A DNA stretch of 63,394 nucleotides, filler included, from Rhabdomonas costata (lineage: Eukaryota), in the NCBI GenBank assembly GCA_019059605.1. It is 25 parts of 25 records of this genome, joined end to end, with 100 filler letters (N's around TTAATTAATTAA, not from the genome) between each part and the next. Parts side by side here need not be neighbours in the genome. Positions count along the whole stretch, not along the records: positions 22,840 to 25,275 come from JAHMHO010003419.1; 24 more parts are not named here. One strand, written 5' to 3'. Under the pieces are notes generated by a model, which was not told the origin of the DNA, ran no database searches, and saw nothing but the letters and a program-made list of their open reading frames with translations. The position numbers and the translations under genes were made by a program. Positions 1 to 63,394 of the stretch are shown piece by piece (within the stretch, counting starts at the first letter, position 1; the number at the start of each line of letters is the position of its first letter).

Positions 1-711
1 CAGTCCTCTTGGCCAAGTGCACAAAGTGTGTGTTTGTTTTGCATTTGTGCAATCCTTTTCATTCCATTTTTGCTTTGCTTTCAAAGAAGAATTGAGGGTT
101 CTGGAAACTGTGGAATTGCCTTTTCTTTTGCTCGGAAAGAGCAGGGTTAAGGCCGTTTGGGAGCGGTGGGGTTTGCAATTCCGAGCCTAATTATGGTCCT
201 TTGTAGCCGCAATATCTCAACGCCCTGAGGGTGATCATCAGTTAAGAAGCAAGGGTGATCGCTACCACCTCTGCCGCCCCCCCCCGCCTCCACGCTGGCG
301 CGGGGACGCGGTGAGCACTTCTTTGGGCGTTTTTTTAACCTTTGGTGTTTATTTCCTTTATCGCGGCAGGTCAGTTATGTTCCCAGTTCTCGGGGTGTCC
401 GGTGCCTGTACTTTACCCAAATGCCTCCAGGGTGTGCAAGCAGAATCCCTGCGCCGGGGTCGCGGAGTGCTGCGTTCCAGGTCTGCGTGCAGCGTGGGTC
501 GCACCAACCGTCATTTTGTGATGTGCAAATTTGATGTCACAAGTTGTTAGGTGCTATGATCAGAAGTTGGCGTGGCGCCAGTTGTGGTGGTGGGAACTGG
601 GCGAGCCCTTCTTCCCTCTGCCCTGTGTTTGCTGACCTTCCTGTTCCGCTGATCTCTCACACGCTCTTTATGGTTGCTGTTTATGGTGCTTCGGCTCCCT
701 GTTTATTGCAG

Positions 712-1831
712 TGTCGACCTGCGCGGTTGTGGTCTCGGGGCGATCCGGAGACTACGAGTACATCAACGGTGCATACCAAGTTGGCGGGGCTTTCCAGGGC
801 CGCCCATTTTACTACCGCAACGACAGCGCGATGGGCGATCTATTTCTGTACTACCTTCCCTCGCAAGGCTGGACGATCTCGCTGGCCCTGGGCACCGATC
901 TGTCGTGGGCATTCTGTTCGCAAGACGTCGCCACTCCGGAGCTGGCCACCATGTCGTGGACTGTGAACTTTGCGGTGGATTCTCTGTTGAGGATTTCCTG
1001 CGCCCCAGGTCTTGATGTGTGCTGTGGTTTTTGTTGCTGGTTTGCTGCTGTTTTCTTGCAGCTGCGTGCATTTTGTATCGGTACATCCGCAGTCCTCCCG
1101 CCCGCCCCGTATTTGTTGCCTAAAAAATTAAATTTGAACGTTGACCCTGTGCGCACTCATGCCGCGCGAGGTGTTTCCCTGCTCTCTGAGAAAGGTTTTG
1201 TAAGAAACATGGGTTTTCTGGTGAAAGAGGCCCTTTCTTGCCTTCCCTGGGACGGCTACGAAAAGGTATGTTTTCCCTTAGAAGTATGTGAACGGTGAAG
1301 GAAGGAAGGAAAGCTGTCTTGGTTGACCAGTGCGTTCTGACGGAAACCCAGGCGTCGTTTTTCCAGCTTGTTGTTTTGAAAGGCTGGCATGGTGTCATCC
1401 ATCAACGTATGTATTGCACAAGGTACCCCATTTCACCGGCCCCACTGTAAGATTTGTTTGACACAAAAATATTAATATTCTGTTTACGATGATCTCCTAT
1501 TGGTTTTCGCTTCTATTAGTCTCCGTGAACGCGACTTTTCTGAGTGGGCGAGTTGGGCTGTACTCTGAGATCAACGGGATCTACCGGCCCATCGGAACCT
1601 TTGGCGGTCGGCCCTACTACCTGAACAGTGACTCCACTTCCTCTCCACTATTGCTTTACTATTTGGGCGGCCAAGGCTGGACAATTGGCTGGAGTTTGGG
1701 CTCCTCCAGCTACCTCGCCGTGAACTCTGAAGACGTTGCCACCCCAGAGCTGGTCGCTCGGTCGTGGGCGGTATGGAATGGCACCGCTGCGGCCGCCGAC
1801 CCTTTGGTGAAGGCGCAGCCACCGTGTGCGG
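712..1831 (+). CDS. Partial gene for a probable extracellular protein with tandem ~100-aa repeated modules (two exons: 712-1008, 1520-1831)
   Basis: Both exons are bounded by AG/GT and translate to homologous peptides: SGRSGDYEYINGAYQVGGAFQGRPFYY..LFLYYLPSQGWTI..SQDVATPELATMSW and SGRVGLYSEINGIYRPIGTFGGRPYYL..LLLYYLGGQGWTI..SEDVATPELVARSW. Confidence 0.7.
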
Positions 1832-2437
1832 GTGTGAGGATCCTCCGAAGCCTTCACGCGCTCTCTGTATTCTCTTTGCTTGCGCGTGTCCTCCTTCTCT
1901 TTATTAGTGCTTGGGGGCTTTTAATCAAGGCGTTGGGTCAGTCATCGGGGTAACTGGCAATAACGGTGAGACCAGGGAAAATAGGGGTACCGGAATCTAA
2001 GGTCCCACTGTGGGTTGAAGACGGAGGAAGACCACGTACAACACCCGCAGCGGTGTTCAGAAGACGCAAATGCAACTTCGCAAACATCAAGGGACTCAAG
2101 AGGCACACGCAGGAAGCATGGTGCTCCTCTCACTTCTATGATTGAACCTGAACACAAACTCGTCCACAATTTTCTGAAGCATGGCAACCACAAAACAAGA
2201 TCGTCGTTCGAGGTGTCCCCTCCTTTCATTTGATTGAAATTACCGTCGCAGAGTGCCGCTTGGGCCTCAGCCAAGCACCTGAGAGCCCCGTGCGTAAAAA
2301 AAACTTGCCTTAACGCCCATGTGAGAGTTCCATCGATGGGGAGCGGAACTTGACCAGCACGTGGCTTGACACGTTATCTGTTTTTAGAGCCTAGTTTCTG
2401 TCACACACTCTCTCTATCTCGCACTCCCCCCAAAACA

Positions 2438-2537
2438 NNNNNNNNNNNNNNNNNNNNNNNNNNNNNNNNNNNNNNNNNNNNTTAATTAATTAANNNNNNN
2501 NNNNNNNNNNNNNNNNNNNNNNNNNNNNNNNNNNNNN
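2438..2537. other. Artificial contig-joining linker N44-TTAATTAATTAA-N44 (first of 24; last at 60860-60959)
   Basis: An identical 100-nt block recurs every ~2.53 kb. TTAATTAATTAA gives stops in all six frames. Confidence 0.99.
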
Positions 2538-3297
2538 GGGAGGGTTTGGGTCGGCGGTGCTGCAACCGCAGGTGTTCAGTCGATCGACGTCGAATCAAAC
2601 GGCATTGTCGCTATCGGGGTGCTTTGCATGAGGGATTGTGAACCAACAGTGTGGAGACAGGCAAAGCGTAAGTAAGCATCCGCTGCACCTGTGGGAGCCT
2701 GAAGGATAACTCTCACACATGAATTTTGATTAGTCCCTCTTCTGCGGGTTGCTGGATGGACGGTGAAATGTTAGTTGCAAAGAAACTGGCGGCTCTGTGG
2801 TGTTTCGCAAATTATTTGGATGGCAGGCCCTCCAACTGCAGTCGAAGGAGACTGGTGGGGCTGCGGGTGGAAACTACTTTTTAAACACTTTGAAACAAAT
2901 GAGAACGGAGAACGAGAAGGAAAACGGACGACACCAATAATGTAGGAAACGTACACGTCTCGCCGAAAGTAAGCGGACACACATACGGCTTGTTGCTCAG
3001 TCATCCGGTCGAGGGGTCTACTCCCATACTCAACGGACACGCTAAGCATGTCAAGCCTTACCACCAGCCCAGCGGCCCCTCACCTGTCGCCACACAGAGA
3101 TATATACCTCTGCACACCCCGCTCCATCCCCTTGTACCACCCGGCGTACAACGATCCTCCAAGCAGCACCTGTATCACCGCAAAAATCTCCCATTCTCTA
3201 CATATTCAATAATGCGGTGCCCAGGAAGGCCCCCCATAGATAGGGGAAGGAAAGGGGGTGGTGCAGGCTGGGCTTGGGCTTTTCCCTCGACACATAC

Positions 3298-4578
3298 TGC
3301 TGTGACTTATGATTCTACTGCCGCGGTCTGGGGCCACCCGGGCACTGTAGGCCAGCCCTCGAATGCGGCGGATTTTGCCCTGTTTTGCCGCACAAGAAAG
3401 AGAAGGCAGAATGTTCACACTGTAGAGGGCACAACCGAAGTTGGGGAGGCCTTTTTGTATACACCTGGGCTTCACGCTGCATTGACGGGTCCTTTCACGC
3501 CGATACCAACCCGTACCCCCTGGGGGTACAAAGTCGGAAAGGAACTCCGTACGAACCAAAAATGTCGCATGCTCGTCGGGGACACAACCTCATTTTAGTA
3601 CACATAAAGGTCGACGCTGAACCTTAGGGCGTACGGAACAGACAGTGGCAGTTCTGTTTCGCCGATGTAACCCCCAGAAGTTGAAGGGAAAAATGCACCA
3701 CGTTTATAATGTAACTGTTACCTTCCCCTCACTCCTCCCCGTGAAAAGGATATGTGATGTGTAGGCTCGGAAAGAATCAAGTCAATGTGGGGGCACACGT
3801 TGAACTACACTGATGAGACGTTATTTTGGCCATTCTTGTCCGACTTTGTTTCTTTCTCAAGCGGAAGGGAAGGAAGGTAAAAGCCAGGATGGTCAGGATG
3901 TGTGAGGGTCTCATCTCCCATGCCTGCTGCACCAGCTGCACCGGGGTGAGCTTGCGAAGGGTCTGGCACCGGAACAGCACAGAGCCCCCGCCCAGGGGAG
4001 TGCACCCTCGGCCCAGGACCCGCAGCGAGGCCTCCACCCCAAACCGCTTCAGCAGGGGGACGGTGACGGTGCGGAAAGCGTCCACCCCAAGGTCGGGCTC
4101 ACGGTTGGTCACTCCGGTCAGAGTGACCTACACGTGACATAGCATATGGGGAAGCGTAAGGCTCTGCAAAGTCAAGGACCGCAGCACACAGTCAGGGGAG
4201 GGATACAGAGATTCCACAATTGAAGGAGCTTCTCTCGAACTAGTGGGAATGCACAAGCAAACCGACACGGCATCGCAAGTGACCAATATGGACGAACAAT
4301 TGTTGACAAAAATTCTCTACAAAGCAACAATATAGTGCCACAAGGGGCCAAGGGAAACTGCTGCGGTGAGGCAACAAAAGGGGAGAGTTGGGGAGAGAGA
4401 AGAGAAGGAGGGTGGAAGCCCCCTGCCTCCTCTGGAGATGGACCTCCACGGGGCTCTTGCAGAACGGCGCCAGTAGAGCAAGAGGCTCCAGCCAGTACCC
4501 CAGCCCCCGCTCGAGGTTGCAGTCGTGGGTGAACGTCCCGCCAATCAGCGCCCCAGGGCTATACCGCACACAGGTGCC
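3298..4578 (-). CDS. RCL1: RNA 3'-terminal phosphate cyclase-like protein (18S rRNA processing), partial; exons 4578-4444, 4127-3924, 3379-3298
   Basis: The spliced peptide GTCVRYSPGALIGGTFTHDCNLERGLGYWLEPLALLAPFCKSPVE|VTLTGVTNREPDLGVDAFRTVTVPLLKRFG..GRGCTPLGGGSVLFRC..VQLVQQ|GKIRRIRGLAYSARVAP follows the Rcl1 motif order. Confidence 0.9.
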
Positions 4579-5176
4579 CTGCAAAAAAGGACGTGCCGGA
4601 ACACGAGCCCCGCTTTCCAGAACGGAGAGACAGAACCCGCCACCGCAGGATGGCAGGATACACGCGTGCAGGAATTTACATTCTTTCTCGAAACACAAGC
4701 ACAACTTCATAGGATAAAGCCTAAGCAGGCCCCGGGGTCTTTAGTATGAACAGCAGACCTCCCGGAACGCGGCATGGCCAGTCCTTGGAGCCAGGGTTTC
4801 CTCCAGGGTCTTCCGGGGTCTTCCAGGGCCTTCAGGGTTTTCCCCCACTGCCCCTTAAGGGCCCTTTCGGTTCTTATGATCCCTTTTGCACCGTTTCTGG
4901 CCCCAAACTGCGAAGGGTTTACCGACGTCATCCGCAATGTATCCAAAATTTTGGAGAATTTTGTAAAACAAAACANNNNNNNNNNNNNNNNNNNNNNNNN
5001 NNNNNNNNNNNNNNNNNNNTTAATTAATTAANNNNNNNNNNNNNNNNNNNNNNNNNNNNNNNNNNNNNNNNNNNNTTTTGTTTGTAGCGTAGCACTTTCG
5101 GCACCTTTTTGCTTTGGATTGGGTTTTGCTTTTTTCATGTGCGCTGTGGCTGAGGGTGAGCTGTTTTTTGTGCCAG

Positions 5177-6382
5177 ATTTTCGTCTCGTACTCCCCGGAT
5201 GACTTCATCCGCCGCTACAACGCTCTGCTCTCACCAACGACGCCCTGCGTGGCCATCACATTGGGGCTGCGGCAGGCCCTTCTGACCAATGACAGCGTTG
5301 CCCTGGAAGGCGCGCAGAGCACACTATGGTTTGGCAACATGACAGCGAAACTGGGGCTCATGAAGCAGGTCGACCTGCCTTGGGTTTCGTTGCTGCTGTG
5401 CAGCCTTGATGACTGGAACAAGTGGCACTATAATGAGCACACACTCCTCATTTACCCTTGGGGGTCATGGGCTGGTGGAAGTTGTTTCTGCCGGTTTTTT
5501 TTTGCCGGTTTTCTGCCGGTGTTGCACGTGGAGCTGATCCAGCAAATGCGGTAAATTCATTTATCGTTTGGGTTCAGAAAACATCGTATCAGCATCGTAT
5601 TTTTTCTCTTGAAAAAGATATCTTCTGGATCTTCAAAAAAAGGAATCGGTGATTTGGCTGCTAATTTTTTCACAATAAATTAACGGTCGCAGGCACACTC
5701 AGAGCAACGGGCATCAGTGGTGTCCTGAGCTGCGGACATTGCCTCAATCCCTCAGCAAAGGCAGAACGGGTTCTGGGTCAGGGCGGACGCCGACCCAGTG
5801 TGGTGGTGGTTATGGTGGTGGGTAGCAATAATGGCTCGAGAAACAGTTGAACGCTTTTACTTTTCGGGGTTTTAGTTTCAGACTTGAAAGGGAAGGGAGA
5901 CTCGAAAAGATTTGCTGGAGTGGAGACCCGCTGGGATTCGCTGATATCTGGCACCAACGCTAAGCGGTAAGTGGTATTTGGTGGTGCAGCGGAAGAGATT
6001 TTTATGGTGTGCTCGTGGTTGTGCCTTATGCAGATGCAGGTCTACGCCACCAGTCGCATACGGGCCGCTTCGGGAAACACGGTGCAGCAGGCTGTCGTGG
6101 TGTGTTGGCCGTTGAATGTGTTGATTGTTGACTGTGGAATGAAACGGAAAAACGGAATTGGAACCAAAAAGTATCGAATTGCAACCGAAATCGATTCGAG
6201 GGAATTTATTTCAATAAAATTGAATTAAATGGAGTTTTCATGGAATACAAAAAGGTCCCATGGAAAATGCCAATGCCGGCAATTGTCGCGATACTGCATC
6301 CCCACTCAAACTTCAGGTGGTGGGAATCTTTGCGGGGTTGTTTGGCGTCCTGCTGCTCTTCCTGGCGCAGCTCGCGATGTGG
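5177..6382 (+). CDS. Partial membrane protein with a NIT-like sensor segment and a TM helix (candidate exons 5177-5368, ~6040-6090, 6317-6382)
   Basis: The exon peptide ends ..STLWFGNMTAKLGLMKQ|V, resembling the NIT-domain C-terminal 'WF..MT.RI..LK.VE'. A downstream exon encodes the hydrophobic VVGIFAGLFGVLLLFLAQLAMW. Internal exon structure is uncertain. Confidence 0.4.
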
Positions 6383-7811
6383 GTAACTGCAGGAGATAAA
6401 GCGGATGGAACAGGTGTGTGTGTGTGGGGGGGGAACGTCAGTCGACCATCAGTAGCATTCTTTCCTGCAGTTATGGCAGGGCTGCAGTGAGCTGAGAACT
6501 TTTAACGTTTTATTTCGGATTGAACGTTGAACATTATATTAGGGAAAAGGCGCGCTTCGGCCGCGGTTGCGGCTGGAGTGGGGATCTGTGAATGGTCCGC
6601 TCCGGTCCGGGAGTGACGGAGTTCCGGAGGCCGGCTGAAGAAGCAAGATATGCCCACCTGGTACAACCCCAGAACAGTGTTTACACAGGCTTGGAGGGAC
6701 CTTTTGTTTTTGCGCTTGCTTGCGACAGCATGCCCCGAAATCCCTTGGACTGCAAGGGCGCCATATAAGGGTATTCTCTTGAGTGGCCTCCTTACAGACA
6801 CACACTTCTCCTTATAGTCCACCCAAACCTTTGTTTTTGCTTTATTTCTGCTTTGCTTGCTCCCGCCTCGGAGGCTCGAACAGAGCACTATGTGCCCTGC
6901 GGGTCCTTCACACTAGCAGATCGGGCGTGGCGCTCCGCATCCCAGTTGCTGACCCAACGAGCAACAAAACTCCCACTCGGAAGGAGAACCTCTAAATATA
7001 CACTCCTTCGAGCAGAACCAGGACATGGGTCTTACACATCCATTGCCAAGTTTTTTCACATTTACTGCGCGCCGCACGAGTTTTGACTGGACACACACTG
7101 GCCGCGTGGCCTGTTTGTTCGTTTCTTGTTGTTTGCTGTTTGTTATGCTGGTGCACTGCTCACTGAGCCTGTGTGACGCAGCGCATTTTTCACCTTAACT
7201 TTCTTTTCCACAAAATAGCAGCAGTGTACATGTATGTGAGGGTCATCTTCTGCCTGGTTCCTATCCTCATTTCTTTTCCTTTTCCCAACCAACACCCATT
7301 GCGACCAGGAATAGCACAATTTCTGCTGCTGTGGCACTTTCTCAAAAGAATCCGGAGTGAGAGAAAGGAGTTCAGAGAAGAATGAGCCGCAAACCCGCCC
7401 CCTGTCTTTGCCTCCTATGGAGGAGGCCTCGCCGCACAGTGCCAGCCGGCGCTCCAGCCGGGTTCCATCGGGGTCCCCAGGGCAGGCCTCCAGGTAACGG
7501 CCCAAAACCCCNNNNNNNNNNNNNNNNNNNNNNNNNNNNNNNNNNNNNNNNNNNNTTAATTAATTAANNNNNNNNNNNNNNNNNNNNNNNNNNNNNNNNN
7601 NNNNNNNNNNNCACACTTCAGCGTGTGCCAAGAAGCCATACCCAATACCAAAGGGTAAGAGAGGAATTTCTGTACTAAGGAGGGTTACCCCCTCCCACCC
7701 AAACCAACGGTAAAACCAACACGCCTATGTGTGATGCTTCGGAGAGCCTATAGTTAAGCCACTCATCATCCCCAAGCACAAGTCTTCCTTCCTCTTCGAG
7801 TCTGCCCGCAC

Positions 7812-9705
7812 CTCCGCCTCGTCCTGCAGACGGTCCATCACGGCGTCCAGAGCACCCGCCGCGGCGCGAACTCGCTCCGCACTGTGCCCACTGAGTCGTC
7901 TCAGGGGACTGTTCCGGTGCTAGGAAAAGGGGGGCGGGGTGCAGTAACAAGGAAGAAAGGATTCTGCATCGCTAGTCTGACTGCCAGACTTCAAAAAAAG
8001 TTGTCTGCGGTGCCCCCGTCAAAAAAGAATGATCTGCGGATAAGTTTCCAAAAACACACACATGCATACAAACAGCAGCACCCATGTGCACACCTCCATT
8101 TCAGCGCAGGACCCCGAGCCTGCGTTTGGGGAGAGGTGCCCTGCAATGGCACCGCTGACAAGGTCCGTCGCTGTGAAGGGAAGGGGACAGGGCATCTCGT
8201 ACATGACTGCCGCGAACTCCATCACAAAGGCGCGCACCCCTTGGTTTTCCTTTCAGCCGTTGCCTGAAGCTGGGACCTATCGCCCGGCTATTCATAGTTG
8301 CCTAGAACCAGGCCTCACCGCTTCCGAGGAAACGGGAAATGGGCTTATGAGCCAAACGCACCCACGTTCGCTTTTCTTCACCACATGTCATGCAGACAGT
8401 GTCATGATTTTGGGCAAATGTTTCAACGACGTCATTGCAAAGAAAGGAGAGACACCCTCCCTCCGCCCCACCAAAAGGTTCATATCGGCTTCGGTGCGAC
8501 ATCATGCTCTTTCAATTATGGATTTGGGGGACGTCACATTTTTCCTATCTCTATATGGGGAAGGGGGGGGGGATCGCTTTGGCAGCAATAGCATAATCAC
8601 ATCGGTGTGCGGAATACCGAGGGAGCCGCTCTCCAGCTCTTGCACCTTGTCCTCCAGCTCCCGGTTGCGCTCCATGCACGTTGAGTATTTGGCCTGTGGC
8701 GCACAAAGCATGAAAAGTTTCCACAACTGCGCGTCACACGCGCCCAAACGCCACTGTGAGACTACTCGCGGGAGCAACTTTCCGCTCGAACAGAAGCGTC
8801 CGCTGATTGCGTCACCATGTCACGGTTGGCCACCAAACACAAAACCCAAGGCCCAAAGGGTCATGGAGGGGAGGGGGTGACGATTAATAATTCATTCATA
8901 TTTCTGATGCCAATGTGATCTATTTCCATTCCCCGCACCTTAGGATTTTATACAACAACCCAGATCATTATTCTGTCCGTGTTGGCACCGCAAGAGAAAC
9001 AGATCCTCAGGATATTTCACCAAACCGGAAGTTCGTTTCCATTTTCAAATGCAAACCACAACGGCCTGGCCAAAAAACGGCAGACGCCACCTCACGACAC
9101 GCAAGGTTTATTCTTGCAGACCCTCCTCGGGATGAGAACCAGTGCATGGAACGGGTGTATCCACATCCGCAAGAGTCAGCATCAGAGACCGTAAGAGTGG
9201 CAAGCTGGATTCTTAGCTCATGGACTTGCAGCGCCAGAGCGGCTCCCTCGGCACCCCCAAAAGCCGGAGAACCCTCCGGCGAGGCCTTCAGGGAGCCGGC
9301 GAGAGCTGCGGCCTGCTCGGTTTGCGTACCCTGCGAGGGGGAGCCTGGGGTGGTGCCCTGCTGCCTTGGCAGGCTGAAACACACATAGACAAAAGGGTGA
9401 AGCAGAGGAATGAGAGATGCACGGGAAACGACTGAGGGCCAGAAATGGCTCCTGTCTTTCAGAGGCACAAATGAGCAAGAGAAGGAAAAAAGCAACTGGC
9501 AACTGGCGAGCAAAAAGGGATACAGAGAGATCTGGAAGCGAGGGGGATCAAGCCACAAAAACGAAAAGGGCAACAAGTCACTCCTACCCACAGCCCAAAG
9601 TGGCTTGCACACCTCAAGCTGACTTTCTTGTCCAGCTGCCGGACCTCCTCCTTGAGGCGGTTGAGTTCCCCCGCAGAGTCCTTCAGCGCCATGAGAAGCC
9701 GGTTA
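7812..9705 (-). CDS. Partial multi-exon coiled-coil hypothetical protein (exons include 9705-9613, from 9373, 8693-8618)
   Basis: GC-rich AG/GT-bounded blocks encode heptad-rich peptides: LLMALKDSAGELNRLKEEVRQLDKK, ALQVHELRIQLATL and MERNRELEDKVQELES. Confidence 0.4.
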
Positions 9706-10810
9706 CTGCAGGGTTTGGTATTTGGGGAAACGGCACCGCTCTGGTTCGGGAAGGCGTGCATTCTTGAGCACACGAGCCCCTCCCACATATCGCAGAACTG
9801 TGAAACTCGATCAGAATCAAACGAGCATCACAATGATACTTTCTCACCCGTTCTTGCAGACCGAATCAAAACAAGGGGAACGATTACAGTCACCAGAACT
9901 CTTCCCATCGAATGTGCATCCACTGTACAGCACATAAATATATTGTCGGCACGCATGATCACACCGGTCGGTGAAAATCTTCTTCTTCTCTTCCTCCTGG
10001 TCCACGTTGAGCTTTCCTGTGTTCGTGTGTTCTCCTCTCGGCCTATTGNNNNNNNNNNNNNNNNNNNNNNNNNNNNNNNNNNNNNNNNNNNNTTAATTAA
10101 TTAANNNNNNNNNNNNNNNNNNNNNNNNNNNNNNNNNNNNNNNNNNNNCCTCATCCGCTGAACCATCCACCAGGTTTTGAACAGCGGTTAATGAATAACT
10201 CTGCGTTTCGGCCTATAACTCGCCCCCACACACATGCTTCGCCTAGGCTCTTGGTCTCGCAGGGGGGTAGGATCCGATGCACGACTCTTCGCGAGATATT
10301 ACCAGGACGTCCGTTCGAGGCCCACGAACCCAGGTTTTCTTCTCAAGACACTGAGGAGAGGGTCCTGACTCGAGTTATATGGGGATGGGGGAGTAAGTCT
10401 CGAGACACAAGAGGGAGAGTATGTCTCGAGACCTTTCTGACGGATAAAGAGCCCCATTACAAGCTGGCAGAGTGTTGACGTGGTAGAGTAAATTAGTAGA
10501 GTAGTGTGTACGACGGGTATGACTCAAAATCTAAACACAGTGAAAAAAATCATCAATCGTGAGAAAAAATGGAGAAAGCCCCACCTAAATTTCCGCGACC
10601 TCAGTGAGTCGCTTGTGAGCTTCAAGATGGAAACGTGCGCACGTGAGAACTGAACAAGCCGCCGAACAGCTTTGGGTTCCCAGATTCCCCTAGCATTGGT
10701 GCACAGGATTCCAATGCAATGTGCAAAAGTTATATATGCAAAAAGTCAAACCTTGGAGACCACCACGTGCTCTGGCGGATGGTAATCATCTGCTTGAATT
10801 TCCTGATGAA

Positions 10811-10900
10811 AATGCAATGCAATGCAATGCAATGCAATGCAATGCAATGCAATGCAATGCAATGCAATGCAATACAATACAATACAATGCAATACAATAC
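10811..10900. repeat. Pentanucleotide microsatellite (AATGC)n grading into (AATAC)n
   Basis: Read directly; 18 five-nt units. Confidence 0.97.
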
Positions 10901-11208
10901 GGAGCCCAGAGAACTAATGAGCAAGAATCAGAAAAATGTTCATTGCCCTCCCCCTTCCCCTTGGAGGCATCTTCCTCCAAAAAGTTGCCTGCAGGGTCTT
11001 CTTTTCTGGAGCTTTACACATGCGGTTGCATACAGATTTGTTTGTTCTGCAATTTGTTGTTTTCTTCATGAATCACTTTTCTCGATCCCGTGCTTCGCTA
11101 CTGTGCATTTTCTTTTGGTTTGCGCTGCTGCTGATCTGACATTATTGACTAGCGTGCCCCCGTGTCTACCAGCTGCTCAATGCACAGCCACCCAAAACCC
11201 CAAAGGAA

Positions 11209-12315
11209 CCTTGTCAACTCGGGGGAGTCCCTGAAGGCCGCGTTGCTTCTGTTCCAGAAGAGCGACCCGACATTCCAGCTCCTCTACGATCAGTCTAACC
11301 AAAGCAAACCGCTGGAGGTGAAACGCCCAGAGTCGGAAAGATGAGAGAAGCCGCTCGGAGAACCAACCACGAAGCCAAAACAAGCGCAGACAAACAAACT
11401 ACTCAGCAGAGCTCCGCGGAGCAAACCAATGGTGCAACTTGAATTTCAGATGAACACGGTTTTCGCGGTGATGTCGCGCCGAGGAATGGGAAGACCCACG
11501 CTGTCAAACTATCCTGTTGTCAGGCATGGCATTGCGAGAGATAGCTTCATGCGAACACAAGCAACAAGCAATTATACCAGGGATTTCGGGGGGGGGGGGC
11601 ACAGCACCCAGAAAAGGTATTGAAAACAACAAGCAACGGAGTGACATCATTTGGATTCCAGGCAGGTGATGCTACAGGCAAAAGCTACGTCCCCCCCCTT
11701 TTCTTGGCACTGTCATGGTCCGCCTTGAAAACTTACTCGGATTGCGGATTGCGTCCTTTAAAACGTCAAGCACAAGGGGGAGAAACCACAACGTGACAGG
11801 AGAATGAGATGAAACCTGTGCAGCTGCTTCGCTTCCGCCATTTGGTTGGACAAGGTCTCCGCCAAGGCTTTCTCTTCCACCCAAAGTTTACTGCCTCCGT
11901 CCGCACCACCGTCACACTGCACGACGCATGTGGCTAGCAAAGCATCAATGGAGTGTTACGAGATGACACAGCACTGCGCTTTGGTTCCACTGGATATTCA
12001 AGCTCGCTCCGTTCCTAGCCCTCTCGATGCGGACTCGGTTTAACTTCAGTAAACAAGATTCTGATCACCCTGTGCAAAAAAAAGTACCAACGAGAGAAAC
12101 ATAGCATCATCCACAATTATAGATGTTAATCCCAGATATCCTATCTCAGTTAGGGCGAGAAAAACATCAGAAACAAGCAAATAAAAAGGACCTGAACTGC
12201 AGCGTCAGCACGGAGAGGTTGCCGTTGCTGCTGCTGTTGCAACTCCGCGGCATGGCCAGCCTGACGCTTGAGCTCCGCGGAAAGCTGTTCCAGCTCATGC
12301 TCCAAAACACTCTGA
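11209..12315 (-). CDS. Partial multi-exon coiled-coil hypothetical protein
   Basis: Short exon-like blocks encode SVLEHELEQLSAELKRQAGHAAELQQQQQRQPLRADAAVQ|, EEKALAETLSNQMAEAKQLHR and LIVEELECRVALLEQKQRGLQGLPRVDK|, each followed by a GT donor. Confidence 0.4.
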
Positions 12316-12887
12316 AAGGGCGATAACCAGAAAGGAGTACTCGGAAACTCTCTAGATTCGCCTGGAACACCTCCAGCACCGGTGTACACTGTGCGCAATC
12401 ACCCAGAAGGCGCAGGCGACTGTGTCGGGAAGAGTTCATGTGGACCGTCGCCCGTGCGCTGGCTAAATCTTACAGTGGAACTGATGACTTGCTACCACAG
12501 AGTCCTGGGGGGATAGTCTTTCCTCACCAGTCAAATGCTATTTATCGGATGGGGGGAACTGAATATCTTCATTCGGCACAACNNNNNNNNNNNNNNNNNN
12601 NNNNNNNNNNNNNNNNNNNNNNNNNNTTAATTAATTAANNNNNNNNNNNNNNNNNNNNNNNNNNNNNNNNNNNNNNNNNNNNAACATCAAGCCAAAGTTG
12701 GGGGGGCGTGCTTTTCCACATTTTTTTAAGATGGTTTTCCAGTTACAATTGCAGGGTATAAGGGGTAAGACGGTAAGACAGCAAGCTTTTTGATTTGCGA
12801 CACGACAGCTAGAATGATCCTCTGTGCGCCTCTGTGCTTCATTTGTTTGCTCGTCATGATTGCCCCAGTTGTTCTTTGCTTATTTAG

Positions 12888-15082
<2,195 letters not shown>

Positions 15083-16880
15083 GTGCACGCTCCCAGGGCC
15101 CACCCACTCGCAACGCCACNNNNNNNNNNNNNNNNNNNNNNNNNNNNNNNNNNNNNNNNNNNNTTAATTAATTAANNNNNNNNNNNNNNNNNNNNNNNNN
15201 NNNNNNNNNNNNNNNNNNNTTACTCTGGTCGCTGCAAACGCCCTATATTGTTATATCTCTCGGTGTACTGTGTACTTCCGCCGTGAGGCGTGGTTCACCT
15301 TATGCAACTTCTGTTTAGGCACCTCACCTCTTTGGTGGCAGGTCTGGGTATGTGGTAGATGGGTTTCACCGGGTTCGCGGTCAGGTGGTCCCGAGACTGG
15401 CACATGCTTTCCTGCTGCAGGCCCCTTGCTGAATTTTAGGAAGACGTCAGATGCGCGTCTTTCGGGAGATTTTCGAGTGTTGCGCGTCTTTCCTTCTCTG
15501 CAGGTAATGAATAAATTTCCTTTCCAGCAGAAGAAGATGGGTGATGCTATTACGATTTGCAAATCGATCGAACCCGCAGAGACTCATTGCCCTCTGTAAC
15601 AAGCCTGGTTCGAAGAATAGCGAAGTCTTCCCTTCTCTCACAAGGGCTGTTGAGGTGTTGAGCATCGCCCATGCCCTGCATCACAATGTGCTGGTTCAGC
15701 CCGCGGGCTCTTGCAGTGGAGGAGTTCATCGCATCGAATACGCCATGCGGACCTGACTGCTCCTGCTCTTGACTTCTCTGCGGCGGCGGGGCCTGCTACA
15801 TTTTTCCATTTTCAAGGACTCGTCCGATGCAGACTATCTGGGCAAGTCTCTCCGCAATTTTGGTGCCTTCGTGCCATCGAGCTGCATGTGCATCGACCGT
15901 GGCAGAGTGGGAGTGGGTGTGCTCACACGAAGACCTGTTCGAGCGTTGTCTGAGCAGTTGTGGAGCCAGTGGTGCCGAAGCAGATGACGGGGCTTCTTTG
16001 GCGGTCATCTTAGCGTTTTGCGCACATTTGTCTCTGCCGTGTGTGCAGATAAGCTCGGGGAAGAAAGCTGAATGCCCTGCAAGGTGGATGCTTGCCCTCC
16101 ATGCAAAATGCACTCTGGTGTTTTGTTAGCTGTGTTGGTCATGGCATTGTTGTTGGCTTTGGTTGTCTCGCAACCACAATGTAACCCAGCCGCATGCACG
16201 CCTCAACGGCGTGCACCCTTTTAGCCGCAGCCCGAGGCATCGGCAAGACGAGCGACATGCAGAATGTTCACTGTCCCGCCCTACCCCATCCCGTGAACTT
16301 TCCCAGTGCCCTGAGTGCAATCGTTTTTTGTGACAACAAGAATCACGAGACTGCCTCACCCACAACAGTATCGAATTGCCAGGTCAAATCGTTTTTTCGG
16401 TTTGGTACCCTGACGATGCTTTGGTATTGTTCTGCCTTTTGTTGGGTGGTATATAAGCCCGTAAGGAAACTATTCCACTTCCCACCTCGGGCATCTCAAG
16501 TAGCATTCTTTTTTTTGCTGCCGAATGAAGTTGCGTCGTTTCATGTGGGACACCCGGTATTCGTTTATGAGTTTTCCCATCTCACTGCGACCCTCAGAGC
16601 ATGGACAGTCTTGAACTGCAAAAGATACAAGGTATATCGCGACTTCCCAAATTTGAGATGATGCATACGGCAATGCTTCCGTTTTTCTTGTGCAACAAAG
16701 GCTTTGCAGCATGTCGAAACTTTGTGCCGCGCTGCCCCCTCGCCGCGTGAGGGTTTTCCGTACCGCTCGCAAAGTGCTGGGAAGGGAGGTGGGCGGAGCA
16801 TGACACATGCTTGAAAGAAAGCCATGTGCGGAGGAAGAAGGAGAATGCGAGACATTGTGATATCATTCCGTGTTGGCGAA

Positions 16881-17070
16881 CCTGGGCCTGGGCTTCGAAG
16901 AAGCAATGGCTTGCCAGGTCCGTGCAGGATGGCCGCTCCTGGGCATCCAACCGTGTGGCTTGGGCGACCAGGTTTTGGAACTCCGAGGAGGGCGTCGCCC
17001 GCTCAGGTTGCGAGGGAAAGGACTCCAATAGCTGTGCGTTAACCCACATGAATACATCCTACACGCCCGT
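16881..17070 (-). CDS. Possible protein-kinase C-lobe (subdomain XI) exon fragment
   Basis: SSEFQNLVAQATRLDAQERPSCTDLASHCFF resembles the kinase 'DP..RP.A.ELL.HPFF' motif. No other kinase motifs were firmly placed. Confidence 0.3.
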
Positions 17071-18723
17071 TCCGTCACTCGGTCACTTACGTAACAACAA
17101 AAAGAAATCATCCATTTCAGTTGCCTTTGGATCTCCCACCAAAAGGTTTCTGTTGCGTGAGTGTGAACCTGATGCAGACAGAAGAGGGGTGCGAGAAGTT
17201 GAGGCAGTGCACTTATGCCCCCTCAGTAGGGTGGCTTTCGGCAATTCAGGGGCTGAATAGGGCTGTTGCTTTTGGCCTGGGCGAGTTAGTATGTCTGCCC
17301 AAGATTACTGCAAAATGGATCCTACATGCTCGCTATAGCAAGTGTTTTGTCCCATTTTTTGGTCAGTTTTGGTCAATATTGGGAAATTTCATACACATGA
17401 AATCGCAAAAACGAATTCGTAGAGCATGAGAAAATTTGCATCACATTGAAAATATGGTACTGCTGCAACGCGTTTGGTTTGCGCGACTGACAGTGTAGAA
17501 GTTTGTGCACGAAAGAAAAAGAAAGGAGGAAATGGGGAAGAAAGCAGAAAAGAAGGTGCGCACATACATAGGCGCAAGGTGTCCCGAGTTGTCCAGTGTT
17601 CAAAGTCCGGCACACAACATCAGCACAGTTCAATTTTTTTTCACAAACCACAANNNNNNNNNNNNNNNNNNNNNNNNNNNNNNNNNNNNNNNNNNNNTTA
17701 ATTAATTAANNNNNNNNNNNNNNNNNNNNNNNNNNNNNNNNNNNNNNNNNNNNAAATCTTCGTGATTTCTTGTTCAGGGAAAGTGATGCGTCGTGTGCTG
17801 CGGGCTCTGAGCGAAAAACGTGACCTTGGAGACCTTTCCACGATTGAGGATGGCGCCAGCGTGGTATGAGGCAGTGGTTTGACGTGGAATGTCGTTCCAT
17901 GTTTCTTTTTGGGCCTCCTTCTCAACATCGTTTCCCTTTGCAGTATTCCAGTACCTTTCATGTATGCTGCATTAATGCCATTTTCGTCCGCGCTGTCTGA
18001 CGTGGGAGAGAGGTATTACCAGTGAAATTACTCCGTGTCGAAGCCGTTTTATCCTGTGGAAGCTGTCCAGCTTGCCTCACTTTGCTTGGTTCCTGTGTGC
18101 GGGTGCGTAGATTGTGTTCCCGCTTTTTGTTCAGGATGAGATCCGCAAGGCCCTCACGGATATGGGCCAGAATGTGTAAACAGGCGTTGTGCTGGCACGC
18201 ACTCTTCTACCGATTCGATTCCCAGCAGTGGAGACGTTGCGCTCGGCCCCCGTTGGTAATAACTACAGATAGCTCAGACACGCACAGGAGCTCTGTCTCT
18301 GTGGTGTCCTCTTTCCGTTCCGATGCGTTTTTGTTGAGTAGTGTGTCTTTTGAGATTCATTTTCTGTTGTTGTATCAGAGTGTTGCTGTACTCACCGTCG
18401 AATCATCCGAAACGCCGACAAAGCACTTCCCTAAGGGGTCGTTGGCTTCATCCGGTGTACTTCATGCAAAAGTCTTCCCCGGGGATCAGAGAGGGGAAAT
18501 TTTCACACGTATGAATGTATAGTTAACAGACCAAAACAAAAAGTGGTTAACAAAGGAAAAAGTAGTTGGTTGCTTTTCGGCCCGGACGTCATCAAGGAAA
18601 ACGAGACATTAATAATCGCAACGGACTTCAAGCAACGGACCTTTTACAACGTGTGGTGTTTGAGGCCGTGAAGTTGTGCCTTCCTTTACAGAAGCCTCTT
18701 TTCTACCTCTCGTTTCTAAAGTA

Positions 18724-19356
18724 ATGGGCCTTTCTTCTCTTTCGGTGGCCTGTGGTGCTGTGCTCGTCTGCTTGTGCTTCTTCTACCCACCGTGTGCCGC
18801 GGCGCCTGTTTCCGAGATGGACCTTCAGTCAATGAGGGTGAGGGAAATCAAGCAGCTGCTGCGGTTGCGCAATCTAAGCTACAAGGTGACTTTGGACAGT
18901 GCTCGGAAGGGGGGGGGGGGTCAACTTTTTTCGGACGGGCGTACGCCTCCAATTCCATTGAAGACTCAAATCTACGCACCCGAGCTTTGACGGAAAAGTT
19001 GTGCGGCAGGTTTGCTGGCGCCAATGGGTTCGGAAACTGTTTCCTCGCTGCAGGTAGGAGGAATCAAACAAGAAACGGGACTGCGGGAGTGAGCCATCTG
19101 ACAAGGACTTTCACTTTCGGCCGCAAACATCTGAAGAGCACAATTTGGCAGAACCCGGCGCGTCTCGCGCACCAACCAACTTTATTTTTACCCATCTATT
19201 GCCTTCCCCCTCCCCTCACGTGGCCCTAATAATTCGCACGATACCGAAATATAATTCCGTTTCCACCAACACCGCTTGTCTTTGCAGGGATATGTGGACA
19301 AAAAGGACTTAATCGCTATCATTCGTGCTGATGAAAAAGGCCGCGTGGCCAAAATG
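18724..19356 (+). CDS. Signal-peptide protein with an ARMET/MANF-C (SAP-like) domain; exons 18724-18885, 19288-19356 (or running on to the stop at 19536)
   Basis: MGLSSLSVACGAVLVCLCFFYPPCAAA is signal-like. It is followed by DLQSMRVREIKQLLRLRNLSYK|GYVDKKDLIAII, matching the 'L..MRVKELK.IL......GC.EK.DL' pattern. Confidence 0.6.
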
Positions 19357-21133
19357 GTGGGCAGCCTCACCCCAGTATCCTTTGACTTCAGCAGCCAGTT
19401 GCTGTCGGACTTGAATGTTCCCTCGCGGCGGAAGGCCATTGATCCTGCTCAAGGAGATTCTCCTCAGCCAATGCTCTGTGAGGTAAGGATCAACGGGACC
19501 CACTGCACAACCGCTGACATGGGGGAAACGATGTAACAAGCTGGTTTCCGTTGGAACCTCAGATAATTAATGGAGTTTTGTGTCATCTGCTTCGCAGACA
19601 TGGTTGGCACTGCTTCCATTGTAGCAGCCTTGTCACCCAGTTTTTTTTGTCACCCAAATTTGCTTTTTGCTTTGTTGTCCTATGACAGACGGTTGCATGT
19701 CGGATGCTTCGGATGCTTCGTGCAATTGATTATGATTACTTCAATGATAAAAGGTTGGCGTCCTGATTTTCCAATTATGTAGGTTCCAAACGCGAACGCT
19801 TGACAAGTGGCTTCCAAATACTTCACACGTACACCATTTTGCCTGTCCTTTGCCTCCTACTGCTTTGCCTGGCTTCAATACGCTAAATACGTTAGACTGA
19901 ATGCTTTGTAAGCATGAACTAAAAAGGCATGTTTGCTTGTTGCGGTGGCGAATTCCAGCTGCGCCCCGCCCAGTTTTTGTGTTCCCCCGGAAGCCGCGTG
20001 CAGCAGTTCCGTCCGGTTGTTGCCTTTGCAAACAAGCGACTGCAACCGTTGCAAACACCGACCACCGCCAACAGCATGCCTGCACACAAAGGCTGTTGAC
20101 AAAGAACTTCGCGAAAAATTCTAAGAGAGGTGCGGCGGCAAACAAAGGGAACACGAGACGGGACAGAAAAAAGAGGCGGAAACAAACACNNNNNNNNNNN
20201 NNNNNNNNNNNNNNNNNNNNNNNNNNNNNNNNNTTAATTAATTAANNNNNNNNNNNNNNNNNNNNNNNNNNNNNNNNNNNNNNNNNNNNTTGTTTTGGTG
20301 TAAGTTTTGAAGTTGCCATCGGCCGTTTTGTCGCGCAACTTTCATCGGTCAACTTTCCTCACGTACCCCTCTTCCCTGCACCTCGCCGACTTTCGGGTTC
20401 TTAAAGCGCACCCGCCCCAGTTTGTGTACAGAGCCGAGAGTTAATGACCGCCCTGTGCCTGTTCCGTCCTCAGAGGAAAGGTGTGTGGGGTGGGTGTATG
20501 TGTGTGTGTCACAGCGCTATTTTTTTTTCTTGTTTTTTGGGATCCCGCCCGTGCCATGTGGCACACCCAGGGATCGATGTTTCCTTGATGCGAAGTCAAA
20601 TGAAGATTTCAGGGAGGCACCATGGGGAAACTGATTTTGGAAGCCCAACGACAGAGAAGGAAGTAACACACCTAATGAAACATAAATGAGTGAGTCCGGT
20701 GCCGGGGCATCAAAGGGATACCCTGGGCCCCAGTACCCATCTCGCCGTTTCGCCAGCACTGCCCTCAAACCCCAAGGCCAAATGACCTGATCATGGGCAT
20801 TTACACCTTTCGCCACCTAACCCCCTGCGAGACCAAAACCCCTCTGGTAACAACCGCAGGGCCCCCACCCTCTAGCACTTAAATTTTGGAGTGCTACTTT
20901 GCGCCCCGCATCCTTTTCGGACGACACGCTGCCCTTAAGGCAAGCCCGAACGCCGCCTTGGAAGGGAGGGGGGGCGACAGGTGAACTATGTGAACGTTAC
21001 TCTTCTTCCGCACCACTTTACGCTTTTCGTTTCATTTTCACTCTCTATCTCTCTCTCTCCGTATCGTGCTTCCCTGTCATGGACCAGCAGGAAGCTTTTT
21101 CGCGGATCGAACTGCCGGGATACACGATAAACG

Positions 21134-22504
21134 ATGGCTTCTCGGCAGTGGAAGAGGACCTTCTATGACGAGGTCACTGTGTATTCCGAGGATCGTGAGC
21201 TGCTGCAGCCCGGGCAGTGGCTGAATGACAACATCCTTTCCCTCTACTTCGCGTATGCCTCGCTTTGCCCTTACTTTTGGTTTTACTTTTGTCCAGCTCC
21301 TCCGACCACACATCTGCATGTGGTCAAATGCCCGGAAATGCAGAGTAGAGTCAAATGCCCGGAAATCAGAGTAGAGCAGCTGCGCCACTGAGATTCGCTT
21401 TTGTTGGTTTTTGATATACCATTGATTCCGCAGCAGGCCTTGTGCCTTTTTGCTCTTCATTGTGCAGTTATCGACATTTGCGGTCCCCATCCCCACATTT
21501 ATGAAATGCGCAACCGTTTTCCTTGCTGTAGAATCGTGTGCTACCCTCCGTTTCGGATGATGACAGGTACCTCGCTCACGAGGTGTTCCCATACCCGGCC
21601 GTGCTGTTCGTGCCTCCCCCAGTGTCCTTCATGCTATCCATGATCGAGGGTATGTGCCCCCAAAACACACACACACACTCTCTCTCTCTCACATCTTGCG
21701 TGAAGTTCATATCAAACTTTTAAAAAGAGGTTTAGACGGGAGCTTCGAAAGCAGCTGTGTCTTTTGAGCTCAAAGGTCTGGGTTGACATAAAGTCTTTGC
21801 GCGCAGTTGTCTGTGTGGGTGTGTATGCACCTACGCGCACAGATCCAACGCACCACGCACCATGCATTATATCAACCACACAGCACATTCCTCCTCGTCT
21901 CGCATCGCGCATTGCCACGCCTCGGACACCAGTCTGGTGTGTGTGTGTGTGTGTGTGTGTGTGCAGATCCGACGGACGGCAGCATGCTGGAGGAGCTCGC
22001 ACGGGGACTGGAACTTCGGTCCAGGGAGCTGGTTCTCGTGGCCATAAATGACAACACACACGTTTCCCGGTCTCGAGGAGGCTCTCACTGGGCACTTCTG
22101 GTCTACGTTCAGGCCCGTCACACCCCCTATCTGCTATCCCTGCGCTTCCTTCTGGATTACACTGCTTTGAAGAGGTGAAAGATGACGCGAGGACGCTTGC
22201 ATCGAGCCTATCTCATAATCTCAATCTCTCTCTTCGTTTCTCCTTGGTCTTGTTTTTATAAAGATGACACCCCCGGAGCGCTCCCATTGCAAGATGGCGA
22301 ACGGAACGTGTTGTCAACGGGATGGGGCTGTGGGGCTGTGAACATGACTCTGCCGTGTACAAGTTCCGTTTTCCCGTTTTGTCGAGCAGAAAGCACAGCA
22401 GTGGAAGTACTTCGATTCCCTGGGTGCGTCCAATATGGCGGCTGCTCAGCGGATGGCGGTGAGACTGGGGGTGCTTGTCGCGCCCCACAGTGCATCCGTC
22501 GGAG
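21134..22504 (+). CDS. SENP8: NEDD8-specific protease (Ulp1/C48 family), partial; exons 21134-21252, 21567-21649, 21967-22112, 22390-22504
   Basis: Motifs are DRELLQPGQWLNDNILSLYFA|YL, VLVAINDN and GGSHWALLVYVQ|KAQQWKYFDSLG (catalytic His and Asp). Confidence 0.85.
21323..21376. repeat. Tandem duplication of a ~27-bp unit in a SENP8 intron
   Basis: gtcaaatgcccggaaat(g)cagagtaga occurs twice. Confidence 0.9.
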
Positions 22505-22959
22505 GTATGGATCCCCACACATCATCCACTTGCCCGCATGTCCAAAAGACCAGATCTCAAATTTTAAAAACTTGAAAAATCCCAATAAATCCTTTACCGG
22601 ATTTATATGATTTTCTCGAAGCAGACAAAACCACCACGCATGCATTCGAAGCCCATCATTACCGCTTGGCTTTATATCTGCTCCCCCATTCCGACCCATC
22701 CTCAGTGAAAACGTGGGCTCTATTATTGCGTCTTTGTTTNNNNNNNNNNNNNNNNNNNNNNNNNNNNNNNNNNNNNNNNNNNNTTAATTAATTAANNNNN
22801 NNNNNNNNNNNNNNNNNNNNNNNNNNNNNNNNNNNNNNNGGGGTGGTTGAGGGATGAGGAGTGATAGGTGTATAGAAGAAGAGAGGCACGAACTGATGTG
22901 AGTGCCGACATGAGATACTAGTCAGGATGTCATCTCGTACCACGATGCCATCCTTCCTT

Positions 22960-23736
22960 CTATTCCTACTCGCTACGCTCGTGACCTTCTATTACGGCAT
23001 GCCTCACTGCGTTCGACATGCCTTCATGTAAGTGTATGTTAAAGTGTATGCTGATACCCCATGCCTCCCTCGCTGCGCTTCGTGAGTCATGGGGCCCCTT
23101 CTTACATTCTACTACGCATTCTCGGTGCCTCGAATGCTTCGTGTGTATTCTATTACGGTATGCCTCACTGCGTTCGACATGCCTTCATGATAGAGGGAGG
23201 AGCGACTGAGAGGGAGCGACGGGAAGGATACAATGATAGTCGCATGGTCCCTTCACTGCGTTCAGGGCCCATGCTCCAACTCAGAAGAGAAGACCGCCTT
23301 CGGCGACGCTCTCACTACGTTCGTTACGCTGCGCTCCACTCACTTCGTTCTGTGAATGTGGTAGTTCGTCGTTCCACCGCTACGCGGTTCCACTCCTCAC
23401 CTTTCTATCGATCACGTAGTCGTCATGATGCTCGGTCCCTCGCATCATTCCTCCACTGGTCGCATACCACTGACACGGTTACGCATTCTCCAACGATGAC
23501 GTCAGGAGGCTCACGTCCTATCGCATCCTTCCTCTACATGTGGTTCGTTCCACAGCGATGCGGTTCCACTCACAGGTCGTCAGTCACTCACTGCGTTCGT
23601 TCCTTCCTCCTGACGTCCTCACTCGCTGCGCTCGTTCCTTCTGTCCTACTACGCATGATGCCCCTACGTGACATCATGCTACGTGTATGAAGATAGAAGG
23701 GATGTTAAAATGTATGCTGATACCCCATGCCTCCCT
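22960..23736. repeat. Dense array of short mini-hairpin motifs with internal direct repeats (organelle/ssDNA-like, possible NUMT)
   Basis: Recurrent motifs are CTCGCTACGCTCG, CTCGCTGCGCTCG, CACTGCGTTCG, CACTACGTTCG, CACTTCGTTC and CGCCTTCGGCG. There is a ~42-bp repeat (22987-23028 vs 23148-23189) and a ~34-bp repeat (23037-23070 vs 23703-23736). Confidence 0.75.
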
Positions 23737-26563
23737 ATGAATCCCGCTGTGCTGCCCAAGTGGGGATTGTGAATCATGCTAGGGTCCTTGATGTGCTGGG
23801 CCGTGGTTTGCCTTTGCCTGCTTGTTGTGGGCCGCTTCTTTTCCTCGCACCACATATTATTGGGTGGAGTGTCGACAATTGGCGGGTTTGTTGTGGTGAA
23901 GGAGCTTATGTTCTCTGCAAACAGAGCCTTTGTCGTTCTTCCCTTCACACTTTCTTGCCGATGTCCGCCCTGCAACTCTCGCCTGTGGTTCGAGTGGTGA
24001 TGTGCTACACCCATAACCCCTACTCCTTTGAAGGTACATGGGGCTCCTGCGTGTACTAATTAATAATAGCATCGAGGAAGGGTTTGGCTAGCCCTTCTTT
24101 TGAGCAGCACTCAACCGCTTATCCGTGATTGGCATGGCTTCTGTGCTTAGGTTGGTTTCCTACATGCTTCGGTTGCCTTTGGGGTCGACCCTTTTACAAA
24201 AAGCCAAAACAAGGACATCAAGGACATCACCTCGATTTTTGCAAATTTCAGACGGAACTGAAGCCTGGATGCGTCGTGCACACTGTTAGAGAAAAGTTAA
24301 ATGGGAGTGGGGGTAAGAAGAGTGGGGGTAAGAACCCTATAATGTATCGTGCCGGCACTGTGCTTGTAGCCGTCAGATGCAGTGTTAGGGTGCAGTTCCA
24401 TGCCTTGTGCCAGCATTGTGCGAAGGTATGCGTGCGAAATCGCAGGGGCCCTTGGAGTACTTCGCTACGAGATTCTTAATTCGTCTTCCATGGCTGCGGA
24501 GGTGTTGAAACGGTGTGCCTCATGTACTTTCTTTTCTCCTAGTATTAGCACAGAGCGGGGACAGGTCCGTGACGTCGGCTCCTTTTGGCAAAGCACATAT
24601 TTTGGTTGATGGATGATCCCAACTAACCGCAGCGCGCAGAACCTTTCGGTTGTCGCGACCCAAACGACGGTAGTCTCTCTTCAATGAGAGTGATGCCAGC
24701 AGACACCAGCAGCCGCGCTGGCGGATGCGGCCAGATAGCTCGCTGGGCAGCCCCCCGTTTTTGTGGGTTTTTGGGCAATTTATGAGCAATATGGGCACTG
24801 AAGACCTCCTCCAAGGAGGTAATTTCTCTGGCTGAGCCCCCTCCCCCGCCAGGCCGCGGCTTGCATTGTTCTTGTGTGGTTGCAAACTTATCCCCGCTCT
24901 CAGAACACAGACACTCCCGGCAAGTACGGGAGGTTCCACTGTGGTCTCAGCCGGAGCGACGGCTCTCTCTCTCTCTCTCTCTCTTCTGGCTACCGGCTCA
25001 GACCTTGTGACTGAAAACAAAGGCCCGGAGGGTAGTCAGCATCTCAGGGATGGGACCTCAGGGTTTGTGGTGGAAAAATTGTGATATCTGATGCTCCGTT
25101 GTGCAATCCAAACATCGCATCGCCTTCTGTAGTAGCAATGTCAGCGCTTGTCGACCACAGCGACCACAGCGGAGTGAACTATGTACCATGTGAGAACGAT
25201 GGATGGTTTGATGGTGCGGGCACAGCCCTTCGCGCGAAGATGTGGCGAGAATGCCCGTACCCTCCCGCACCGAGANNNNNNNNNNNNNNNNNNNNNNNNN
25301 NNNNNNNNNNNNNNNNNNNTTAATTAATTAANNNNNNNNNNNNNNNNNNNNNNNNNNNNNNNNNNNNNNNNNNNNTGTGGGGGTGGTTGTTACCAAGCCG
25401 TGCCGTTATGACCCGACCCGTCCTTGCAGGAATGTATCCATTTTGTGCTTTTATTTGTTGTTGTGGTTTTGCGGGGGGGTGCGGGTAAGACGTGTTCTTC
25501 CTCTATCTGCAAAAAGTTGCCATCATCGTCATCAGTGAAGTGTGAAGTTGGGGCGATGGTTAGGGGAGAGGTTATGGAAGAGCCCCGTTCTCCTGTTGGC
25601 TGTTTCGAGGTCTCTTGTACTTGCCACGGAACCTCTTCTTTTTTTCTTTGTAGTAACATCAGCTGCGAGGAGCGAAGAAACCGCTATGCCCACCTCGGTT
25701 CGCTGCAGTCCCATTCCTCCACCCTCACGAGGAGGTCACCGATTGCATTGAAGCGAAGGCAACAGGGGGCCCTGTAAAACATTCTCATCTCGCTTCTTTG
25801 CGTCTTTTCCATTACCGCAGTATCTCTCTTGCTTATCCACATCCATGGTCGCGACAATTTTCTTCCAGCTAAATGTCAAGCCATAAACGTGCTGGTAATA
25901 TCAGAGCACTGTCCCTCGCACAATTATTTTCAACGAGGAACACCACAAGCACCGCATGCGCTGCACTTCCTTTTCCGGTTTTTTTTGTAATCCTTCTTTT
26001 TCGAGGATGTTTTTAACTCTGCCGCTTTGACGGCCCGGCCTTTGATTTCTGCCTCAGGCTTTACTTTGGCAGCGCGGACCCAACCACCAACCCTGACTTC
26101 TGGGACTGGACCCACGTCGAGGTGCGCCAGGGGCGGCCGGACGTTGCCTTGAATTACGGCTTTTTGCTTAACATTCTACGTCCAACTGCATGGTCTAAAA
26201 TTCCACAAAATAGACCCATAGAAAGTGGACAATCGCAGCATCGCTGTCTGCTGGGTTATATTTATTGTTTTGCGTTGGGAAGCGACCAAAACAGCAAAAA
26301 GGTAGCCCGTGGCCTGCAGGGTTCGGCAATCCCCAGAGAATTACTGGAAGCACTCAGGAGTGCAGCTGAACCATGGTTCCCATGATTGGCCCCGGCCTGA
26401 AGGGATTTTTTTACCAGATATGATCACAGTGTTCTACACGTCGGCATCCCGCGCAGTTGCAATGAAAAGTTTGGTTTTCCTGTGTAGGGCATTCTCAGGA
26501 ATTGTTTTCCATCCCCTCCATCCCGAGACGTGCATTTATGCGCGCGCCTCTTCTCGTGTGTAG

Positions 26564-27717
26564 GTTCCCTACTGTGATGCCAGCAGCTTCCTAGGCAACC
26601 TTGACGCCCCGCGGTCGGTGTACGTGCCCCCACTGCAGCGCCACATGCCGCTGTACTTCCGGGGCTACCGCATCCTGCACGCCACAATGCGGCACCTGGG
26701 CGCCCACCGCCACCTCTGGCAAGCCACTGAGGTCCGCTTATCGAGCACCATTGGACTGGTTTCGTGCACGAACCCATCTCACAACCACGCATCGCCCCAC
26801 CCCCCACCCCTAAGAAAAAAGCAACCCGCATTTTTTCTGATTTCTGATTTCTGATGCTGTTTGCGTGCGGAGTGCCTCAGCTGCTGCAGAGAAAAGAAAT
26901 TCCCTGCTTGTGCCCACTGCACTTGTACCATGATTGCCCGGGTGGCACTTGTTCCTGGGACCCTTGTGATGCCTCTTTCAGGTTATCTTTGGGGGGCACT
27001 CCGCGGGAGGAATGGCGGTCTTACTGCAGCTGGACACCCTGCATGCGTACTTTCCTTCGTCCACCCGGGTGGTGGGCATCATTGACGCTGGACTGTTTCT
27101 TGGCATGACTTACCACACACATCCCAAAGCTCAAAGAGTAGCGGAAATGTCGGGCTAATCATTCCTCCCTGAGGTTCCTCGCGGTCCTTGATCAAAAGAT
27201 ACTGTGTGAGTCCTCGCACTGACTTGGCGCGCGCACGCACGCTCCGCGCACGCACACACGCACTTTATGGCATTAGCATGGGTTAATTTTTTGCCAGTCA
27301 ATCAGGCAACAACATCCAGTGCCCGATGCGCCCAACACACACCCATCACACATGTTGTTGTATTTTTGTATGTATTTTTGGTCAGGACACCCTTTCTATG
27401 AACGCCGTTTAATCTGTTTGTTGCCGCGCGTCTCCTAATCTGTTTGCAGACCACAGAACGGGAAGTGTACATGGGCGTGCCCACTGCAGAGCTCTTGAAA
27501 GGTGTGCGGCATTCTGTCTGTCTGAAGCTACTCACTCGTATGCTGAACACACTCTTTACGAATGGCCCTTGCTTCGTCCAGGGCGACGCGCCCTTGTCTG
27601 CCCTCGGGAACAAGATGTGATGATAAAATGCTGATTTCCTGGCATAGATGGTGGTCCCCACGCCCAGAGAGCTCTTCTCTTCCCTCGTATGGCAGCAACC
27701 ACCCCACGACATCCTGG
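26564..27717 (+). CDS. Pectin acetylesterase / Notum-family alpha/beta hydrolase, partial; exons 26564-26731, 26982-27102, 27648-27717
   Basis: VPYCDASSFLG..LYFRGYRILHATMRHL..WQATE|VIFGGHSAGGMAVLLQLD..VVGIIDAGLFL|D contains the PAE/Notum motifs YCD, FRG, GxSAGG and DAG.FLD. Confidence 0.85.
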
Positions 27718-28086
27718 GTGGGAGTTGAGCAGTTAGAATCGTATTCCTTCGAAAATTGCTCCATACTGCACCACTTCACAGTATACCTAGCACGGAACCA
27801 CCCATTGAGTTNNNNNNNNNNNNNNNNNNNNNNNNNNNNNNNNNNNNNNNNNNNNTTAATTAATTAANNNNNNNNNNNNNNNNNNNNNNNNNNNNNNNNN
27901 NNNNNNNNNNNGGGTGTGAAAGGACAGCGACGGGGTGGTGACAGCGACGCCGTGGTGCTCCCTTCCATCGTCTAAATTGCCTTTCTCAAGAGTGAAAAGG
28001 TGTCCCTGTGTCCCTGTGTCCCTGTGTGGGGAACCTGAACTCAGAGCGGCTGAAGAACTAACCTATCCTCTGCGTGACGTTGTCAG

Positions 28087-28643
28087 GCGGATACCAACGT
28101 GGTGACGAAAGATGGAGCCACCCCTCTTTGCTCGGCCTGCGACAAGGGCCATGTTTACGCGGCGGAGCTAATGCTGCACCACAAGGCCGACGTCAACCAG
28201 GCGGATAAAAATGGCGACACGCCCCCTTCAGCAATGGTTACCAAGAGACCGCAGAGCTGCTGCTGCTACACTTCAGGGCCAACGTTAACCTGCCGAACAA
28301 TATGAACAATGATGGGTTCACTCCCCTTTACGTTGCGTGTCAGAATGGCCACCGCGACACTGCGGAGCTGCTTCAGCACCACAACACCGACGTCAAAGTG
28401 GCCAACAAAGATGTATTTACGCCTCTTTGTTGCGCCTGCGAATGGCCACTTGGAAGCGGAGCAATAAGCAATGGAATCACCCCTCTGATTCTGGCGGCTT
28501 TCAAGGGCCACAGGGAGGTTGTGGCGCTGCTGGCGCAGCACGGCGCGGACTTGGCGACGCAGTTTAAAAGGACAGAGTGGGCGCGGCGACAGGGCCACGG
28601 CGCGGTGGTGGATGATGGGCCCTCGCCAAGTCAGAGGCGATAG
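28087..28643 (+). pseudogene. Frameshifted ankyrin-repeat gene
   Basis: The ankyrin repeats DGATPLCSACDKGH..ADVNQADKNGDTP, DGFTPLYVACQNGH and NGITPLILAAFKGHREVVALL lie in two frames. The shift is near 28228 and the repeats have internal deletions. Confidence 0.75.
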
Positions 28644-30661
28644 CGGGTTGCGGTAAAAACAAAAATATACGGCCCCCAGCCGAGGGAGGCAGCCAAAATA
28701 ATACGTATCGATGTTATTTTGCAAAGCTGTGCATCGCTTTCTTGTGAAAGGGTTTTTTCGAAGATGTGAGGGATCCTGTCATAAACACCCCTCGAGCCGA
28801 TTTTCTCGTCTGTGCCACTTGCCCTCCAAAGAAGCACTTCGTGTTCTCCTCGCACACCTCCCATTCCCCAATGCCTAGCTCGTACAATGAATCTCGACGG
28901 AGTTGTACGGGTTCGCTTGGTTTCCGAAGGATTGGGTGCCAGCCTTATTTACGCTCTCCTCTCTCCTCTCTGGCAGGCTACGTTTCCTTTTTTGGACCCC
29001 CACTCCTGCCCTCCACACCTATTCTTCATTGGGCTGCCCCTTAGTTTGTGTGCTCACTTGTGCTTACTGGAAAGGGTGCAGTTCCCTTTCCCTCCTCATT
29101 GCAATGAACTCCCCCACCACGACGATGAAGGTGCCCTGGAAGGGCCCGCAGAAGCTCTTCTCGGACCGCTACCAGCTTCTGCTGGCCTCACGGGCACAAG
29201 GACCTGCGCTTCCCGGGACCCCGGCCTGGGAGGTTGTGGCAAAGCCCTTGTCAATCGCTGCCGGCCTGGAGGCCACCGCGGGCACCCCGTCGGGCTCGTT
29301 CAGCTACGTCTGCCACGTCCTGAAGCAGGCTCTCGCAGTCCCCCCCCCCCAATGAAAGTTCGAAAAAAGGAGTTTCATAAAATTCCAGTGCGCTTTTTTT
29401 GTGCTCCTGGGCGCACAAAAATGGAGTGCAATCGTTGTTAAATTTATATGCATAGGTCTACCCACTTGCCTCCTTTAGGTAATCACAGAACGGTTTCTGG
29501 CCCTATCTGCTTCGTAGGTTTTGTCGTGAATTTTTGGGGCATGTTCTCGTTGATACGGCCGAAAAAAAATTTAGGACAAGATTCTTTTAGCGTGAGTTTT
29601 GCAGTGAATGACTCCAAGAAGTGGCAAGAGTTGTTACCTTATTTACCTTCGAACCGTCGTGGACGCTTATGCAGCGAATGGGTTGCAGCGCTTTTCCGCA
29701 ATGTGTGACGGAATACCCATTTCATCAGAGACGACCATAACTCTCTCCTTCCCCGCGAGCATGGAACGTTCCTTTTGGCACGAACTCCTTTCATGGCTTC
29801 TTTTTCAGTTATAGTGCACCATTGGAGCAAGGTGCTGTTTTTTCCACCCCACTCATGCCAGATTCACTTTTTTGGTGATGCGACGCGTGCCTCGCCGGCC
29901 GCCCGCCCGCCTGCCCACTTTGATCGTGCGCCCATCTGCGTGACTGCTTCGTGGTGTTTTAGTTTCCACCTCGAAAAACAAAAAAGTTTTCGCATGAAAA
30001 CGGTTCTATGTGAGCCACTTTGAAAATTGGGATGGGGGAGGCGTGTCGTTTTGCAGTGCTGAATGAAGCGCCTCGGCGGCACCCGAAACTTGTCCCATCC
30101 TCCGGCAAAGTCCCACAGCGGGAGCTCCCCAATGAAAGTCCAGCAATGCTAAATCATTAACGCCCCCTCCCCTCCCCCCGCCCAAAAAAAGCAGCGTGAA
30201 AGAATAGCCACACACACACACACGCGCTACTGGGTAATGATGGCATGGAGTCCATGCGAATCCTGAGAGTAAGGATCGCCTCATGGCTGGATGCAGCGCA
30301 GCAAGAGATGTTTGGCGATCTCAAGCTCCAGGACTGGATTCTTGCCTNNNNNNNNNNNNNNNNNNNNNNNNNNNNNNNNNNNNNNNNNNNNTTAATTAAT
30401 TAANNNNNNNNNNNNNNNNNNNNNNNNNNNNNNNNNNNNNNNNNNNNGGTGAGTGTGTTTGGTGGGGGGGGTGAGTATGGTTCGCGAGCGCCTTTGCCTT
30501 TTTGTTTGATTCATAGTGCAGTCCCACGTCTCGACTCTTCCGCTGCTAGAAATGTTTTCCATCTCCTGACCTCTGCGCTGGCAATGGTTACACCAGTAGT
30601 TGCTTCAGGGTGTCGTGGTAAGTGATGAATATGCTTCCCTTGCCACCGCGGTGCTTTGCAG

Positions 30662-32761
30662 CCTACTCTGGGGATCGAAATCACGATGGAGCCCTCCACC
30701 ACCCTCCACTGCGTCACCGAGCCCATCCCGCGGGCCCTGGCTGCCTTGATCCCCTTCAAGCGTGGCCCAGCGGAAGTCATTCCTGGAGGCCAGCTTGAGA
30801 ACCTTGAGAGTGCACCCCAAAGGTTGACGGAAGCCGCGGCGCCAGCCCCGCCGGATGGCGTGGGCACCGAAGCCCAGGCTGCCTCGCCACGTCCTACGGC
30901 GGCCTTGGTGACGTTCCGGCCCTCCTGCAAGGGCATTGGGGAAGGGTCGGCTACCGCTGCAATGGAGATGGTTTTTGTGGTGGACTGCAGCGGGAGCATG
31001 TCCGGCACTCGGATTGGGCAGGCGAAGGTGGGCGACGATAGCCGCAGGACCTTTTTATCTCCTCTCGTCTGCTTCCTTCGATATCGCCTCGATTTTCCAC
31101 AATTCCTACTTCAACTGTGACTTCATTCACAGGTTGTCTAGTTCGATGGGTCTTGACTTGACATTCGATATTGCCTGTGGTTGACATGACCTGCTCCCTT
31201 ACCTCTACTACACTCCAACCTATCTGCATAGCACAGGCGCTACCGTGCACTCCTTCGGCTCGTTGTGCCTTCTCCGGTTCGTTGGTTCTCAGCTACTCCC
31301 CCGTTCTTCTCTCTCTCTCTCCTTCCCGCACAGACAGCACTGCAGCTGTTTCTTCGAGGACTGCCTCTGGGCTGCTTCTTCAATGTCGTGATGTTCGGTT
31401 CCACCTTCCGCTCGCTGTTTCCCCGCAGCAAGCTGTACACGGCAGACACAATGAAGGAGGCCGCGGAGTGTGCCAGCGAGCTGGACGCCAGCATGGGTGG
31501 GACGGAGCTTCTGAGCCCCTTGCGCACGATTCTGCGATGGCCCTCCCCTACGAGTCCGTTCGGCAGTCTCCTGCGGGCCCTCCGTCCTACCCCCACGAGC
31601 TTGGAAGTGATTCGGAGTGTGGTGGTGCTGACGGATGGCGAGGTATCAGACAAGGAGTCAGTCTTTGAGGAGGTGCGCCAGAGGTGCACCCCGGGGCCTG
31701 CGCTGGGGTGCGTCTCGCGGGTGTTTGCCCTGGGGATTGGGGAGGCGGACCGGTCCCTGATCCAAGGGCTTGCGGAGCACGGCGGCGGGGCGTGCGACTT
31801 TTCTGTGCCTTGTCCGACCGAAGGCGGAGCTCTGGAGCAGAAGGTGCTGCAGCTTACCCAGCTGGCGTTGAAAGGGGCGCCGCCCGTGCTTGTGGGGGCG
31901 CGGGTGGAGTGGGGAGGTCTGAGCGTGCGGCAGGCTCCGTCCGCCATCCCGGCGGCCTACCTCTCCCATGAACTGGTGCTCTGCGCGGTCATTGAGGACC
32001 TTCGCGAGGAGACTACGATTACGCTGAAGGGCATGATTGGCTCCGAAGCCGTGGAAGCCACGGCGGTCCTCACCCCAGCACCCCCGGGTTGCGGCGCTGC
32101 CCCTGCCCCTGGCCCTGTGGCTCGGCTGGGGGTGCACCAGCTGATTCAGGAGTTGGAGAAGGATCCGCAGCTGCGTCGCGAAGTGACGGCGCTGAGCATA
32201 GGGTTTGAGCTGGTGTCCTGCTTTACGGGATTGGTTGTGGTCTCGGGCACCGCTGCAGAGGCTCCCAGTGCCCCGTTAGCTCGGAGTATGGTGATTTCAG
32301 AAGTGCCTGAGATGCCAGCGAGTTTTTCTCCTGGCGGTGAGCACGTCGCTCGTTCCAGTAGCTTGAGAGCTCAATTGGACTTGCTTAATGCTTCGCTTCG
32401 TCCGCTCGGGTGTGCTTCTTTGGAAATGGGATCACCTTGTGTTCTAAGCAGATGTCGATGCGCTGTCGCGGGAGGCAAGGCTCTGAATTATGGTCCTGTG
32501 CCGTGCAAAAGCCTCTCTCTTGGATGCAAGCGAAGGCGCAATCCTTTTGCGGCCGCAGCTGGGGCTCTTGGAGCAGCCTTTCACGCCGCGGGCAAGCTTT
32601 TCAAGAGCTTCCCCATAAAAAGAGGTCTGTTACATCATTCTGTTGGCATATGCGTGGGTGGGGTCTTTAATGGTTTAAAGGCCCCTTCCAGGCATTTAAT
32701 TTTATCGCGGATGGGGTTTACTATGGGCTTGTCATCTTTCGGGCTTTCCCAAAGAAAGTAA
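30662..32761 (+). CDS. von Willebrand factor A domain protein (VIT-VWA / VWA5A-like), partial; exons 30662-31027 and 31334-32761
   Basis: EMVFVVDCSGSMSGTRIGQAK|TALQLFLRGLPLGCFFNVVMFGS..ASMGGTELLSPL..VVVLTDGEV..RVFALGIG contains the MIDAS DxSxS, T and D residues. Confidence 0.85.
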
Positions 32762-33298
32762 ACTTGTGTGAGGCAAAAAAAATAACTCCGGGGACTCCTA
32801 CGCGTTAGTGATTGCTTACCAACCCCACAGCCGAAACAACGCGGGGAAAAATCAAAATTTAAAAATTTTCAGAACAAAAAACCNNNNNNNNNNNNNNNNN
32901 NNNNNNNNNNNNNNNNNNNNNNNNNNNTTAATTAATTAANNNNNNNNNNNNNNNNNNNNNNNNNNNNNNNNNNNNNNNNNNNNCTGAAGAGAATGATTTG
33001 ACCGATGCTATTTAGGGGGACCAGTGGTGGTGGGCAAGGGCAGGGCAGAAGGAAAGTTGAAATAACGCTGTTTGTGACTGGTATCTTTTCGGGCTGGGTG
33101 GAACCGCAATCACTCCCCCGGGTGGTGTGGACGTAAAGCAAAAGGAAAGGGAACGCGCGCGCGAGCGCATTTTGGACATGACAAGCGGGCTGCTATGGAA
33201 CAAGTGCATTGAGTGCAGCCTCTGTGCCCGCGTGAAGTTGGTATGGGTATCGGTGAGTAGGTAGGTGCGGCCCCCCCCCCAATCTATGCATCGCACAC

Positions 33299-33437
33299 CA
33301 ATGCCGACGACCTTCTTGTCGGGGTCCACCAGGCAGGCCCCAACCTGGCGGTTGGGATCCTTGCTGCGCAGCGCGGACAGCAGAGCAATTCCCATGAAGT
33401 AGTCCTCCCATCCCAGAAAGTCCTGGCGTTTGGCCAT
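33299..33437 (-). CDS. DCTD: dCMP deaminase, first coding exon
   Basis: [47 protein letters not shown]|gt is the dCMP deaminase N-terminus. Confidence 0.9.
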
Positions 33438-34123
33438 TCTCACAATTCCCTCTGCCCTCCTGCAGCAAGGTCGCAGGGCTGGTTCAACTGGTGGAGCCCC
33501 CAGAGAAATAAAGGTCGCCGAATGGCACAAAAAGGAACGCAGGAGAAAGCAGCTGTTTAAAACACCAGAGCCCCGGACACAGACGGGCTGGGAATTCCTC
33601 GGATTTCCAGAAACTGCCTACTCCATCCGGATCCCTAAATACATCCCAAAATCGGTTTAAATCGGATGAACGGTGCCTGAAAGCCGTATCATATGCGGCC
33701 GAGATTGCAGGCTTGGATAAACCCAGCAGTGTTATCCTCGTCACAACCGAAATCACGCAGTTTTGGACTGAAAAGGCGGTGAAGAGGTGGTGAAAAGACC
33801 GGTTTTATCCGAAGGCGTTTTGCTTTTTTGACCTATTCCCTGTGTTTCCACCCCTACCTATTGCTTTTTGGATGACGCGGACAATAATAGCCCCCGTGTC
33901 TCCTGCCACGGGCATGAAGGATGCAGGAGGAGCCCATGCAACATCCATCCTCATTGCAAATCCGAATCAATGGGGAACATGACAGAAGAATTTTGTGCAA
34001 CAGTTGGAATTCAGGCCTCCAAAGCTAAACATGCTCCAGGGCCTAGTTTAACACACCACAGCCGAAAGCAGCACCATGCTTAGAAATTGCCACGAGGAAC
34101 GGGGCACAACAGCAAAGCTACAG

Positions 34124-35249
34124 CTACTCTGGGGTCCCAGGAGTGAGCATCACCAGGGTCTCCTGCGGAGGGGTTGCGCAAGGTCTGCTCTTCTCTCCTT
34201 CCTCCTCCTCCTCCTCCTCACTCTCTCTCCGCTTACGTGGTTCCGCAGAGGACGGGTATGGGGCCTGGACTGGAGTTGGCATTGTCTGAGACCCCGATGG
34301 CTCGAAGTGGTTTGTGCTGCGGAGCCCGTCATCAGATGTGGGAGCGTCTCTGGTCTCGACGATCCACGGCGTGGCGCAGGCTGCGACCAGGGGCACCACG
34401 CCGACCCAGAACATCGCCCGCAACAGGGCATCCACTCCCGCAGCAGTCACCGCACCCACCACAAAGGGACCCCTGTAAGGAGCAGTGCAGGGATACCCGA
34501 CTGATGCTTTTTCACAGGGTTCCCACGCCAAGTGCCCCAACGTCACAGCACTCCGTGCTAACAAGGAGACCATGTGGTGGGAAACATGAGAACAATTGAG
34601 AAAAAACTACTCACGCAAGGAGGTGACAAGAGGCAGTGTGTGAATTTGGGGAGATTGGAAGGGGTGAAGAACTTGCTTTTTCAAGCCATATTGTCATAAT
34701 AAGGAATCTTCCAGGTTCCTCTCGGAGAACAGCCGTGCAAGTGCCGGATCGACTCCGCCAACACAGTGACGTTCTCCTCTCACAGGCAATCGTCAACAAC
34801 CCCAGCAGTCTTTGATTTAGTCGTCATTGTCCAGGGAAATAGCGATGACAGGAATAACCTCACACGGCGTGGCAGGATATGCCTGTATATCCCGAAAGAA
34901 GTCATTTTGAATTCCAACTCGACTCCACCGACCACACTCCCCTTCGCCCCTTCAGTCTGTCCCGTTCCCAATTGGGCCCAGCAAAGAGTTGAGCGTCAGA
35001 CATGCATGAGTGGTCGCAACGTTGTTGAAGAGGAACCTTTTCCTGCAGCCACTTTCAAGCGAATATATGTAGTGCCCAAGTGCGGCACACAAGGCGAAGG
35101 CAAAGAGAGGAGTGAAAGGCTTCACAAACCCAGCTGCTATGAACCGCCCAACGTTGTAGCAAAACCCGCTCCCCGTCGCCCTCACCTCCAGCGGGAACAA
35201 CTCCGGGAGGTAGTATGTGAAGCTCCCGAAGACCCCAAACACGAACAAC
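34124..35249 (-). CDS. MFS transporter, last two exons (35249-35130, 34472-34124)
   Basis: LFVFGVFGSFTYYLPELFPLEVRATGSGFCYNVGRFIAAG|GPFVVGAV..FWVGVVPLVAACATPWIVETR contains the 'ELFP..VRATG' and 'ET(R/K)' motifs. It ends in an acidic tail and a stop. Confidence 0.85.
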
Positions 35250-35518
35250 CTGCAGATCGGCGATACGCACCTAGCATATATGTCCCACCAGGGCCTGTCT
35301 CAACTGCACCAGCGGTTTGCGTATAGGTTACGCTGGCTTATTTCTGCTCAGGCGGATACGGAGACGGCCCGACCCCACACACTAAAGAAAAAGAAAGCAA
35401 ATGAACTCACCCCACAAGNNNNNNNNNNNNNNNNNNNNNNNNNNNNNNNNNNNNNNNNNNNNTTAATTAATTAANNNNNNNNNNNNNNNNNNNNNNNNNN
35501 NNNNNNNNNNNNNNNNNN

Positions 35519-36110
35519 GTGGGTTTGTGGCTCATTTTCCAGCGAGACGACGCACGTCTCACCGATCGCTATGGGACGAACTCCGGAGGGCTCCTTCTCC
35601 AGCCCGATGAGGCGAGCACCGCAGAGCCAAGGTCCAGCCTCGGGGAGCCCGGCAGAATTAAAATCCCACACAAAATCGGCCAGGGCCTGCGCCAAGGTGT
35701 CGTCTTCATCTGACTTTAGCATTTCGGCGAGGTGGCAGGCCCGGAGGCCTGAGGAGCCAGCGGCAAATGAGCCACAGGCCCACCGCACATCTGAGTGCTC
35801 AAACTCCAGCGCGAATTCGGACACGGGCGCAATTGGGTGCACTGGCTCCTTTCTGGAGGGGTGCAACTTCTGAAGCATGAATCATTTCAGTTGTCTGTGG
35901 GGATTGAACGAGACTTCAGCAACTTGACAGCTTCGGACAGACTTCCCGCAGTAATGAACACACGGTTGGTCGCCCGGTCAAGCAAATCACCAAGCGGTCG
36001 CGGGCGTCTTGGACTTCGGCTTCCGGCGTCCCCCCACCAATTGCCTGAATCGCCTGGGCGGCAAACTCCCGAAAAGCGCCAGCACTCCATCGTTGAAGCC
36101 CGTCAAGAAT
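35519..36110 (-). mobile_element. Degenerate CRE-like (RLE-type) non-LTR retrotransposon fragment, RT N-terminus
   Basis: LQKLHP..FAAGSSGLRACHLAEML..LADFV..WLCGARLIGLEKEPSGVRPIAIGET. It is frameshifted and truncated by the contig end. Confidence 0.75.
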
Positions 36111-36497
36111 GACTCCACTTGCTTGCCGTTTGTGCTTATGCCCTCCCCGGACAAGAGGGAAAAGCACCATGAGCAACAAGCGACGCAGACTGGACGTCCC
36201 AGCGCCTCGGCAAGCGCGTAGGCCAGGGGCTTCCGGCACGCAGGAGGTATGTGATGGATTGTGCCTGCTGGAAGGGAGAGGAGTACGTCTGTTTGCGAAA
36301 TAACATCCGGTGCTGCTCTGAGAGGGGAGGGCTGTCGGAGTGCGGAAGGACACTGTTGTGCAGAGCGCCAGCTTGGAGACGACGGCAGAGGTCGCGCGAC
36401 TCATTGAGCGGCATGAACATGCACAGCCATCGCAGACAAGAAGGACTCAGGGATTACCACAACATCTGAACCGGAGAGGTGGATCACCTCAATTTGG

Positions 36498-37100
36498 TTA
36501 AGCAGGGCCTGACTGCTCACACTGGAAGGGTCGTTGTAACCGACGGCAGTCGGGAAGGGGTAACCCTGAGGGATGAAGAGCCTGAAGAGCCATTACAGTC
36601 TCCGGAGTGAGACGTGCTTCGTCTCGTCGACTAGAAGAGGCACACCTTTGGAATTGGCTCCCTTCCGCAACCTCGGCAACACGCCGGATCACGGCGGGAG
36701 TGATGGTGGGGTGAGAGCTCTTGGAGATTGGTTTAGCTTGTTTCAGGGGCTTCAGAGCTCGCTTTCTTGCCTCGTCCCAGAGATGTACCCACTCGCCCTG
36801 CGACCAACGACGAACGCGGGTGGCAAGGGCTGACAAAGACTTCTTGCGCAATTTCGGAGTGGAAGACCCCACTCGATGTGGTGCGAAGAGGCACTGGGGA
36901 CCATCATTAGCAATTGGAAAGACTTGCGGAATGCTGGAGAAGATGCCGTTCCGCTGCTGGAATAAAGGTTTGGGTACGTGAAAGTTAGGGATCGGGGGTC
37001 CCAGAATAGTCTGCAGCTGAGGCAGCGTGATGTTGAATTTGTCGGAAAGGAAGGCCTCTGCGCGTGTGAAAGGTTCCGGAGGCTCCTCATCCCGCGCAAG
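36498..37100 (-). mobile_element. Second CRE-like non-LTR retrotransposon fragment (pre-RT region)
   Basis: TLPQLQTILGPPIPNFHVPK..RVRRWSQGEWVHLWDEA..TPETVMALQALHP resembles the region preceding RT in these elements. Confidence 0.6.
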
Positions 37101-37619
37101 AGTCTAGCGGCGGAGACGTCGACGGGGGCCGCTGCTGAGGGCAACTCCAACGTCACAGAGTCTTGCGCTCGCGATTTAAACGGCACCCGCATGGCTTTGT
37201 GGTAGGCTTCAGAATGCGGCGGGTGGGGCATTTCTCCTTCTCGAAGTGCGCCACTCACCCCTAGGAAGCTGGCCACCCGACAGATGAACACTGTTCATGT
37301 GCAGAAAAAGCTCGCGCGGCCCCGCAAAAGCAACCTGGCAACTCCTTAAGCCACTTATTCCACGGCGCCATAGAGGCGGCGCCAGAGCTGCTCGGAAATA
37401 AGGGACAGAACCAGGTTCGATTAAATCATTTCTTTTTGTGTGCCCGGAAACGGAAGTGAGGCCTTCTTTGCAAGTTCGGTTGTGCGCTTTTCTCATTTGA
37501 CCACGTACACCCAAGCACGCTCGTTTAACCTTACCGCTGCTCGCTTCTGTGAATTTCTATGAATTCAGGCCAGATCCACTAGGCGAACACACCAGCTGCT
37601 GGCCGAACCCATGCAGTGT

Positions 37620-37850
37620 CACGGTTCCGTCCAACCTACCTCTCGCTTCCTTTTTCGCATGCGCGCGCCTGATCGGGTTTGGCAAGGCAGGTGCCGGGAT
37701 CCGTCCCATTGCAGTGGGCGAGACCCTGCGGCGGCTGGTGGGTAAGGCTTCACTCACAGACCAGACACCTTTTCTCACTTCCATACTAGCTCCAATGCAA
37801 GTGGGTGTGGCTGATTGTGCACGCGGTGCGTGAGTGGAATTCACTCTGAG
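37620..37850 (+). mobile_element. Third CRE-like RT fragment, opposite orientation
   Basis: FFACARLIGFGKAGAGIRPIAVGETLRRLVGKA..LAPMQVGVA..RGA* covers RT domains 1-2/2a. Confidence 0.75.
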
Positions 37851-38063
37851 GCTAAGAACAACTCTAACTGAGACGTAGATGGTCAGTGTCTTGTCGATCT
37901 CTGTTCTGGTTTTCTTGGTTGACTTCCTTCCTCCGCTCCCGATCCCCCCACCCCNNNNNNNNNNNNNNNNNNNNNNNNNNNNNNNNNNNNNNNNNNNNTT
38001 AATTAATTAANNNNNNNNNNNNNNNNNNNNNNNNNNNNNNNNNNNNNNNNNNNNGGGGTGTGG

Positions 38064-38066
<3 letters not shown>

Positions 38067-38110
<44 letters not shown>
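38067..38110. repeat. (TG)n microsatellite
   Basis: Read directly. Confidence 0.95.
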
Positions 38111-38111
<1 letters not shown>

Positions 38112-39868
38112 ACTCAGACCTTTGTGACGGCTTCGACAAAGGTCACGACATGATCATCCCTTGGATGCTGTTGTTGTGACCAGATGACCAGAAACAAAAA
38201 CGCACACAGCGGAGCGTACTGGTTCCACTTCGGATTGGGGAAAAGAAGTAAAAGCATTCTTTGCACCAAGCCAGGGCTCAACGCAGTACGCGGCAGCGGT
38301 AGCACAGAAGCACAAAAGGGCCGAATCTAAGAGTGTGGTGGCTTCTAGGAGAGAGGCAAACTCAAAGATGTTGCTCTACGGATATGTCGCTCATTTCATT
38401 TTCTGTCACACTTGAAAAACATCTTTCAAAAGTTCATTTCTTTGCAAAGCCACAAATCCTGGAAATACATATCTGAATTCTTTTCGAAAAGAATCAATTT
38501 CGGGCACTTTCTCAAAACCACGGGGCTATTACAAAACAACTCCTTTTGCAAACCTTCCTGGTAAGTGTTCTAAGCCGTTCTCGCTGCACTTTTTCAAGGC
38601 CAGATGTCTGCTTTTTTCGGCTGGCCCGCCGGCCTCCAGCTATAATCCAGCATGAGAGCGGCAGGGGGAAGCAAGGAGAGGCACACTCACCACTCACCCG
38701 CACACCGGCACACACAAAAATCACCATAATGCCGCGGGGGGAGGAAATGATGAAATGTCCCTTTCACCCACGGGTTTCCTTGCGAAACCGCCCGCACATT
38801 AGAGATGGTTTTTGCCAGACTCCAACGGCGTTTTTTTGGGTAACGTTGCGCGACGTTTTCGGCATAACTCCCCTGTGTAAAGACGGTTTGCTCTCCTCGT
38901 GTGTTTTCTTTTCTGTGTACTGATGGTTGCCGTTCTTTTCTGTGTGCGTAACCCGGTTACCTCGTCAAAGGCACCCACATAAAAGAAGGATTTTGAACGA
39001 TTTACTGTCCCGGACCGGCTTGGTAACGGGATGGCTGCTCCGCTTGCGCAGGTCTTGCCTGAGAGTCCACCACAAACGACACATCTCATGGTGCAACCAC
39101 ACCAGAAAACCAGCAGAGAGTGTGAAGCAAGGAAGATGAACGCAAATCCCGAGGGTTAACCCAACGACCCAGTGAGCGAACCCCAGGTATTCTACACTGT
39201 TGCATACCTCACCTGAGAGACTACCAGAAAATGCAAAAAAAAAAAAGACGAACAAAAAAGTAACGAAGGAGAAAAAAGAGGAAAACCTCACTCACGGTGG
39301 CAGAAACACACAGCACAAGACACGCATCCACTAAATCGATGAAACGGTACAGGTGTGGAAGTAACCACGAGCACGAATATCAGAGCATGAAAATGGAATA
39401 TGTGGTCGTCTAGAGGAGCCGAAGAGCGGATGAGCACCACACGTCAAAAGCGCAGAGACGTGGAACTGGAGAATGAATCGAGAACCTGTGGCTAACCTGG
39501 GCAGGTATACCAAGGTGATTGGGCAATAGACAGATGGAAACGCTGATTGACATGTCGATAAACTTGCACTTTCTGTAGATCTTGTCGGCTCCGACTACGA
39601 CGACTTCGTCAGCAATGAGCGAAGGTCCACCTCCTGCGTTATGAACACATGATAATAGCAAGGTTGCTTTTCGCTTGCTTAATGCCAGAAGATAAAAAAG
39701 GGGTGAAACAGGACAAATTGAAATCCATTCTGGAAGAGGAAATCTACCCATCATCGACCATGTAACGTTCATTCCAAATGGGAAGACACTAGCCGCCAAC
39801 AGACCAAGTTTGGTCCTAACAAAGGAAAGCATGGACGAGGAAAGCGCTGCGCAAACCAACAAACCTTT

Positions 39869-40602
39869 TTAGTGAGGCAACGAGACCAGCTTTTGTTGAA
39901 GAAAGCCCACGATCACCTCATGGTTGTTACACCTGGCATAGGCGACTTCCTTTGAACCGATCTTGCACCCGCGGGATACGAGGTACTTCACCACGTCGAG
40001 GTGTCCTTTATGCGCCGCAAAGGTGACTGGAAACAGTCCGTTTAGATCGGCGAAATCAGGATTTGCCTTCGCAGCAATGAGGGCCCGTACAACGGGAAGA
40101 TGACCGTATTATGCGGCCCAATGAAGGGGAGTTTGCTGGTGAGTGGATTGGGTATCCACCTCTGCACCAGCCGCCAGGAGCTTTTCAGCAATGCCTAGTC
40201 GCCCGTGGATGCTCGATATGTGCAGGGGAGTAAGGCCAGGAAATCTATCGTAGGCAAGCTGGCGAGCAGCAAGAGGAGGAAAACTGCGACTCCCAGTCAA
40301 AATGTTCACGTCGGAGCCAGCCACAAGAAGATTCTCCACCACCTCTTCGTGCCCACCCTCCACTGCCAGCGCAAGGGCGCTCCAGTTATCGTCATCTTCG
40401 CTGAGGTCAAGGGAATCACGCTCCAGCCTTTCCACTGCCCACTGCACCACGCAAAGAAACCCGGCTGAGGCGCTGCTACGAAGAATCGAGCACAGAGCTG
40501 AAGCCGGCGCCGAGGACGCACCAGAGGCCTCCAGGAGCTCTGTCACTCGGTTGCCAACAATGGGACCATTGACTTGAGTGGAGAGCACATCCCAGAGGAC
40601 CA
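39869..40602 (-). pseudogene. Ankyrin-repeat protein, 3' part, interrupted by one in-frame TAA (40109-40111)
   Basis: NWSALALAVEGGHEEVVENLLVAGSDVN..GLTPLHISSIHGRLGIAEKLLAAGAEVD..QTPLHWAA*YGHLPVVRALIAAKANPD..FAAHKGHLDVVKYLVSRG..LPH*. Confidence 0.75.
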
Positions 40603-40702
40603 NNNNNNNNNNNNNNNNNNNNNNNNNNNNNNNNNNNNNNNNNNNNTTAATTAATTAANNNNNNNNNNNNNNNNNNNNNNNNNNNNNNNNNNNNNNNNNN
40701 NN

Positions 40703-41116
40703 GGCGCAGTAGAGACCGCAATTGCAGCCCAGACTTCGGCGGGAGACACCGCGATGTCCAACAGGAAGCTGAATCGGAAAATGAAGAAGAAGCAGAAGGA
40801 GAGGCTGAAGCGAAAGTTGAGGAAGGCGGCCGCACAAGGTTCCCGAGCTGGGGAAGAAATGTCCTTGGACCTGCCCGCGGGCGAGGCCGTGAGCACCACG
40901 GCAGCCGTGGCTGAGGTCTCGGAGAAGATTAAGACGTCCGGAAAGGTCGTCTCCGAGGGGATGGTGGTTGAAGTTTCCAATGACCTGGAGCCGCCACTGC
41001 GCCCTCCTCCGGCCACCATCCAAAAGAAAAAGAAGAAGAAGAAGATGCCCAAGAAGACTTTAAGGATGGTGGACGAGCTTGAAGTGCCGGATATTGTGGT
41101 TACAGAGGCGGAGTGA
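40703..41116 (+). CDS. 3' end of a Lys-rich hypothetical (possibly nuclear) protein
   Basis: GC-rich open frame from the contig start with strong codon bias. It includes NRKMKKKQKERLKRKLRK and KKKKKKKMPKK. Confidence 0.5.
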   Translation, partial: GAVETAIAAQTSAGDTAMSNRKLNRKMKKKQKERLKRKLRKAAAQGSRAGEEMSLDLPAGEAVSTTAAVAEVSEKIKTSGKVVSEGMVVEVSNDLEPPLRPPPATIQKKKKKKKMPKKTLRMVDELEVPDIVVTEAE

Positions 41117-41605
41117 GCCATCTTTCTGGCCCGCAGTGGGCGAAACTCTTGACTCACTGACTACAATCTCAGATGCGATGTCTGCCACCTACTTTATTTT
41201 GGATTTTTGGGATGGAGAGGACTGAAAGAAGAAAGGCAGCAAACACTGAACTGAATAATGGATGAAAAGGAAAGATGTCCCTAGGATACAATGTTCGTTG
41301 TCTGAGTGCTCGCCGTCGGAGATCCCTGCAATCCTGTTGTGAGCCGCGGTCCTCCGGTTGACCACACAACAGGACGTTGCCGTTGAAGTGGGATGATAGC
41401 GGTGGTGGAGCTATTCTTTCACCCCGTACTTCTGGAAGTGAGGTCGGCATTGTTCGAGCTGAGATTCTCTCGTGAAGCATGCAGAAGCAAATCAAAGCAT
41501 CAAAGCAAAGCAAAGCGAGCAGACGTGTCCAGCATTTCTAAACTGCCTTCATCTCATGGCCGGAAATTGTCGGCGATCCCCCAGAGATGTAGGTCCCTGT
41601 GTGTG

Positions 41606-41689
41606 TCATGATCACATTGTTTGTCCGTGTGCCTCATGACCACATTGTTTGTCCGTGTGCCTCATGACCACATTGTTTGTCCGTGTGTT
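41606..41689. repeat. 28-bp minisatellite, three copies
   Basis: tcatga(t/c)cacattgtttgtccgtgtgcc repeated three times with no spacers. Confidence 0.95.
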
Positions 41690-42398
41690 CTGAAATCGAG
41701 GGCTGGATGGGGGTATATCGCGAATACCCTCCCCCCTCAGCCCTACAGGTCAAGCCTACAGGCCGACTGGAGGTTATTGTACCAGGGTACCAATATGCAA
41801 TCCCCGACCCCATGGCCCAGCTTTGTGGGGACCTCCCCACATAGCGGCTGTCTTGCGGGATACCTGTCCAAACGGCTATGGCCTATGACCTACATCGTCA
41901 CCGTCGTCACTACTTCTGATTCGAACAAATCCGCCTTTGGGTGTTTTCTCCGAATGAAAGATTACTCTGGCCATCAAATGAGTCTCGCTCATGTCACCAT
42001 CTCTTGAAAAATGCGAAATTACCTGTTTTCTGGGTGGGTGGGGGGGCGTTACGTTTCAGCATTGCGGAATATTTTGTATCGATAAACTACTGTACTAGAC
42101 ACATTGAGGTGAGGTTGCAGGGCTGATCACACCTTTTGTGGGCGGCTGCGGCTCCAATATAAACTATGACAGTACCATATAGTATATTGACCCTAATAGG
42201 GTTTGGGGCACCCTTCATGTTTCCAAAGACTTTTAGGCCTCTCCAGATGTCATAATGACATGACCGCTCTACCAAAGTTTCGGAATCCAAGTGTGCGGAT
42301 ATTGGGGGCTGAGGGGATTCTGGGGTATTATAGTCCCTTATCTGGCTGTTTTCGGTGTGCTTTCTTTTTCTGTTCGATTTAAGAAGTGTGAGGCAGCG

Positions 42399-42654
42399 AT
42401 GGTGGAAGCGGCGGAGTTGGCGGTGTCGGACCTTTCCAGCTCTGCATTTTGGGCCTCCCCACCCCCGAAAGTTCCTGAGCAGGGATCCTCATCTGGCTCC
42501 TCTTCTGCGCCCTCCCTGCTGCAGCGGTGGAGGGTGGCCTCGGCGCCGATGGGGGGGCTGGAGGACCTCGACGTGGAGATGGACCTCCTGACAGAGGCTC
42601 AGCTGTACGGGCGGTTTCAGAGTTTCTCGTCGGCCCCAAGCAAGCGCCCGGAGG
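42399..42654 (+). CDS. Probable first exon of a hypothetical protein
   Basis: GC-rich ATG-initiated frame MVEAAELAVSDLSS..LEDLDVEMDLLTEAQLYGRFQ..PEG followed by a GT donor. Confidence 0.35.
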
Positions 42655-43235
42655 GTGTTGGGCAGACGCAGGCTCTGGGCACTGCCCCAGCCGTAGAACC
42701 CTGGGGCGCCGTGTTAAACACCCACCAGGCCACACCACTGGTAGCTGCGCAGACTCCCCTCCCCCCTCCCGCTGCTTATTTTGGTTTTATCGAACTTGTC
42801 AGGCAACCGTATTGTGTTCTGCGTTCTGACCTTAATGTTGTTGCCGGGTTCAGAGAGAGGGAGAGGGAGAAGAGCAAAGGGGGCATCCCCAGCAGAAAAA
42901 GCGACGGAAAGCGGAGAATCCCTTTAATTATTAACCTAGCCCGGCAAGCAAACAAGTAAACAGGGAAGCAAAAAAGCGCACAGAGCAGTGAAGAGAGCGG
43001 CCACGATGGGCGACAAATCGCTACATATAAATGGTGAACAGCGAAAAGCGAGAGAGTGAGTGAGCGTGTGTGTGTGTGTGTGTGTTTGCATGTGTGTGTC
43101 AACAACGACCAAAGAGAGATTGCACACCCACACAANNNNNNNNNNNNNNNNNNNNNNNNNNNNNNNNNNNNNNNNNNNNTTAATTAATTAANNNNNNNNN
43201 NNNNNNNNNNNNNNNNNNNNNNNNNNNNNNNNNNN

Positions 43236-44820
43236 GGTGGTTGGTGATAATTTTGGATTGCAAACATCCATATTGGAAACCATGTAAACGTTATGGCATA
43301 TCGTGGGACACAGAATTGTCCTCAATTGCAAAGCTTTGATGCTGTTCCCATGAAATCTTTATGACAAACTCCAGTTCTTCTCTCCCAGACTTCCAGAATT
43401 TCTCTGGCGATTTCACACTTGGCCAGTCTTAGGATCAACTTTTTGGATCCTTTGAATGCTTTTGAAACCTTTTTTGAAACCACCTTCCGCACAGAGTGTT
43501 TAAGGTCAGCGAACAATATAATACAATGCAATATTACCGCGGATATTGTGCTGGCATAAAGTGGCGTAAGGTATAATTGACTTACAAAATCATGATGTGC
43601 CACAATTTGAGGAAAGCAAACTGCAATTGGACCTCAATGCCATCATGAGGATGACCATTTGTTGTGTACACATTTCAGCGTGTACACAGTGAGGTGATGA
43701 GGAAGCAATTAAAACTTTCACAAAAGTGATGCGGTTCGATGAAAATGTCGTTGTGCTTCATCTCTTACAATATCCACTGAAATAAGGTGCTCCACTTTCA
43801 GTGGTGTAGCAATGCATGTGAATGGTACTACCCAGTAAATGATCAGCGCTTGGACAGTAATTAGATCACTTCCAGTGGTGGGGCGACGTGTGAATGACCA
43901 TGGCCGTTTCGCCGTTCCGAAAACCTTTGTACCCACACATTTTCAAAACACTTGCACACCTTTAATTGTCCACGCGCTCTTTTCCGTAGAATTCTCAGAA
44001 TAAGGCACAGTCAGGTGAAAGCTGACATCATGCAGTGGCACTAGCTGTCCTGGGAAACGACTGGGTTGTGCTCAGCAACCACAGACTTCCTCAATCTCTT
44101 TTCCTTTGACCGGGCACTCTTCATTTTTGGGTTGTGCGGCAGGGACTGCCATGTTGTGCAGATCCTCCTGTCCATGCAGTTGCGTAAACTAACAAGCTAG
44201 CCCGACAGATTGACCAAGCGACCAAAACAATGTGCCGGGATCGATGAACATACTTCACACACCTACTCGTATCTGGAATCTTGTACAACAATTCTCTGGA
44301 AACAAGCTTCCTCCTCAGAACCTCATTAAGCAACCCTCAATATTATCCCGTTGTGAAATCAAAACCTATCCATCTATCTGCTCACCCACCTCCATCACAT
44401 ACGTGACCATGGAATGATCCTCCAACACTGGTTGAATGTTACTCAGTGTCGGTAACTGTGGAGATTCAAGGGCAATCATACTCCACTCGTTCAACTCCTG
44501 CGTAGTCTTAGCCATCTCAACTCTTTCCTGCTCCAGAATACCAACAAGATTTGTAAACTCAGCATTCTCTTCCCTGTCCTTGCACATATCTGAAATCCAC
44601 CGCACTGCATTCATCCACCTCGTGGTACTTTCTACCACTCCCAAGAATCTACTATTCAGACGTTCTGCAGTCTCTTTTCGAACCTCCTCCAAATCTGTGG
44701 AAGACTTATCAAAGCACTGCACACAATTCCCATACATATTCTTCAGATTGACCCTCACAAACGCGTTCAAGAATGTCCAGTAACGCTTCTCTGCAGGTGG
44801 ATTAGTGGTCTGGGACATCT
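43236..44820 (-). mobile_element. Heavily decayed LTR-retrotransposon-like (Ty3/Gypsy-type) gag/pol relic
   Basis: An intronless gag-like ORF (MSQTTNPP..) is followed by a long frame with scattered stops. That frame contains VILHCIILFADLKHSVRKV..LILRLAKCEIAREILEVW, which aligns by eye to RT 'YLDDILIFS..L.L..KC.F...V.FLG'. Confidence 0.35.
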
Positions 44821-45970
44821 CCACAACTCTGAAAGCACAGTAAATCTGAACTAAGTCACAACCAACAAAAGCTCTGTAAACACACCTCCAGACGCACACA
44901 CACACACAAAGCTCTGAAAGTATGGATAAAACTCTGGAAAGATAGATCAAAGAACACTGGACTCTGAAAGCGGGAACTCTAAAACAAGTAGTTAGCTAAA
45001 TACTAAAGCGGTTTGCAGAAACCAAAACCAACTAGAGAAACTCTGGAGCTGGAAGCCGATGGTGAGAGGTTCCACTCCATCATCGTCTTTCACCAAATAC
45101 CTGAGTCTGTGTAAGTGTAATCCGCTCTAGAAATGTTGTATTGCACCTTGAAAGATGAAGCAAAGAATGTAAACACAAATACAAAGAAGAAGCGTCTATG
45201 GATCTTCCTACCTAAACTATTCACACCGCCAACCACACTTACTCCACTTACTTAAATCATCTGCACCACTTACCCGCCTATGCGGAAACCCACTGACTAC
45301 ACTCCTTCCACTTCTCTTTCCACCGCGTAAGAAAAGAGCGTATCCCAGCTGGGCTTTAACCTCAAACGTCCTGTGGAATCAGGATACAACCTTCCATTCC
45401 AACGCTGGCTTCGCACCGTCAGCTCATTCAGCTTCTGGTTCCACTGTGCATCAGTTACCAGAATCAGCCGAGATTTCTCATGCTTTCGCCATCATGTGAG
45501 CGATGAAGCTCCACGGCGGGTTGGCGTACAGTCACACATCTTGACTCCACACAAAAGCAAAAGCTTTATGGTCCAATGCTAATCTTCCGTAAAATACCTC
45601 GGTATCTGATGATGTCTCCCCAAAACAGACAAGTCAGTGAAATGTGTAACCATCACATTGTAACACCCCCCNNNNNNNNNNNNNNNNNNNNNNNNNNNNN
45701 NNNNNNNNNNNNNNNTTAATTAATTAANNNNNNNNNNNNNNNNNNNNNNNNNNNNNNNNNNNNNNNNNNNNGTGGGGGGTGGGGGAAGAATAGGCGAAGG
45801 TGTGGGGGAAAGAAAAAGGAAACCTGACCCCATGGACCGGCCACGGGAGGCCTGTTGTGTATACAAAAGACTGAAGCCCAGAAAGAACCAGCGAGGGAGG
45901 GAACCGCTAACGCAACCCATATCGGCTAGGCTCGGTTGCGATTGTGAGGGCATCTCGTTTGTGCACCCCA

Positions 45971-47894
45971 GCACGTGTGGAGCCGATATACTCCGCGGTG
46001 GCTCTGCCCGGATCGGTCACCAGCTTTGATGTTCTTGACCTGAGTAGCGGGGTGCGGGTGGCAAGCCTGGAGGTACCAACAGGGGCGGGCGCTGGCCAAC
46101 CTTCTTCCCGCCATCACAACCTGCGGCCCAGTTCGGCCACGCTGACTGTGGTGCAGCAGCCAACCCAACCTGGCCTGACCAAGAACTTGGTGTTCTTGTC
46201 CGCAGGTGTGATGATCTGTGTGGTACTCTGACACCTTTCTCGTCCCCAAAGCAGGCATCTCATCTTAAAGTTGGTTTCGTTGTGTGCAAAAAAAGTGCAT
46301 TGGTCAATTAAAAGGACACGCGCTTCGGAATGGTTTGGGGTGGGGGTTGGATGGAAAAGGGATGCTTTTCTTTCACGGCTATGCGCCCTCGCCAGGCTTC
46401 ACCGCCTCAGAGGAGCCCACATTTTGGGCAAAGGTTTGGCAATGCGTCACTTTCTTGTACGGCGACGGCGACGCGGCTAGCAGCGTCTACCGAGCTGCGT
46501 ACCCCTTCCCGTGGACCCGCTACTTGCCCCTGCTCAACATTTTCGCCATGTTTCAGGCCTCCCCTGAATCTGGGGTGAGCTTTCCTATGGACGTCAACGG
46601 TGCGCACTGCGTGTTAGGTGTTAAGGGAAAGTTCGAAACTTCAATTTGAATTAAACTCAAATTGAAAGCCCTCTGTTTGTCTTAGAGACGTTGGCCTTCG
46701 GGGGTGGCCGCTTTTGGTTTGGGTGACGGACAGTATTTAAATGCCTCTGCGTGCCTTTGGATTTTGTGGGGGCTTGTGCCCATTGTGAACGTTTCCCTCG
46801 CCGTTTTGTCACCCTGGGTTTGGTGGTGTTTGAGGATTGCAGCATTATTGGTCTCCTCTCTTTTCTGCTTCTGTAGTTTGCTGGCCACAATGCATATCTT
46901 CTTTTTCAATTCCGTGGTCACGACAAATTGTCCGAAAATGAATCTAACTGAACTAAACTTTGAGCTGCCCTACATTGAACTTTGAGCGCTGAGATTGACC
47001 TTGAAATTTGGTCTGGTTTTAACGGACTGCTTGTATGACTGAACGGCGCATCATCGTGGTCATTACGTTCATCCTTCGGAAGTGGCAGCGGCTGCTTTTC
47101 CATGTGGAATTGTGTGCCATCTTTACTTTTTGCAAAGGCTTCCCCACATCTCCGCTTGGTGTGATCCGCAAGGTGAACGACAACTTGGGATGCAGGTCCG
47201 TAAGCACGCACAGCTGTTTTCGTCATGTGTTTTCCAACCAGCTTAGCTTGTACCTCACCGTTTACCGTTGTTAAACTGTCCACCTCCTCCAAATGTATCG
47301 AACCCTCGTTTCTGTCTGCTTGCATCTCCTGAGAAGTTCCACTGCGCTGACGTCTACACTGGCTTGGGTGACTGGGACTTTGTACCCAAAGCAGACCAGG
47401 ATCCTGGGAGTCCCTTCGCCTGGGAACATACGAACATTTCACAGTGTTAAGCGCCCTTTTTGGTTGGCCGTCTTTTCCTCAATCCCCACAGTTTTGTTGG
47501 TATTTCTCCCGTGCGTTTCGAAAAATGAAAGGGTACGAAACGCATGAGGGAGAGGGATGATGTGGCGGGCATCGACGGCACCGTGGGAGCTCAACACTCT
47601 CAGGGACTCGGAGGAAACGGGAAGTGGCACACCTGTGTCAATGGGGCATGCATCCTTTGATCTGACGAGCTGGCTGACTCACTGATAAGGCTTGTAACTG
47701 CGAACGCTCAGCCAGCGCTCTGCGTGTCTTCTCTGCATAGCTACGGCGAAACTGCGGGGTCTTGGCGCGCGATGCGCTGCGATTTTGCTCGGGTGGCCGG
47801 GCTGGCCTCCGCCGCCCCTGGCGACCCGGAAGCTCAGCTTGTGGTGGTGCTCGCCAACGCCCACAGCGACCGTGCCGGGGAGTACGGAGGGCAG
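45971..47894 (+). CDS. Partial multi-exon hypothetical protein
   Basis: GC-rich exon-like blocks at ~45971-46205, ~46396-46556 and ~47741-47894 have AG acceptors after pyrimidine tracts. No family was recognised. Confidence 0.35.
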
Positions 47895-49599
47895 GTATCA
47901 GCTGATGGCTGATAGGGAAAGACGGATCTATTGCTTCCTTTGCGCACTCAAAACGTTTATGGGAACTAAACGGTTCGCGGCACGTTGGTTGTGTTCGGGT
48001 TAACAGCATGCGTTCTTTGCATGCTAGAGTGACGTGGGAAGCAGGGAGATGCATATACGGGACAATAAAGGAAATCAACGCAGCATTCTGAAAAATTTAC
48101 TGTGAATAAAAGAAGAGAGGGCAGGAAAGGACCGATGAAGGGGATGAAGGGGAGCCGATGCGGTGCCATGATATCATGCGTGGCCACAGTAGTTACAAAA
48201 CACACANNNNNNNNNNNNNNNNNNNNNNNNNNNNNNNNNNNNNNNNNNNNTTAATTAATTAANNNNNNNNNNNNNNNNNNNNNNNNNNNNNNNNNNNNNN
48301 NNNNNNCCGCCACTTGGTATGCACTTTGGGCCTTACAGTCCACATCGTTCAGTGGGTTCTTAAGTTTTTTGTGTACTCGGGAAATATAAATTTTGTGCAC
48401 AGCTAAAGGCCTTCGTGAACTCCTTCGATTGCCGGACTGTGTCCCAGGTCATCATGTCGCGGATGACTCTTGGGACTCCTCGTCTTTAACTGCTGCTAGG
48501 GAAAATTCACCCTCATCCTCAGCATCATCTGCTGCTCTTTCGATAGCGTTCTACAACTGGATTCCAGAGTAACTTCGCTTTCCGTAAAATTGTGATTTCA
48601 AGATCCATCTTTGTCAGGAGGTTGCCCAAGCTGTTTGTGACTCCATCGCAACTATTCAAGCCAGTCTACACGGAGCTTCCGGATGCTATGCCTCAGACGC
48701 TACAAGTCCAAGTCACCAGTGGTGGCCACTCTGGGAAAAATTTTCGATCAAATGATCAGATCCTGACAAGCCTCGCTCGCTGCCGAACTGTTAGCTCACA
48801 TTGGCAAGGTCTTTGTAACTCGGCGGCGTCAATATTACCAATGCAACCAGTGTGGCAATGTCCACTGGTTCTTCGATTGTCCCCGCAAATGGGACAAAAT
48901 CTATTTGCCAAAGGAGGCCACTTTTGCAGAGATCACAGAAAGCTACATGGAGAAATCAACAACGGCACTGTTTCGTGACCGTTAACGCCAGTAGCACACC
49001 AGAGTTCCCCAGCGTCTCTGAGGCATCCAAGCAGCTTGGCAACAAGCGGCCATCTCCACACTCGCGACACCCCATCAGCACTGAAGCAAATGTAACTCTC
49101 CAGGACCATCGCAGTCACAGCACCGATACGCTCAAGGCATTCCTTTGCACCATACGGCTACCATACCTTCCAATCTGCCTGCCAGCCAAACACCAGCACC
49201 CCCGCCGCGTACTGACTCGAGTAGGCTGCCTTCGGCATGCTTACACCGTCGGAGCCCTCACTCCTACTTGCTTTGCAATGCCTCACACACTAAATGTGAA
49301 CTAAGTGATGGTTCATGACGCTGTGCATTGAAGTGAAGGTGGTATACCACAACAAATCTCAACTATTTCCATGCAGGTGTGTTAGATCAATGAAGTTAAC
49401 GAATGTACCAAGGCTTTATAGTCCAAAGTGTTTCCAGAAAATTTGCAAATGTTTGCACAGCCATTTAATAATCATGCATTAAAGATCTCCCCACAGAATT
49501 TCGAAACAGTTTTTACATGATGATGCTACGTGAGTGCAATAAAATTTATCTCCCATTTCAGGTTTTTGACAAATTGTAAAGAGCAAAAACTGGAAAGAA

Positions 49600-50160
49600 T
49601 TTGTATCACTTCTAGTGATACAAATGGATAAATAGGAAACGCAAATATTATTACATTGTTTGCAACATCCGCGGGCAAAGCTATAATAACTTTCTCAGTG
49701 GTTTACTTGTTTTGCATTTGTGTCTTCCATAGAACTTTATCAACAAAGCAGCGCAAATCTATCCATTAATCAGACTATTACAGTTTAATAAAGCCTAAGG
49801 CAACACAAATTCAACAGCTTCTCTAACAGCAAGCTTCTATAGTTAAAAATTCCATTGACAAATGTCATCCCTATGCATTTAAATTATTAACTTTATTGAA
49901 GTCCACCACTTTAAATTCAATACTATTTCTTTGGTGCAACTAGTACGCTTTAATCTTGCGAATCTTCATGTGGCATTTATACATCCATAATTTTTCATCG
50001 AGATTCTAATAAATTAAGTATTTTCATTGCTAACACTTTTCATATTTTTCTCCGATGCTCCTCTTAAGTAAAGTTACCCAAAAAATGCCAACATACTGTG
50101 CTCTTCTCAGTGTATCCATTGAGCTTTGATACTCTCCAATATTTGCGTGGACATTCCTAC
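49600..50160 (-). mobile_element. Possible decayed piggyBac-like transposase relic in an AT-rich block
   Basis: The stop-riddled translation gives MLAFFG*LYLRGA, KLAVREAVEF and LLIKFYGRHKCK, in the order of piggyBac motifs 'AF.GLL...G', 'LA.IR.V' and 'E.L..F.GR'. Confidence 0.35.
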
Positions 50161-50842
50161 AATTAATTCTTTATTTTATTTGATTTTTTGACGTAATTTG
50201 ACGGCATTTCACGGAATTTGTTTTTCGACTATGATAAACACTATTTACTAATTTATTGCAAGAACTACATTTTGTTATACAACAGGACATTGTTGAAAAT
50301 TCTGAAAATGTTTGACTGACTTAATTACATCGCACTATTTTATAATGGCATAGGTTCACGTTACAGGACAATTGTAGCAACAAACCATTGTAGCAACAAA
50401 ACGCACCAAGGATTAGTGCAGGCAACCGTCTATGACACAGGAAAGCATGGAAATGAGTGTATCATTATCCTCAAGGATCCTGAAGAATTGAAGAAGACTT
50501 CCATTAAATCTACTTTCTGCACTTGTAGCATGTCCGATAAGCTGAAGAGCCAGTGTGGCATACATCACTCAAGGCCACCCACAAGGGCAACTGCGGTCAT
50601 CTATCAGAACGCCATACTACTCCAAAAACTACCTCAGTTTCCCTTCATCCTTGCAAAGAACCTCCAAATAACGATAACATAGCTGAAAGGAGAGCTCCGC
50701 CCCCCCGGACACCCACGCAGGTGCATGGCACCCCAACCCCNNNNNNNNNNNNNNNNNNNNNNNNNNNNNNNNNNNNNNNNNNNNTTAATTAATTAANNNN
50801 NNNNNNNNNNNNNNNNNNNNNNNNNNNNNNNNNNNNNNNNGA

Positions 50843-53144
<2,302 letters not shown>

Positions 53145-55896
53145 CTGTGACCAAAAGATGGTTCCAACGAGCAAACGAAAATGTAGCAAACGATGAGAAG
53201 GTGAACAATTCTGAACTACACACAAGCTGCACGTTCTGCAACTTGGGGAGTTGCGCGAATTTTTCCCAAAAACCNNNNNNNNNNNNNNNNNNNNNNNNNN
53301 NNNNNNNNNNNNNNNNNNTTAATTAATTAANNNNNNNNNNNNNNNNNNNNNNNNNNNNNNNNNNNNNNNNNNNNATCTCGTCTTGCATAACCAGTTCATG
53401 GTGGGGCCATGACGTCGTCAAGAATTTCCGAGTTTACATTTCTTGTGGATACAGATTCCAATGTAGACCGCTCAATCAGCTTTTCGAATCCATTTTTTTT
53501 GGATTTTATAATTACATATTTTCAACACAGTATTATTGTTTCTAGAGAATTTGAGGTTCAAATGAGACGTCGGGAAATTCAAAAATGGAAATAATAAGAA
53601 CCTGTTTGTACTTTATTCAATTAATTTATATTGATAAGTTAAATTGCATCTTCATATTTTCATGTCGGCCTTTTCCGATCGTGGTTTTCCGATCGGGGTG
53701 TAGGAGGAAGTTCACAGCATCGCAGCATGTCATTGCGATTTACCAGCCAGTGTAGGAAGGTGTGGCTCTTCATATTGAAGAATTCCGGCCCCTTCTTAGA
53801 GGAAGAGCATAGTGCGTGCAGGAGGAAGTATGCAGTGGTCGGGAAAGATCGTTTGAAGCACTGTTAGTAAGAGGGCAGCAAGAGATGAAGTGGTTAGAGT
53901 CTGGACCGCACAAAAATGTGAGTTGGGAGAGGGCTCCAGCCGGAAGGATGGTAGAAAGCAAATATGTCTCCACAGACACATTCTTCTCAAAGTGAACAAA
54001 GTTTTGACCAACTAACCCTAACTAAACCTGTGCGTAGTGGGATGGGTCGTGGCCAAACACAGATGACATGCACTTGACCATGGTGAATAGAATACTTTGA
54101 CAATCACCGGGCACTTTCCCTTCCCTCCGCACATGCAGAGACAGAGGCTATCAGAGAGCAGGAATGGAATTCGGACCTAGGCCAACCAATTTACGGAGAG
54201 TTAGGCTTGAGAAGAGGGTGTGAAGGGGAGATTATACAGGGTTTACCAGGAATCCTGGGCACACCCTCAACAAACCCAGATTTCTAAAAGTGACCAAGGT
54301 CCATCTTTTGCCTGTCTTCTCTCAACTCCTCTTTCTCAAAACTCCAAAATCTATCTTCTCTCCTTAACAGCCCTGTATCATTCATTCCGTTTTGTACTTT
54401 GGCGCTTTTGCACTTTCCGGGTGAATGGAGCTACGAGCTCGAGGGACACCACCAGTTTCGTCCTCACCCTCTTCAGCTCCACTGGTGGCTATTTTTTTTT
54501 TCAAATTCAGTTGTCAAACACTGAACAAATCATCATTTGGGTGTTTTGATCAATTTTGGTTTCAAAGCGGACGGCCGTAACGGGGGAATTGTTCCCTGTT
54601 TCACACTCGGTATATAAGTTTCATCTGACAACGTCTCGAAAAAAATCGGGATCGTCTTGCACCTATTTTTTGGTGCAAGTGTTGTTGTCGCCATTCTAGT
54701 GTTGCTGTCAGTTGTCCATGTGACAGCACAGAACCAGATGACGGCGTTTTTTTAATTGAGCAATAGTTCCTTATTTTTCAGGTCTCGTCCTACATGGGAT
54801 GGTTGGTGCCCTTTCCCGCTGTTGGCGCTGTTCGAAGCAAACGAGCAAGCCCTGTCCAGCGGATGCTTCCTCCTGTTCATCGTAATGCGGCTTTTCAGCG
54901 AAGACTTCACCAAAGTCGGAAAGGTTTGTTCACTCTTTTCCTCCTCCTCCCCTTTCCACTTCCCAGAAGGTGCTGGTTGCCCTGTACAACATTGAAATTG
55001 TTCGGCACCCTCTTTCACGCTGAACCTTCCTGTTTTCAAGTGCCAAGGAAGCGAAAGAGGAACAGTTACCACCGATGCCAACAGATGCCACAGCACTCCT
55101 GTTTCTGTATTTGTGTGGTGTCTGCAAAGTCTCGACAATGTGGAGCGCTCTTTTTTGCCAGTCAGCAGGAGGACTGAAATCGACCAAAAATGGATATTCC
55201 ACAGGCGAAGCAATACAAGGGGGTAAGGAGCTTCCGTGGTTGACGTGAGCCGAGTGCACGAGCGATTGGTTTTCACCCATCGTTTTACAGCGGTTTCCTT
55301 ACGATCGTCTGGCGTGATGGGGTGCCCCCCTGAGCCTTCGTGTTCCAGAGGATCCAGCAATATCCTCGAACTTGTTTCAAAGGTTTCTGCAACTGCTTCT
55401 CCCGTCCGTATGTTCAGGAAAAGCGGAAACTTTAAGATTACAAAAAAGAATGGTCACAGTTCGGGTGGAAGGATAGAACCGAGTCAACAAGGTGTTGCAA
55501 GGGCAAAGGTGGGTTGCAAAGCAAAGGCAAGGCACGAAGGTGCGCATTTGGGCAACCTTCGCAGTTGGTCATTGGCGGTATCAAGGGAAAAATCACAAAG
55601 CTGAAGCCGGACTTCGTTCGCATGTATGCCTTTTGTGAAATCTTGGGGCTGGAGAAGGTCTGTGTGCTCTAAGAAAGCACAAGGCAGAAAAGGAAAAAGA
55701 CAGAAAAGTACGGAAGAATCAAAGGCTCTTGCTTCTAAGTCGCTGAAAAAAGTATAGTACAGTGCCAACACACAACCACACACACCCCACANNNNNNNNN
55801 NNNNNNNNNNNNNNNNNNNNNNNNNNNNNNNNNNNTTAATTAATTAANNNNNNNNNNNNNNNNNNNNNNNNNNNNNNNNNNNNNNNNNNNNGGGTT

Positions 55897-56047
55897 GGTG
55901 GGAAAGTCTTTTCCTTGTTAAGTACACAGTGTGCGCAGGCAATCACAAATCGCTGAGCGGTCCCTAGGAAGCGGTCCCTCGCCCCGCTCAGCGATTTGTG
56001 ATTGCCTGCGCACACTGTGTGCTTAACAAGGAAAAGACTTTCCCACC
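55897..56047. repeat. Long inverted repeat: 64-bp arms (55897-55960 / 55984-56047), 23-nt loop
   Basis: The arms are reverse complements except for one T/G position. Confidence 0.95.
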
Positions 56048-56956
56048 GAGAACTCACTTCTCCCCGTCACAACCAGCAAAGGGACAGGAGCCCATCGAGC
56101 CTCAGCCCCGTGCCTCACTGCTGAGACACAAAATCGAACTGCGGAGAAACACACCGGTTGGGCATAGGCCTGAGCTCTTCCACCAGCCATCGCTGCCTGG
56201 GGGGGCATCCATCGCTGGCCAGCGGAATAGCCCTGCGCCGCCGCCGCGGGATCCCCAGGACCTCCCGCCGGGGGACTACCTCCTCCCTGCTGTCCTACTC
56301 GTCCGCCCATATCCCAGCCATGGGCTAGTCCTTAGCCAGCAGTAGTTTTCAGCTGCTAAGCAAAACAATCATCCAGGGGGCGCTGGCAAAGCTTACCTAA
56401 CCCCCTCACACAAAAATACAATCACTTCGAGAGTGCGGCATACTTCACCCTCACTACTTTTAGTTAATCCGTTACCTCTGTAACCGTTACCACTCCCACC
56501 CCCAACTTCCATTGGGTCCTCAAAACCATTGACATTCCAACTTGATGGTTGGTTCATAAATGCCGCTGACAATGTGCCTGTCGTCCCATTGGGTGGTGGT
56601 TAGCAGATGCCAGCGAGTGTGGGTGCATCGCACGCAAAGAAGAGCTGGTCCCTATCGAGGCGTATACCACACAGAAAAAGATCACGGACCTTTTTCTAAC
56701 ACGGGATACCAACCAGCCTCACTGTTCTTTGCGCTTCCAGAAGCAAGCATTGCAGTGCAACCTACGCAACACAGAGGAAGCAGAAGCTTCACCTTAGCGC
56801 ACGGAAAGTTCATCGCATCCCATTAATGGAGCAGCCTACTAACATATCAGAGAGAAAGAAAGAGAGAGCCTGCAGGCAGTCGTACCCGTCTAAATTCAAC
56901 AGCAACAAACCAGAATATCTGCCGAACTGCTCGGAAGAGTCCTGTTCACGACATGT

Positions 56957-57856
56957 TTAGGGCGGTGGCCGGGGAGCTTGATCCCTATTCCTCAGCAAAG
57001 CCTCCTTCACCGTCTTATGGCCTTGGCGGCGAGCCCACTCCAACGCTGTGACACCATCTCCGTCCTTCGCCTCCGCACACGCACTGAACCGAAGCAGCAC
57101 CTTCACCACCTGTGCATGGCCGAAGTACGATGCCACAATAAGAGGGGTATCGCCGTTTTCCTTGGCACGGTTGACGTCCGCCCGACTGTCCAGCAGGAGT
57201 TCCACGAGCTTGCGGTGGCCGTCCATGGACGCGAAGAAAAGAGCAGAGGCGCCAATCTTCGTCGCTCGATTGACGTCCGCGCGATGGCGCAGCAGTAATT
57301 CCGCAAGCTTGCAGTGACCCATGTGGGAAGCAATCACAAGAGGAGAGGACCCCGTCTTCGTGACGTGATTGACGTCCTCCTGGTAGCGCAGCAGTAGCTT
57401 TGCAACCTTGTGATGTCCATTTTGGCTGGCAATGTAAAGTGGAGAGGTGCTGTCCTTCTCGGCCTGGTTGACGTCCGCCTGTCCACGTAGCAGAAGCTCC
57501 ACGAGCTCCACATGCCCCTCTTCCGACGCCACATAGAGAGGAGAGGCACCATCCAAAGTGAAAGCAAGGCTAACCCGCACCGTCAGGGCCTTTGCCAACA
57601 TCTCACGCAGCATCTCCCGCGAAGCAAGCGCCCCGCACGAATCAAGGAAGACGTGGCGAAGGTGAGTAAGGGCGTACCACTGCCGGCACACCCCACACAC
57701 AGAGCGGTGGCTGAGAGCAAAGCTGAAAATCATCTGCAGGCAGTCCATGGGAAATCCTGAGGCGATCCGGCAGCCGCCTTGTCGGTAAACTGCCCGATAA
57801 GAGAACAATTCCGACGATGTGTCAGGCCCCCGGACACACCTCATACATTGCATCAT
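56957..57856 (-). CDS. Intronless F-box-like + ankyrin-repeat protein
   Basis: FPMDCLQMIFSF..SVCGVCRQWYAL is F-box-like. It is followed by ~6 ankyrin repeats (DGASPLYVASEEGHVELVELLL, SPLYIASQNGH, NGDTPLIVASYFGH, DGVTALEWARRQGH). Confidence 0.85.
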   Translation of the reverse strand: MMQCMRCVRGPDTSSELFSYRAVYRQGGCRIASGFPMDCLQMIFSFALSHRSVCGVCRQWYALTHLRHVFLDSCGALASREMLREMLAKALTVRVSLAFTLDGASPLYVASEEGHVELVELLLRGQADVNQAEKDSTSPLYIASQNGHHKVAKLLLRYQEDVNHVTKTGSSPLVIASHMGHCKLAELLLRHRADVNRATKIGASALFFASMDGHRKLVELLLDSRADVNRAKENGDTPLIVASYFGHAQVVKVLLRFSACAEAKDGDGVTALEWARRQGHKTVKEALLRNRDQAPRPPP

Positions 57857-58923
57857 TGGCAGTGTAGTTAGAGAAAAACTAAAAGAGAACCGGCAAGCAA
57901 CCAATCAAGAACGTAGAAATAAAACAAAGCGCAAGGACGTTCAACTGTGAAGACCCCAAAAAGGCAAGAAAGACTTGGCTCACTGTGCGGGGTACCATGC
58001 TGCAAAAAGGAGAAAGGAAAAATGGGGGCCTCTTCTCGAAGCTCGAAGTCCATAAAATTGGTCATCCGGACACTAAACATTTTTTTCAACCAGAAATAGG
58101 CCCGAAACTAAACTCTCGGACTACTGAGATCAACGGCAATGTGCAGCGGCGCCCACATTGCCAAGGTGCACAACTGGAATGCAGTCATGTAACAAAAGAC
58201 TGGGTGACAACAATTTTTTTCCTGAGGCTGACAAGAAAGAGTAGCAAGTGGATCTGAACACAAGACCGCCAGCCTTTGCGGAAAATCGATTCGATAAGAA
58301 TTCCAGAGTTTTGGCAAACGCAACANNNNNNNNNNNNNNNNNNNNNNNNNNNNNNNNNNNNNNNNNNNNTTAATTAATTAANNNNNNNNNNNNNNNNNNN
58401 NNNNNNNNNNNNNNNNNNNNNNNNNGGGGGGGGTGTGGAGCAAAGTCGCACAATCGACGCGGATGCACGCTGAGGCAGATGGGCGTTTATCTCACCATGA
58501 GATCGGCAGGTGGTTTTATTCGCATGCTCGTTTCGCCTTTGAATGTAAATTACTTTTCCAACCATTTGTTGGGCATGCGTCCTCAATCGCCTGCCCTGTT
58601 GTGCAGTCCTGTCTCAAGCATCTGCCAACGCTGAACGCTTGGTGTCAATAATGCAGCTTTTGACGTGCTTCACAAAATCTGGGCTGGCTTTGGTGCATGG
58701 CATGTGAAACTGCAGTTGAGCTGCTCAGGTTTTAATCTGTAGCCTTTGGTAGGTCAGACTGCAGCTGTCTTCTATCTCTTCTCTCCTGTGCACGCGCAGT
58801 TCTGTTCAAAAGCTCGTTCGTTCTCTTTGTCTGTGTGGGTGTTGTTGTCGAAGAAAGAAAGAAAACACCGACTATCTGCCCGTTTTCATTACCGAACTCA
58901 CCTCCTTTCTGCGTGAGTGAGAG

Positions 58924-60760
58924 ATGTCGGTAACCAAGTTGGCCCAAGGGGGTACCGCCCTGTCTGGGGGAGCTTTCGACAAGAAGGGTGTCTTCCACCT
59001 GTGCGACAGCCAGACTGGCGCCGTCTACCGCGTGGACAATGAGGAGCTCGTAGAGATGTTCAACACCCATGGTGAACACGCGTCGCTGCTTTTGTCTCCC
59101 CTCTTTCTTCATCACCACTGTGGCGTTTTTTCCACCACACCTCGTGCATAAGCGCTGATCCCTGTCCCACTGGTGCCGCCCCTGTAAAGTTGGAAAATTA
59201 CAAAGGGGATCCTGCAGTTGTATATCACATGGCAAACTGGCTAGGTGCCGATAGATCCCTCATCTTGTTTAGCTTGCACCCATCACGGTTTGCGGTAGGG
59301 TTTCATCTCTTGGGTACCCCTTTCTTTGGGGGTGATTGGAGCTGTTCTGCGGACTTTCAGGTCAGCCCACCGCCGTGGACTTTGACCCCGTGAGCGGCGC
59401 GATGCACATCTGCGACCTTTTTCACCAGTCCATTCTCCGAGTGGAAGGCGAGAGATCACGCTTCCCCCGCCCCCTTCTGCACACACTTTCCCATGCTGTC
59501 GCTTAGTGTGTTGTAGATTGTGCAAAGTAACGCTGTGGTTCTTTACTCCCCCGTTATTCAGTAAACCCCGTATTTGCAACTCCTGCACAAATTTCCTTCC
59601 AATTCTTGACCGTTCTTTTTCTTCGCCCTCCCTCCGTAATTTTTCCGAATGCTTTGTCTTGCTCGCTTGCTCCCTCGCTCGCTCATTTCTTCTGTTTCCT
59701 GTTTTCGTTCCCCTCCTTCCCCCGTCAAAACCCCTTCCCTTCACACGCCCTCTTGGTATGTCTTATTCCTGAAATTTTTTTGTTGGAAAGTGGTTTGTCG
59801 TGCCTCAAGCGAACGATCCTGTGCAGCAAATGAGCGTGGGTTGACATTTAGTGAGGAAAACTTTTCTGTATCCGCAGTTAACTCCTTTCTAATGAAATAG
59901 CAAAAAAATTGTTTACATATGGCTTAACTTCGGTGTTGGACCCACCTTGGGGTCCCGGGGGGGGGGTGGCTCTGCCCACCCGGCAACATTTCGGGGGTTA
60001 GGGAGCTTGGCCTTCTCACAGAATATGTTATTCTTTGTTTGACCTTGAGAGGCAATAAGGGCCAGTATGTTAAGGATGCAGTTTTTGGAGGTGTCACCCT
60101 GAAGGTTCGCACCAACACCATCGACGGTTGTGGGATGGCTGAAGACCTGGATGAATGCTCGTGGGGGCGTCAAAGATCATTTTTGTGGGAGAATCTAAAG
60201 GAGTTTCAGTGGAGATACAACCTTTCTGACACTTTTTTTGACACTACGGGACCATGTTCGCTGTGGACACTTTCCTTCCTGGTGGCCTTCTCCAGGTGGG
60301 TCCGATACCGACGTTTACTCCTTTTTGATGAAATAGCAACATTGTTTATATTTTTATATACGTATATGTTAAGTTCATCCTTTTTTGTCGACCTCAAGCC
60401 TTCGTGGGGGCATCGGTGCATGAGCTGCTACGCCGATGGCTTTTCTTGCTCTTGCATTAGTTTTGTCCTTTTTTTGTTTCTTACTCAGTTTTGCTTGCCG
60501 TCTGGGGCTTTGCTGGACTCAGGGTTTAGCGAGGACGGCGGCGGGCCCGTGCTGTCTGAGGTGGTGAAGGAATTCAACCGGATCCCTCTGCAGGGCCCCC
60601 ACAGCCTGGCCTTCGACCGCGAGGGCTCGCTGTACTTCACCGATGGGGGGGCGCTGGGGCAGTCCACCCTGGCCGCGCCCTCGGGCTCCGTCTTCGCGGT
60701 CTCCTGCGAGCACTCCGTAATGCAGCCCATGGCCTTGAGCTCCCTCGCTCAGCCCTCAGG
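58924..60760 (+). CDS. SMP-30/gluconolactonase-like beta-propeller protein, partial; exons 58924-59071, 59361-~59447, ~60523-60760
   Basis: AFDKKGVFHLCDSQTGAVYRV..G|QPTAVDFDPVSGAMHICDLFHQSILRV..LQGPHSLAFDREGSLYFTD..PSGSVFAV..LAQPSG are blade motifs of the SGL family. Confidence 0.75.
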
Positions 60761-61845
60761 GTGGGCATCCACCGCTCTCTCTCTCTCTATCTTCGTTCTT
60801 ACCCATCAGCTTTCTCCGAGCCTCTTTCCCACATCCCTATATCAAGAGACAACAAAAAANNNNNNNNNNNNNNNNNNNNNNNNNNNNNNNNNNNNNNNNN
60901 NNNTTAATTAATTAANNNNNNNNNNNNNNNNNNNNNNNNNNNNNNNNNNNNNNNNNNNNGGTGTCCCTTCCACAGTTTCCAGAGGTATGGTTAACGTAAG
61001 TGCGGTGCAGAGAAGTGCAAATTTGTTCGAAATGGCTACGCTGCCAACGTTAACAGCCACAGTTACGGGGGTTTTTGTAATGTTTTCCGCCACTCCACAA
61101 CCACAATGTAATGCTACTCGTACGCATTCTCCAGAGCGAAGGGTGACTCCATCCAGAGGAATGTTGGCGTTCAGAGGTCTATGATACACGGGAAGATGAG
61201 GCCGAGGTTACAGATCACTTTCACTGTCTAGAAGAGGTAGACCCAGAATTACCTCGTTTCCCAGGAGGGCAGATGTCTCCCCGCCTCGACCCCCAAGCCC
61301 GACTTCCACAGGGAGCAGACAGCAGTCGCATTTTCCGAGTTCAAGTTTGGTGATTGCGAAGCCGCATGTCCCTTCCAGAGTGTGTATGTTATGTGGAAGG
61401 ACGAGCCACTTTTATAGGGATTGTGAATTGGCTGAGAAGGAGTTGGTTCAGAGAAGTGTGCCGAATGGGTCAGTTGGAGAATTTCGGAAGAGTGTAGATC
61501 CCTCAAACTAGCGGTGGCAGGAGACAGGCCACTACCGCCAAACAAAAGAGGCCCACTTTGTCCTCAGTCAGGACGCCAGTGCGCAAGTGTTGTGCAGAGA
61601 GCTCCAGGCACATTCCAGCTTAGAATTTTGCAGAGACCACCAGATCATGTGCTCAGATCAATCAGGTTGAGCAGCCCAGAAGCCACAGCTCAGGCAGAGT
61701 GACACAGGAGGCAGCCACAGAGTAGATTCAAAGTTCCTTTTTCCTGTTCCTTTTTTTATGGGGTAATAGGCGCAAGCAGACGGGTAGAGGCAAGACCTCC
61801 GGTACCACACCTCCCAACGGAATTCTCGAAAGCAAAGGCCTTTGA

Positions 61846-62458
61846 AACTAGCCAGTGGATTCGAGCACAAGAAGGTGAGAGGTATTATTAAATGAAGCTT
61901 GTAAAAAGGCGTGAACGGGATGTTTTCCATGAGTTAAAGTAGAGGTACTTACACCGCTTCGCGGTGTGAACGCTGATATGTTTAATGTTTTGATTTTACA
62001 TGTTTTTATTTCTATAACTCTTGCCTGTTATTTGCTGTGCATCCTGTCAGACAAAAGCTCAAGCAACGCGATACATCACATGTACACGAACATGAGATAT
62101 TATAGCTTGAATGAATCAAACTGAAGGCAAAATTTCTTAAAGTGTTTACTGTTTAGAATTCAACTTTCATCCGGTCAATACTGAATAAATCTACCATCAC
62201 AAGAACTTTCCCAAAAAAACAAAACGTGCTTTTAGGCTGAAAAAATCGCGGCCTAATTGAGAGTTTGTTTTTCGCAACGCGTAATGTACTGCATTTTTAA
62301 CTGAAAGTTTATATTTCCATTTCGTAGTTACCTCCATGCGCCAACTATCCAATGGATCCTGGCACAAGAAGATGAGAGGTATTATTAAATGAAACTTGTG
62401 AAAAGGCGTAAACGGGATGTTTTCCTTGAGTTAAAGTAGAGGTACTTACACCGTGAAC
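61846..62458. repeat. Dispersed ~110-bp imperfect direct repeat (61846-61956 and 62343-62453)
   Basis: Shared core: gcacaagaagRtgagaggtattattaaatgaaRcttgtRaaaaggcgtRaacgggatgttttccWtgagttaaagtagaggtacttacaccg. Confidence 0.9.
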
Positions 62459-63394
62459 ATTCTGAATTCTGAATTCCAGTGCAATTTGCCGATTTTTGGA
62501 AATATTTTCCGGTTAAATAACACAAACGAACAGCGCAAACTGTTGGACAAACTGCATCCATTTTGACTACCATTGATACGTAAACGCACCATTCTGCAAA
62601 AGCCCTTAATGCCAGAACATCACACTGGAAAGAGTTGAGTCAAGTTCATATCAAACGTCATTCTACGTAAAGTCAAGTTGAGAAACTATTAATACACTCA
62701 CTGCTATATGAATTATCCACAAACAATCGCATGACACTTCCCCTTATCCTATGGGGTAGTTGAATCAAATTCAGCAAACCAAAATGTCGTGGGACTTGGT
62801 TTTTCCGCTCTTCTTTTCCTTTTTAAAATAAAAGGAAAAGAAGAGCGAATGGCGTTTTTGAGGAGCGTTTTGTTGTTTTGTTGAAATATGCGCAGCGCTG
62901 CGGCTGAAAACCTTACCGTAACGCAAAAGTGAAATTTTTGGCACTAAGACCAGTACCCTCACAGTGGCAACTCAAAGCTGTCATTTGCAGAGCAAGGACC
63001 TGGAGGGATGGTACTGAACCTTACCATGGATGGTGATGTTCACTTTTTAACACAATTTCTAAATTCAAAACAAATAAACACATTTTGAGAATCATTTGCT
63101 ACGTGACACACGCATAATCGGTAGTCTATTTGCACTTTACAGCAAACAATTGGTAGCTGCGCATTGCACAATTGCATATACAGACAATCTTAAACTAAGC
63201 GGTTCAAAAAATCAATCTTAATGTATTTAGAACTAACACATTAACACGTTCAACGGAGGAACTTAGAGTGAACTAGTTAGAGTATATTCGACTAAATACA
63301 AACTCAACGTGACACTCATCAACTTCAAAATAATATGAGCACACACCATATCGATGTTACATGTTCCATTATGTTTCACTCGCATGCAAAGCAA

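Follow-up and report, generated by a model that had tools for sequence, protein, structure and literature searches.

One contig of Rhabdomonas costata opens with a non-coding array of DNA hairpins in which a 13-nt module is repeated on a single strand, with a covarying base pair inside it and in sequence of foreign dinucleotide composition, and the same module recurs in local arrays of prokaryotes and phages. We tentatively read this block, at slightly less than even confidence, as a local, strand-specific DNA hairpin array of the REP or SRM kind, a kind known from prokaryotes and phages; this reading is adopted because REP/RAYT and SRM/Ssn are the nearest known mechanisms. The window, that is, the whole stretch of DNA analysed (63,394 nt), is comprised of 25 contigs, each of ~2.43 kb, separated by linkers of the form N44-TTAATTAATTAA-N44, and does not represent one molecule. 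The array occupies the 5′ end of the contig at 22840-25275, whose layout is given below in positions of the window.

22840..22849, + strand: G/T-only 10-mer at the contig start, probably a remnant of a degenerate amplification primer, of a type that we presume
22850..22886, + strand: purine-rich lead-in without C, 37 nt (the first 47 nt of the contig contain no C)
22887..23736, − strand: hairpin array, non-coding, GC ~53%, ~1.2 copies of a ~666-bp unit
22987..23028, + strand: 42-nt repeat, with a second copy at 23148-23189, 98% identical
23036..23070, + strand: 35-nt repeat that delimits the ~666-bp unit, with a second copy at 23702-23736, 97% identical
23116..23137, no strand assigned: hairpin GCATTC/GAATGC, from a comparison of hairpins sliced by coordinate
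23369..23395, + strand: 27-nt repeat, with a second copy at 23545-23571, 89% identical
23736..23737, no strand assigned: junction at which detectable repeat and foreign composition stop, inside the loop of a hairpin of the first unit
23737..25275, no strand assigned: host-like non-coding remainder of the contig (dinucleotide distance 43, CpG 0.72, TpA 0.61)

Nine copies of the 13-mer CTCRCTNCGYTCG, six of them exact, lie between 22969 and 23634, all on the + strand; on the − strand, the module reads CGARCGNAGYGAG. Exact matches to CTCRCTRCGYTCG were found on the + strand at 22969, 23003, 23164, 23311, 23587, and 23622, against 0.02 expected, and six or more such matches were reached in none of 100 shuffles. 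When up to two mismatches are allowed, the copies at 23069, 23252, and 23339 join them to give the nine, still on one strand. The window as a whole holds 19 matches to this relaxed 13-mer, against 12.1 expected, and the 10 that fall outside the array are scattered and at chance level. The copies are listed below on the strand that reads as the hairpin, together with three extra GNA mini-hairpins.

22969..22981, − strand: 13-mer copy 1, G..C type, GTA loop, exact
23003..23015, − strand: 13-mer copy 2, A..T type, GCA loop, within the GGCATG/CATGCC stem at 22996-23022
23069..23081, − strand: 13-mer copy 3, G..C type, two mismatches, within the CCCCATG/CATGGGG stem at 23057-23094
23164..23176, − strand: 13-mer copy 4, A..T type, exact, within the second copy of the 42-mer
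23252..23264, − strand: 13-mer copy 5, a variant with the outer C-G changed to T-A, within the stem at 23242-23274
23297..23303, − strand: extra GNA mini-hairpin CCGAAGG, the core of CGCCGAAGGCG, from the mini-hairpin count
23311..23323, − strand: 13-mer copy 6, A..T type, GTA loop, exact
23328-23334, − strand: extra GNA mini-hairpin GCGCAGC, from the mini-hairpin count
23339..23351, − strand: 13-mer copy 7, a variant with one mismatch and a GAA loop, from the relaxed search
23379-23385, − strand: extra GNA mini-hairpin GCGTAGC, inside CCGCGTAGCGG, from the mini-hairpin count
23587..23599, − strand: 13-mer copy 8, A..T type, exact
23622..23634, − strand: 13-mer copy 9, G..C type, exact

Judged from its letters, CGARCGNAGYGAG can fold into a hairpin in which C1-G13, G2·A12, A3·G11, R4-Y10, and C5-G9 surround a G6-N7-A8 triloop, the G·A pairs within the 13-mer being presumptive. 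Positions R4 and Y10 can form a Watson–Crick pair in all nine copies of the array (three G..C and six A..T), and the outer C1-G13 pair is swapped for T-A in the copy at 23252. The combination that characterizes mini-hairpin DNA, namely a C-G-closed GNA triloop with at least one further Watson–Crick pair, is present in the block. Mini-hairpins of the general form xCGNAGx′ occur 12 times on the − strand of the block and once on its + strand; the count averaged 1.39 ± 1.14 over 500 dinucleotide-preserving shuffles and never exceeded 5, and the other contigs contain 0.86 per 850 nt of single strand. The 12 cores of the − strand comprise five GCGNAGC, six ACGNAGT, and one CCGAAGG. Folded as single-stranded DNA, the − strand of 22887-23780 reached z = −3.1, while the control segment 24100-24993 of the same contig gave z = +0.5. 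Since the density of stems of at least 6 bp in the block is only about twice the contig average, the signal is that of a specific, strand-biased module and not of hairpins in general.

With regard to the larger architecture, an offset scan of the block gave its strongest self-match at offset 666, and the segments 22900-23100 and 23560-23760 align colinearly with 75% column identity; the block thus consists of ~1.2 diverged copies of a ~666-bp unit. A short-period tandem repeat was considered and rejected: Tandem Repeats Finder is silent in the array, and the only offsets that stand out, 666 and 161, are those of the two duplicated words. GCATG words form the basis of the stems in the block. 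Common flanks (TCTAYTAC upstream and TWCRTGT downstream) surround the hairpins at 22996-23022, 23116-23137, and 23653-23679, whose stems and loops differ, and the hairpin at 23425-23448 has its loop in common with that at 23116-23137. The first-pass annotation had described ~0.8 kb of variants of one motif, many of them inside longer stems such as that at 23244-23272, along with internal repeats of 34-42 bp and nothing similar elsewhere. The motif array is borne out by the nine one-strand copies and the excess of exact ones; the stem is present with one T/C mismatch, the repeats correspond to the 42-mer and 35-mer pairs listed above, and the other 24 contigs (~58.5 kb) share no sequence with the block and hold no copies of the array.

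The block does not appear to encode a product. A + strand frame at 23055-23690 is open for 211 aa and was tried as a gene, yielding no Pfam family and no relative among 1612 candidates, and, by arithmetic on their coordinates, the 13-mer copies fall in all three frames. Because the open frame lacks relatives and the motif occupies all three frames, the block is taken to be non-coding, and the frame is rejected as a gene and regarded as a by-product of a purine-poor strand. A structured RNA was likewise tried and rejected: no match in the whole window reached an Rfam gathering threshold, and at E up to 10 there were three matches of chance level. Rfam returned nothing relevant for five related motif-bearing loci, and no tRNA was found by a tRNA search.

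The surrounding sequence is of another character. The contigs of the window look eukaryotic and intron-bearing, judging from a proteasome-type AAA-ATPase that is interrupted by ~270 nt of non-coding sequence (ORF and Pfam scan), from ankyrin and VWA ORFs, and from a (CT)11 microsatellite. The last of these was found by a tandem-repeat search at 24963-24984, in the remainder of the array contig. A Pfam scan of 48 ORFs of the whole window detected VWA, ankyrin (in two ORFs), the AAA exon, and weak dCMP-deaminase and RTC matches, one ankyrin ORF also having an F-box-like match below threshold; 43 of the 48 ORFs gave no Pfam family. The VWA ORF matched only two sequences, both distant. Eight ORFs were scanned in the remainder at 23737-25275, and none of them was at or above a Pfam cut-off. 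G/T-only starts of at least 10 nt are found in 10 of the 25 contigs and A/C-only ends of at least 10 nt in 14 of the 25, which we take to be left over from the degenerate primers of a whole-genome amplification kit. In addition, another of the 25 contigs opens with a 150-nt near-palindrome.

In dinucleotide composition (distances × 1000), the block lies 269 from the other 24 contigs, and 258 when motifs and duplicated words are masked. By comparison, 48 segments of those contigs, each 850 bp long, gave 90 ± 27 and at most 168. The remainder of its own contig lies at 43 and shares the low CpG and TpA of the host-like sequence. Since this remainder is eukaryote-like and non-coding, the contig is not bacterial over its full length. 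Homology past 23736 was sought and rejected, the local alignment score of 22 being not significant against a null of 19.1 ± 2.3, and the sequence at the junction contains no G/T-only or A/C-only primer-like run. The proposal in the first-pass annotation that the array is fused to ordinary sequence agrees with this change of composition. Its broader label, organellar or ssDNA-replicon-like DNA, survives in part: the strand-specific hairpins fit a role in single-stranded DNA, and the composition is indeed foreign. The mitochondrial half of that label, as a chromosome fragment or NUMT, finds no counterpart in the data, given a contig without tRNA, Rfam, or Pfam signal, a GC content of 53%, and sequence that is not LIMP-like; organellar genes, rRNA pieces, and tRNAs were all sought on the array contig by tRNA, Rfam, and Pfam searches and not found.

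The closest relatives of the motif, among the matches listed, are in bacterial, archaeal, and phage contigs. A paired search pattern, TCACTRCGYTCG-N8-38-CTCRCTRCGYTCG, matched at least 118 metagenome contigs and 24 viral contigs, as well as at least 120 species-representative prokaryote genomes from many bacterial and archaeal phyla, in collections that lean to prokaryotes and viruses; the motif may be equally common in eukaryotic or organellar DNA. The genome matches listed include Bacteroidota, Acidobacteriota, Burkholderiales, Chloroflexota, actinomycetes, Akkermansia, Methanoculleus, and haloarchaea. As controls, two patterns with matching composition were used, the complement read 3′-5′ and a permuted motif, and neither of them matched a viral contig. 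In what follows, 142 loci are the metagenome and viral matches listed and 120 loci the species-genome matches listed. Positions 4 and 10 are left free by the second motif of the paired pattern, and the R/Y pair is Watson–Crick in 336 of 379 distinct instances from metagenomes and viruses and in 235 of 277 from genomes, among the matches listed; arithmetic on the 379-instance counts gives ~52% under independence.

The listed loci are mixed. Some are plain coding 9-mer repeats, while many are non-coding arrays of the form "spacer + 13-mer" with a period of ~19-50 bp. The 13-mer caps a complementary stem of different sequence, at least 5 bp long, in 21 of the 142 loci from metagenomes and viruses and in 11 of the 120 genome loci listed. 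Copies of the 13-mer in five prokaryote genomes number 11-55 and are clustered, against 0-13 for a reversed control. One bacterial locus (L116) carries six one-strand copies in ~0.9 kb of pure repeat, on the same scale as the block, beside apparent genes for outer-membrane efflux and an ABC transporter ATPase, as read from their translations. The seven ORFs around a phage array (L124) gave no PHROG family.

Relatedness to these loci does not extend beyond the module. When the block was compared with the 142 listed loci by blastn, motif-length matches alone were obtained, and k-mer sharing did not rise above background. A search of the viral contigs for 22-mers taken from the 42-nt and 35-nt repeats was negative, the 42-mer word had no match in the species genomes, and the block itself matched neither plasmids nor phages. 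There is hence no homolog of the whole block in the prokaryote and viral collections searched, where the module alone recurs. The flank TCTAYTAC was considered as a sign of common descent with L116 and rejected as chance: it lies near a 13-mer in one of the 262 listed loci, and its 58 occurrences across them, against ~110 expected, are no enrichment. A literal literature search with six 13-mer strings gave some occurrences in text and none in a title or abstract; the module as a unit was not described in what was returned, and supplements may list it.

One of the systems closest in mechanism is that of the NTS/SRM hairpins. According to Chenal et al. (2025, PMC11893778), SsnA, a 94-aa GIY-YIG nuclease, binds and cuts these hairpins on one strand only, and only when they are ssDNA. 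NTS/SRM corresponds to the dRS3, or CGTC-tagged REPs, of Di Nocera et al. (2013, PMC3733652). Two of the listed matches have the same layout. In one locus (L054), a 94-aa GIY-YIG ORF (Pfam E = 5.8e-16) lies between hairpins that bear a GTCAT tag and the 13-mer, and in one genome (G005), 13-mer arrays are found on both sides of an SsnA-like gene; this matches the arrangement of the NTS/SRM-SsnA system as outlined by Chenal et al. (2025, PMC11893778). The correspondence is partial: the GTCAY-tagged form of the 13-mer occurs in 15 of the 142 listed loci, and the GIY-YIG protein of L054, used as a single SsnA-like query, has a match in one of the 142 listed loci and in two of the five array-bearing genomes. 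Because the tagged form is confined to 15 of 142 loci and SsnA matches to two of five genomes, the majority of 13-mer arrays are not necessarily targets of Ssn. The published SRM search pattern has no match in the whole window and three in the 142 listed loci; given so few matches among motif-bearing loci, it is too narrow for such hairpins.

The block resembles SRM in that both are oriented, strand-specific, and locally clustered hairpin repeats: all nine copies lie on one strand, the GNA mini-hairpins are biased 12:1, and action as ssDNA would follow the same logic. Unlike SRM, it lacks the CGTC/GTCAT tag, the 8-9-bp stem beginning with AT, and the 4-5-nt loop. It also has no ssnA-like gene nearby in the 63-kb window and an apparently eukaryotic host. 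A search for GTCAY-N0-8-13-mer found no 5′-tagged copy in the whole window, and a tblastn search of the window with the GIY-YIG protein of L054 gave no match.

A similar balance applies to REP/BIME sequences, which are GTAG-tagged and mobilised by RAYT (HUH) transposases. They and the block alike consist of short hairpins outside genes with a presumed action as ssDNA, and GTAG is 2.6-fold enriched on the − strand of the block and adjoins the hairpin in some prokaryotic 13-mer arrays (L145 and L164). In the block, however, GTAG mostly lies inside GNA loops or 3′ of stems instead of serving as a 5′ tag, and all nine copies point in the same direction, whereas REPs are typically head-to-head dimers. 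The 11-55 copies in the five prokaryote genomes also differ from REP copy numbers, which run to hundreds, and the co-directional copies of the block have no counterpart in the other 24 contigs. No REP palindrome of 20-40 bp with an unpaired GTAG or CGTC end tag was found in the block, CGTC having only four occurrences; its stems are flanked by TCTAYTAC and TWCRTGT instead of REP tags. Lacking a tag, a dimer arrangement, and any partner gene within reach, the block falls outside the definitions of both REP and SRM.

The d(GCGNAGC) mini-hairpins are exceptionally stable and are found at priming sites of ssDNA phages, as stated in the available part of a review on mini-hairpin DNA (PMC13037366). 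The block shares with such DNA the C-G-closed GNA triloop core, and five of its 12 cores are exact GCGNAGC. It is unlike the phage priming sites in that the core, set in a longer, conserved 13-mer with G·A-type flanks, recurs 9-12 times within an array, while the priming sites each have a single hairpin at the origin. As far as the available descriptions go, organellar families such as LIMP, sponge RHEs, yeast GC clusters, and Cladophorales plasmids resemble the block as dispersed or clustered non-coding hairpins, and they have been proposed to be origins, processing sites, or mobile DNA. In the accessible account of LIMP from Lobosphaera, the sequence is different and occurs in both orientations, unlike in the block. 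The GC-rich hairpin plasmids of Cladophorales plastids, which carry conserved non-coding motifs, offer a parallel in concept, and sponge RHEs and yeast GC clusters are likened to the block by description, these comparisons being of accessible descriptions and not of motif letters. The block differs from all organellar families in that contig scans link no organellar gene to the array.

A function of the − strand in the single-stranded state is suggested by three features together: strand bias, covariation, and the stability that the GNA core has specifically as DNA. Briefly, replication, repair, uptake, or rolling-circle copying would expose the − strand as a single strand, and each module would then collapse into a compact hairpin of a C-G pair, two G·A pairs, the covarying R-Y pair, a further C-G pair, and the GNA triloop, often lengthened by longer, variable stems. 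Once folded, the hairpins would resist single-strand-binding proteins and would be places at which enzymes confined to ssDNA substrates recognize, cut, or prime the DNA. Candidate partners would be GIY-YIG nucleases of the SsnA type, HUH transposases, and primases. The DNA itself might be of bacterial or phage origin and joined to the host by integration or as a chimera, or it might be an element of the eukaryote or one of its organelles.

As for its source, it is quite conceivable, at just under an even chance, that the array is a prokaryote- or phage-type element that arrived by integration or contamination, which overlaps with the idea that the join at 23736 is an artefact. In the latter case, which we consider unlikely, two unrelated templates, for instance host DNA and contaminant DNA of a bacterium or phage, would have been fused during whole-genome amplification or assembly; the fusion would then be biologically meaningless, and the array itself would be real DNA of some organism. 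An artefactual join accords with the G/T-only and A/C-only runs at contig ends, the near-palindrome at the start of another contig, the abrupt switch in composition with the repeat unit cut inside a hairpin, and the typical occurrence of 13-mer arrays in prokaryotes and phages; yet no primer-like run lies at the junction, and the collections searched offered no matching bacterial or phage sequence for the block. The same two observations, a junction continuous with host-like sequence and free of a primer footprint and a block without a whole-length relative in the prokaryote and viral collections, speak for a native nuclear repeat, as does the long ~666-bp unit in diverged copies. Satellites, moreover, often have a composition of their own. 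Such a repeat, a satellite, an rDNA-spacer-like repeat, or a transposon remnant, would resemble prokaryotic arrays through convergence on a stable hairpin, and its hairpins may be a by-product or have a local role, for example as a barrier to forks or transcription. This too has only a minor share of our belief. The other 24 contigs contain no copies, and three features exceed what convergence on a 7-nt hairpin predicts: GNA loops biased 12:1 to one strand, covariation, and an exact 13-mer shared with hundreds of prokaryote and phage loci.

Non-coding DNA of a mitochondrion or plastid, or a nuclear insertion of such DNA, is a decidedly improbable source. Foreign composition beside host-like DNA is what it would produce, and the organelles of several lineages carry hairpin-repeat families of their own, as far as the available accounts describe them. 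Against it stand the absence of organellar gene, tRNA, and rRNA signals from the contig, the GC content of 53%, a LIMP family that is unrelated in its accessible description, and the available part of the mini-hairpin review (PMC13037366), in which mitochondria are mentioned 0 times. We hold it similarly improbable that the array truly belongs to the nuclear, organellar, or episomal DNA of this eukaryote and is thereby a eukaryotic outpost of the module; the module would then be a cross-domain signal for ssDNA enzymes, marking an element that is replicated or mobilised as ssDNA.

What the REP- or SRM-like array means depends on the source of the contig. If the join is an amplification chimera with contaminant DNA, the finding at this locus is ordinary. 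If the array belongs to the eukaryote, REP/SRM-type biology, that is, ssDNA hairpin repeats together with the nucleases or transposases that read them, would extend beyond prokaryotes, and the array would hint at an ssDNA-based element or an organellar replicon in an undersampled lineage. Whatever the source, local arrays of an exact, covarying 13-nt module are found across many prokaryote phyla and among phages, and only a subset of these arrays adjoins SsnA-type genes. The survey of the module thus provides a testable lead to new ssDNA-specific enzymes and to the function of the arrays, and as a general lead, this cosmopolitan 13-nt module may outweigh the array of this particular contig.

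The window is composed of 25 contigs, each approximately 2.43 kb in length and arranged in length order. The joints between contigs all have the form N44-TTAATTAATTAA-N44 (for example, the linker at 22740-22839), and features spanning a linker are not real. The ends of the contigs also carry a distinct signature, in that a G/T-only run of at least 10 nt was found at the start of 10 of the 25 contigs and an A/C-only run of at least 10 nt at the end of 14. Several examples are given below.

Examples of primer-like contig ends (G/T-only or A/C-only runs)
25376-25391, primer-like contig end
45772-45785, primer-like contig end
53765-53791, primer-like contig end

These G/T-only starts and A/C-only ends are probably the footprint of degenerate-primer whole-genome amplification, and chimeras and uneven coverage are therefore to be expected in the assembly. 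A near-perfect inverted self-match of 150 nt (91%) was detected at 55897-56047, at the very start of the contig at 55892-58325, and could either have arisen by snap-back during amplification or be a naturally occurring palindrome.

With regard to the gene content, a proteasome-type AAA ATPase is encoded by two exons at 50841-51400 (-) separated by approximately 270 nt of non-coding sequence; its subunit assignment is tentative. This split gene is the clearest sign that the source of the assembly is an intron-bearing eukaryote. In addition, a 509-aa open frame at 31232-32761 (+) contains a VWA_3 domain (E = 2.5e-18). Only two distant relatives of this frame (32-37% identity) were found in a collection of 5.8 billion proteins, and thus that collection seems to contain no sequences from a close relative of the source organism.

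Among the matches listed (L001-L262, from metagenomes, viral contigs, and species genomes), the mini-hairpin motif CGARCGNAGYGAG, a 13-mer, is clustered into local arrays of non-coding DNA, which occur in phage contigs and in many phyla of both bacteria and archaea. Strong covariation links positions 4 and 10 of the 13-mer, and two composition-matched control patterns had zero matches in viral contigs. Genes for GIY-YIG proteins resembling SsnA, an ssDNA nuclease that cuts hairpin repeats, adjoin only some of the arrays at these loci. Two or three 13-mers spaced approximately 30-46 nt apart in a similar non-coding region are common to five phage contigs among the viral loci (L124, L125, L137, L139, and L141); the ORFs neighbouring this region in L124 had no match to PHROG families. 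The contig L131, which is AT-rich and carries the label of a giant-virus MAG, also has the 13-mer in its G..C form, arrayed on both strands at 250-520 and 1250-1600 with a repeat every 38-49 bp. Because of these arrays, the 13-mer module may also occur in viruses of eukaryotes, provided that the binning of L131 is right.
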